Source of the DNA: Bigelowiella natans CCMP2755 | Lineage: Eukaryota; Protista; Cercozoa | Direction: 5' to 3' | Assembly (NCBI GenBank): GCA_000320545.1 | Contig: ADNK01003452.1 | Location: 6,101 to 70,100 of the forward strand | DNA length: 64,000 bases | Shown here: piece by piece, positions 1 through 64,000 of the stretch | How the letters are laid out: the number at the start of each line of letters is the position of its first letter | Numbering within the stretch: the first letter of the stretch is position 1 | Made by a program: the position numbers and the translations under genes | The notes under the pieces: generated by a model | Database searches by the model: none | What the model was told of the DNA's origin: nothing | Seen by the model: the letters and a program-made list of their open reading frames with translations, nothing else

Positions 1-1038
1 CTACTACTACTACTACTACAACCACTACTGCCACTGCTACTACTATTTCCTCTATGAACGTTTTGCCTTGTGACGATAACAGAATGTACAGTTGATAATA
101 CAACAATTGCATTTAATGTCGCATCAAAACACAATCTACTCTGTGGTATGATGCATGCTCAATGATCTACAAGACCTCCCCTCCCAGCACGCCTCTCGCC
201 TCAGGAACGATGGCCCCGCACAGGAGCATGATAAGCCAGATGGTGGAGAACAGCTGAGCCATGCAGCAAGGGTTTGATGTGAGAAGGGCATTCCAATATA
301 TATACCCACTCGCGTATACCCTTGGTCAGGTGCGCGTGCGTGTATTTTTCACACGTCTTTCGATAGATGCATCGATATTATGTGTGTGCGTGTGTGTACG
401 TGCTTTTGTGTGTGTGCGTTTTATCAGATTTACAGGGTGTTTCTACATTCGCGTGCAAGCGAGGCTATTTAGTCGCTCGATATATCAATCATCGATGAAA
501 GTAGATATCAAACACGCTAGTCACCGAGATGATAGAGCTCAAAACACAGCATATCCGCAACCAGTTCCCTTGGTGCCTTTGAGGGCGCAAACGGCACACG
601 CACAATCAAACATGTTTAAAATGGACATCGTGATGAAGCGATACGCTCGCAGTAACGACGAGTGTTTTGTTTGCCAACCTGCCTGTGCGAGTGTGCGTGT
701 ATGGTGTATGTATGTATTGTGAGGATTTAATGTTCTCATCATGCCTTCATAATGTTCCCAAAATACCACTTTGCCATTGCATATGTAGATTTAATTTGCA
801 ACACTACTACGAGTCTCCCTTCCTCTCTGTATATCCGTTCCCCCCCCCCCCCCCCCCCCTTTTGTCCTTCATATGCACATATCCATCACTCACTGTAAAA
901 GAGCTGCCCCCACCGGGAAGATACCTTTGGCAATGACAAAACAACGGTTAAGTACATAAATAAGTGATTATATGAATGTAGAGTAGGGAATTTATACACT
1001 CTTCATATCACAATGTACATTATATATTGAATATATAC

Positions 1039-1070
<32 letters not shown>

Positions 1071-2144
1071 CACATATCATATGGTTATCTCACCCGCTCC
1101 AGCCTCTCTTCGCGTGATGTGGATAACAGCTGCAAAAGGCCGACGAAAACAGCATAATCAGCAACATCGTCATGACGGTATTATTAGTAATCTATATCCC
1201 ACATAAACTACAATAGAAAGATCTTCCCATCTCCCCCAACCCCTACCCCCCCCCTCTCGCAAATGAAAAATTAAGCTATTTGCAGAGAAACTGTGAAAAT
1301 AACACATACATACCCACACGCACACACACACACACACTCACTCACAAAGAGAGAGAGAGAGAGAGAGGGAGAGATAGAGAGAAAGGCTATCATGATATCA
1401 CACAGCTTTAACGTGTAATAAAAAAACACATGTGCATACATACTGCATTAATATACTAAAAGATATAGTCTTAGTCATCATTGTACCCGTTGCGAACAAG
1501 CTCACAGCAAGCGCAAGAAGAACCATGTAAGGTAGGCGAATGCCAGCAACCTAAGTTAATATTCGGTTTTTAAAAACGGCAATTCGTCCTTCAAATTGCT
1601 TGGCTGAGAGCTGCCTTCCTCCACCCTTCAAAGAGCCCCAGAGGTTCATTGGGATGCTAGGAATGCTAATTCTATGCGTGTGTAGTGCTAGTTGTGTGCG
1701 GCAAACAATCATCCTATCACACCCAACCAACGCACTCTTGTACCGCTGCTGAAGCCACAAAGAAAGCTGCAAAAACAGAGAAGAAAGAAGAAATCAGGGT
1801 TTCGGATAAAGGTGGGAGGAGGGGGGGGGGGGGGAAGGGAAGGAATAAACAAGAGGGAAAAGCATAGGTCCAAGAAAAGCCTCACGGCTTTCGATGCATG
1901 CAGTGAATACCTGGCGCTATTCGCAAAAGCTGTTGCGATGGACATCTCTATCAACCGAGAGCAGGACCAAGAGAGAGGGGGGAGGGGGGGGGGGAGATAG
2001 AGCAGAAATAACAAATGATTTTTTATGGGAAGATGAAGAAGGCATGTGTGAGGACAGTTGTGCGATTGTAGCCATGGGGTCAAAGCGGGGAGGGGGTGAA
2101 GGAGAGGGGGGCGGTGGGTTAGCTGCGTGTAGCGACTCAATGTA

Positions 2145-2175
<31 letters not shown>

Positions 2176-3531
2176 CGATGGATATATGCGGCGTTGTGTA
2201 TTTTTGGCCACATCGAGTTGTGATGTACTGCGCGGCTGGTGCGTAGCAGATTATGCCTGACCTTTTTGGCTACAAAGTAGCACTTCTCCCCCTTGTACGA
2301 AGGCCTCTTGGTAGGACGAGAGGTTGGGATGGGCGTGGGGAACGCTGTCGGGGCTGCATGGATGATTATCGGTAGTAGCGTGGAAGAATGATTAGTGCAT
2401 GGATTTCTTATTGCCATATATGCGTGTGTGTGTGTGTGTGTGTGCGTGTGTGCGTTTGTATATATGGTTACGCGTGTGCCGAAGGCATGATGATAAGTAC
2501 CTTTTGTCGGGGCCTTCGTGGGCTTCTCCGTCGGTGCTGCGGGGATGATATCAAGAAGCATCAAGACAAGTGACGTACGATAATAAGGCTATTTGTCTGT
2601 TTGGTACAGTGAGGATACGAGGTATTGAAACTCTCTGTGCGCCGCTACTGTCACTACCACTACTGCTTAACTGCTACTACTACCACGATCGTACCTCTCG
2701 TTGGGTCTTTCGTCGGTGGCTTTGTGGGGGAAGGAGTAGGGTGCTGAAGGCAAAGATAACAAAGCGCAAACCGCGTCCAATTATTAATCGAAGTAGAGTT
2801 ATATCTTATATTTGTGTAACACGAGCATCTTTGCCCTTCCCCCCCCTCCCCCTCCCCCTCCCCCCTCCTTTCCCCATCCTACACAAAACATTTCCCTTTC
2901 GCACCTACCTTGGTGGGAGCGTGCGTTGGCCAGTCTTTACCTGAGATGAGAAATATCATTGTTTTCTTCATTTGTGGCGGCGCAGGGCATCTTTTTGTGC
3001 CGTATATTCCTTCACCCACTGCAGCTATTAACCGAATCAACAACAGGCTGGTAATCGCACTTTGCTAGCTGTACAACGCACACTGGATTTACACTAATCG
3101 ACGTTCGGGGCAGGGTATTAGCAACATCGATGCTCGAGCTGCAGTTCCGAAAGAGAATTTGGTGATAAATATACTGTATTGTGTGTTGATGTGTGTGAGC
3201 AGTAGTTTGTGCTTTTTTCGAGACGCTGGACGCTATGATCAAACTCTTTAGTGTAGATATGAGATGTTTGGGAATTGGAGAGGGTATTACACACTGCAGC
3301 AGCGTGCGTTAAGTCCAAGGATCTTTATATATCACACACATCCATATCACCATCATTGTCCCATTTACCATCGCTTTCGTGTATCGTCATCATCATCATC
3401 ATCATTTATCATCATTTATCAAAGTCAATGGCCCCTTCTGTCGGCGTCTATAGTAAGAGCAGGTAACATCACACGCAAAGAACGCCACTCCATTGCATTT
3501 CTGCTCTACACGCTTGTGAATGGGAGGCAGA

Positions 3532-3578
<47 letters not shown>

Positions 3579-4042
3579 GAGGAAGTTCTCAACAACGATG
3601 AGTTGATGCAGGTGGCAATCGCCACTGCTCATCACGCCTGGACAACGCAATGAATCGTTGTTCGGTATACAACTACACGAAATGCCCAACCACCTTCTCC
3701 AGTTTGCACAGAGGTAGGAAACCTGAATCAGTAACCGCCATAAAGCGAATCGTCACATGGGCATTTATTACATATGATATTTATAATCCAATCGTCATTA
3801 TAGTCATCTCCGCCACTGAACATAAAGCAATTCCGGAACGTACCGGTGGCGCGCAGCAGTATCTGCAGGCAAACCCTGCGATGCAGTCCCGTCCACTCCC
3901 TTGAGCTGAGTGTTCAATGATACGATGATCACCACGGGAAAGGAGGGGGGGCGGGGGGGGGGGAGGGGGGAATGGGGTGCATCCAGCTTTCTCTCCATAT
4001 GATAATGGCTAATTCGCTACGTTGCAGAGATGTGATGATTGT

Positions 4043-4122
<80 letters not shown>

Positions 4123-5583
4123 TATGTATGTATGGATTATGAAATGATCATGTTAGTGGTTCGTTTGGGATTACAATTGACTGCTTGTCCAATGTGCGCA
4201 CACGAAAGGTCATGATAGGAACCTTCAGTAACACAAATATCAACAGAGAATAAGTTTCACATAAAGGCAGCATGACGAATGGTCGAAATATGGTAATGAT
4301 CAATCGTATCTTCAATACTTAGACACTGGGGAATGGTTGTGCGTGCATGTATGAATCGTATATCATCCGTGTCGTCGTTGCCGAATGATGATGTTGTAAG
4401 ATGTGTTGTAAGATGGTCAACTTTGTCGAGCGATAGGATCCCCCGGCCAGTGCCATCCTGTTGTATATATATGAGTACTTTATTATCTTGTGAGTGCATC
4501 GGAAAATGAAGGTTCAATAGGTTCAGACCCTACATCAGATTTTATCGTATTTAAACTACTTCTTCTAAGGTTACAGCTATGAATGTAAGCGTGTGTGAAT
4601 GTGTGTGTGTGTGCGTGTGTGTGTGCGTGCGTGTTTTGCGAACGCACGGCAGCAATCATTGCCCCCTGTGGCGCAATCTGGAGAGAAGTTTGCCGGTGGA
4701 GGGCCAGTGTGTACGGGTAGCCATGTTGGCGGGGCCGTCTGTTTCGTAGTATTTAATAGAAAAGGACATAATAAGCGTGATGATACGCACGCACAGATAT
4801 GAACGTATACGCACCACCCCAATTCGAAACAATACGGCTATGCTGTTTCTCAGAAGAAAACAACAACCTTTTTTTCCTTGGCGAGTACCAGTTCATCGCC
4901 CGTTACGTTTGCGACAGAAGAGAAACCAAGAGGCTCAGACTCATTGGAAAGCAGCTCTCGGGGAGGAGCATTAAGTCGAAACGATATCAATAGAATAATG
5001 AGTCCCCCCACCGTCAAACCAAGAGCAATGCCGTTCCAACTTGCCCCCTCACGCGATCGCCGTGTACGGCAGGGGATGTGAATGCTTCCATACATTCTAT
5101 GTGCTCCTCCGTCAGTAGAGAGAAAAGGGGGGACGGGCAGTTCCGGCGAGCGAACGTTTCGAATCTCTTTGTTTTCCACGAGAGTTTAGCTATCGCTACG
5201 GAGAAATCGCCTGGATTCTCGAAAATGATAAAATCCAGCGCAAATCCACGACGATTTTTAAAGCTCCGACAAGTATTTTTCAGTTAGAGCTTGTGTAAAA
5301 AAGGCACCCCTTCTACGACTTCTCTATTGAGTTTTCTCTTGGCTTCGTAGTCTGTCGTCGCCGAATAGTTACCAGGTGTTTTCCTGATTTATTTTTGGTA
5401 AAATTGTTGACTTCACTGGGAACTTATCATTGCGACAACGGTTGGTTTACACACATTTTCCCCCGATACTACCGGGTGAAAGGCCGTTGTTTTCTGCGAT
5501 CTGCGATGCTTCACGGCCCGTGTCTGGTGTAGCAACGTGAAGGACAAGACGCTCTCGTCCTTCACGTCTCCAAAACCCGACAT
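1..5583 (-). CDS. Multi-exon gene (possibly two) encoding an unknown membrane protein with a Pro/Thr-rich region; probably runs off the window start
   Basis: Minus-strand coding-like blocks between GT-AG microsatellite introns: MSGFGDVKDES (ATG 5583), hydrophobic GIALGLTVGGLIILLISF (~4980-5030), Cys-containing exon TAPPTWLPVHTGPPPANFSPDCATGGNDCC, PT repeats APTEKPTKAPTK and APTAFPTPIPTSRPTKRP (2300-2545), further hydrophobic segments below 1900. Full exon chain not resolved. Confidence 0.45.
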
Positions 5584-6227
5584 GCCTGCTCGGATCACAA
5601 GAGAGTGGTCCGTTTGCGATTGTTAGAAACTGTAGGAAATGAGAAGAAAGGGGAAGAGGAACAGGAGAGAGGAGAGAGGGAGAAGCAGGATAAATAAAAA
5701 GGGGTTGGGTTTGGGTTGAGAGCCCGTGCTATTTCTTAACCTATATTGAATAGTCAACTTCTCGGGATGAAACAGCTTACTACCTGTCGTCTTTTTATAG
5801 ATTGATGAGGACCTGTGGATATTGTGATGAGTAGTCTTCACTAAAGGGGGATGAGAAACAAGAGTAGACATTGAGAAAATCAAATTCGTGAGATGCGCGC
5901 ATTCAAAAGCATTAGTCGCTGCAGTAATAATTTCATCAAGATACATGAGTGGCGTGCCGCTATAGCTCTAACCAGCTTCAACTCGTTGTGGTTGAAGCAC
6001 ATACATGTAAATACAAAGCAATGAATGATGCACTATATAGCCTACAGTGCCTTGCTAGCTTGGCGGACCTCAAAGGATTAAGCTGGATCATTAGTTTTTA
6101 CACTTTAGAATCATGCGACACTGATATCATTTGTTCAATCATGTTTAAATGTAGATTAGAGCATAAGCATGTAGCATCGAGACTTCGTTGTTTGCTTGTC
6201 ACGTGCCAACATTCAAGCAGACGCCGA

Positions 6228-6917
6228 TTAAGATTTCTTGGTGTCACTATTAGCTTTTGGCGGCTTGAACTTTCTTGCGAGTATGTAGGTTTCCACACTT
6301 TCTGACCGCGTGCCTTTTGGTTTTATGCAACGAACTACCTGGTATCTATCTCGACAACGTGACAGCACCCCATCAAACGAGCCTCCTTGAAAGATCTTTA
6401 GTAGCACAGAGCCCTTGGGCTTGATCTATCATTGCATGCATACCTCATCACGACAACATAATGAAACGCGAAGGGGATAAATCGAAAAAGTAGTTCTAAT
6501 GCTTCCAGGATAAACTACGAACCATAAAATACAAATCTCTGCAGGAAGAAACACATTCCAATTCTATTGACGGCTAGCCACTGGAGTGGACTACTCGGCG
6601 CATGATTGAGAATCAAGCCATACACGCGTTTTACAGCACCTACCAAGTCCTCCGCTAAGTCTAATGCCCGCATGCATAGATCACAAGATCGATCTGAATC
6701 AAGGCCCTGAGATAGTAGCATGTATGCAAGCAAGAGAGAGATCATAGCTTCGTCTTATTTTGTAGTTTGATTCATCTGGAGAAGGTACTCAAATGGTTCG
6801 AATTATAGAATGATATGCTTCTAAGTACAGAGAATGCATACTCTTGCCGTATTACCTTTATGCCGGACGTTTTGGGTGCCATATCGCTTATAAGCACGTC
6901 AAAGCTCTAAGATATTC

Positions 6918-6962
<45 letters not shown>

Positions 6963-7056
6963 TGATATCATATGTTTGTATATATGTATGGTATTTATTT
7001 TTTGTAAGATAATAATGTACCCCAAATATATACAAATAATGCACATAATATTTGTG

Positions 7057-7112
<56 letters not shown>

Positions 7113-7447
7113 TGTGAGTGTGTGTGTGGTAAAAAGAGAAATTGAGAAACAGAGAGAGAGAGAGAGAGAGAGAGTATACGCATGTTTGTATGCGAGTTTC
7201 TCTCTCTCTCTCCGTATGTACATATGTATGTATATTCTTTTTTTTAATATTTGATTTCCTCGTCTCCGCAGAGCCTTTCCATCCCTTCTTCTCTTCCCCT
7301 CTACCTTTCCAACGCCGTTTTCATTCGGGTCAAAGTCGTAAATATCGCCCTTGAAGACAGAAGCATAAGCAAAGACATAGTTAGAGGTACAATTATAGAG
7401 ATACTTGCACAGTATCCATATATTATATGTATTGTGCATATAATATA

Positions 7448-7485
<38 letters not shown>

Positions 7486-7527
7486 ATATTCCAATTACGA
7501 TAAAGCGGTTGTGCGTTTGTGTCCTTT

Positions 7528-7564
<37 letters not shown>

Positions 7565-9510
7565 TAAAAAAGAAGAAAGAGAGAGAGAAAGAGGGGGGGG
7601 CGGGGAGAGAAACCATTTCCCGCTATACCTGCATTGTAAGAACATGAGGAATGGCCTGTATCTTCGGTCCGCACTCCGTCAAATCGATGCCCATTACAAA
7701 TCCTTTGCGCGAAACCATGGGTCGGAAAATGAATAAGCAGTATCACAGAAAATATTTTGTCAATTCCATCATGGTAAGTTTCAATCCACTAAAAGGTCTT
7801 TCAGTCTACAGCAGCAGCCGGCCACACGTATTGGGAGACACAGAGAGAATGAGTAGAAGCGAGAGATGACAAGGAAACAGTAAAGGGTTATAATGCTGCA
7901 CTAAGAAAACCCACGTGCATATTCACATCATCGTTCTTCAGTTATTAACGTCCTAAGATGCTCTCTTCTTGCTTCTCCATTTGCTCACAGATTGCACCTT
8001 CTGAGCCTACACGTTCAGCTGCCAATTGAGTCCAACTCCTACAAAGTTTGGGAGATATTTAGGCTTTCAATGATAATTAGTTTTTTTTAAGTATGTTTTT
8101 TATTTATTTATTTTTTGTTTGATTTTCCGTGTGACGATGACTGTAATTCGAACACGTGGAATTGATAGGCTGCAGCGGCAATATATTGCCCGCCTTTGTG
8201 TTGTTTGAAGCGAACAAGTTGCTGGTTCGGGAGAAGGGGTTGGTTGTGTAAATTAGATCATCTACCCCGGAGAGCAGCCCATGTCAAAGACTCGTGCACT
8301 GTAAAGGAAACATTGCAAATTAGAAAAAGTGATCATAGGTTGTGCGCACGTATATAGTTATATTTTCATCGATAAATTCGACTGTTATTCCTCCTAACTT
8401 CCTAGTTCTACTGATACTTCCGCGAATACACAACTCACCCCCTGGAGAAGATGTTGAATTTGTCATCTATCTCTTGCAGTTTATACACGGAGCGGGCGAG
8501 ATAGCCTTCAGACTGGATATGTGAAAATGTGAATAAATGAGAAGCCATTCACCCTAAGATACATGCAAATCCGTGTACATCTGCAGCATCCCAAAACCTG
8601 GATAATATAGCTATATTCCCAAATAATATTGCGGGAAAATTGAATCGATTTCATTGAACCTTGGCTTGCCTAGAATAGTGATCCAAATACTTGCGATTTT
8701 TGGGGTCTGCTCCTCGAGGGGGGGCAGACTTCTGTGTTACTCTCTTTCCCTGTCAATAGCCACACATTGAGGCGTTTTTTAAAATGATATGTACGTATGT
8801 TTACCCCATTACTTCCCCTCCTGCGCTTGGCTCCTCCTCCTCCTCCTCCGCTTCGACTTGCTTTCAAAGAGTATCCGAGTGGTGAATAAACGAAGGTTTG
8901 ATCACAAATTGTTGCTACATGAATATACCAAAGCAGCGGAGGGCCCTGCACGACGGTGTCCTAAGCACACCCTTCCGCAAAGGTTTATTCACCCTCGTTA
9001 GTGCTGAAATAGTCGCCGTCCTATTGAATTTAGATAAGAATGCAAACGCGGCAAATAGTAGGGTACAATCTGCTTACCAGCACAGGGCAGCCATCACCCG
9101 CATCACCGATATTAAGTCTTAACTCTTCTGAAAAATAAAAGCAATCAATAGATCCCATGCTAACATTGAAATGCGACATCAATTTTAAACCAATGTTTTA
9201 TGTCGTTCTTATGTCTATCGGCTATCGAAGAAAATTTTCAAGTTAGATCTACCTTGAAAGCAGTTGAAATATGTGTTCAGCTTCCTTTTCTGGGGAAACT
9301 TACGTCTTTTTAATTTATGTGGAAAAAATAAATATCGGGAACATGACAGCTGGTACAGATTGTTTCTTAGACCTTTTGGATTGAAATCATAATTGTAATA
9401 TTGACGCCTTCTAAATACCGCCTTGTTCCATAAGTAAAGCCAAAATAGTGTGCATCCTCAGAATCTCACAAAGAAAGGTATCACCATTTATTGTTTTCGA
9501 AGAACGAGAT
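6228..9510 (-). CDS. RlmE/FtsJ (RrmJ/MRM2-like) rRNA 2'-O-methyltransferase, multi-exon, with N-terminal extension (probably organelle-targeted)
   Basis: Exons give family motifs in order: GYLARSVYKLQEIDDKFNIF (~8450-8510), ARVFDMGCSPG|SWTQLAAERVGSE (8265-8300; 8000-8038), GFVMGIDL...MQ|GDIYD, DVLISDMAPKTSGIK (~6856-6900), DRSCDLCMRALDLAE, GSVLLKIFQG (~6385-6416), IKPKGTRSESVETYILARKF; stop TAA at 6230-6228. Start uncertain. Confidence 0.88.
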
Positions 9511-9801
9511 CCATATATTTTAATGAAGGGCGAATATACATATTATTGTATAATTGATTATGTCGCTTTATAAAATTACAATACGTTGTTTAATATAAAC
9601 AAAATATGTTACCCAAAGTTGTGTCTGATTATTGCAAAGGAGGCACAAACGAGAGATACCCTTGAGACCCCTCTCCCCATTCCTCTCTTCATTTAAACCC
9701 GAGAGCTAACAGTCACTTGCAGCTGGAAACGACCGGGTTGCGGCAAGCCCCCGATACTCACAACGTCAGACTCACGCCCCCCACCCGCGGACCAAGAGAA
9801 G

Positions 9802-10551
9802 ATGAGTCGCATAGTTGATTGGCCAGGTCTAGAGGGCTTTGGCGCCGTTATTAAAGGAGGACCCTTTCCAACTAATGCGACCAACTCTGCCGGCAACGGT
9901 GCCCCGGTTTCAAACGCCCTCGTTGTTCCTAAACCCCCGATGGGGGCAAGCGCAGCGACAACGACTAGTGAAGGTATTGGAAAATTCCTTTCAGTGACAT
10001 ACTGTTGATTTCATTCCAACGATTCACGCCACTTACCAGGCACAATGTTTGAGGATTTCGAGAGGAAGATCACAAATGACCCTGCCGCAGCTTTCCGGTC
10101 ATTCAGCCTCAAGAACAGGACAGAAGCGATACGCCTGCTAAAGGAGGCGGACGAAGAAGACACGTAAAAAGAAACATTAATCGGCTCAGATCATTGCATC
10201 AGACTCATCATTTTTCGTTTTAAAACAGGGAAGATAACATCGCTCAAAAGTTGCAGCAACTCTTTAATAATCTCACCGAAGAGCAACAGCGAAAGTACCA
10301 TCCAGTGTCGAATAAGCGAGTTCGCGTCCAACGCCAGGGCATCCCATCCAGCGTTTTCGGCTCGGAAAAGTTTGACGTAAGTGAGTTGAAGACGCAATCT
10401 GGGTAGTACCTTCTAGCCAGATTACTTGATTCATAACCGCGTTTTCAGCATTGTTGCAGTCTCTCCTGATGAAGATCTGCATTAGTTCTCTAAAAGCGAT
10501 GATGATGATGATGATGATGATGATTAGTGACGATGGTGATTACTAACGTGG

Positions 10552-10594
<43 letters not shown>

Positions 10595-11359
10595 CACTTT
10601 TCTCAGAATTATAATGAAGGGAGTGGATAAGCTCTACGGAATGGGCGTTGCTGTCACGATGGCAATGGCAGTCAAGAAGACCGGGAAAACGTACAAATAC
10701 TTCCCCGAAGAACTCGGGGCTGATCGTGATGTGATGAAGAGCCTCGATCAGCACCTCCTCCAACTTCAGTATGCACTATGGGATGAGAAAGACCTCGGAG
10801 GCCTCACGATGAGGGTGCAAGATTCGCATAGAGGAAGGTCGTACCCTTGCATCAAGAGGAGGGGGAAGGGGGGGAGGGGGGGGGGGGGGCTAGCTGGGGG
10901 GTGAAGGAGGAGCATCAACAGACGAAATGCAAATGAATATTTGAATATTATCGTAGAGCATCATCGATGGGTTCTGCAAGCAAGGGCACTTGTAAGAGGA
11001 AGCTCGCGGATCTTATTAGACCTAAACTCGAATCGCTCCTTGGGGGTGCAACGATATCATGGAAGAAACTGCAGAGTAATAATGTCAAGATTTATAGAGA
11101 AATAGTGCTTAAATGAATACATCATGTAAATCTTAAATATACATAAACGACACACACACACACACACACACAAACACATATTCTAATATGGTGCTTGTAT
11201 ACAACGAACACAGCTGGCCAAATGAAGCTGCTGGGTTGGCCTCTCAAGGACGCTAACGGCAAGGACAGATATCCGACGCGCTTCTTCGACCTTAAAATCT
11301 CCGAAATGAAGAGCATTCTCGCAGTGATCGACGGCTTGGCAGTTGTTGACCAAGGTGTA

Positions 11360-11399
<40 letters not shown>

Positions 11400-12462
11400 T
11401 GTGCATCCATCCATCCACGATCAACCAACAAACACCCCACAATGGAAGCTATTTGTTTGCTTTGATGCGGTAAACCCACCAATCCAAGACGCAGTGACAA
11501 ATCATTACTCGTCGGGTTGTGGAGTATATCCCCACCCCCCCCCTTCTCCTAGATGTTGCCACCTATCTTGACGGAAATTGTCATCATCCTCATTATCCAT
11601 TATATGCGTGTACTCGTAGAGCCTGAGGGGCAGCACGTGGTGACGATCGTTCAGAATCACATCGCACGCATCATCGAGACGTACGAGGAGAAGCACAGAG
11701 AGAACAAGGAGCTTGCAGGCTACTTGCTCAGGCTCAAGGCCGGTGTCTCTGTGGCTGCTGCAGCGGATCATTCACTCATGGTTCCCCGGATACCGCCCCC
11801 TCCCCTCATGCCACCATCAGCTACGAATGATACAGGGACGGTACCAAGCGCAAGAGGTACTTCGCAAAGCACAATTAAAGCTTATTCGATAACCACTCAA
11901 TGCTATTACTATATACCCCTGAATGGCAATACACGCTATGTGAGGACGCGAAGGGGTTGGGGGGAAGCCGGGGGGGGGGGGTGGAGGGAATTTAATAGTA
12001 GTGAAATGAATCATGACTACTTTTGAAAACAAGTTGCTCTTGCGAAATGAAAATCTAGCAATGGTACAACTCCAGAGTAATATATACATATAAATGTATA
12101 TAAATATAAATATATACTCTTTATCAGACGGAATAATGGACACCGCGAATGTAGCAGCGGCTGCTGCTGCTGCTGCTGCTGCTGTCTCTGCACAATCCAG
12201 CACCTCCACCAGCGCTGGCGTGGCCGCGGCTGCAGCAGCAGCTGCTACCACGTCAACAGGAGCCGTGGTCCCACCTCCGCCTCTCCCCCCCCCCATGAAT
12301 AACGGAGCTGTTGGAGTCGTACCACCGAACCCAGCGAGAGGAAATGGCTCGAATCCTGTACCAGAAGCATCTTCCACTCACCAGCACCAGCAGCTGAAAA
12401 TGGATGTCGATGAGGAGAAATCTACGCATCTGTCTGTTGACCCGTCATCATCTACGTCATAA
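9802..12462 (+). CDS. Multi-exon gene, unknown protein with Ala/Pro-rich C-terminus
   Basis: ATG 9802 MSRIVDWPGLEGFG..., GT-AG introns giving exons GTMFEDFERKITNDPAAAFRSF, EDNIAQKLQQLFNNL, MKGVDKLYGMGVAV..., LLGWPLKDANGKDRYPTRFF, EPEGQHVVTIVQNH...; last exon in ORF 12094-12462. No family recognised. Confidence 0.7.
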
Positions 12463-12699
12463 AGTACGGAGCTAAGTCCTCCTCTGCAAGAAAAGGCAAT
12501 GACGCTATATGAGAAAGCCTTGTGGCGGTTTGGCGACGGCAATCATTATGGTGGTTCTAAAACAGGGCAAACGTTGCCTAATTAGATTGGCTTGTTGGAA
12601 CGATAATCTAAGAGAATAGATAGCGGCGGGGGGGAGTAACGAGTGGTCCTGCTACTGATTTTGAACTGTAATACAAACTCTTGATTCTTGCAGTGTCAC

Positions 12700-14200
12700 A
12701 CTACTTGATGACGCAAGCTAAGTAGCTAGGTAGCCCGCTGGTATAATGATGGAATTGGCCGCGCATGAATATGTGATGTCTTCATATACATGCTGGTTGT
12801 TGTCACATTGATACGATCAGCTACGATGCGACGCTAACTAACGCAAACCCTAACAATGGCGCAGTGTTCTGTTCGATAAGGTGTTGTTTTGACGGCGCTA
12901 GGAGTAAGCTAGCTAGCTGCGACGTACATTGCATCATGCATTTACACAATAGCTGCTAGCATGCTATTATTTTGTAGCTAAAAGATGTATAGAAGCATCG
13001 ATCTACGTCGTACTAGCTGCGCCTTGCTAGCCTGGTTAAGCTAGCAAGGCTAGCTAGCTAAAAGGACACAATGCACTAGCTACTAACTAGCTAGCTAGCT
13101 AGAGGCAGCACATCTAGACATGCAAGAGCTAGAAGTCAACTGCCAGCAATGATAGCACAGTCAACATGCTAGCATGCAGTGCAATGACCACATGCTAGCA
13201 TGTCAGATCGACACAGCGCATGCATGCATGTCCATCATTGTTCCACTACTAGCTAGCCGCCAGACTGTAGCTGTCTTGCAAAGCATGTGCAATGTGCTAG
13301 AATGAGCCATTCTAGCATTCCTCAGCTTCATTGCGACTGTCACAGTGCACAACTAGACAGCTAACGCCGGACGCACAGCAGTCTAGCAGTGTATTCACAT
13401 GCATGCCTAGCTAGATGCTAGCTAGCATGCCAACGAACATGTTTCGACCACGCAAGCTAGCAAGGTCAGAAGGCTTTGCTAGTTCAGTAAATTGAGGTTT
13501 GCAAAACTGTTGTTCCAGAAGCCTGCGCTAGCTCGCTAGCCACAGCAGATGTCTACTTGCTAGCTAGCTGTGTGCATCGCATGCATGACGACAAGCACGT
13601 CTCATTGCCGTGCATGCGCACGGTGCACGGCAATGACTGTGAACGTCGATTGCATGAACGCCCGCGTCGAACAATGAGAAAAAGTTAGTGAATGTGCACT
13701 TGCAATTTTGCGCTGCATTAGTCATTTGTTTTGTTGCGTGTGCATGATCTAGTTGTTGCTGGCACGGCAGGTTCATCGTGCGTTGCACACAGCGTGCATG
13801 TCTGGATGTGAATCATCAATCACCCATCACTAGATCTGCAGATCATTGCATGCTGCGAGCGAGTGCTTGACAGAGTGCATGCAACGCACGCTAGGACGGC
13901 CTCTATCTGTGCGTGATTAAACACCTTCATGCACCTCATTTATGCAAGCCTGTTTAGCTGTGCAATGACGCACAACACACAAATAACTGTGACACTGTGA
14001 TAAAACGAAGTCGACTAACACGTGATGAGAAGGAACCACGAACTACTGCGCGAAATGCACGACATTCCAGACCGAAACAACATGCATTTGATTGCATGAA
14101 ACACACAACTGCTACATCGATCATAGTGGAAACCAAAAAGATTCAACGTTAGCGTTGCAGCCGCTGCATTGCATAGCTACACAAGGATGACCATTGAACA
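12700..14200. other. TpA-depleted, CTAG-rich island 1 (probable hypermutated repeat relic)
   Basis: 13081-13920: hand count about 27 CTAG versus about 13 other TA; abundant TGCA/CATG/GCAC; lacks the long (TA)n/(CA)n/(GA)n tracts of the introns; TA returns gradually at both edges. Confidence 0.75.
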
Positions 14201-14439
14201 AATTTAGTTGATCAATTACATCCGTCTTGTCACTACACAAAACAATTGTAACCTTCATTATAAACTAGAAGGCGGCCTCATGATTGCCGTAAAAAGAACA
14301 AACGGAACTTATACGACGCAGCTTGTTGTCCATATCAACATCCTCAAAGTCCACATACATGTAGCGTGCGCGCACGTACTTATAGGATTTCTCAACACAT
14401 TGAGTCTATGAGCATTCAATTCAATGAAACGAAGTCTTC

Positions 14440-15609
14440 ATCTTACAGTTGATTTGTTCGAATGAGGCTGGATGAGACTGCCGCTGGGGTTGACCATCAT
14501 GCATGAGCGCAGCTCAACCAGCTGGCGGAGCCGTAAGATCGTACATTGTACACGTATGTGACATAATACCGGAGCACCAAGCGCATTTAGTCCGAAAATC
14601 AGCTCATCGTTTGTCATCTTAAAGCTGCTTTGGCAGAATTCAATCGTTGTTTCTGCTCCTTCAAGAACCGCAACTCTGTTGACTGAAAGATGCCAATAAC
14701 GGGGGTGTTGAGTACATTGAAAATCTAGAAGTGCGCTAGTACTTCAGGGCGATTCTAAGGTGTGGCTATTTTGATGATGTGTTTAGTCGGTAAATAACCA
14801 AGTTCAAAGCTAATTCACGGCGTACATAAGGATAACGACGCAAGAAAAAAGCTGCATGCATTATGAGCAACGCCATCTTAGAGATCGAAGAAGAACCTAC
14901 AACAAACTAATGGCACGAACAACAGAAAGCAGCAACCTGCTGAGTCGCCAGTATCACATACTTCAACTCCAACGCAAGTCGTGAGACTTCCGACTCGCTG
15001 TACTTGGAGAACGTGCTTGATATCTGGAGATAAAGAGCCGTGTATAATGATCAAAGAAATAGTCATCGATGGAAAATAGGATGATGAAACCACCCCCATC
15101 AAAGATAGATAATCAGCATTTTCCATTCCTCTCACTCATTCGATGAAATATGCAGCAGCACCTGCGCTTCCATTCTGGCCGTATTGTTGAGGTCAAATCG
15201 GGAGATGAAATCGTCCAAACTCGTTCTCAGTTGCGACAATCTATTTGCATTTGTTCTGTCATGGAAGGAGAGCAAAGGTAGTGTTATTTGATATCTCAAT
15301 ATCACTTGGATACATCGTTGGAGTGCGTATAGAATAGGTATTTATATTTAGTAATATCGGTTGAGAGATTAGTTGAAACTCTTTAATCTTTAAAGGCCAG
15401 AAATGTTTGATATATTTTCCAATTTCCCTCTCTCTCTCTCCCCTTCCCTCCCCTCCCCCCCCCTCCTCTCTCACTCTCTCTCTCTCTCACTCTCTCTTCT
15501 TCCCCCCCTCCTTGCTTCAGTATGCTTCAATCGCTGTTGACCGAGTGATTGCATATGCGCAGTTTTGAAGATCTTTGGGCAGCGCTGAGAGCCAGTATCT
15601 GCAAGCACG

Positions 15610-15644
<35 letters not shown>

Positions 15645-15718
15645 TCATAAATATATATTGTATACATGTAAGTACTATTGAGACTGCATGCATATATGTA
15701 TATACTGTATACTATAAG

Positions 15719-15752
<34 letters not shown>

Positions 15753-15878
15753 ATGCATGTGTGAGCGTGTGTGTGTGCTATGCAGCTGCGTAAAGACTCT
15801 ACCCAGCATCTGTGACGTCCGCCTTTGATCCTAGTATATCGTCATCGTAAAGTCGAGAAAGAGAGGGGGGGAGGGAGG

Positions 15879-15917
<39 letters not shown>

Positions 15918-16510
15918 GAGAACTGAATCACAGAACAGTAACAAAGCAAGTGTTGCATATCTGCCCCAACAAAGGAAAACAACGGATTCCAAGTACAGAG
16001 TGGTTTATGCTCTCATGCCAAACCTTCCCCATCACATTAGCTTTGTCATCTAATATGAGATTCGTGATTGATGAAGATGTTTCTTTTCAACTGTTGGTTG
16101 CCATATTTGTTTTTTTTTCCCCCCCCCCCCCCCCCCCCCCCCCCCCATGTATCAGCAGCGGGTAAATCGAACGTACGCACCATTGATCTCCGCTTTAGGC
16201 GTCCAAGAAAATATCTGCCCCTCCTCTCTAAGCCTCAATAACATCCTAATCGTACATCGTTGGCCGTTGATATCATTAGAAAAGATCGTGTCACTCCTCC
16301 TCCCCCCTTTCTATTTTTAAAGCAATATTCACTCTCTATTTGGAAATCAAAATGATTTTTGGGAAAGCTCAAAGCTCAATGCTAATGCGAGTGAATTGAG
16401 CTGTGTCAATGACGCCGATGCTGCAACTATCCTCTTCATATTTTGTACCACCTCTCACCTTTTAATAGCGGCCTTACACCACGCATGAGCCTGCATATTT
16501 CGAACATATG

Positions 16511-16551
<41 letters not shown>

Positions 16552-17680
16552 TGGTGCATAATATTGTTTACCAACATTGTTTCACGTTGATTTTAGAGTG
16601 ATGACGTACATTAAAACGGGTACAGTCATTAAGAAGACTCTCACTCAAAATGAAATGAAGAGTGAAAATGGCTAATTTTGCAAGTTTTACTGTGACACAG
16701 CGTGCGTACGAGTGAGATGGATGCGAGAGAAGAAAATGGACACGTGTCGTGTGCATTCACCTTCAATACGCTTTGCATAGCGCCCTCATCTTTCTTGGTG
16801 TTCCGGATATGAATCTTCGCTTCTTCGTTGCCAAACGAGGCTGCAAGCTCATACCTGCGAGAAAAACGGGGGGAAACATGTGATGGTGGCTTGTGATACA
16901 TTGGGGTTAGTCTAGCAGTACCAGCAATACTTCTTATACTGATCTTTTTCCCTGAGATGGCGAGAAAATAAACAAATTTTCTTTCATTGAACGTGATAAT
17001 ATTGGTAGGAATCACGAATTTCTACATGCTGTCAATCATCATAATTTAGCATCATTGTCATCATCAAATTTATCACCCATCAGCACTATTACTTATAGAT
17101 TCAAGCGTCTCTAATCATGAATTTTCAAACAACGGAAAGACCAACGGGATCCTTGTTCAACGCATGAAAACAAAGAAGCACACAATACTAGCTTCTTGCA
17201 CATATTATGCCACAACAGAAGCTACATTCCAGTCTTACCGATTCGCAAGCCAGACCAATGCGGGAAGATATAAATGTTCCTCGCGAGAATACCTGGTGCT
17301 GATGGCCTATCGAATGATGAAATGGGTTAGGAGGATTCAATTATCCGGAAAGAGCTGCAATCTTTAGTATTGCACAGTGAAAAAGTAAAAATGTATCTGA
17401 TTTCGAGTTAATCCACGTGGGGTTTCGATAGTCGACGCGGCTAATTTTCTCCCCTCGTGAAGAAGACCAAGCACGGTACCTTTTGTAGCATATTCAGAGC
17501 TCTTTGCACGCTGTTTCTATCGCCCTTCGCAAGGTGACGCAGCGCCTCGTTAGTTTGGATCTTATTCAACGCTTTCCTGAGGTTAGAAGTAGAAAAAGAA
17601 AGCGTCCTAGATGACGAGAAGAATCACCACCTTCAACGATTCTACCCAAAAGGACACAGTTCATCCTTTGGCAACTAACA
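14440..17680 (-). CDS. Multi-exon hypothetical gene
   Basis: Minus-strand exon-like blocks, several ending at GT donors: VAVLEGAETTIEFCQSSFKMTNDELIFGLNALGAP (~14570-14675), DIKHVLQVQRVGSLTTCVGVEVCD, LSQLRTSLDDFISRFDLNNTARMEAQ, YELAASFGNEEAKIHIRNTKKDEGAMQSVLK. Ends uncertain. Confidence 0.45.
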
Positions 17681-18317
17681 ACATAGATAGCTTTTGTTTT
17701 TGTTGTTGTTTTTGTTGTTGTTACGGTCGCATGCTCTTTTTCATTTTCAAGAATGACAGGGAGGATTTGGTTACGACTTAGTCGTTGTTGTGCTGCTTTT
17801 ATTCATGCTGCCATTGCCTCCGCGGGCTATTCCTCGCCGATGCACTGGCTGCTCCCTCTTTCCTCTAAATAGTGTTTGTTTGGTGATTTTCATGCAGAAG
17901 TAGAACGTGAGAATAAAATACAACTTTCAAGAACACTAGTGTAAAACGTCCTCGGCCTATCAATTTTCCTCATGGAAAGGTATTATGCGTGTTGATAGAT
18001 AAGAAAATTAAGGGAGAAACCGGAAAGATAACAAATGTACTTCCTACTCGCGCCAGGCATGCGCAATCTGAGAGAAATTTTTCTTTGCTTGTTTTAAAAA
18101 AATAGGAACATTGTTTCAATGAGGTTTATCTCTGCGCATGTGGTGGCTGCTGCTACCTCAGGTTGAGTGGCGATGTTCTTAGGATAATGTAGTGTTGCCC
18201 TCTGGAATTCTGATATATACGTGTGATTGTATTAGAGATGTACGTGCAAAGAGGAGAATGCATCAGGTAAGATTGAGCAAATTCACAAGAGCAAACACGC
18301 ATATATAGACGATGTGC

Positions 18318-19012
18318 TACGGGTCTTTCGTCTTTACCACGAACGTCTTTGGTCGCTTCTTAGCTGAAGGGAAGTCCGACTCGTGTACAAGGAACCCGGC
18401 CTATCAAGAATGGAACATATAGAGCTAGATCGATGCTTGGAACGTGGCAGTATATGACACCCATACACACACACACACACACACACACTATTCAATATTA
18501 TGCGGGCATAAGCCTTTTTCGAGCCCCTTCGTTATGAACGAAGGAGCATTGACTCTTCTATAGCTAAGAAAACCATGAAACAACACTGCGCGTGGTTATC
18601 AATGCTGCTTTAAAGACCTGCCGCATATGCTCTCCGATAATCTCGCCCTTTAGCAGCCGAACGTACCATATAAGTTGGTGTTGTGGGGAAACAATCAGAA
18701 AAGAAAAGGAAAGGCATAGTACATTGCATCCTAATCCCCTCACTTGCAAATATAGCAGTGGTAGCATCAAGAAGGAGTACCTTACCATTCACAAAGTAGC
18801 TACTTACCTCGTATGCGTCTGGAACGATGTGCTTCTTTATCATCTCCGACACAGCCTGTAAGATATGATAATCATGAGAAAATCATCAAGTTGTCATATC
18901 CGAAGACTGTATGAGAAATAAATCTCGATGTCGCTATCTCTATTGCCTCTCTTTGCTCCGTTTTTCTTCTTCTTCTTCCTCTTCTTCTTCTCCTTATTCC
19001 TTTCGATTCCAA

Positions 19013-19057
<45 letters not shown>

Positions 19058-19871
19058 ACGCACACGCACACACACATACGATGACCCACCGAGCTTCCTG
19101 TGATGCTTTTAACTTTTTCCCTGTTGCAATGAAGTCACATCTCAACCAGATAAAGAGTAAAGTAGTTTCATTGATCCATATGTTTTATTTGCATGCTTTA
19201 TTGTAGAGGTAAAGCATTGCTACTTCATCATCGATTACGCATGTTTGCAAGTATCGGATTCATGCATAGAGTCACACTGGGCATTAGATGGCAAAATTCG
19301 GAATACGCGCAGGTTTGGTAACAACTGATCTTACCTCCATCCTTTTTTTTCAAGGTCTTTAAATAAGCTACAATACAACATAACAGCAAAGGCGATTGAT
19401 TTTTTTTTCGAGAGAGCTTAAGAGAAATTCTCAAAAACAGTTGTTCAAAAACAATTCAAGATAGATGATTATGTACCGGGCATGATTTTGTCTCCATCAT
19501 ACGTTACATTTCGTTGATGTATTCCGGAAAAAAATGCTACCTTGCGATGTGAGCAAATCTGTACGCTTCGTGGTCGGACTACGCATGTCATTTAGCAAAA
19601 AGCAGCTCTTTTAATTGGGTTCTCCGATATAATTAGAATTTTTACAAGTGTGTTGTATGTTCCATTGTCCCAAAAATAAGAGTTTACAATTGACAGTTTT
19701 TGAAATGAGGCAGGGTAGGTCCTGTATTTGCAATGATCGGTGTAGAAAGGTGCGCTAATACGCACGCGAAAGAGCAAAATGTAACCATTGCGTTGATAGT
19801 CGTAACATAATCCACAATGCTATAATCCCTATCAAAGCAGCAATTTTTATCAGTTTTGGAGGGATGATGGT

Positions 19872-19904
<33 letters not shown>

Positions 19905-20020
19905 CGGAACGACTTCATCTACGACATCAGCAAGGAGAAAGTCGTTTCACTACCGTTTTATCTCCTTTCCTTTAATACGTTTCTGAAACAAAATGTATTA
20001 GACTGAGAGAAACACACACG

Positions 20021-20112
<92 letters not shown>

Positions 20113-20164
20113 GAGAGAAATATACGCTATGCTGTGATAGTCTTTAGCTATTTCTGTATCACCC

Positions 20165-20196
<32 letters not shown>

Positions 20197-20317
20197 TTGT
20201 GTTTTCAATGGTTTGTTAGTATTTTGTGGCTGTTTTCTCTCATTATCTCCTTCTGTAACACCTCCTTCTCCACGTCTAGATTGGGAATAAATCCTTCAAA
20301 GCAACCACACAACACAA

Positions 20318-20349
<32 letters not shown>

Positions 20350-20673
20350 ACAAACGCAAAAACGCGCATATAAAGTAGCTCAACAATATGTGAGTTAACC
20401 AGCACTGATGCGTCACCAAACACTTTGGCAAGAGTCGTGTCTAATCTGCTTCCTGTTTGAATGTGGAATTTAGCCCTATTTTACTCCTGCTAATTACTAC
20501 TTTTTAGAATCAACTTCGACTGGTCGTGGTCATCGTCCCTAATGAAAAAAATCAGTGTCACAGCGGTTTCGTAAGGTAACCACTACTAGAATTAAACACG
20601 TATATCTTCCAAGCGCACGTGTGTGTCTTTTAATAGAAAAATACGGTAGAATACTATCATGTGTATCATATGA

Positions 20674-20745
<72 letters not shown>

Positions 20746-21416
20746 CACGCAATACACTGCATCGCATACACAAACGGTGTGTGTTAATCAAATGCTGTTA
20801 CTTTTTCTTCACGTACAATTCTCTTTTCTCAACTACTTTAGTAATGCAGTAGCTATTCGACCTGATTTCGTGTATAGCAGGGCTTTGATTCGCCTCCAGA
20901 ATGTTTTTCTCAGGCAATCCTTTTTCGTCATCTTCATCACTTCCTCCTCCTCCACCACTAGCGTCCTCTGTGAGAGTCTTTGAATCTGCTTTTCTTGATG
21001 GTTCTTGTAGGTTTTGTTGGAACCGGTCTTCCTCATCATGAGGGTGGTCATATTGGCGCTGTGTCCTCCTTTCAAAGCTATCACCACCTCGTTTAAGGAG
21101 ACTTCTGACTCTAACATCAAGTGATGACTCAAGATCATCATGCAGAATGGATATGATGTCATCAAGTCGGGAGGGGTTGGGCGCGTAGTAGCCTCCTCCT
21201 CGCGTTCCATTGCTTTGTGATTCGTTTTCTTTGTCGCGGCGAGTGACCGGCCTACGAGCCTCCCAGATTTCAGCTTCTCCAGCCACAGATCTTTTTTCGG
21301 ATGAGGATTTGTAATGGACAACATGAACGAATGAATAATTGATATATGTAATATAGCTCAAGATGAAGTTGGCCAGGCAAAGATCATCAGCAGTTTGCTA
21401 GGAAGCAGAAACAGGT

Positions 21417-21453
<37 letters not shown>

Positions 21454-23305
21454 AAAGACAACTACCTATAATATTCAATCGAATCGCTCTCCCCTTGTTG
21501 ATCTTGCATCTTCCACCAACTAGATTTTAGGTGGGAGGGGTTGCTGCTATTTGTGTTGGATTGATCGTGATCTTTGTTATCCTCCTCCTTATTCATCTTG
21601 GAGCCTACTACCCACTGCAACCATGATGTGTCACTTCCCTGTTCAAAAAAATACGAATGATGCACATTATGTTGTGTTTATTATAACCATCGTACCAAGT
21701 GCTAGGTTTGAGTGGAAAGACAGAATTGCAGATTATAATCTACACTAATGAAATGACTCGAGGGTCATTAGACTAAACATCTGTTTGCATAGCTTGCAAC
21801 CCTCCGATTCATGTCTTTGGATTAACGCTTAAAATCGATATGTGTGGTTGGTGGTAATATTCTGTTCCTCGTCCTCGATATACCTTTGGATCATCAACGC
21901 AACGAAATGGAAATCCCCTGCAAACGTCGAATACTTCATCCTCTTCATCAGCAATGGCATCGATGTGCTTCAGCCTCATCTCCTCTTCTTTGTCCATTTG
22001 CTCTTTTACTGCCTTTACACCTCGCAACGATTTGTGAGTTACGCTAAATTCGCTTCGAGGGATTCGATCGATTGTATTAGTCGCCTCATCTGTTTTTGTA
22101 TTGGAATAAACGATTTTCTTTATGTGTTTTCCAATTATCAAGTGCTGCTCCTTAATGAATTGCGTGTAGTTGAGAAAAGAATACATAGACATGCTTCACA
22201 TGGTAACATGGCTATGTGTGTGTGTGTGTTTGTGTTTGTGTGTGTGAGTGTGTGTGTTTCCGGAAAGGCTGCAAATGGAAAGATGAAACCAGCGCATATA
22301 TTCACGATTAGGACAATACTGCGATTTTTTTTAATGTTTTGTGCTGATTATTAGCGGCACCGCCATTCTTCTCTTCTGCTTCTTCCTCTGACTCGTCATC
22401 TTCTTCATCCTCCTCATTTTCCACGATTTGATTATTCTTTTCCACCTCTTCTTTCTTTTTCGCTTCATCCTCTTCTGCCTCAGCTTCTATGGGCTGTTTT
22501 CTGAAACTGCGGGGCTTTAGAGTTATTTTATCAGGTCTCTTAGCAATTATTAGTGAGTATGATGCCAGCTCCGTGTCGCAACGGCCAAACGCCGCGCATT
22601 TCTCGAAGTCTAAGAAACGTTTAAGGAGCTTTGATTAAAAATAAATGAACGTTGATTCGACACAAACTGCGGATAATGTGAAATTTATTGATAGAATACG
22701 ATAAGCAAGCTATCTCTATGCTGTATTTTTTATACTTGTGTGTGTGTGGTGCGTGTGTTCATGGTTTCACCGATTTTAGCAGCTTCTTGCAGTATCTCTA
22801 TTCCGACACCGAAGACCTATTTATATACCCAGCACAAAGAGAATGGAAGAAACGAATCAACCAATCGTTAAATGGATGTATAGAGAAATAATAGCGTGGA
22901 ACATTTAAGATCCGAAAAATATATGACATAACAGATGAATCACTGATGCGCTAATGAAACCAACGGATTAAATCAGTAATGATGCACAACAATCTTGTTA
23001 CTAAGCAACAACCATCAAAATTTGTGCACGCAATAATTCAACAAAATCTTCATTTAAATTTAAAGAAAAAATCTCGAATTGACAAGCGGAGAAGGAGATG
23101 TCTCTATTGATGGTGACATATCATCATACCGTGACTTTAGCATCATGGATAAATACTTTACGTCGCAAAAACAAAGTCTTAGATCCAATGCCTCTGTCTG
23201 TCTTAGCATCAGCGAATGATGCATCTTTGAAGTCGCAATCTCCACGAACTAATCCTGCGCCATTTGACACTCTCCGAAGCTTTGCGATATGGCATGGCAA
23301 CACAA

Positions 23306-23344
<39 letters not shown>

Positions 23345-25393
23345 TGACACACGCAAACGTTACATACGTCTTTCTGTCTTATGACAGAAGGGATATTAGT
23401 AGGACGTTTTTGTTCCATTCTTACGCAAACACGAGATATACAAAGCAGAATTGAAGGTCTTTTTCTCGCGCATGGTGCAGTATGCAGTGGCAGTATGCTG
23501 AAAAAGGCCAACGAATCTAGTGCTGCCTGGTTACTAGTACTAAATTCACTAGGATAATAATACCCTGAATCGATTTGAAATTGCATCGTTGAGAGCGAGT
23601 CTGAAGTCAGAAGATCCTACTAAGACAATCTTGATTGCTGCAAAACGCCCTCTCCCACCCATGAGAGAGGCTGTTACACTGACAATACCCCCATCCAAAT
23701 CTTCCCAGAATGCAGGCCATTCCCAATATTCACCAAAATGCTTCTCTTCATGTTTCTCTTCCTCTTTAAAAGATGGGAGCATTTTGGGTGCAACCCCCAT
23801 TGCTAACATAGGCACTGATGCTGCTCTGCTAAGAAGTTCTTCCGCAGCAGCAGCAGCAGCAGGTCTATGGAGTATTAATAACGAGCCCTCTCCAAGGGGA
23901 ATGTCCCCGGTCGCTTTAACGGGGGAAGCTGCACCGATTTTGTACCCTCCAAACGTTATAGCTGAAAGGCATTTGAGGTGATTGTAGCGACGAAGGAAGG
24001 AGGAGGAGGAGGGGGAGGAGGAGGAGGGAGAAGGAGAGACTTTTTTCACTTCTCCTAGTGACACCTCACTAGTGAATATGGGGTGTTGCGAGAGGATTCC
24101 TGATTCAACTCCGACGGTAGGAGGGGGGAACCTAAGATGGGGTGAAGGGGTGTTGGATGGTGGGCAAGGAAACAATCACTGCGTTGCCTAATACTAATTC
24201 GATGTTGGAAAGCTGGAAGTCTATAGTTATCTTCGTAGAAACAACACCATCATAAAGGAACGTGGCACGAATTGGAAAAAAATATAATAGGCAAGTGTGA
24301 TGATTGCTGCTGTGTTGGGCTGGTATTCTTGTATTGCAAGTATTGCCAATAAATCCTCATTTTTCAGTTTTATTGTCTGACTTGATATAATCACGTTTCA
24401 GGTTTTTATCGCACCTAAACGTTGTCGTTGAAGTAAGATTCCCATCCGAATCTACCAGAGCTTGCCATATCTACCAGTGCAGTAGTAGGAGAAGGAGTAG
24501 GAGAAACAAGATTAAAAATGTTTTCAAGATGGAAAAGTGCGGAATAAATGCCAGAAACATGATCGTGTAACGCATAGCATTCTCCAACAGAGAACGGCGA
24601 AGTGGCAAGTAAAAGCGACTCGCCTGGAGGTAGGTATTTGCCACAAGTTGTCTATCGTTGACATTGTGTAACAGAATCTTAATCATAAATCCCAACAAGA
24701 CGAAAAATGAGCTGTCATCGATTTCATTGATTTCGAGATGACTTCACCCCTCCGACTCTTGTTTGATTATGGTACAAATACAGCGAACGAAGTATCATCA
24801 TCATCATCATCCATTTACCCAACCCCTCGTTACTACTACTGCATTACCGGCTTCAAACTTGTTCGATATCCCGCAAACACGACTTTATCACGCTTTACAC
24901 GGACCAGGACCACAGATGGATGAATAACTTCACCATCGGAAGAAGTGGTATGAGTAGCATTTACGTTCTTGTTCCTTCGTCGTCGCATGATCAATCTTTC
25001 TCTGAGTTTGCTGCAAAAAAACATTTAAAAATATCTCATTCAATACTCGAAGATGTTGCAGAATGGTCATTTTGTATGTTGTTGTCCCCTCCTGGTTCTC
25101 TTCCGTGTGTTTATCATCGTCATTATCATCATCATCATCATCATCACATAGAAGTAGTACCAAGGGTTGTCCTCTTTCTTCAATTCAGTCTCCATAACAG
25201 ATGATGATGGGCAAGAAGAAGTAGAGGAAGTAGAGGGTAAGGCAGCTTCGTTGTCGCTTGGAATTATACTCGTAAGACGATATCCTAAGATGATAATGCC
25301 CCATGGTGTTGGGGAATATGCAATATTTTTATATATACGTTATAATCATGTAAGGGTAGGTAATTTATACTGATAATCTGAATAGAATATTTA

Positions 25394-25439
<46 letters not shown>

Positions 25440-26508
25440 ATTTACAAGATAGGATGCCACCTTCCTCGTACATACGCATCATTGCTGACATCTCCACAGC
25501 CTCTTCCCAATGCACGTCCTCTGCCCATTGAGCAGAATCCAAGATACCACAAATGCGACCAAGATGGGGGGGGACACTCATTGAGGACGAAGAAGAGGAA
25601 GAGGCAGATGATATCGCCTTGTTCCTCGTTGGTGATTTTGCAAGCTTGATGCCGACTATTCTACTCGAATCACTACATTTAAATTCTCTTCCTATTATAA
25701 CTTCATTTGCCCGTGCTGACTGCGAAAGGAGGCCACACGGATAACAGCAGTTTGCAGTAGTTGTAGCATTGGTAGTAGTGGTAGTGGTAGTGCGGGTAGT
25801 AGAGGCTGGGTATCTTAGAAGGCCGGGAACACCAAAAAACACAGTGCGGCCTTGATTTGTGGTGAATTCCAACCCAATTTCTGCTCCCTGAAGAAGCATA
25901 CACACACACAGCAAAAGTGTGTTGAAGAGAGGAATAGTATAAGTGCTGTGCGGAATGGTAGTAGCAGGTCGGCAAACAGGGCGTTGTCTTTGTTTTACGT
26001 AAAAAAAAAAAACTATATTTCTATCAACTGTCTACTCGCGAATATTAATGAAATATAAAATGAATATTACAGATGTAAAGGAAACTATGTCTATGTGTGT
26101 GTGTGTGTGTGTGTGTTTTGGAATATGGTAGTACACTGCACATTTGTTTTTCATCATCAACATATAAAATATACACCAATTTCAATTTATATATATTAAA
26201 CCTTCCAAACAAAGGTTTTGAGCGAGATCATCTCCTCTCCCTCCAAAAAGGAAAATGAATCCTGCTGTCCGCTGTAGTAAACGGCATGGAACAACAAAGA
26301 AGTAAGAGGGAATTTGACGTTATTTGGAGTTACTACTGCACTCGTTATTGTATATGCATAATGATGAAATGAAGCCAACATGTTATCATAGCCTTAGCAA
26401 GCAAGTAAAGCGTGTTTACCATGAGAATTATCATATTGGGCTATACGGTTACTAACGTATATGCTGAATAGCAGCAGAGTGTATAAATCTATACATATAT
26501 ATTGATAT

Positions 26509-26560
<52 letters not shown>

Positions 26561-27311
26561 ATATGAAATGTAGAAAGCCTTCATTGTGATAGGCACGGAG
26601 GATATTGTTAATAGAATAGAGGCGACTAATAATATTGCAAAGACTACTACTATTACTACTATACATGACGTGGTGTTCTCTATCTACTTCCTATATGATA
26701 AACTGTACTTTCTTCGTTTGCCATTAATTGTAGGTTCAAAGAGCACTGATGAGAGAGAAACATTGTACACAATATGTATTAATCTATTCTGGCCCGTCAA
26801 TGGACACCAAAGACCACAACAAAACAAATATGAAGAAGAGGAGAGAGTGAGAGATGAACCTCCTTTGAGTAACTTCATCTCTTCCTGTGTATATCGACCT
26901 GATAGGTAACAATCAGCAGCATTTGTTACATCAAATAACAACAACAAACAACAAGGAAGAGGAGGAGGAGGAGGAGGAGGAGGAGGAGGAGGATGATGCT
27001 AGAATGATGATGACTGATCGATTTCTTCTTCCGTAACATACAATCAGCATTAAAAGACTGCTGCATGCATCACAACTTGCAAAGGACTATCTATTCCTCT
27101 GCTGCTGATACAAACTGAGTCTTGTTGCTCTCCTTAGGAGATTGTAGTAGTAGAAGTAGTAGTAGTAGTAGTAGTGGTGGTGGTGGCGGTATTAGTAGAG
27201 TATTACCGTTTGCTTCGGTCCATTTGATTGCTATATTGCTGTATAGCTTATTCAACCTGGGCCCAAAGTATATTGCTGCTGCACTTGTCTTATCCCCCCC
27301 GGACTTAGCTA

Positions 27312-27342
<31 letters not shown>

Positions 27343-27440
27343 CGGGGGTCTTACGTCATTTCTGCTAAATTCTGCGATCAAAAGTGACACTTAATCAGCA
27401 ATATTCATCGGCTTTCACACGTATCATTACTATAATCACT

Positions 27441-27482
<42 letters not shown>

Positions 27483-27935
27483 GTTATCATTATTATATAT
27501 TAAATGGGCATGGTTTTCGGGTGCGTGTGGAAAAAACAGCAATGGTGGAAACAGCTCTCATCGTTGCTGATATTATGATGATGACATTACCACCCCATAC
27601 AACAAGACAAACCGTAGTCATGATGCGATGTTAAGATCAGTAGAAGGAAGAGGTAGATCACTGACCGGTGAGGAAGGAGTGGTAGGTTCTCCCGTTCGAT
27701 ACAGCCTTTTCTATGTCGCGCTTAAGGGTGTTTGTTGCCTCTTCCTTCATCCTCGTGGCCTCTACCAGGTCCTCTGATATCTGTGTTATTGTCTTTATTG
27801 TTGTTGTTGTTTATATTGTTGCTGTTGTTGCATATGTTGTCAACAAATCCATCAGATGATAAAACAACACCTCGGTCAAATGTAATATACGTTACCATTT
27901 TGGTGGATTTGATATCTACAAAAATGCGGGGGCGC

Positions 27936-27974
<39 letters not shown>

Positions 27975-28842
27975 ATGTTTGTAAAGAAGGCGGGTATATA
28001 TGTGCTTGTTCGTAGAAAAGGCCAGCAGCAGACATACATATCGATCGTATCCTTCCGTTGTTGATCTTGTAGCAGTATTCGCTATGAAATCATACTCCTT
28101 ATAAAGAATGAGAAGGAAGGGAAACGGTGAATCAGATCAGATAATAACGAAAAAGACGGATATCTTCGATAAATGAGCAAATTGCAGTACAAAGCCGTGC
28201 TCAGAGGCTACAAGCTGATATATGTGCCTTTCGTGCAAATAAAGCCGCTGGTAGCAAGCAGATTTGGTGGCTATCATTTCAATCATTCCATCAATCAATA
28301 TCATCGGATATATCATCAGACACTTCACAACAAATACGAATTTCATCACTTTCGATGTTCCATCATCAAAGTAGAACTTGACAACAGCAATCTGGTAATA
28401 GTGAGGTAGTGCTTTGCCAGTCTCCATCTTCTTCTTCTTCTTATTCTTGTTCTTGTTCCCCTCCTCCTTTTCCTCTTTCCTTTTGCCACCATCTTTATTT
28501 TTGCCCTTTTTGTCCTTCTTTAAGGGCCTCTTCTTGCCCCACACACGTATCTATAGATGGTGGTGGGGAGAACAAAAGGAATGTGAGTAAGTTCGTCTTA
28601 AAGCAGCAATAACTCTTAAACATATTATTTCTAAGAGATAGATGTTAAGCGTGATACTACTACTTTGACTATTCTTGGTCCTTGAACGATATCAGGAAGA
28701 GGAGGAAGAAGCTTTCGAGAGGAGAAAGGAGAGCCCTTAATGTCCTCCTCCTCATCCCCTTTCTTGTTTCGTGATAACATGATCCTGGAGAGATGCAAAA
28801 TGGTGAATGAATTATCATTGTTCCTTTTATTATTGGCAACAA

Positions 28843-28874
<32 letters not shown>

Positions 28875-29031
28875 CATATCCTCCGACCATACCTAACGGC
28901 AGGAGCGCCCCCATTGATCATCATCTTTCCCTCCTCGGTGCGTGATTTGCCATTGCCGTGTTGGAACGATAATGTCGCAATATCGAGATCACCATTGCTA
29001 CTGCTGCATGATTTGATGTAATGGATGGTTA

Positions 29032-29076
<45 letters not shown>

Positions 29077-29953
29077 CATATTGCAGGCTGTGTGTTTGTG
29101 TGTGGGCTCAAAAACGTGCGTCAATTACAACAACAACAACAACTACTACTACTACTACTACTACTTCTACTACTACTACCTATGGTGCTGAGCAAGGGAA
29201 GAGTGCTCCTTGACTCTCTCAGGATGAAGCTTGCTCGTAGATGTATTATAAAGCATGATGAAGGCACCGTTGTCTCCCAATATGCGAAGATCATTTGGAG
29301 AAGGAGGTGATAGGTTTGTTAATGAGTGTGAGGAAGATTGAAGAGAAGCAGCAGCACCGTGTACAGCATCAACTAGATACTCAAGGAAGATCTGTGGATC
29401 CTGAGTGTTGTTGTTATTGGAACGATGCAGACAATTGAATAGAAAGAACACAAACCAAAGCAAATTAAAGATTAGATAGAATCAATCATCTGTCGATGAT
29501 ATACTATCCAATAGCAATGCTGCTGATGTAAAGCAGCAACACCTGTGGGGTGGAAAGTATGCCTGAAAATGATGAGAACCTTTTAACAGTAGTATAACAA
29601 CAAATACAATGATCATAAGAGTTGCTTCATGAGCTTAGAATCATTTTAAGAAATGATGACCCTAGAGGCGATGTGAGAATCTGACGAGAGGCGCATTGCT
29701 GTCTTCTCTCCTGCACATATTATCAGCTCATTTAATAGGTTGTCAACGAGAGTGCTTCATAGGGAAACGCATGAACAAGAAAGAAGACTATCATCGAAGC
29801 ATAGGAAAGAGACATTTATTCACCCCTTCGTTCAAAAGTAGAAGGCCCTCTGCCTCAAGATAGTCGAGGACATTAGACAGGCAGAAATAGTCCCCAGCCT
29901 TTTTCGTATACAATGTTTTCAAACGATAATTTGTACAAGAAACGTTAAGTAGA

Positions 29954-29989
<36 letters not shown>

Positions 29990-30499
29990 TGTATCCGATA
30001 GATGGAGATAGAGCAATGATCAGAATGCTGAATGTCGAATAAATATGATGCAACAACCAGGTGAAGCGAAGTCTGTTCCAATCCTTCCCGTGTTGTCCGA
30101 GACTCTAATATGTTGATGTGTTTATTTATTTGTTTATTTTCAGGTTTGATGTTCAGTATGTAATAAGAAAATAAAAGGACATCAACACTACAAGTATTGT
30201 TCATAAAAAATATACGCATTAAGACAAATATGTTGGAAAAAATATCATTCTAAGATGCATAAGATGATATCATCGCCGAATAATACCTGCTAGAACACCA
30301 ACGCATGTCAACACTGGCCTCATAACTCTTCCCATGCCACTCGATGCCATCGCAGCAACCTAGTTCAAACTTACTGTCATTTCGTGTACGTGCAAAACTG
30401 GCCATCATCGTCACACCACACAATCAAAAAAGATCGGGATGATTCGTTCGTAGATCGGTATTTACCTATTCTCTTGCCCTCTCGTAAACACGCGTAATA

Positions 30500-30532
<33 letters not shown>

Positions 30533-31030
30533 ATTAGATATTTATATTCCAGTGTGTATCTCGATCTACCCTTGCCCCGAGCAATTGCTTGTGAATCTCG
30601 CCCCCTGTTTCGTTGTGGTCCCCGGTAGGTTTATTAAAGGATGCTGTCTGTCCTCCAGATAATAATAGGCTACACACGGTTGGAGTACTTAGATAGTTGT
30701 CGCATATATTCTTTCCTATTATAAGTTTTTTTGGGACTCAACAGTCTAGGTTGAACGGCCTCAAGATTGGGTCGAAATGATAGTAGTAGCAGACCACGGT
30801 GAATGTTCCGTTGTAGGAAGGTAGGATGTGACCTAACCCACCAATTATTCTCATCAATTTGAATTCGGTTTTCAAACTTCGGATTCCACAGCCGAAAAAT
30901 TAAATCGAGGATGTTCGCATCATTGTGTGGTGATTTTGGTAAAAATGAAGTCGAGAAATTATTTGGAACGGGCTTCCCGTAATGGATCTGTGTTTTAACA
31001 ATTTCAGCTGTTGTAAGTGTTTCTGCTACA
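18318..31030 (-). CDS. Long multi-exon gene (or 2-3 tandem genes), unknown; includes a jacalin-like beta-prism motif and acidic and Pro/Ser-rich exons
   Basis: Large coding exons 20810-21315, 21860-22170, 22360-22610, 23565-24175, 25445-25890 (GAEIGLEFTTNQGRTVFFG resembles the jacalin LxFxTNxGRT motif), 28640-28785, 29185-29400; possible last exon AGFLVHESDFPSAKKRPKTFVVKTKDP*. Gene number and boundaries unresolved. Confidence 0.45.
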
Positions 31031-31435
31031 TCTTTTGTTAGTCAGATATTCAAGCACGGGAACTCAGAACCGGACTTCAGTTTCATTTTTGGTGTTACAG
31101 GCACGTTGTCGTAGATTATGATTACATGTGATTTTGCTACTTTTTGGCATGTATATTGATGTCGTTCATGATTATTGGGTAGGGAACGTTGCCAAGAAAT
31201 CTATCTCCAGAATGAAGAATTGTTGATCATCTATTATCCGAAGAACAAATACTCCTCGCCCCCATCTTCAAACAGAACAAACAGAACAAACGCTCAGGGC
31301 TCCATGTATGTATTCCGATTAGAATTGACAATTTCTCCCAGCAATCTTATCAGTTTGGTATGGGTTGTACTCCTCCTGTGTTGTCTTAAAATGTAGTAGC
31401 AGTAGTAGCAGTACTTGCTGGTGGAGGTGGGAACA

Positions 31436-32483
31436 ATGGCAGCCGAACGAAAACGGGGTCTCACCCAACAAGAAATCGATAAAATGAGAGCTGAGAAAAC
31501 AGCTGAACTGATGAAGCAGGTTATTTTGATTAATCCTACCGAGAAAATGCTTCAATTGGTGGTTGGGAGGAAGCTTGGGAACATTGTAGTAGCAGTAGTA
31601 GTTGCTACTCTGATGTCGCCTGATAGCCAACTGCCGTGATCATCAGGCTGATTTAAGATCTCGAAAGGCTGAAGTTACTGTGAAAGTAATTATTACGATT
31701 TGTGCTACTGCCCACGATGTGAATGGAGCAGTAACAATAGAGCTGACTATTGATAATAATACACATGTTAGATATCGCTCGCACATGTAGGTATCTGTAT
31801 TTGTATTGCTTCTTATCTTGTCCATTCTCAACACACGCCAGAAGGCAAAACAATAGCATTGAAAGATAGAAACATATATGCTGCTCTCACTGATGGATTA
31901 CTAATTCAGAGTCGATACGCATCTTATGTGATCGGAGAACTTGATGATAACGCCATAGTACTCTTTGGTTTCTAATTCCTCTTAACTGATTCAAATACCT
32001 ATTCAAATATTTGTAACGTACCAACAAGAATAAGGGAGAGAAATGGGGCAATCCATTGGACAAAATTTTTACCTACAAATGTTTATCTATTCGAGTATAT
32101 TCATTTCAATATGGTTTTGCACGTTTTGTAGTAGCCTACATTGTTGTCTTTTACATCATCAGCTGCTGAATCACAACCTCAGTCGTAATTGTCTTTTACA
32201 TGATCAGCTGCTGAATCACAACCTCAGTCGTAGTTTTGTCCATTATTCAGTGTGTAGTACAAGTGCCGTTGAGCATCAAACCAGGAATGAGCTTCTTAGT
32301 GAGGTGACTTGCTTCGATCATTGTCAAATAAACTTACGAACACACACTACGTTAAAGCACAACACGATGCTGCTGCTGACTATGGAAGCATGTTAACAAT
32401 GACATTCATACGCTCTCATCTACTACCTCTATCATCGTCGTCGTCATTGTCACCACCCAACAATACTTTCCCTACAATTATTG

Positions 32484-32522
<39 letters not shown>

Positions 32523-33034
32523 AGAGTTGGTGACGAAGAAGATCTGGTGTCTATTACCCCCCCCCCCGGAACAGGTAGTAAGTTGTACCTGTTTTCAACC
32601 AATCAGTGCTACTACTTTAAAAGTAAAAGCCACGCAGCGAGGAGGGAGGGAACGACCTCATACATGAGCATGATTGATGAAGACACAACTGAATACCGGT
32701 TGAGTGCTGCCAAAGTGTGTTGTATCATTTCCCTGATCATCCTCTGCTGAGCTATCATGATAACGACGACGATGATGATGTTGATGATGATGATGCTGGT
32801 GTGTTCTTTCTACCTGCTCTTCCTCCTTCCTCCTCCTCCCCATATTTGTTGATAAGGACCAGGAACCTTCCTCAAGTTCAATCTTCATGAAACAGAGGTA
32901 GTAGAAGTATAATCACTGCTTTACAGTAAATCAGTTAATAGTGGTGAGGAAAGGGGTGTATTATATCGTAACAATTAAACGATAACACCTGGTTATAGTA
33001 CGTGTTTCGAGCGTTGAGATCTCTTCCATCTTAC

Positions 33035-33075
<41 letters not shown>

Positions 33076-34024
33076 TTTCCCTCTCTCCCTCTCCCTCTCC
33101 CTCTCTCTCAATTTCTTTACTATTCTTCCTCTCTCTCATTTACTCCTCTTGTTTGGATGTTATGTTCATGAACGACGATGATGATGATACTACAAGTATT
33201 AAGATTATTACCTAAATTAGTTGTCTGTTTAGCTACATAATGTGGCTCTTCTGCGTCTGTGTAAAATATTGATGATAATAATTGCTGATGTCGTTTTCGT
33301 GTATGCTTATGTTTGCTTATGTTTAGTCCCTCTCTCGATCATTGTTTCATTCATAATCACAGCTACGAGCGTTTGCTTGTGTAGATCACTTTTTGTATGA
33401 TAAATAACTCAATTCAGTCGGCAAAAGACTTGGACGAGATCAGGATTGAGAAGTAAGTACTATGATGGATTTGATAGTGTACCTAGAGACTATATAACCA
33501 TTGTTTTCGTGATTTACCAGTAGCATGGGGAAAATGATGCAAAAAGACTTATTATTGAAGTTAGGAACCAACTATACTTTTTACTATTACTCTGTATCTA
33601 TTAGAACATCGATAGCAAGTAGTTCCACTTCGTTAGTATGTAGTATTAGCATACACTGCTGTAAAGTCATTTCAGTGTAGGCCCCTGAGAATACAGAAGT
33701 CATCACTACTAGTTGTAGTTGAGTGTTGTCGGTTGCACATATGTTAATACCTTGCTGCCTTGTCATGTGGTCAAGGAGCGTACAATTAAGTACATTATTC
33801 CTGTGCGCACTACTACCTCCTAGGAAAATGATTGAGAAAGAGGACAGAGAAGGCGGGGGGGCAGATGAAGGAGGTTATCTCTTAATTCGTAGATAGTTTA
33901 AAAGAAGAAGAAGAAGAAGAAGAAGAAGAAGAAGAAGAAGAAGAGGAAGAGGAAAAACCAAGAGAGTAACAGGGGCACACACACCCACACAAACACACAA
34001 ACACACACACACACACATATATAA

Positions 34025-34064
<40 letters not shown>

Positions 34065-34151
34065 TATGTGAATATATATCTTAAGGAGTGAAAGTCGAAG
34101 GATATTTGCTTAAAAGAGGGTTTGTTACACAATCATCAAAATTATATAAAT

Positions 34152-34190
<39 letters not shown>

Positions 34191-34938
34191 TTATATATAA
34201 ATATACACAATCATCAAAATAAGAAGGAAGGTTCTCGGCATACAGAAGCATAATTAATGATGACAACAGTGGTAGTAGTAACACACATAGTATATGATGA
34301 TGCGTGATGATGATGCTTTAGGTTGATAAACAAGGCGTACAAGCGTCGTTATTTCCGCTTAATTAACGGACAACTTCGATATTTTGCCTTGAAGTCTTCA
34401 CCGATGAACAAGATAAAGGGGTAAGTAAGTAAGTAAGTAAGTAAGTATGTGGTAGGTAATGCAACATAGCTTACCTTCATAACGGGCTTCTATTACGAGT
34501 GGATCTTCAACAAATGCTGCATGCAGATGTGCGTTCTTGTTAGGGTCAACATGACAGCATTATAGATGGGGTTGGACTTATTACCACCTCATGGGATGGT
34601 GATTTTCCTTCAGTATCATCAGGCTGGCATTGCATACATTTGAAAAGAACGTTGGGGAAGAGTACGGGTAAATATATAAATTGATAGCAAGACTCTACAA
34701 ACCTTAGCATGTGTACCTACAACATAGAAGCAGCACGCTCTAATGCGAATGAAGCATGATCTCACGATATGCGTGATGTATTTTTCTACCTGCGGTTGCG
34801 TTATTAATGGTGATTTGACCTTGTTTCAGATTTCGTATAGTTCATTCTGAGAGGTCATTCACATTGAAGGCGGAGTCTAAGGAAGATTTTGAGATGTGGC
34901 AAAATGCGTTAAAAAATATGTTACCAACCTCATGTTGA
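31436..34938 (+). CDS. PH-domain protein, multi-exon
   Basis: ATG 31436 MAAERKRGLTQQEIDK; C-terminal exons VKVEGYLLKE | LINKAYKRRYFRLINGQLRYF...KIKG | FRIVHSERSFTLKAESKEDFEMWQNALK follow the PH fold pattern including the helix Trp; TGA 34936-34938. Confidence 0.8.
32144..32232. repeat. 45-bp tandem duplication (2 copies), apparently intronic
   Basis: ttgtcttttacat(c/g)atcagctgctgaatcacaacctcagtcgta at 32144-32187 and 32189-32232, one mismatch. Confidence 0.9.
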
Positions 34939-36000
34939 CTGAAATATAGCCTATGAGAGAAGAGCCCATTCTAACCTACCATTCTGTGATCAATATTGGG
35001 ATATAAGATTTTCTAGCTTTCACTGCTGCTGCAGCAAAAAGGCTACACACATAGAGTAGCAGCATTTATATGTGCAGTTTCTTTCTTAGCGGCATAAGGC
35101 TGTATAACTGTATTAGACAGCAGATTTTATTCCGACCGATGTTAATAATGATGTTTGCATGCCGCAGTGTTCAGATTCTTTTAGTTGAAGCATTATTAGC
35201 TTGTACTACCTACAGCTATTCTGTGGATGTAACTAATTGCATGTCGATCGCAATCTCGTCGTATCTTGTCATAATAATAGACACAGTAATAACATATATA
35301 TCATATATGCTGTGACCATTCGTACGCGTACGTCGTCTAAGTCTTTGCGCGACTTATTACATGAGGAACAGCAGCTTGCAGAACGAGTGATGACGTGTGT
35401 TGCCTGTACGTTGCCACAAATATGTGCGACACGCGCTGCAAGCATTCTCTAGCAGATCATGTCTGGTAGATATGAACATAGGAATGTAGCCTAGCACAGC
35501 TGGAAGATGGTGTCACATGCTAGCTAGCTTGCGGTAGTGCGGTCCAAGTAAGCGCGCGTATGTTGCATATCATACCAGTAGACCAGTCAAAAGCTTCGTG
35601 TTCTTTAGTGCGCAGTAGTGCATATCATCAAAGTTAGACATAGAATGTGAAATGGAAAAATCAAGTAGGGCAAGTGAAGCTAAGAAATACAATTAGCGCC
35701 GGGATGTATGCTAATGTACACGAGCGCTGTACGCCAGGGCGCAATTGCATAGGGATATGCTATATGCACCAGTCATTGCGCATCGTGATACTTCAAGTCA
35801 TATTTTTATTTGTGTAGATTATTTTTTCCTATGCTATGAGCTATATGCATCGCATTTATTTGTCTTTTGTTGATAAAGGTTATTCGGCAGCGCACTGCCT
35901 TGAAACAATGTGACCGTATAATGCTCACCACATATCCGCTTTTGTTCTTCTTAGGCCGTTTCACTTGCAGTATCATTGCCATCTTATAATAGTTGTTGCT

Positions 36001-36091
36001 TCATTTCCACCATTTTTCGAACGCCTCTTCCCATCTCTCAATGGTCGGTAAACCGACACCTAGTAGCACAAATAACCCGATATTAATATTA

Positions 36092-36135
<44 letters not shown>

Positions 36136-38054
36136 TTGATTATATAATGTCACCTCAGTCTTCATTCATCGTCGTTCATCATCACTATTCTATCACTATT
36201 CTATGCATCAGGTCAACAATAGTCACTGCGTAATAAGTTGCTAATCAACTAACCTCTTTGCACAACTCTTCCTAGCTCATCAGTAGCAAGAACGATGCCT
36301 TCGTTGAAGATATTCTTATTTCCCTGGTCAAAGCCATATTTAAACTCCTGGGCCATCAATGAGCGCCTGTGTGTTGTTGTTGTTGTTGCCGTTATCATCC
36401 ATCGTTTTTTAGCATCATGCAGCACAAAATCACCAAGTCAGCATCATCATTCACTAGAAATCAAGTTGTAGTAGTAGTAATAGTAGTAGTATTAATAGTG
36501 TACACTCGCAGAAGAAACAGTGACGAACCAACATCGTATCACTATGTAGCATCAACCACATATAACCAACCGAATGAATGGAAATATGTTCAATGCAAGC
36601 TTGTTATGGCCGTGTTGCTTGCTCGTAAAATAATTAGAAGCAACAACAAGAACAACAATAACAATAACAGTGTAAGTATGTAAGTACGTACCATCGCTCC
36701 ATTTCTTGAGGAACAGCGACAAACCTTGGAGTTTTGTTGTTATAATAACACCAAGAAGATAATGATGATGATGATGATGATGTCGATGATGATGAGAATT
36801 TGGAACAAGAACAAGAAGAAGAAGAAGGAGAAAAACAATATGTTATTGTCGTATGAGCACAATAAACCATCATCATTATTCTCTTCCCATCATCATCATC
36901 ATCATCATCATCATCATTATCATCATCATAATCCTTAATATAAAAACAGTAGTTGATGGTGAAAGGACGAGGGCATAAACAGCACAGCACTTATCATATG
37001 CGGTAGGTAAGGGAATTAGAGATGTGATACAATCGAAACAAACACCATGGCATCACAGTAATAATTATTACTCTAATTGATTTTTCCCCCCAATCTTTGG
37101 CATTTGAATGACGTTACTGTTGGGGTCTGCCATAACCACCTAGTATGCATCGATCATCATCATCATCATCATCATATAGTTGACAATAATAAGTGGAAGT
37201 AAGGAAAAGAGGAAGATAAAACGATCAGAAAGAAATAAACACACACACACACAAACACACACACACAAACATAGAACATCATTGCTTCATAGTCTCTATT
37301 TCTCTCTATCTCTCCCAGTTTCCCTCGCCACAACAACAACAAATACTACTACTAATACTACTACTAATACTACCGGAACAATAGAAACCCTCTCTTTGCT
37401 AAACTTTGAGACTCCTATTGAAACCCCTTTTGCATCTGCCTTTTTTGCATTCCTAAAGATGATGATGATGATGGGTTGTTGAGGATACCACAATGGTGTG
37501 TCATATCATCATCATCATCATCATCATCAATCATCATCACACATGCTAAAATGGATCATCATTCAATTCGCTGCTACTGGCTGCTGCTAAGTCGTCAGGC
37601 ACACTGTTTCTTGCTGCAGCATCATCATCTTTAAGTATTGATTGAGCATGTACTTTGAGATAATAAACAACATTCCTATTACTACAACTATAGTACCTGA
37701 GACTATCAACAATAAATTTGGCATTTCCAGCCAAGATAACAACACGTCGAGAACCAGAACTCGCATCACCTACATACGTACGTACAGGTATATGAGAGGA
37801 AGAAGAAGAAGAGGAGGGAAAATATCATTTTCACTATTAAGAAGAGGCCACGTACAAGGAGAGGAGGAGGAGTAGCATCGTTCTCACCATTCAAAGTAAA
37901 AGGACAAAGCTTACAAGATTGTCATCATCATCCTCTCCTTCTTCTTCTTCTTCATCATCATCATCATCTACCAGCTCTGAAGTCTTTGAGAGTCGTTGTG
38001 CGTGTATCCAAACCAACATCACTGTCTGTAAACCCCCTTGCATTGTTCCCCCTT

Positions 38055-38098
<44 letters not shown>

Positions 38099-38307
38099 AG
38101 AGAGAAGAAAGCCACGATGTTATTATTCATATATAAGTGTTCCAATCAATGCCATATCATGGATAATTAACGATTGGTGATCCAACAAACAACTTATGAA
38201 CAGGAAAGACTGTTTACACAAAGACAAAATGTGCCCAACCGACAACTTCTACTATTTCTGGTGAAAAGGTTTGAGAACAACAACAACAACCACAACATCA
38301 TGTACTA

Positions 38308-38339
<32 letters not shown>

Positions 38340-39104
38340 GTTTGAAAACGTGTTTACAGAAGTGTTGTCAATGTTGAAGGTGCACAGTATAGTCAGTAGT
38401 GAGGAGCTATACTAATAGTAGCTGTAGCAGCAGCAGCAGCAGTAGTAGTAGCACGCACGTTGATGATGCCTTTGATTTTATGCTAACTTTCATATTTGAC
38501 ATCTGAAACAGAAGGAGGAAGATTATAAGAGAAGAGAAGAGGCAGATAAGAACACACAGCGATAAAATAGCAGCATGTGAGAGCATGTTCTCTTTTTCAT
38601 AATCATCATCATTATCATCATCATCATTATCATGATTCATCATGCACTGATTCGCATACTCATCAACGTTCTTGCTGTCGTTGGATCAGTACACACATCG
38701 ATCATGTACTTTCACTTCCTAGTTAGTACATCAACTGGTATTGCTGCTGCTGCTGCTGCTACTGATTGTGGGTGGTGGTACTACCTTCTTAACCCTCTCA
38801 GTTGCGTTTTTAAGCAGATCTCTGAATTCTGATATTTGCCTGCAATGTTCGTAGCCAAAAGTAAGTAAGTTTCGATAATAAATTAGAGGAACATCAATCA
38901 TTCATAATCCCTCCATTACCTACTTACATGCGACGTTATACTAACTGCTGCTACTACTGCACTGCTACTACTACTACTACTACTACTACTCGTGTTTTCA
39001 TCTAAAGATTCAAACTAAATAATAGTGATAGTGATAGATGTAGCAAATCAGGGAGGAGCTCCTACTGCTTCTGCTACTGCTGCTCAATGAACGACGTATA
39101 TTCA

Positions 39105-39142
<38 letters not shown>

Positions 39143-39485
39143 GGGGTAGCACATAAAACACACGACGACGACGACGCACACGTACTCTTTATCTTTATCA
39201 TTCCCCTTGAGCTCTTGCTTTAAAAGAAACACCATTCCCAGCGCAATTCCAGTGTTAATGGCCAAGTTCTGAAAGAATACCATAACATCAATAACATCAA
39301 TCGTCGTAGGAAAAAACATTTATAGTCATATGCAGTTGTCTTCTCTTTTGATCATTCTTCTTCTTCCTCTTTCCCCCTTTCCTCCTTATCTTCCAGCGTT
39401 GGAACATAATAGGGAAGCTTCTTATATCAGTGCAATTCGTGCTGTTGCTCATGTCTGCGGTTGCTAAGTTGTCGTCGTAGTCGTT

Positions 39486-39522
<37 letters not shown>

Positions 39523-39575
39523 TTGTCGTTGTCGTTGTTGTTGTCGTTGTTGTTGTCGTTGTTGTTGTCGTTGTT

Positions 39576-39613
<38 letters not shown>

Positions 39614-39803
39614 ATATGATCTCCAATTGCTGTTGCCATTTTTAATGAGTAGTACCTGTGACGCTTGCTCAAGAGGAATCGTTTCCTTCCCAGTTAATGC
39701 ACCTTTTTTACAATAAAACACATATGCAACCAAACATTCATATATTTATACAAATATTATAGATTATTTGTGCGTGTGTGTCTGTGTGCCTACGTGTGTG
39801 TGT

Positions 39804-39844
<41 letters not shown>

Positions 39845-40718
39845 ATCGCAATCTCGAAAGATATATATCATCACAGCTACTCATCAACAAAACCAAGCAG
39901 TATGTTCTCCAAAAGGCTAGTCTAGAGTGAGTTGAATACTAATCTGGTACTGGTGGTGGCATCTGCCTCTCTATAGTTTGTATTGCTCAAGACACTAAAG
40001 ACCCAATTCCTACCTATAGTCTGCGTTGCTGACACTAAAGATCCAAGACCGGAAGCGACTCCAGCACCTAGACATCATCATCATCAGCATAGATCATATA
40101 AGCCTTCTTTTTTATGACCACTGCTATACTTCCATCCTCCCATCTCCGAAGCAGTTTTCAGAAAAGGAGGGGAGGGGGGAGAGGAAGATAGGTACATCTC
40201 TGCTTCTGATGTTACCACTATATCCGGTAAATAGTGTAGTATTCTATATTCCATCATTCTCCTTCGTTTATGCTATGCATGACCATATTTTATGCTATAT
40301 AAAAAAGAATAATATGCTTACTTAAATAACTTAGTACTACTACTACCTCCCCAAATGAATTGTCTAAATCGACGGAATGGGTTGCGCACCTGATGATAAA
40401 AACAAAAATCAAAAGAAGAAATCAAAATTTATCCAAGTGAGGTAGGAGAGAGGGAGAGAGATATGAAGAAAACAGTAGCGATGGTGTTGTTAATTCTCTC
40501 TCCCATCATCACCATCATCACCATCACCACCATCGTCCTTTCTTCCTTCTAATCATCATCATGCCTTCTCTATGACTGTACTACTACGTCTACTACTACT
40601 ACTACTACAACTACTATGTTTCCTTTTCAGTGATCCTCCTCCTCCTCCTATAGCTGCACTACAACTATGTTTCCTTTTCAATTCTCCTCCTCCTATCTTC
40701 CTCCCTCCTCCCTCCTAC

Positions 40719-40754
<36 letters not shown>

Positions 40755-41390
40755 TGCTATATGCTATTTTCCTACTCCTAGAAACAAACGGGAATATGGA
40801 GGGGGGGGGAGGAGGAGGACAAATATACGTATGATGCAACAATAAAAACATCCAAATGCTGCGTGTAATGAACATTTAGGGGTAGTTATCTCTTCTTGTG
40901 AGTTATTTTTTGGTCTCCCTTTCATTTCATTTCCTTTCTTCGTCCTTCTTTACTCTAGTACATACTTCTGCTTCTAGTTCCAGAGAGGTAGTTGAAGATG
41001 AAACGTCGGTCCCTCCTTTTATTTTAATTGGTATGGTAGAGACTGTCATCATCATCATCACCACCATCATCATCATCGTTGATCATATCAGCATCATTAA
41101 TCATCATCACCATCACCATCATCATCACCATCACTTTATGATACATAAACAGGATATGATCAATGATCATAGTCGTATACGATATATCTCTGGTGTTGAC
41201 TGTGTCTACTGTTTGATTAATTACGAATCCGTACTACTACTACTATTTGTACACTACTACTACTACTACTATTTGTACACTACTACTAGTAGTAGTCGTA
41301 TATCTTAGATGTTCTTCTAACAACAAACCACTTATTGAAGCGATAAGCTCTTGAAACCCCTCTGCCTTACCTATTTGTTAAAATGGGGAG

Positions 41391-41434
<44 letters not shown>

Positions 41435-41696
41435 GGGGGGGGGGACATCATCATCATCATCATTGTCATATTAATTCATTATTACATACATCAATTGTCA
41501 TCAGCATTAAAGAATCTGCATTATTCGTTGCAGTTTAAGCTTCCCCATCAGCATCAACATCAGCAGCACAAAGCAGCACTGGATGATAGTATCTTTACAG
41601 TACCAATGATAATCTACTAATAGCCATTTATCCATAACTATCTTCACTACTACTGTTATGTAACTACTACTATTACTACTACTATTACTACTACTA

Positions 41697-41728
<32 letters not shown>

Positions 41729-42821
41729 ACGATATAATAACTAATACAACTACTACTATTACAAATACGTACGTAGAGGCGCCAAGTCAGCATCTTTTAG
41801 AATCTATATAGCACGCAAAAATAAGTATTGTAACAATTAGTATAGAGCAGTAAATTAGTGACATATATAAGGAAGAAAACATAGCATCACTTATTGTCGT
41901 ATGTTGTGAATTCTCCTCTCATTGTGCATAACATAACATCATTTGTCCTCTTTTTCTTCTTCTTCTCCTTCTTCTTCTTCTTCTTCTTCTTCTTCTTCTT
42001 CTTCTACTCATCACAATCCTCATAATCATGATCGTAGTACTTGCTTAGCTTCATCGTATCCCATCTCCACGGCCTACCCACACAAAGAACTAGATAAGCA
42101 ATTAAGTACTACATACAATGTACGATTATTCTAGCAAATGCAGCAGTAACAGCAGCTCATGTAGCCTCTTCTTTCAATGCTGGTTACCTCTCGCATCATC
42201 ATCATCATCATCATCATAATCATCATCATCATGGTTAAAGAGTATTATTAGGGTATTATGGTCATTAGGAAGGGGGGTGGGTTAGACAGGAGGATTGATC
42301 AACACAAATAGCACCTGTCTTAGTGCATTTAGTCCTTCATCAGCCCTCTTCAACTTTGCGTAGCTTTGGGTCAGCAGGTTGAGGAAGAGGAGGAGGAGGA
42401 GGAGGAGGAGGAGGAGGAGGAGGGGGCATCAGTATTAGGAAAGAAGCAGCATCAGCAGCCTCAGCATACATATTGTGATGTCAGTATTATTATAGGGTAG
42501 AGGATGATGTGCCCATGTTTGCATAATACGAAGTTTTTGTGTATCTTCTTCTTATTTCTGTGATGATAAGTCATTATCGTTGACCATTCTTCCATGGCTC
42601 CATATTACAACAGCAACAACAACAACAACATACCAGCAGGCCATATCGTAGTATGCAGCTTGTTTTTCGGCCTTTTCATTCTAAATAATTCAACAGTTGT
42701 TATAAAACAACAGACCCTCCCCTCTCCGTCTCTCCACACACAGCTTCAAATGGATAATACTTCTTTCTTACAAGTTACTCATACATTCCCCTCTCCACCA
42801 CACTACTACAATTACTACTAC

Positions 42822-42875
<54 letters not shown>

Positions 42876-44260
42876 CACACTAAAAACACAATAACCACCT
42901 GCTTTGGAGGTAGTGATAAAGCAGCCTCAAACATAGAAAGGGCAGCTACGTACTCGCCTGGTGAGGAATAGGTTAATACTGTTAATAATGCTGATTCTAC
43001 TGTTACAATGACGACATCATCAGTGATCTCTACAACACCAATAACAACAATAACAAGAAATACTACTACTACTACCTTTTTCATATTGTTTTAGGCCTTC
43101 TTCCACAGCAGCACGAATCGTCGTCTATTTATCAAGGGAGTCAGTGCTTCTTCTTCTCCCTCCATAGGTGATGTGTTAGAGTAGGCTTGTTATTTTACTC
43201 ACAGCCTTGGGTGATAAAAACGCGGAGGTGGAGGATGAGGAGGATGACCCAGCTGAGACTCTTAGTATTCTTCGTCTCTGGCTAAGATGCAGCTGTTCTA
43301 AGCCTACTGCGGATGCCTTCATTTTATCTTGATCAGAGTATTCATCTGCTGGATGATAAGAGTAGTGGCGAGAAAACCAATTTTGTTAGGTTCATTGTGG
43401 AGAATGTAGTTTACCAAAGAGGATGAAACATCAAGTGAACGTAGTATCCCTCTCATTTTTGTGTTTTTAAGACTATTGTGTCTCCACCACAACCTTTTAT
43501 TAGCATATTATCAAATACCGTTCAAGTTGAGAAAGATTGATCGTCGCGTTGGTCGGTTGCTATAGCGGTATAGTGGTGATATTGAGGAATATTTCCCTGA
43601 TAATGATTTACAAGATTGAAGATCATTTGTTCAGTATTTATGATAACCGAATAACGTGTACAACGAAGCCTTGTTTCAGATATCAATTCGCTGCGACTGT
43701 GGGTAGTTCGTTACATAATAATCCTTCTTACAGAGGTTAGATTTTGTACAGTTTGTATACAATAGTCCTTATATAGAGGTTAGAATGTGAGTAGTTCGTC
43801 GCTCAATATTGTAATTATTACCGAGCAGCTTAGATGATGAAGAAGTAGAATAAGGCAATGTTTTTACCACCCGTCCATGGATAGTGTACGAAACGCTCAA
43901 GAAAAACCAGAATATAGAGTTAAGCATCGCGGGTGGTCTCTGAAAGATACTATAAGCGTCCCGTGCACCTCTGCCAACTAACAAACAAAGCACGACCGTA
44001 AATTCTTACGCTTCGCTTTATTGCTGTATGAAATGATATACTTGCTGCTTCTGTGCTATTACAATCTTCATTGTAACAGATACGGATGATAGTATGAGTA
44101 TCCTTCGCCTTAGGTCTAGTATCTTATGTTAGTCTTACCTCCGTTGCGTTCCTGCCGAGAGAAAGAGAGGAGGAGTGGGGGAGAAGTAGTATGAGATGAA
44201 GGAAAGCTACTGCTGTTAAAGGAAATAAATTAGACCTATTTTCCATCTGCGACATCATCA
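36001..44260 (-). CDS. LPA1: LOW PSII ACCUMULATION 1-like (TPR + DUF3493) thylakoid assembly factor, multi-exon
   Basis: Exons collinear with plant LPA1 as recalled: YVAALSMFEAALSLPPK (TPR, ~42900-42955), VRNPFRRFRQFIWG (40345-40390; cf. EVRAPFRGVRKFF), NLAINTGIALGMVFLLKQE (39210-39268), KERVSIVP, RFVAVPQEMERW, IVLATDELGRVVQR|GVGLPTIERWEEAFEKWWK*; TGA 36003-36001. Start approximate; long N-terminal leader. Confidence 0.75.
39480..39612. repeat. Compound (TCGTTG)n/(TTG)n microsatellite
   Basis: About 130 bp of gtcgtt/gttgtt units; source of the poly-DN, poly-QR and poly-T pseudo-ORFs. Confidence 0.9.
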
Positions 44261-44756
44261 TCATCTCGTCGTTCGAAACTAATCAACACTCGATGCAAAA
44301 TATACCGCGTAGTGTGCTCTTCGTCTGAGGAAATAAAATGTCTCGATCGTGAAATTGTGCGGAAAAGTTATAATTTTTAAAATATCTCAAATTATATAAG
44401 TTCTGAAGAAAGCGACTGAATAAATAGTAAATTTTTTTAGTAAAACGGTATCTTTAGTCAATCTTAACTCTCACCAAATGTCAACTACTACAAGCTATAG
44501 AGCATGATTGGCATTCTAAAAGTGCGTCTTACATAATATGTTGTCGCAGATTTAAGAAGCATAGAGCGAAAAGGCGCTTTCATCTCTGCCCCCATACCAC
44601 TTCTCATAGTACTTCTTTTCCTTCTTCGGTTCGCCGCCTCGTGTACACCTCCCCCTTCCTGAAAATTAAAAAAAACGATCAGATTTCTGTATAAATGTGT
44701 ATAAAATGCATAACTATTTACATGTTTGTGTGTGTTTGTGTTTGTGCGTGCGTGCA

Positions 44757-44787
<31 letters not shown>

Positions 44788-44883
44788 ATATTTTTATCCC
44801 AAAACATCATATATGCATTCTCTTACATCATCTTCAAAGTATAATGAAATATTATTATTGTAATGGGACATATCCAGGTGAAA

Positions 44884-45789
44884 ATGTCGTATTCATTCCG
44901 CCTTGCAGTTGGCATGATGGCTTTTGTTGCCTCAACGATACTCTTCGTCAATATTTCAAGTCGAAGCGCTGTTCTTGCAGCCCCAGTGAAGCCACCTTAC
45001 CGTGGAACCCCAAGTGATACATTCTTTCCACGTTGTATTTCTCTCGTCTGCTCGTGACATTTATTTTTGTCTTTCCTTCTTACCTTGTGGGTGGGTTATT
45101 TATTATTCTTGGGCGGGTTGGGACATCAGTGGGTCAAGGCGCGAAGATGCATTCTTACTCTGCACCGCAATCAATGGCACCACAAGCACCTGCACAAATG
45201 CCGGTTCAACAGCAGGCACCAGCTACTGCCTATTCTCCGCCAGCACAATCTCAAGGTATAGTTGATTGCCTGAACAGCCATGGTATGCAAATAATGATTA
45301 AAATACTACTGTGCTCAACGAAAGGTGATATCAACATCCACTCAAGCGGCATATCTTCATCGTCGGGACTGCCATATAGAGCAGAACAAATCGGCATCGA
45401 AGCAGCGCTTGAGCTTGCAAACAGAAAACGGGATGTTAGGGCTGTTAGATTACTTGAGAGGTGGTGTAACAATTTATTATTTGGTTCTCAGTGCCTGGAG
45501 CTGTTCGTTGTGTGAGTCATCATCATCATTCGTATTTTCTTTCAGAGCCAAAACTGGTGCAGGAATGCCAAGTAGCAGTGCTGCCTCCGCACAGCTTCGT
45601 TCTTCACCTCCGAACTTCGAAAGCACTCCTCAAGCGCAACCTCCGGCATACTCTTCATCTCCCCCCCCTGTCTTTGCAACAAACTCAGGCCCGCTTCCAT
45701 ACAATGCAGAGCAGGTCGGAATTGGAGCTGCCATCGAGATGGCTCTGAGAAAGAAAGACACAAGGGCAGTACGCATTCTTCAATGGTAG
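44884..45789 (+). CDS. Small multi-exon gene with leader peptide and a duplicated ~30-aa module; 3' end uncertain
   Basis: Exon 1 MSYSFRLAVGMMAFVASTILFVNISSRSAVLAAPVK (signal/transit-like); P/Q/A/S-rich spacers; repeats LPYRAEQIGIEAALELANRKRDVRAVRLLE and LPYNAEQVGIGAAIEMALRKKDTRAVRILQ, each followed by a GT donor. Confidence 0.65.
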
Positions 45790-46515
45790 GTCAGGTTGGG
45801 TTATTTAGTTACCCTACACACGATGAAGAGGAGGGGTCAAAGAATAGTGTTCCAAATATCACACACGTTGTTCATTACGTTCTACCAACAAGCAATAACT
45901 TAATTTGACACAATACCAAGACATATGCTGAGTCTTATGGCAGGGTAATAGTGAATAGACAGCATGGTGGGAATCTAAACACAGACCTTTGTCCAAAGCA
46001 AATGCGAACAAATATCGTATGAAACTCAGGGCTAGGGAGGAGATGCAAAGTCAAATGGCAGCATCACCACATTATTGATCATTTCTCGAAATGATGGGGG
46101 ATATTTGCCATAAGGTCTGTAGTACTTGTGTGTGGAGGAGAGGCCAAGTTTTGATATTCGAAATTTTAGATTCTTCATCATCAACACCAAATGGAGAATC
46201 AGCAAACGCTGCACACAGGTAATCTTCATGGTGTATACGGGTTTGGGGAAAAGCGACTATGATCTAACTGGACGAAACAGTAAGAAGGCTGAATATTTTT
46301 TACAGCAAAGCAATGTACGTGCCATGCATGCCACTGTCGTGCACACTATGTGCATCGTGTCATGTTGAAAACCTAAACGTGCGGTCATTGTCTAGCAGAT
46401 GAGGGTAGACAAAATGCTTCATCTTTTATCACACTCCCATGTCTACTTCGAACATCCATCTTCCTCATGTCTCCGTGGTGGAAAAAGTGACAACAGTTTG
46501 AGCCCCCATGTGAGA

Positions 46516-46967
46516 ATGCACAACTCGGTCAAACCCGGTGACACTTGTCTGCAGCGCAAAACTAGAAAAGGCGAGTTGTGCGCGTGCGCGCAGCGTTACT
46601 AATTGATGAATGTGATCACTTATTAACACATCTGCAGTTTGGCCGAGCGTCAAAATGCAATTTTTGACCGAGAAACAACCATCTGCAACAACGTGTCATT
46701 TTCGAAGGCCAAACCGCTGTTTTTGCGACAACGTGAGAACTTTGGCAAGAATTGCAAGCAATGTGCAGCGCTGCAGCAAGCAGTGTTTTGAACACGCAAG
46801 CGTGTGCGCACACGCCAACTGCGTGCACACGAAAATTCCCAGCTGCGTGCGAACACACCTTGCTTTCTCACTGCTGCGCGCTGAAGCTTCAAATCGCTTT
46901 CAAAAGCTCTCGCTTGCTCAAACACAAAGTTCACACTGGCTTACAGGTTTGACCGAGCTGTGTGCAT
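46516..46967. mobile_element. Possible decayed MITE/DNA-transposon relic with inverted repeats
   Basis: ctcggtcaaacc (46524-46535) is the exact reverse complement of ggtttgaccgag (46946-46957), extendable imperfectly to atgcac/gtgcat; internal variants gtttggccgag (~46637) and tttgaccgag (46663-46672). Confidence 0.4.
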
Positions 46968-47472
46968 GTGTCAGGTTGAGTGCGCTGCTATGTGCCACGA
47001 CCGTGCACGCGCGCAAGGTGGTGCTGTGTGCAATTGGTGTGGATTTTGCTTGTTGTTGGGATTCGACACATCGATTGCGTTGTGCGCCACAAAACCAGCA
47101 AAGCAGGATGATGGACAAGCAACGTGTTGCATCACATTGCTGCGTCCGTTGCTAGGTTGTCAGGCAGCACGATGCCATCAACACAGGTGCCGCGTGCGCT
47201 GCGTGCAAGAACCTGAGAGTGTGTGCGCTCACTCACCACGTGCCAGCACGCTGCATGCATGCCTCGATCAGAGTGTGCACCAATCTAGCTAGCTAGCAAT
47301 CTCAGTGTTGCACGTGACACAGCATGCCAGCATGCTGGCATGCTTGCACAGCTTTGATCACACGATGCATCACGTGGGCTTGCTTGGTGAGCTTGTCCCT
47401 CCGCTGCCTGCATTGTCCACACCTGCAACCAGCTAGCTGAACCCACCACCACACCAGCATGCGATGCCAGCA

Positions 47473-47798
47473 TGTAGCGCGTACCACTACGCGGGCACAA
47501 GTCACGTGCGACAACAAAGGGGTTGTCGCGGATATAGAATATAGATAACGTAGATATTAATACAGCATAGGCACGTGGGTTCCGGCGGGACTCATGGCAG
47601 CACACCGGAAGTGTGCTGCCCCACGTGCGGCGGCATTCGCGAAAGCTTCGCGAATGATTACGCAGTGCACGATTTAATAAAAATATAATCTTTAATAAAA
47701 ATAAACACAACTCTTCAAAAGGAAGCAAACGTGCCTTTCCCCCCCCCTGCCTACTTGTGCACGTAGCGCCTCGGCCTGTGAACACCTTACGCGCAACA
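47473..47798 (+). repeat. 5' LTR
   Basis: TGTAGCGCGTA...TACGCGCAACA (10/11 terminal inverted repeat); AATAAA motifs at 47676, 47694 and 47700. Confidence 0.97.
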
Positions 47799-47803
47799 AC
47801 CTT

Positions 47804-47826
47804 TGGCTTCCACACACGGGAAACGA
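47804..47826 (+). promoter_or_regulatory. Primer-binding site, possibly for tRNA-Glu
   Basis: TGGCTTCCACACACGGGAAACGA begins 5 nt after the LTR; its reverse complement TCGTTTCCCGTGTGTGGAAG-CCA looks like a tRNA T-arm/acceptor 3' end, most like tRNA-Glu (identity from memory). Confidence 0.7.
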
Positions 47827-47837
47827 TTTGACTAACA

Positions 47838-48443
47838 ATGTCACAGCAGCTAGAAGAACAGCAGGACTTTGGCTCGCAGGCCGTGCAAGGGCACGAGCAG
47901 AAACAGGAAAGGAAGGGCGATACGGACGCTAAGGAAGGAGGAGGAACACCTCCACAGGCACCGCCGGGACCAGCACCCGGGATTAAGAAAGCAGATGCAG
48001 CAGCAGAGGCACTGGAGAACTTCTACGAGGCGGACGACGAGGACGTGGCCGCCGAAAGCAAGAAGGTCGTAATGGCATTACGAGCCTTGCGACCCAGGGC
48101 GAGCAACTACGCCAAACTGAAAGTATCGATAGAATACAAGTATCAGACACATGATGTTTGGGCAGCTATCATGCAGGACATCATGGATTACGAAGCAGAC
48201 TTACCTCCAGAGTGGGCAGCTTTGTTTAGGAACGACGGGGGTCTGGGCGCCTCGCGGGGGACGACCCAGAGCACCGTCAAGCAGCAGCAGCCGGTACAGC
48301 GGAACACCCAGTTCATGTCTGTTAAAACAGCACCGGTTATGATAACGAAATACAACGGGAAAAGAGGTGAGGCAAGGAGGTGGTGGAAGAACGCTAGGAG
48401 TATACTCTGCGACTTTACCACGTTGCGGATACTGCTCACGTAA
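47838..48443 (+). CDS. gag: Gag N-terminal part (appears truncated or frameshifted)
   Basis: First ATG after the PBS, 201 aa; ends soon after a capsid-start-like segment ITKYNGKRGEARRWWKNARSIL; the zinc knuckle is in the +1 frame. Confidence 0.7.
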   Translation: MSQQLEEQQDFGSQAVQGHEQKQERKGDTDAKEGGGTPPQAPPGPAPGIKKADAAAEALENFYEADDEDVAAESKKVVMALRALRPRASNYAKLKVSIEYKYQTHDVWAAIMQDIMDYEADLPPEWAALFRNDGGLGASRGTTQSTVKQQQPVQRNTQFMSVKTAPVMITKYNGKRGEARRWWKNARSILCDFTTLRILLT

Positions 48444-50322
48444 AGGGAAACACACCGCTAAAGACTGCAGAGACAGGAAAGAAGGACGACCCAGGATGAC
48501 GATCAGGCAGCTCAACGAACACTACGAGAAGTTAAAGAGAAAGAAAGGCAGAGGACAAGGATATAACAACAGCAAATGGCAAGGCAGCAACAACGGGAAG
48601 AACAATAAATATAAGAACAAAAAGCAGAACAGTATCAATGCTATACAGCAGCAGATAAACGGAATATTAGATCACCTTAAGCAGGCGCCGACGAAGACAG
48701 CAGTACCAGCAACGCAGGACCAAGACAAGCCCATGACCCTAGACGACATAAAGAACTTAGGAGTATGCAACATTAATGACGAAGACGCTAACAGGACTAT
48801 CAAAGTTGCTATGACCAAGGTTAAAGTTAAAGACAGCTACGGAGACTACAAGAAACTACCTGCCCTTTGGGATAGTGGCAGCATGCCGAAGTCCTTCATA
48901 AGCCTAAGCACAGTAAGAAGGTTAGGACTATTGGATCAAGTGACTAAGAAAGAACGTAAATATGCTCAAGCAGACGGAAGCTCTTCCATGAAGACCGTCG
49001 GTGAGCTAATGCTAAAGCTACAGATACCTGGCAGCGACGCGGAGACCCAAATCAAGACCCGAGTAGCCATGACTTTATCCATGGAACTACTCCTCGGACA
49101 GGATGCCCTAGAAAAATTAGGGGGGATCATATCATTCTACAATCACAAGATATACTTTGCTAAGTTGCCAAAGAAGTCAGGCAGGACCATCAGCCAGAAC
49201 ATGATACGGCTTGACGAGTGGACCTCTGAGTCAAGCGTTAATGCGTTAGAGTTTATGGACCTAGCGGACAACAAGCTACCTACACCTACCGAGCTACGGA
49301 AGAAGAACCCCGGCAAGACCATCCGACAGATAACGGAGCTACTGGACAAGACCCCCCCAGCTGATGATTGGGATATCGACAAAGGCAAAAAGTACATTAA
49401 TAAAATATTAAACGAGAAGTACTCTGACATCACCAAGCCGACGACGAAGCCCTCCAGCAAGCTTACCCCAGTAAAGATCGAGCTAAAGAAGGGATACGAA
49501 GAGTGCATCATCAATGACCCAAAACATAGGCGACCGGAAGCGGACTGGGAAAAGATAGAGTGGCAGATCAATGAATGGGCAAAGGAAGGGAAGATAGAGC
49601 CAAGCAACTCACCATGGAACGTGAGACATGTGCTAGCTAAGAAACCTACTTACCCTTTCTTCCGCCTGGCGCACAACTTCATCCGCCACAACCGAGTAAT
49701 AAAGAGGATCCAGACACCTACACCAAGGATAGATGACGTTATTGAACACGTCATAGGATACAAATACTACTCTTCCCTAGATAAAAATGAATCATACATG
49801 CAGACACCCATCCACAAAACCTCCCGCCCCATTACCGCGTTCTCCAGCAGGCACAGGAAGTGGCACTTCGTCGTATTCCCTTACGGCCTAAGCATATCAG
49901 GGGATGCGTTCAGTAGTCAGAACTACAGGGCATACACACATGATGGGATGGCGTCTGTGTTGTGGGTGTTTGTGTTTGTGTATGTGGATGATGACATAAT
50001 ATGTACCAACACAGTCGTCGCTCAGATCTTCCTCCTGGAAAATATATTTATTAGGTTTGCACACTTCGGTTTTACTATTAGACTGCAGAAGTGTACATTC
50101 CTAGCTACAAGAATCAAGTGGTGTGGATATTACCTGGAGCAAGGCCGCATCACCCCAAACCCCGAGAAAGTAGCAGCACTACAGCAAGCCCCTAAACCTA
50201 AGAATGCAAAGGAGTTAAAGCATTCTTGCAGACTGCAGCTTGGATACTACGTAGGTTCTCCCCTACCTACGCTAGGACTGCAGCTGCTTTTACTACTGCT
50301 TACCGGAAGGAGAACTCTGTAG
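48367..50322 (+). CDS. pol: Zinc knuckle + aspartic protease + reverse transcriptase
   Basis: CGYCSRKGKHTAKDC (CCHC), ALWDSGS and LLLGQDAL (protease), IEPSNSPW, LDKNESYMQ, FPYGL, YVDD, KCTF...WCGY, PNPEKV...PKNAKELK. Confidence 0.92.
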   Translation: MRQGGGGRTLGVYSATLPRCGYCSRKGKHTAKDCRDRKEGRPRMTIRQLNEHYEKLKRKKGRGQGYNNSKWQGSNNGKNNKYKNKKQNSINAIQQQINGILDHLKQAPTKTAVPATQDQDKPMTLDDIKNLGVCNINDEDANRTIKVAMTKVKVKDSYGDYKKLPALWDSGSMPKSFISLSTVRRLGLLDQVTKKERKYAQADGSSSMKTVGELMLKLQIPGSDAETQIKTRVAMTLSMELLLGQDALEKLGGIISFYNHKIYFAKLPKKSGRTISQNMIRLDEWTSESSVNALEFMDLADNKLPTPTELRKKNPGKTIRQITELLDKTPPADDWDIDKGKKYINKILNEKYSDITKPTTKPSSKLTPVKIELKKGYEECIINDPKHRRPEADWEKIEWQINEWAKEGKIEPSNSPWNVRHVLAKKPTYPFFRLAHNFIRHNRVIKRIQTPTPRIDDVIEHVIGYKYYSSLDKNESYMQTPIHKTSRPITAFSSRHRKWHFVVFPYGLSISGDAFSSQNYRAYTHDGMASVLWVFVFVYVDDDIICTNTVVAQIFLLENIFIRFAHFGFTIRLQKCTFLATRIKWCGYYLEQGRITPNPEKVAALQQAPKPKNAKELKHSCRLQLGYYVGSPLPTLGLQLLLLLLTGRRTL

Positions 50323-52289
50323 GCCTCAGCTTCGCTAAGGTGTGGGCCAAGGCTGGCCTTGATGCCCACTTCGATAACCTAATAAAGTTATGCAGCAACA
50401 CCCTATTGAATGCTAAGCTAGACACTACTAGACCAGCTACCCTATGGACAGACTGGTCTAAGCTAGGTATGGCTGCTGTACTTACCCAAGACCAGCAGAT
50501 CATACGGGTGTGGGGCAGGGCCTGCACAGCAGCTGAGGCCAAGTACAGCCCTACAAAAGGAGAGTATAAAGCCATGACTGAGGCGCAGAGGAAACTAAGA
50601 CACTACCTGCTGTCGGTGCCCAGCTTCACCTTAATGACTGACCACAAGCCCCTCCTAGGCATCGACCGCAAGCTCGAAGCGCCTAACGATGAGTATGCAG
50701 CTATGAGGGCGGACACGGAAGAGTTTAGGGACAAGAGGACAGTGGTCTACGCACCAGGAGACAAGCAGCTTGCTGACTATTTCAGCAGGCTGTTCGAAAA
50801 GAAAGTCCCTACCCAGGTCACCCCTATGGTTAACGCGATTACCTTCGAGGACGGCGACTTCCTGCCTGAGCCAGAGGAGCTCCAGCACCTTCAAGAACAC
50901 CTGGATAAATACAAACACAAGCATGAGGTACTTAGTGATAGGATATATGTATACACTAATAATGTTAGGCGTACCTACGTGCCACGGCGGACCAGGGGAG
51001 CCCTTCTCTTTACCGCCCATGGACCTGCACACGTAGGAGAAAACCATATCACTGCTCTACTCTACCATTACTACTGGCCCTACAAGCTAAAAGAGATAAG
51101 GACATACCTGCGTGGCTGCAGGTGCTCCAGCTTGAAGGCGGCAGGTGTCGCCACCAAGGAGTCCAGCAAGAGCCGTGCATCTAAGAAAATCAAAGCAAGG
51201 AACTTCTTAGATATCGTGCAAATTGATGTTTATAAGTACGATGGCTATCACTACCTTACCTTCGTTGATGTGGCCACTGGAAAGTGCTGGGTTAAAAAGA
51301 TTATCAAGGTCAACGTTGCTAAGAAGAACAAAGGCTTATATAAGCAGAGGCTTACTAACTGCTACCGTACCTGGGAGTCTGAGCTCCAGGCTATCCCTGA
51401 TGAAGTTAGCATAAACAAGATACCAAAGAAGTTACATGTGGATAATGAGACCTCTCTTCTACAGCTACCACACCCTAATATTGATGCCTCACCTGTATAC
51501 TATGCCCAGTCCAACTCCAAGGTAGAGCGACTCCACCGCACCTTGGCCAACCTAAGCAGGATAAATAGCACCACACCAGACAAGATACAAGGGTTAGTAA
51601 ACGACACCTTCACGTCTGGGGGAGGTATCAAGGATAAGGAGAGGGAAGAAGGCGACGACAACGACGACGATACCGAGAGCGAAGACGAGAAGGTCCCGTA
51701 CGATGGCCGAGTTCTAAAGGAAGGACAGTATGTTAGGGCCAAGGTAAATCTGAGATCGAGAAATAAACAAGACCCCTTCTGGGGTGGCGTTGCAAAGGTT
51801 ACCGAGAGGAAGGGGAGGAAGCAGTACTACATCTATGATGGGAACAGGGTCACCTTGCGCCACATCAGTCACCTAAAGAATTATGATATCGGTGAGAAGC
51901 TCCTAGAGGATGTTAAAGTAAACCCTACTGTGTGGGAGCGAGCCATGCCTTGTTTAGGACCCCGACCTAAGTTCGATGTGGAATATGGAAACAATAAGGT
52001 CAGGGTGAACGACGATTGGCGCATGAAGATTGTCTATCTAGGCTACCCTGGATTACGAAATATGGAGAGGGTAGCTATGAAAATAAAGGACGGAAAATAT
52101 CAGCTACTCTACCTAGCTGTTCCCGACTTACCCTTTGAGCACTGGTATAAGGTCCTGGGGGACCTTGATGCAGAGGGCTGGTATGGACACGAACCTAAGG
52201 ACGAAGGTGAGTTCTGGGTAAGCGACAAAGGAGATAAGGTTAGAGAGGAATCTATTACCTGGTGGTTGGTGAAGTTCCGAAAGCGATGA
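50220..52289 (+). CDS. pol: RT thumb + RNase H + integrase + C-terminal Dam-like extension (-1 frame relative to RT)
   Basis: AFLQTAAWILRRFSP, LWTDWSKLGMAAVLTQ, YSPTKGEY, TDHKPL, ADYFSR (RNase H); H-x3-H...CRC, IVQID, HVDN, SNSKVER (integrase); GQYV...DPFWGG...HISHLKNY (GPY/F-like); ~130-aa extra domain to TGA 52289. Confidence 0.9.
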   Translation, partial: AFLQTAAWILRRFSPTYARTAAAFTTAYRKENSVGLSFAKVWAKAGLDAHFDNLIKLCSNTLLNAKLDTTRPATLWTDWSKLGMAAVLTQDQQIIRVWGRACTAAEAKYSPTKGEYKAMTEAQRKLRHYLLSVPSFTLMTDHKPLLGIDRKLEAPNDEYAAMRADTEEFRDKRTVVYAPGDKQLADYFSRLFEKKVPTQVTPMVNAITFEDGDFLPEPEELQHLQEHLDKYKHKHEVLSDRIYVYTNNVRRTYVPRRTRGALLFTAHGPAHVGENHITALLYHYYWPYKLKEIRTYLRGCRCSSLKAAGVATKESSKSRASKKIKARNFLDIVQIDVYKYDGYHYLTFVDVATGKCWVKKIIKVNVAKKNKGLYKQRLTNCYRTWESELQAIPDEVSINKIPKKLHVDNETSLLQLPHPNIDASPVYYAQSNSKVERLHRTLANLSRINSTTPDKIQGLVNDTFTSGGGIKDKEREEGDDNDDDTESEDEKVPYDGRVLKEGQYVRAKVNLRSRNKQDPFWGGVAKVTERKGRKQYYIYDGNRVTLRHISHLKNYDIGEKLLEDVKVNPTVWERAMPCLGPRPKFDVEYGNNKVRVNDDWRMKIVYLGYPGLRNMERVAMKIKDGKYQLLYLAVPDLPFEHWYKVLGDLDAEGWYGHEPKDEGEFWVSDKGDKVREESITWWLVKFRKR

Positions 52290-52332
52290 AGGTCTAAGGG
52301 AATAAGGAAGGAAGGAAGGAGCAACGTGACTT

Positions 52333-52340
52333 GGGGGAGG
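52333..52340 (+). promoter_or_regulatory. Polypurine tract
   Basis: GGGGGAGG abutting the 3' LTR, with a longer purine-rich run at 52296-52321. Confidence 0.8.
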
Positions 52341-52666
52341 TGTAGCGCGTACCACTACGCGGGCACAAGTCACGTGCGACAACAAAGGGGTTGTCGCGGA
52401 TATAGAATATAGATAACGTAGATATTAATACAGCATAGGCACGTGGGTTCCGGCGGGACTCATGGCAGCACACCGGAAGTGTGCTGCCCCACGTGCGGCG
52501 GCATTCGCGAAAGCTTCGCGAATGATTACGCAGTGCACGATTTAATAAAAATATAATCTTTAATAAAAATAAACACAACTCTTCAAAAGGAAGCAAACGT
52601 GCCTTTCCCCCCCCCTGCCTACTTGTGCACGTAGCGCCTCGGCCTGTGAACACCTTACGCGCAACA
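52341..52666 (+). repeat. 3' LTR
   Basis: Same sequence as 47473-47798; preceded by the PPT, followed by TSD AGCA. Confidence 0.97.
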
Positions 52667-53199
52667 AGCACGCACACGCACGCACTGTCTAGCTGTGTCT
52701 GTGAACGACTTTGAGTGCGTGCGCATGCCAGCATGGAACGTGCCAACTCATCTGTTGTTGAAAGAACAAGTGAATGAATGAACGAACCAATTCCAATGCT
52801 TGAGTTGACAGGATCATCATCAGACGCACCAAGTCGTCGTCCATGTCCCCTGACAAAAACAACCAAAGATCGAGGGTTTGGCGTTCAAAAAATGCATCCC
52901 AATTGTTGTGTGCGTCAACGAATCGAACGAAAAAGTCGTTCACATTCATCAAACGACAGCAGTTCGCATGTGTCGTCACAGCAAATCACGTGCCTTTTCC
53001 TTCATTTTTTCAAACGTATTTTTAGCACTCTGCTGCTCTCCTCATCGCTACTCGCATGCAGGAACCCACCTCCACGTGTCATCGATCATAGCCACCTTCC
53101 ACATTTGCAATTGAAGACGACGTTGCAGCCCCTCGAAAGACACACAGAGAGCCCAGCACACTTGGATACGTAGGACATTCCTTTCATTTTAGTGAGGAA

Positions 53200-54034
53200 A
53201 CGAGCAAGTCTGCAGAGCAGAAATCTGGAAAGCAGAAAGGCGTACTCGTCTTTCTTCACGGTATGGATGGTGCATTAATATTTGAATGTTGTTATCATCA
53301 TGACCGGAATGTTTTTTTACAAAACATGGCTACATAGGCAGTGGAGACAATGGTCCAAACTTTCAGAAATGGGTCTACATGGCCTCCAAAGGGAAGTAAT
53401 GTAGCCTCTAAAAACCACATCATTGTGAATCATTTCGCTTGCGTACACTTTAGTGATTTCCCTTTGGAAAGGCTGTCAAATATTCTATCCCATAAGTTTG
53501 TCACCCATAATCTTGTTGGATTAGATTTGAAAGCACGCTCGCTAACAATGGCATAGCTGTTGTGTATCCTTCTGCAAAATGTATTCCTTATACTCTCGCA
53601 GGTCAAGTTCAATGTTATACAACATTGCTCCTTATCTGTCCTGTCTTCCTCCTTTATAGCAATCAATGACATATCTGTAGATCCTTTTGCAGAATATTTT
53701 GTGTTGTGGGTTATTCCAAAATATTTTATCGTTCCTCTAATTGCAGCCGGGATGAAGATGTCAGTATGGCATGATAGGTAGTAGTAGAGTTTGCAAATAG
53801 CACGCACTAGTCTTGATAAATTGTGATGGTGGTGAACAAATGATTTCAATCATGATATCTATAGCGGTTGATTGTGTTCATCCTCATCATCGCCATCATC
53901 ACTTAGAACGGGTTTGGGACCGAAGTTTCCAGAAGATACAGAAGGCATACGCAATTCTCTAGAAAGTCTCGACAAGAACATTCTGAATCCCCTAGCAACC
54001 AAAGGTACTACTCCCCAATATACCACACGCACAC

Positions 54035-54085
<51 letters not shown>

Positions 54086-54745
54086 ATCCATATGTGTGTG
54101 TGTGTGTGTGTGTGTGTTGTCTGTTTTCTTTATCGGTACCTTACATGCTGCTAATAGAAGTAGTATTTGCTACCAACACATTCTTGGATTGCTCATTCAC
54201 CTTGTCTTTATAAGTAATTAATAACTCATATTTGAAGAATTACCGGTTGTGGTCGGTGGATTCTCACAAGGTTAGTATTATGCATATTTCAATTTTTTTT
54301 GCATCTTTCAGTAAAAGAAATCTAAGCTAAAATTGAATTCCCTACTTTGGCAATACATTCTTCTTATACCCATTTTACTATAAGGTGGTCATATGGCAAT
54401 GCACGTTGCTCTCAACGATTGTTCCAACAGCAACTATAATAGCACCGGTAGTTGTAGTAAAAAGGACAACAACAGTAGCACCAGCAGCAGCAAGTTGGAA
54501 AGCGGCAACCCTAGAAAGAATATCCAATCCTGGTATGTCTGGGGTTCTAAATAATCTACGCCACAGTGCACACATGTGATACTTAAATGGTGAGATGATG
54601 ATGATGATCAGAAGCTGCAAATGTTTTCCTACTACTTCCTAGCATTAAAGGTTGTTTCGTCATGTCATCGTACCTCCACGACGACTCAAACATCTACAAA
54701 ATCTTCTCAAACGAAAACATATTGCCAGGTCTCTCTCTCTTTATT

Positions 54746-54784
<39 letters not shown>

Positions 54785-55336
54785 TAATGGTGACTTGATG
54801 AGGCCTGCTGTAAAGGGATGGGTATCTTCTGTGGTCGATCCTTTACTACTACTACTAAATAATGTGGATAGATAATAATGTCTTTTGTGCTCGATCCTTT
54901 ACTACTACTACTAAATAATGTGGATAGATAATGTCTTCTGTGGTCGATCCTTTACTACTAAATGATGTGTATACGATACCCCCTTTGCACATTAAGACGC
55001 TACTGCTGCTACTACTGCAGCTCAAGTTGTATTGACATCATCATTGTCATCATCATCATCGTCATCATCATTATCGTCGTCTTATTACATCTCTACTGGT
55101 CTACCATACTTACACAGAAGTCAAGCTTCCACTTCTAATGACACATGGAACGGTATAACATAGAAGTGTTCGTATAATATCGATGAAGGCAAGAACGGAT
55201 TTATAGAATAAAGGAAGAGGGAGGATAATATATTTAGATCTGTGAAGCTCGTTATTTTCACGAGCACAGAAATTCTACGGAATGAAATTGAGGATTTGGT
55301 TTCTCCGCATTGTTCATTTTTGGAAATATCTAACAA
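53200..55336 (-). CDS. Hypothetical multi-exon gene
   Basis: Minus-strand coding-like blocks DISKNEQCGETKSSISFRRISVLVK, INPFLPSSILYEHFYVIPFHVSLEV, LAICFRLRRFCRCLSRRG, TPDIPGLDILSRVAAFQL and ORF 53430-53849; chain not resolved. Confidence 0.35.
54825..54970. repeat. ~53-56-bp minisatellite, about 2.7 copies
   Basis: tcttctgtggtcgatcctttacta(cta)naa(a)taatgtggatagataat repeated at ~54825, ~54881 and ~54934. Confidence 0.85.
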
Positions 55337-55646
55337 TTCAGCGTGATAGGATGATTTCGAGCAAATGGGGTGAAAAAACGGCGAAGAAACTCAAGGATGT
55401 TGGGTAGTAGTAATTGCACCTCCTCTGTTTTTTATTTTGTTTATAAAAACATCGATATCGACTTTCATTGATACCTCATATAATAAAGACCCCTATGTTA
55501 TTTTTAGGTTGGACGTGCGATTTAAATTAATTGATGGTATAACCTCCATCCAACTCGTAGAATAACGAGAACAATCTTTGAAATGGGATAGCCATTTATG
55601 TAACAGTCGAAATTGTTTACCTACAAGGGAATAAAACGTTTTCTGT

Positions 55647-55690
<44 letters not shown>

Positions 55691-55899
55691 GTGTGTGTGT
55701 GTGTTCTGAACAACATCACGACATGTCATCGACGATTGTCCGATGACCGTATCTTTTCTACTCAACGTAAGAGGGCGAGGGAGAAGGAGGGAAGTGTCCA
55801 CTTTTCACATTTCTCTCGTGCTTCATTGTTTGGTGTTGCAGGCACGGAGCATGCTTTGTGCCCGAGTTCCCTTGATGAAGTGCTCAATTTCGTATTAGA

Positions 55900-57260
55900 T
55901 TCGTTCAGTATGTGATTGCTCAGCTTGTCACTCTAGCACTGCTAGACTGCAACGTGCGGACAACCAAATGCCCATCATCTTCTGCTAGTTCAGCTGGTTC
56001 AGCACGCCTAGCATCATGACTGACCGCATGTTCGCAATGGGTTCATCTGCACCTAGCATCACCAGATCATGATGGACTGCATTGCCAACACCATGATCAT
56101 GCTGGCAACCAGCATCACACATTGATTGCACGTTTTCAACTCTTTCAAGACATTGCCTTTCCCACAACGTGCTGGCATGGAAAATCAAAGCAGCGCGCAT
56201 AGCCTTCGGCACGTGTCAAACAATGATGATCTCGTGCCTGCTGGCCTGGCTAGCCAGCTAGCTGGCCACAGCAGCCACACCGCACGTTGCGTTGAATTGC
56301 GAAAGGTCGAACGTGCTGAACAAAGCTGTGAGTGCGATGTTTTTGCAATGACAATCACCAAATCAGCGCGCACACTCTGGCACTGCTGGACTGGTGCACG
56401 TCTGGCACGCACCATCAAGCTGGACCACACGACAACTTTGAGCACAAGGAAGTTTTGCCAGTTTGTGCAGACTCTCAATTGGCAAGAACTGGAGAAGGAT
56501 CGAAAACTGGAAAAGGTTGCACGCTGCGACTCCAAGTGAAGCCCCTTCTCGCGCACCACAAGCCGTTCCAGCGTTGTGTCCACCACACACCACCAGACCG
56601 CCACACTCCGTGGCACTTGGGTGTCGCAGTTTGGAGAGCACCTGCAGAGGTGTGGAGGTGCTGGCATGGCTCCAAGGCTCCTCGTTCGCGTCAGAGTGAC
56701 ACGTGGCACTCTGAAGGGGACAAATCACTGTCAACAAGACCGTTCGAAACCTTGCAATGCAGCACGTGCACCAGCGCAGCACCAGTTGCTCTTGGCTTGC
56801 ACTTTGTTCGTTCGTTCTTTTGGTCAATTGCTCACTCGCTTGGCTTTTTCCCAACTCCCAAAAAGCTCCAGGTTCAAGAAAGGTTCAACAAGGTTCGTGT
56901 CCACATTGAAGTTCCAACGGGCACTAGCATCACAACCAACTCGATGCACCTCCACTGGATTGGAAAGCGTGCTAGCGGTGCAGCATGCAGGTGAGTGAAA
57001 ACAGGTCGAGGGTCCTCCATCGCTGTGTCTGAAATCCTGTTCAAGTTGATTCAGTTGCTGCCACTTGAACGACGAAATTGAGATGATGAGGTTGGTTGTG
57101 GCAGCAGACATTTGATGCACACCACTGGGCAACCGACAACTCTAAGACATTTCAGACTCAAAGACAATCTTTGTGTGCTATGCAAGGCAACTTCGTCACT
57201 GTCAAGTCGCATGTCTGAAATGCAATGTCAAAATTCATGGAATCTCATGCACATCACATC
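55900..57260. other. TpA-depleted island 3
   Basis: 55921-57120: 10 TA in 1200 bp, 9 in CTAG; no TA at all in 56261-56924 (664 bp); many overlapping Tyr-free ORFs on both strands. Confidence 0.9.
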
Positions 57261-57410
57261 CCAAAATATTTTTCGGCATATTACCAAAGCTGAAGAAGAG
57301 AGCAACGAGAGAGAATGAGAAAAAAGAGAGAGAAAGAGGAAAAAGAGGGACATATATAAGTACATGTACATGTATATACACACATACACACAAATACATG
57401 TACGTACACA

Positions 57411-57454
<44 letters not shown>

Positions 57455-57872
57455 AAGAGAAAGAGAAAGAGAAAGAGAAAGAGAAAGAGAGAGAGAGAGG
57501 TCGAGCAAACATGGGTGAGAGAGAAAATAAAAAATCGTAAGGGACAACATGGAATAAGTCCGAAATGTTGTCAGTCTCTTTATGTGTCTATTCTTTCAGA
57601 ATTGTGTCAAAAGTGGTTGAAAATGAACACAAATTGCCTACGTTTGTAAGATTCTTGGTACTTGATTATGTCACTTATTGGCAGCTGCCACCATTCTTCA
57701 TCGTTCACTTATTTCATTTACCTGCTGCCCCTTCCTTGCCTGCTGCCACAAAACCCAATAAAAAGTGGTAATAATTTCAGGGGTAGACACAGTCCCTTTT
57801 AATGCAATAAATCATTACTTGCTGAAAACCGAGCGACAACTTTCTTCGCATCCATCAATCAGAAAGTAGCAC

Positions 57873-60390
57873 ATGAACGAGGAGGTAAGCAACGTGGAGG
57901 ACGTGGAGCAAGTTGTTGTTTCTGATCATGATCCCAACATCATGAACGAACATCTGAAAGGGAACATCAATAATTCCAATGACGACGGTACCGATCACGA
58001 AATCATGGCTTCCTTCGACTCAGGAACTGACAATGCAGCTATTTCATCCACTAACAATGTTGATCAAGGCGCGACTGCAGAAGATACCATTCATTTCGAT
58101 CACACTCCGTCTTCTGGTCTCTGCGACCCTCATGGCAAAGATAGTTCATCGGTGATAATTCGCGAAGATTCTCGTGAGCAGAATGGTAATTTTAAAAAAA
58201 ACCTTCAATCTAACCTGATGGTATACTTATTACTTATTACTAATTTACCTGTGTGGGCAGGAAATTCCCATGCCACGCTGAACGGTCATAATGATAGAGT
58301 GGATGAAACCAAGAAAAATGAAGAATGCCTTCCTGGAGAATGCCTCCCTTCGGTATTGTTGGAGAGTACTGATGAAAAAGAAAATGTAATGATGTCATCA
58401 GCCATTCTCGGTGGAAAGGTAGTCAACCTTGATTATAAAGAAAAATGAGTTGAGTTTATTTGATGTACAGGCATATCAACAATTTCTTCGTTCGAATGCA
58501 AAGTTTTGAGGAGAATATTGATTACTTTGTTTTTTAGATTACTTCGGTTTTTAGAATCTAACCCTTCAGTATGTTAACAATAAATTACTTTTTTGTTAAT
58601 ACCAAAAAGATAATGGAGACAAACGATGATACCTTCAGTTCATTTACTGTAATGCAGCCAGAAAATAGAAAACGAAGAGCAGGAACTCATGCATATAAAT
58701 TAACTAACCCATTCATGAGCAATAACAAGCCAAAGAAACAAAGGAGGCCCCCACCATTGGTAAGCTAATCCATTTTTCACATGTAAGCGTTATTTGTTGA
58801 ATTTATGCAATTTTTCAGAAGGGCATCAACAGTATCCCAGCTCAAGTACTTCAGCAGGATCTCAGTGGCTTGGAGTTTGGAAAAGGAAATTCGAACCCAA
58901 TGTTTCAACAATCTCAGACTGCATTTGTTGCAAATGTCTTGAGATCGGATCCGCTCCTTCAAGTAACATCAGCATCAATTTTGAGTTCAGGAACAGCAGG
59001 GTCTGGAGCAGGTTCAGGGAAGACAGAAGCCAATTATAACACGGTATTACGGTATTTGAGTCTATACTCGTCCATTTTAAATTTTGATTATCCGCATATT
59101 TTTATGGCGGCTGAATTCAGTGAAAAATGTCTAAATATTTCAGCAAAACAAGTTTGCAACACTTTCTAGAATACAAGCACACATCACATCTCCAGAAGGG
59201 GCAATTCAAGCTATCACAAGGGGAAGATCCATTCAGGCCATTCGTCGCGGACGCTCAACATCTCAATCTGCCAAAGCATTCGCAAGTGAAGGGATTCCTA
59301 TTCATGTAGCGACATCGTACGCCAATGATCTTTATACAAATTCGATGGCGAGGCTTCAAATGCTACAGAGAACTGGCGCTCTACAACCTCAACAGGCATT
59401 TCTAGCCAGCACCTTGAAGAACCAACTAAAGGAGCAGATGAATCAGAGCATAACCAACAGCAATAGCACATCTACAACTTTGTCATCTGGAACCTCAAAA
59501 TCAAATGATGCTACGTTGCGCAGACTAGACAGCAGAAAGTCTCATCTTCAAGTAGCAGTCGTGAATACCGGAATGGGAAGTGTTCGTCGAATTTTCAAAG
59601 AGGACAGTGGCTCATTATGTACACATTTTTATTCATTAATATAACATATTCAAATTTGATTTTGTGTAACTCCATGTGTTCTTTTGAGAAAGTGGAAATT
59701 TCATACTAACACGGTGAAATACCTACGTACAGATGCTCAAGAGGTGCCCCTTGCTAAGCAGCAGACAAAGCTGGAGATTCTCAGCCGGAAACAGCATCAA
59801 TGCCAAATATGCAAAAAATGCTTCACCACAAACGGAAGTCTGAGGATCCACTACCGTGTACATACAGGATACAAGCCACACGCATGTCCATACTGTCCAA
59901 AAAGGTAGATAATATCTTCGCTGCAAACTGTGAACTTAGTCTAGGTTTAAAGGGGGTTTAACCTTTCCTTCGACTATCATAGGATGATTTTGACCGATCG
60001 GTTATCCCTTATACCCATCTAAACCGTACAGGTTCACACAAAGTGGCAATCTTTCAACCCACATTCGAACACATACAAGAGAAAGGCCGTTTGTGTGCGA
60101 AATCTGTTTGAAGACTTTCAGTCATAAAAGCAATTTGAACTCCCACATTCAGGTAAGTACACCCGCCATTTTGCAAAGTTTAATTGAAAGAGTGAAAACT
60201 CATTGACTTATATCCACAGACTCACTCTGGAGAACGTCCTTTCAAATGCCTAGAGTGTGGAAAGGGGTTTACACGAAAGAACAGGGTATTGAGCCACATG
60301 GCAACTCATAGAAAGGAAGAGGGTAATTCAAGAAAAACTTCGGATCCAGCTGGTGTCTCTGCGATTGAAATCAAACCTACAAATAAGTGA
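57873..60390 (+). CDS. C2H2 (Kruppel-type) zinc-finger protein with four C-terminal fingers, multi-exon
   Basis: HQCQICKKCFTTNGSLRIHYRVHTGYKP, HACPYCPKR|FTQSGNLSTHIRTHTRERP, FVCEICLKTFSHKSNLNSHIQ|THSGERP, FKCLECGKGFTRKNRVLSHMATH; GT-AG introns; TGA 60388-60390. Start 57873 is probable. Confidence 0.9.
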
Positions 60391-60699
60391 CACTAACAAT
60401 GCTCTAGCTTTAAATTAATTTTGACATTTTTTGCATTAAGTGGTACGTCAAAAATAATTAGCAGCTCTACATCACAGCTCCGGCCACAACTGCGGTCTAT
60501 GCAATGCTAAACTGGGAACATTCATCGCAAAGGATCATTGTGATAAAAGAGTACATGTGTTTACAAGTGTCGTTCCCTTTTTAAAGACTCCAATGTTTCC
60601 TAGCCTTTCTAGCTATTGGCGATCTCCACATGTATGAGATCAAATTATCACACATTTCCTACCTACCTCTGCGTATCTATGCTATACCATTTCAAGATC

Positions 60700-62100
60700 A
60701 ACATGTCTAGTGGTAGCCGCGGGGTCACACGACTAGACGAATGCATGTCTAGATGTCCATGAATGCCTAGATCTAGAGACATGAACAAGTGTAGCACGTC
60801 TGCCAGTGTGCGGAGCGCAGCAGAGCTCTAGAGCTAGCTAGTGTAGCTGTCTAGATGTGTGCACATGATGGCGCGACATGCATGTGGGATGCCGTCTCTG
60901 GAGCATGCGCACACCACTCTAGCACTAGCTAGCTAGACTGCTAGTGCACGACGGCATGCACTCATGCCTAGATGCGATTGCTAGCTAGCTGCTAGCTAGT
61001 GCGTGCTGATGCACACGATGTGAACAAATGCGACCCGCAGCTGCTCTAGCTAGCTGGCTAGCTGGTCTTCCGTGGCATCGCATCATCGCATCTAGGCATC
61101 CTAGCAGCATCTGGAGCATCACTAGATCAGAGCGAATCATCTCTCGTGCCATGTTGTCCCAGTGTCACCTGTCTAGCTAGCTAGCTGTCTTCAGACACGT
61201 TTGGGTCTAGCTAGCTAGGTGTGCCAGTGAGGTGCATGATGAAGGGGTCGTCGGGGAGGCTAGGGGGGACTGGCTGTCTTCAACACGTGCGCGCACTGCC
61301 ATGCACTGCTGTGGCTAGGTCTAGAGATGGACTCCAAAACTGCTGCTAGACTGCACCATGCCAGCATGGTGCTTGACTGCTTGATGTGGTGGACGCAGCA
61401 TCAATCGCCGTAGCACCAATGCTGACGCGGCATCAGTTGCAAGCTGCACTGGTGTGGCCTTTGTGGGCCGCAGCCATCACTAGATCAGTCACGCGCCGCG
61501 AGCTTTCGGTTTCGTTGGCCATGCAACGCCGGAAACAATGCAGACAATGTTGTGTGTGACACCGTGGCCCGAACACTTGAACTTCACATTGAAAACACAT
61601 GCACAAATTGCGTCGGCTGTCACGACACCTCCAGGCCTTCGACCCCACGCTAGAACGCGTAGCTGGCGCAGGCGACAACTAGATGACATTGACTGCAGCC
61701 ATGCCAGCATGCTTTGCTAGTTTAATCCAGATCTCGCTCTAGAAATGTGCGATGCGTGCACAACACGTTGTCTGGTTGTGGGATGTGGCACATCAGGGTT
61801 TGTTCACGTGTTGCACAAGTGAGCAGCGCTAGAGCGAGCACATCATGCGCGACAGACACATGCACGGAACATGGCGCGCAAGCATGCACATGTTGTACAA
61901 TGTAGTACATGTGATATTTTAGTATTCTGTAGTGTATGTGATATCACTGTGTCTATTATCTAGTTATCATCACGGGTGGACGTGACGTGCATCTCTAGAG
62001 CTGATGAGCACATGGAAGCATCGTGCTGTCATGCATAGCTATAGATAGATGGCAACCACTACTAGACTAGACTACGACACGATCATTTCATGTATTTAGC
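60700..62100. other. TpA-depleted, extremely CTAG-rich island 4
   Basis: 60721-61890: about 40 CTAG versus about 5 other TA (4 GTAG, 1 TTAA); many short (CTAG)n runs. Confidence 0.88.
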
Positions 62101-62339
62101 TCTAGAGCTCCTTTATCTGCAGCAGTTGCCATGTACTTGTTATGCATTTATAAGTGCCTAATCATGTACGCGATGAAATATGAATGTACGTGTATCTGAA
62201 GTTATTGCATTGTCTTAAAGGTAAATTTTCCCGTACATGCATTTCTCTGCATCATTGCAGCATTGGCTTGAAAACCGATGGCGCTATGCCCAGATATATG
62301 TCATGCTGCATTTTTCTTTTCTTTCCGCTTTTGTAAAAC

Positions 62340-62960
62340 TTCAAAATGGTGCATCATCCTCCTCTAAAGCTGCAACCAATCTGGCAAACACATTCATGAT
62401 TTAAATTTTGGACAATAAACGATGACGTATTTTAAAACTGACTTTCCATCTTTTTCTTCGACAGTGAAATCCTTCATGGTGCATTGATCTCCAGCACAGA
62501 GCATCAAGCTGATCTTAAAACCCTCTCCCTGAAACCAACAGGCGAGATTCAGAGGTAATTAGAATGTTGCCTCAGATAGAATCAGTGCATAGTCGGTGAT
62601 GTGGCCAAACAATAGCATTCGGAAAGTTTTTCGCAATAAGATGCTCCCATTAAATTATGGATCAAAATTTGAATCCTTATTTACAATTTTATCACCGAAA
62701 CCTCTGTAGAAACACTCATTGATTATAGATACTAACATCACTGTCCGTGGATTACTTACGTCTTTTTTGCATTCCTGCAAGCCTGTTACATGCCATTCCT
62801 TTCCTTCTTCCTCCTGGTAAAATGCTTCACACGCCTAAGTGGTAGTTTAAAGACTGCCTCATCACAGAAATGTAACTTCCAGTGACATTGGGAGAAATTA
62901 TTCTTTTGAGGTTTGCTTGATTATTTTTTCCGAGATGTGACCTTAACGGCATTCTTTTCC
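62340..62960 (-). CDS. Small hypothetical multi-exon gene
   Basis: Exon-like blocks with AG/GT ends: ACEAFYQEEEGKEWHVTGLQECKKD (~62760-62835) and GEGFKISLMLCAGDQCTMKDFTVEEKDGKSVLKY (~62428-62529). Confidence 0.4.
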
Positions 62961-63304
62961 GCTTCACTTAGTTTACTCAACTGTAATAATAAGATGCATC
63001 CATAAGTGTGTAATCATGACCTCAAACCTGGGAAGAGTTGAATCAAACACTTACAAAATCTTGGTCGGACATGGCTAAAGGAGCAACGCACGCAATTCGT
63101 GATCTGGGAACCGATTCTGAGACTCTGGAGATATTCGAGAGACGATCTCCGATTCCGAGACTGTTTATGTCTTTCCATATGGAATCTCGTCGTATTATCA
63201 TCTACGACAACAATATCCCGAGAGACTAACTAGCTAACTAATAAGCTAATTGACCAAGTGAGTGGCTCCTCAACAAACAAGGACGAGGAGGACAAGGAGG
63301 AGCA

Positions 63305-63745
63305 ATGTCGTCTAAGCGACCCAATCCGAATAAAGGTCCTGGCAGGAGTAGCAAAGTACAGAAGGTAAAGACTGAAAGAAACGAAGGCTCCATCACACTA
63401 GGCGACGTGAAAAAGCTGTTCCAGAGGACAGCAGGAGGCTATGTGAGCACGACAGATATAATGACTAGGTTCAACATACCGATGGATAAAGCCGTCAATT
63501 TAATAAACAAACTACTTAAGAGACACCGAGTCACACTATCGCAGAGTGCCTCAGGAGAGGCATATTACAAGTGGGTCGAAGGCGATGAACAAAACAAGAT
63601 GAAAAAGCGGCAAACAAAGATGAGAGGCCTTTCACAGGAACAGAAGATGCTTTACGAAGAGATTGAAGCTGCAGGAGACAAAGGTGATAAATTGAGTTGA
63701 TTTTTACATGTTTCAACTATATCTAGGATAAACTTACATTTATAT

Positions 63746-63808
<63 letters not shown>

Positions 63809-64000
63809 TAAGTCTTGTTCCTGTGTGTGTATTAGACCTGTGATTATTATTATTACATATCACTTCTTCTGCTGCCTGAGTCTGAATCGCTGGACGAAAC
63901 TATTAGTGTGTGGGAGGGTGAGTGGGCGTACCTCCGAAGAATGATAGTGCCAAATAATAATAATTGGCTCATCATCATGCACCACCATAATGGACGCAGA
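63305..64000 (+). CDS. RPC34: RNA polymerase III subunit RPC34/RPC6, 5' part (runs off the window)
   Basis: Exon 1 63305-~63682: winged-helix-like AVNLINKLLKRHRVTL...YKWV then MRGLSQEQKMLYEEIEAAGDKG, matching the RPC34 pattern L-s-eE-lvY-I-aGnkG(IW), followed by an intron. Confidence 0.8.

Follow-up and report, generated by a model that had tools for sequence, protein, structure and literature searches.

A conserved integrase tail with a predicted, probably inactive Dam/PCIF1-type methyltransferase fold in a Ty3/Gypsy retrotransposon family of Bigelowiella natans

At this locus of Bigelowiella natans CCMP2755 the integrase of a Ty3/Gypsy LTR retrotransposon runs on well beyond its GPY/F-like module, raising the question of what the additional tail is and what it might do for the element. 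A sequence-only reading of the 64,000-nt stretch of DNA analyzed here (the window, from contig ADNK01003452.1) had proposed a degenerate Dam-like N6-adenine methyltransferase domain standing where chromoviruses carry a chromodomain, possibly dead and reused for recognition that steers integration. The element occupies positions 47473-52666 and is bounded by two 326-bp LTRs with zero differences between them and by a 4-bp target-site duplication, with the following features:

47469..47472 (left) and 52667-52670 (right), + strand: 4-bp target-site duplication, read from the sequence
47473..47798, + strand: 5' LTR of 326 bp with TG...CA termini, without differences from the 3' LTR
47804..47820, + strand: putative primer-binding site, starting TGG 5 nt past the LTR and assigned from its position
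47838..48443, + strand: start of gag, with 521 bp absent at 48419/48420 relative to contigs from two other runs
48346..50322, + strand: gag zinc knuckle, aspartic protease and reverse transcriptase, with a frameshift near 50220 in the window copy
50202..51896, + strand: RNase H, integrase zinc finger, DDE core, acidic linker and GPY/F-like (SH3-type) module
51897..52289, + strand: integrase C-terminal tail, predicted Dam/PCIF1-type N6-adenine methyltransferase fold with the catalytic motif replaced
51975..51986, + strand: DVEY, probably what is left of SAM-binding motif I, its register not fixed by hhalign
52041..52052, + strand: GYPG in place of NPP[YF], following strand 45-48 of the tail model
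52333..52340, + strand: polypurine tract ahead of the 3' LTR, read from the sequence
52341..52666, + strand: 3' LTR, 326 bp

Pfam gave the domain order gag, protease, reverse transcriptase (RT), RNase H and integrase, with matches to RNase H and to the H2C2 integrase zinc finger, and the D-D-E residues of the integrase core are present in the ORF at 50202-52289. In a nearest-structure search with one family member, the closest solved RT was that of Ty3 (E 4e-40), the next family following at 1e-16. The GPY/F-like module reads W-x-G-P in its homologues, and its profile weakly matched the SH3-like protein eL21 (E 0.006). A tRNA gene search of the 64-kb window found none. The window copy is a defective member of a young family: relative to the contigs of two other runs it lacks 521 bp of gag, is shifted in frame by one base near 50220 and differs by four private SNPs. 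The same element was recovered as one collapsed contig of 5,420 nt in five runs, where the window flanks had no coverage, a pattern that fits either high copy number or extrachromosomal DNA. Proteins identical across the tail are JGI ‘Bigna1’ gene models. Related elements have a single continuous frame of 1,635-1,680 aa from gag to tail, so that the tail would be produced as the end of the polyprotein.

The tail comprises 130 aa (51897-52286) and closes the ORF, the stop lying 51 bp before the 3' LTR. The peptide on which the earlier proposal was built was located in this ORF, with GYPG and DVEY at the positions listed above, and the tail does occupy the chromodomain position of chromoviruses, following the GPY/F-like module and running to the stop. 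Pfam showed no chromodomain there, the tail alone had no Pfam match even at E 10, and the stretch from GPY/F to the stop was modelled entirely as one alpha/beta domain. The chromovirus chromodomain thus shares its place after GPY/F with the tail and differs from it in fold, and a targeting role for the tail would be an analogy.

A family search of 1.84 billion representative proteins returned 46 proteins, comprising eight near-identical copies, one protein at 67% identity and 37 at 29-43% identity to the tail; the alignment used below consists of the query and these 37 relatives (38 rows), the other nine being left out. The tail is conserved among diverged family members, although the degree of conservation is somewhat inflated because the relatives were retrieved with the tail itself. 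Among all collected proteins outside the window element’s own family, 59 of 62 tail rows lay ≤25 aa from the C-terminus, and integrase or GPY/F motifs preceded the tail in 28 of the 30 rows that extend upstream of it. Cluster mates are counted here, so that the rows are non-independent; the exceptions were two secondary rows with weak matches and a mutated copy that has a C-terminal extension. Scanning metagenome contigs with an integrase motif gave three loci, two of which carry the tail domain by HMM (the same elements as P0015 and P0037), the third ending in an apparent start of the domain, and no relatives of the tail were found in viral contigs. In pairwise comparisons of 11 elements, RNase H had a mean identity of 0.52, the integrase core 0.46, GPY/F 0.44 and the C-terminal half of the tail 0.34; the N-terminal half of the tail reached 0.20 and the linkers 0.21-0.25. 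In two pairs for which DNA was compared, second codon positions of the tail were 0.57-0.60 identical and third positions 0.34-0.38, similar to the integrase core, which indicates purifying selection on the tail, a point that the sequence-only reading had put forward for checking across copies. In a tree of the tail domain 6 of 30 inner branches were well supported, leaving it mostly unresolved and silent on origin.

The case for kinship to methyltransferases comes chiefly from the predicted fold. AlphaFold2 with the 38-row alignment gave an alpha/beta domain with a pLDDT of 97.0 for the tail and a pTM of 0.90; a single-sequence run (tail pLDDT 38) was discarded. A Foldseek search of predicted viral structures with this model produced 10 matches at E ≤ 0.001 (4.2e-6 to 7e-4, TM 0.61-0.65), six of them named methyltransferases (five N6-adenine) and four unnamed, with viral PCIF1-like proteins coming next. 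The expectation of similarity to Dam-like structures was thus borne out with viral Dam-type models (E 4e-6 to 7e-4). Against the PDB, Foldseek gave no match at E ≤ 0.001, PCIF1/CAPAM being the top entry at E 0.01. With VIA-align against 48,161 PDB chains PCIF1 was again first, at a Z of 7.2 followed by a runner-up at 6.0, values in a range (Z < 8) that can reflect a common arrangement; the chains ranked below PCIF1 are, by title or name, SAM-dependent methyltransferases. A VIA-align comparison of the tail model with human PCIF1 gave a Z of 8.2 and an rmsd of 3.5 Å over 122 aligned residues. Identity between the tail and its structural matches was 7-16%.

Sequence profiles were marginal. Alignment of the tail profile by hhalign with 12 and with 35 phage Dams gave P values of 0.01-0.05 and the same collinear alignment each time, in which GYPG lies opposite NPPY and the vP..W motifs coincide. 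Against the 35 Dams the score was 19.1, compared with 12.2 ± 2.4 for column shuffles (maximum 19.4, one of 149 above the real score), and against the 12 Dams it was 17.0, the best of 100 column shuffles reaching 18.8; with the untrimmed tail alignment against one Dam, hhalign found nothing. The Pfam Dam family was matched by 1/30 and 1/28 scanned proteins at E 0.032, below the cut-off, and the gathering score of PF05869 was missed by the best member (14.4 bits vs 28.1), the query giving none. The collinear match described in the sequence-only reading was recovered, with marginal profile scores. PHROGs yielded a Dam family match in 0/27 tail proteins, PDB sequence searches with the tail returned chance matches only, and the ESM Atlas had no usable match for two family members. 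When one member was searched by tblastn against 50,697 phage records, the eight best E-values (0.2-0.7) belonged to six annotated Dam genes and two unannotated ones.

Weak sequence scores, Z values of only 7-8 and the 7-16% identity to structural matches could be read to mean that the tail is a convergent small alpha/beta domain without kinship to methyltransferases. This is highly improbable, as four separate searches (Foldseek against viral models, VIA-align against the PDB, Pfam and the phage tblastn) agree on the subfamily. On the strength of its modelled fold, the tail is very probably homologous to the Dam/DIRS/PCIF1-type N6-adenine methyltransferases.

Kinship of fold does not extend to the catalytic motif. 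In the tail model GYPG lies in the loop that links strand 45-48 to helix 53-65. NPP[YF] was present at this site in 35/35 non-redundant phage Dams vs 0/34 tails covering it, and the wider pattern [NDS]PP[YFW] was likewise found in 0/34, the site reading GYPG in 15 tails, another x-[YFW]-P in 10 and TpA-type variants in seven, with no Pro in the remaining two; GCPG, GHPG and GRPG are products expected of TpA mutation in GYPG. The loss of the motif first noticed in the window copy thus extends to the whole family, with no NPP[FY]-intact copy among the 34. A register shifted by one, placing Y on N, likewise leaves no catalytic Asn. The DIRS domains read F-P-P at this site. The SAM-binding segment is shortened by about 10 residues, as had been suggested: taking D27 as the motif I Asp, the spacing from Asp to motif IV is 19-24 aa in the tails (n=28; 22 aa in 20/28) vs 32-35 aa in 29/30 phage Dams. 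This half of the tail is short and linker-like in its divergence, and the other half keeps W83, W95, W107, W122, P76 and several acidic positions.

Taken at sequence level, these features make the tail a likely pseudo-methyltransferase, catalytically dead, and there is a good probability that it performs no methyl transfer. The opposite view, in which a rewired site would still methylate adenine in cDNA or target DNA, as proposed for the DAM-LTRs discussed below, could draw on the intact predicted fold, on the retention of a motif-I-like Asp (24/32 tails) and the motif-IV Pro (32/34), and on variants such as the S-F-P-[LF] subgroup and one tail reading N-Y-V-G at the catalytic site. It is quite unlikely given that 34/34 tails lack Asn/Asp/Ser-Pro-Pro-aromatic, that the SAM-binding half is some 10 residues short and has diverged like linkers, and that even NPP-intact retroelement DAMs yielded no 6mA in E. 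coli (10.64898/2026.05.21.726589). The members of the SFP[LF] subgroup (P0051, P0052, P0065 and P0066) are divergent and come nearest to the canonical motif; their integrase-side module is likewise more divergent.

Methyltransferase domains in LTR elements have precedents. Cytosine methyltransferases have been described in Gypsy Pol (De Mendoza et al., PMC5890265), and the main text of Fernandez-Moreno et al. (10.64898/2026.05.21.726589) reports five DAM-LTR lineages with a conserved NPP, inferred to be DIRS-derived, which came from an hmmsearch of EukProt v3 (E < 1e-5) and showed no activity in E. coli. Like the window element, these are Ty3/Gypsy elements with a Dam-like domain in the Pol frame (recognized here by predicted fold and position), but they keep Asn-Pro-Pro, whereas the window family lacks the triplet and is shorter. 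Members of the window family score E ≥ 0.03 and so would be missed by a screen at E < 1e-5. The main text of that paper contains no mention of ‘Bigelowiella’, ‘chlorarachni’, ‘Rhizaria’ or ‘inactive’, and its supplements might list rhizarian sequences. In the account of Iyer et al. (PMC4738411), DIRS domains are grouped with PCIF1 and considered likely inactive through catalytic and substrate-binding substitutions; by this description they resemble the tail in being retroelement-borne, PCIF1-like in fold and likely inactive. DIRS elements have a tyrosine recombinase, in contrast to the DDE integrase with H2C2 zinc finger, direct LTRs and target-site duplication of the window element. The phage Dams of PF05869 (from T1, lambdoid and Vibrio phages), which provided the best viral-model matches, share with the tail the order W, motif-IV strand, helix and vP..W, but have NPP[YF] in 35/35 against none of the tails and 10-11 more residues in the SAM-binding segment.

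On balance, the tail is best read as a conserved integrase C-terminal domain of predicted Dam/DIRS/PCIF1-type fold, likely dead, that would serve as a binding module tethering the integration complex to a chromatin partner, a proposal that we hold with somewhat better than even confidence. An ancestral element may have captured a Dam-like domain, as in other LTR lineages, after which the SAM-binding half would have decayed and shortened and the catalytic Asn been lost; the half from motif IV onward, with its near-invariant Trp and acidic residues, might then have been kept by selection through binding. From its place after the GPY/F module we infer that the tail could travel with the mature integrase and act like a chromodomain in tethering. 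The tail family is net acidic (median charge −4, 20/30 negative, median pI 5.2) and phage Dams are neutral, so that plain DNA binding is not favored; the acidic, aromatic-rich tail may bind protein rather than DNA, and a basic protein (e.g. a histone tail) or a flipped base would fit the chemistry better than the DNA backbone as a candidate ligand.

Recognition of the RNA cap by PCIF1 requires parts beyond the shared methyltransferase domain. These parts are absent from the tail, and this, together with the net acidic character of the family, speaks against a role inside the particle, where the dead domain would bind element RNA, its cap or cDNA ends, or prop the integrase structurally. Such a role is conceivable, if on the unlikely side, in that the nearest solved fold, PCIF1, is an RNA-cap enzyme, and Iyer et al. 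(PMC4738411) suggest for inactive DIRS domains that they contact template transcripts or mimic PCIF1.

Tethering, the preferred reading, leads to the question of where the element has inserted. The surrounding DNA forms an island in two parts:

46400..47472, no strand: TpA-depleted, TpG/CpA-rich island, left part, into which the element is inserted
52667..53100, no strand: right part of the same island

The ratio of observed to expected TpA (O/E) was 0.24 at 46400-47472 and 0.22 at 52669-53200 vs 1.13 in the element coding region, and values <0.3 were found in 3/116 other 500-bp tiles of the window. The adenine-mutated island described around the element is therefore real, with flank values of 0.22-0.24. 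A mutator converting TpA to TpG/CpA in foreign DNA has been reported in B. natans (Mettrop et al., 10.64898/2026.01.13.699255); the island carries its signature, and this hypermutation explains both the island and the mutated family copies. The main text of that report mentions no retrotransposon, LTR, integrase or methyltransferase, leaving the mutator unlinked to the window element. Since the LTRs are identical and the island halves lie on both sides of the target duplication, the element was inserted into an older island. Island-type DNA makes up ~5% of the window and holds one solid insertion site of the element. This is no more than suggestive of targeting, and the location would equally follow if insertions simply survive where the DNA is dispensable. 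Three 30-nt flanks of other copies looked island-like by eye (no TpA outside CTAG, 6-9 TpG+CpA), a rule that 62% of 30-mers within islands satisfy, compared with 7% of those outside; they were rejected as proof of targeting since the rule was set post hoc and only assembly-deep flanks, which favor repeats, are visible. The more specific idea that the tail is a reader derived from a dead adenine methyltransferase, recognizing a mark on mutator-targeted DNA or chromatin and steering insertions into silenced islands, is tentative and, as a whole, unlikely. If true, the tail would be the first example of an integrase targeting module with this fold, offering a handle on how the mutator’s targets are marked.

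The same island invites the thought that the tail might shield the element from the host TpA-to-TpG/CpA mutator or act as its decoy. The host does mutate TpA in foreign DNA (10.64898/2026.01.13.699255) and the window copy keeps its TpA (O/E 1.13) within an erased island; several metagenomic relatives also show Tyr-to-Cys/His changes, so that the clade likely lives in mutator-bearing hosts. Such counter-defence is very unlikely, because family copies are themselves mutated, one of the four private SNPs of the window copy is TpA-to-CpA, and youth alone, as seen from the identical LTRs, accounts for intact TpA. Outright immunity of the element to the mutator is ruled out, 16/18 amino-acid changes in copy P0004 fitting TpA mutation. 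The Tyr-to-Cys/His changes were noted by eye in P0040, P0041, P0042, P0043, P0048 and P0065, and the metagenomic locus L067 had a TpA O/E of 0.38; together, Tyr changes and low TpA make it likely that the mutator is present in other hosts of the clade.

Dam domains in LTR elements and the TpA mutator are already in print (10.64898/2026.05.21.726589; 10.64898/2026.01.13.699255), and the window family belongs with the DAM-LTRs as a degenerate variant and does not amount to a new kind of system. The family is real and conserved, and seems not to have been described: a search of literature listings, with limited coverage of subscription journals, turned up no account of the window element or of a Gypsy integrase ending in a degenerate Dam domain. 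As an added methyltransferase-carrying LTR lineage missed by profile screens, it implies that Dam capture by retroelements is likely undercounted in the literature. It also separates fold from chemistry, since selection keeps the tail domain without the catalytic motif, and thereby bears on the question of whether the DAM domains of retroelements have any methylating activity, NPP-intact ones having produced no 6mA in E. coli. Because the host is an alga in culture, with a young family present in multiple copies and an unusual mutator directed at adenine, targeting can be tested from existing assemblies.

Some further observations concern the locus and its relatives. A second, stronger TpA-erased island lies at 55900-57200 (O/E 0.13 in 56001-57000), where leftover TA steps are often in CTAG. 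Each LTR contains two imperfect palindromes of 23-25 nt (47596-47656 and 52464-52524), and an exact match to the LTR start was found in no viral or prokaryote contig. Two more distinct families of the clade occur among B. natans gene models (P0020 and P0024), with tails lacking any Tyr, consistent with heavy TpA mutation. The host gene models P0005, P0007, P0008, P0009 and P0014 fuse an element tail with adjoining host exons, indicating that copies adjoin ordinary genes. One clade member, P0033 (GJL66747.1), is recorded under a ‘Nitrospirales bacterium’ MAG as a hypothetical protein and probably represents a mis-binned eukaryotic contig. Finally, across 48737-52130 the contigs of two RNA runs (the RNA nature of one being a guess) omit ten segments of 56-165 nt with GT..AG borders on the minus strand, and the exons that remain are as short as 27-78 nt; this is a heavily spliced antisense transcript across pol, tail included.
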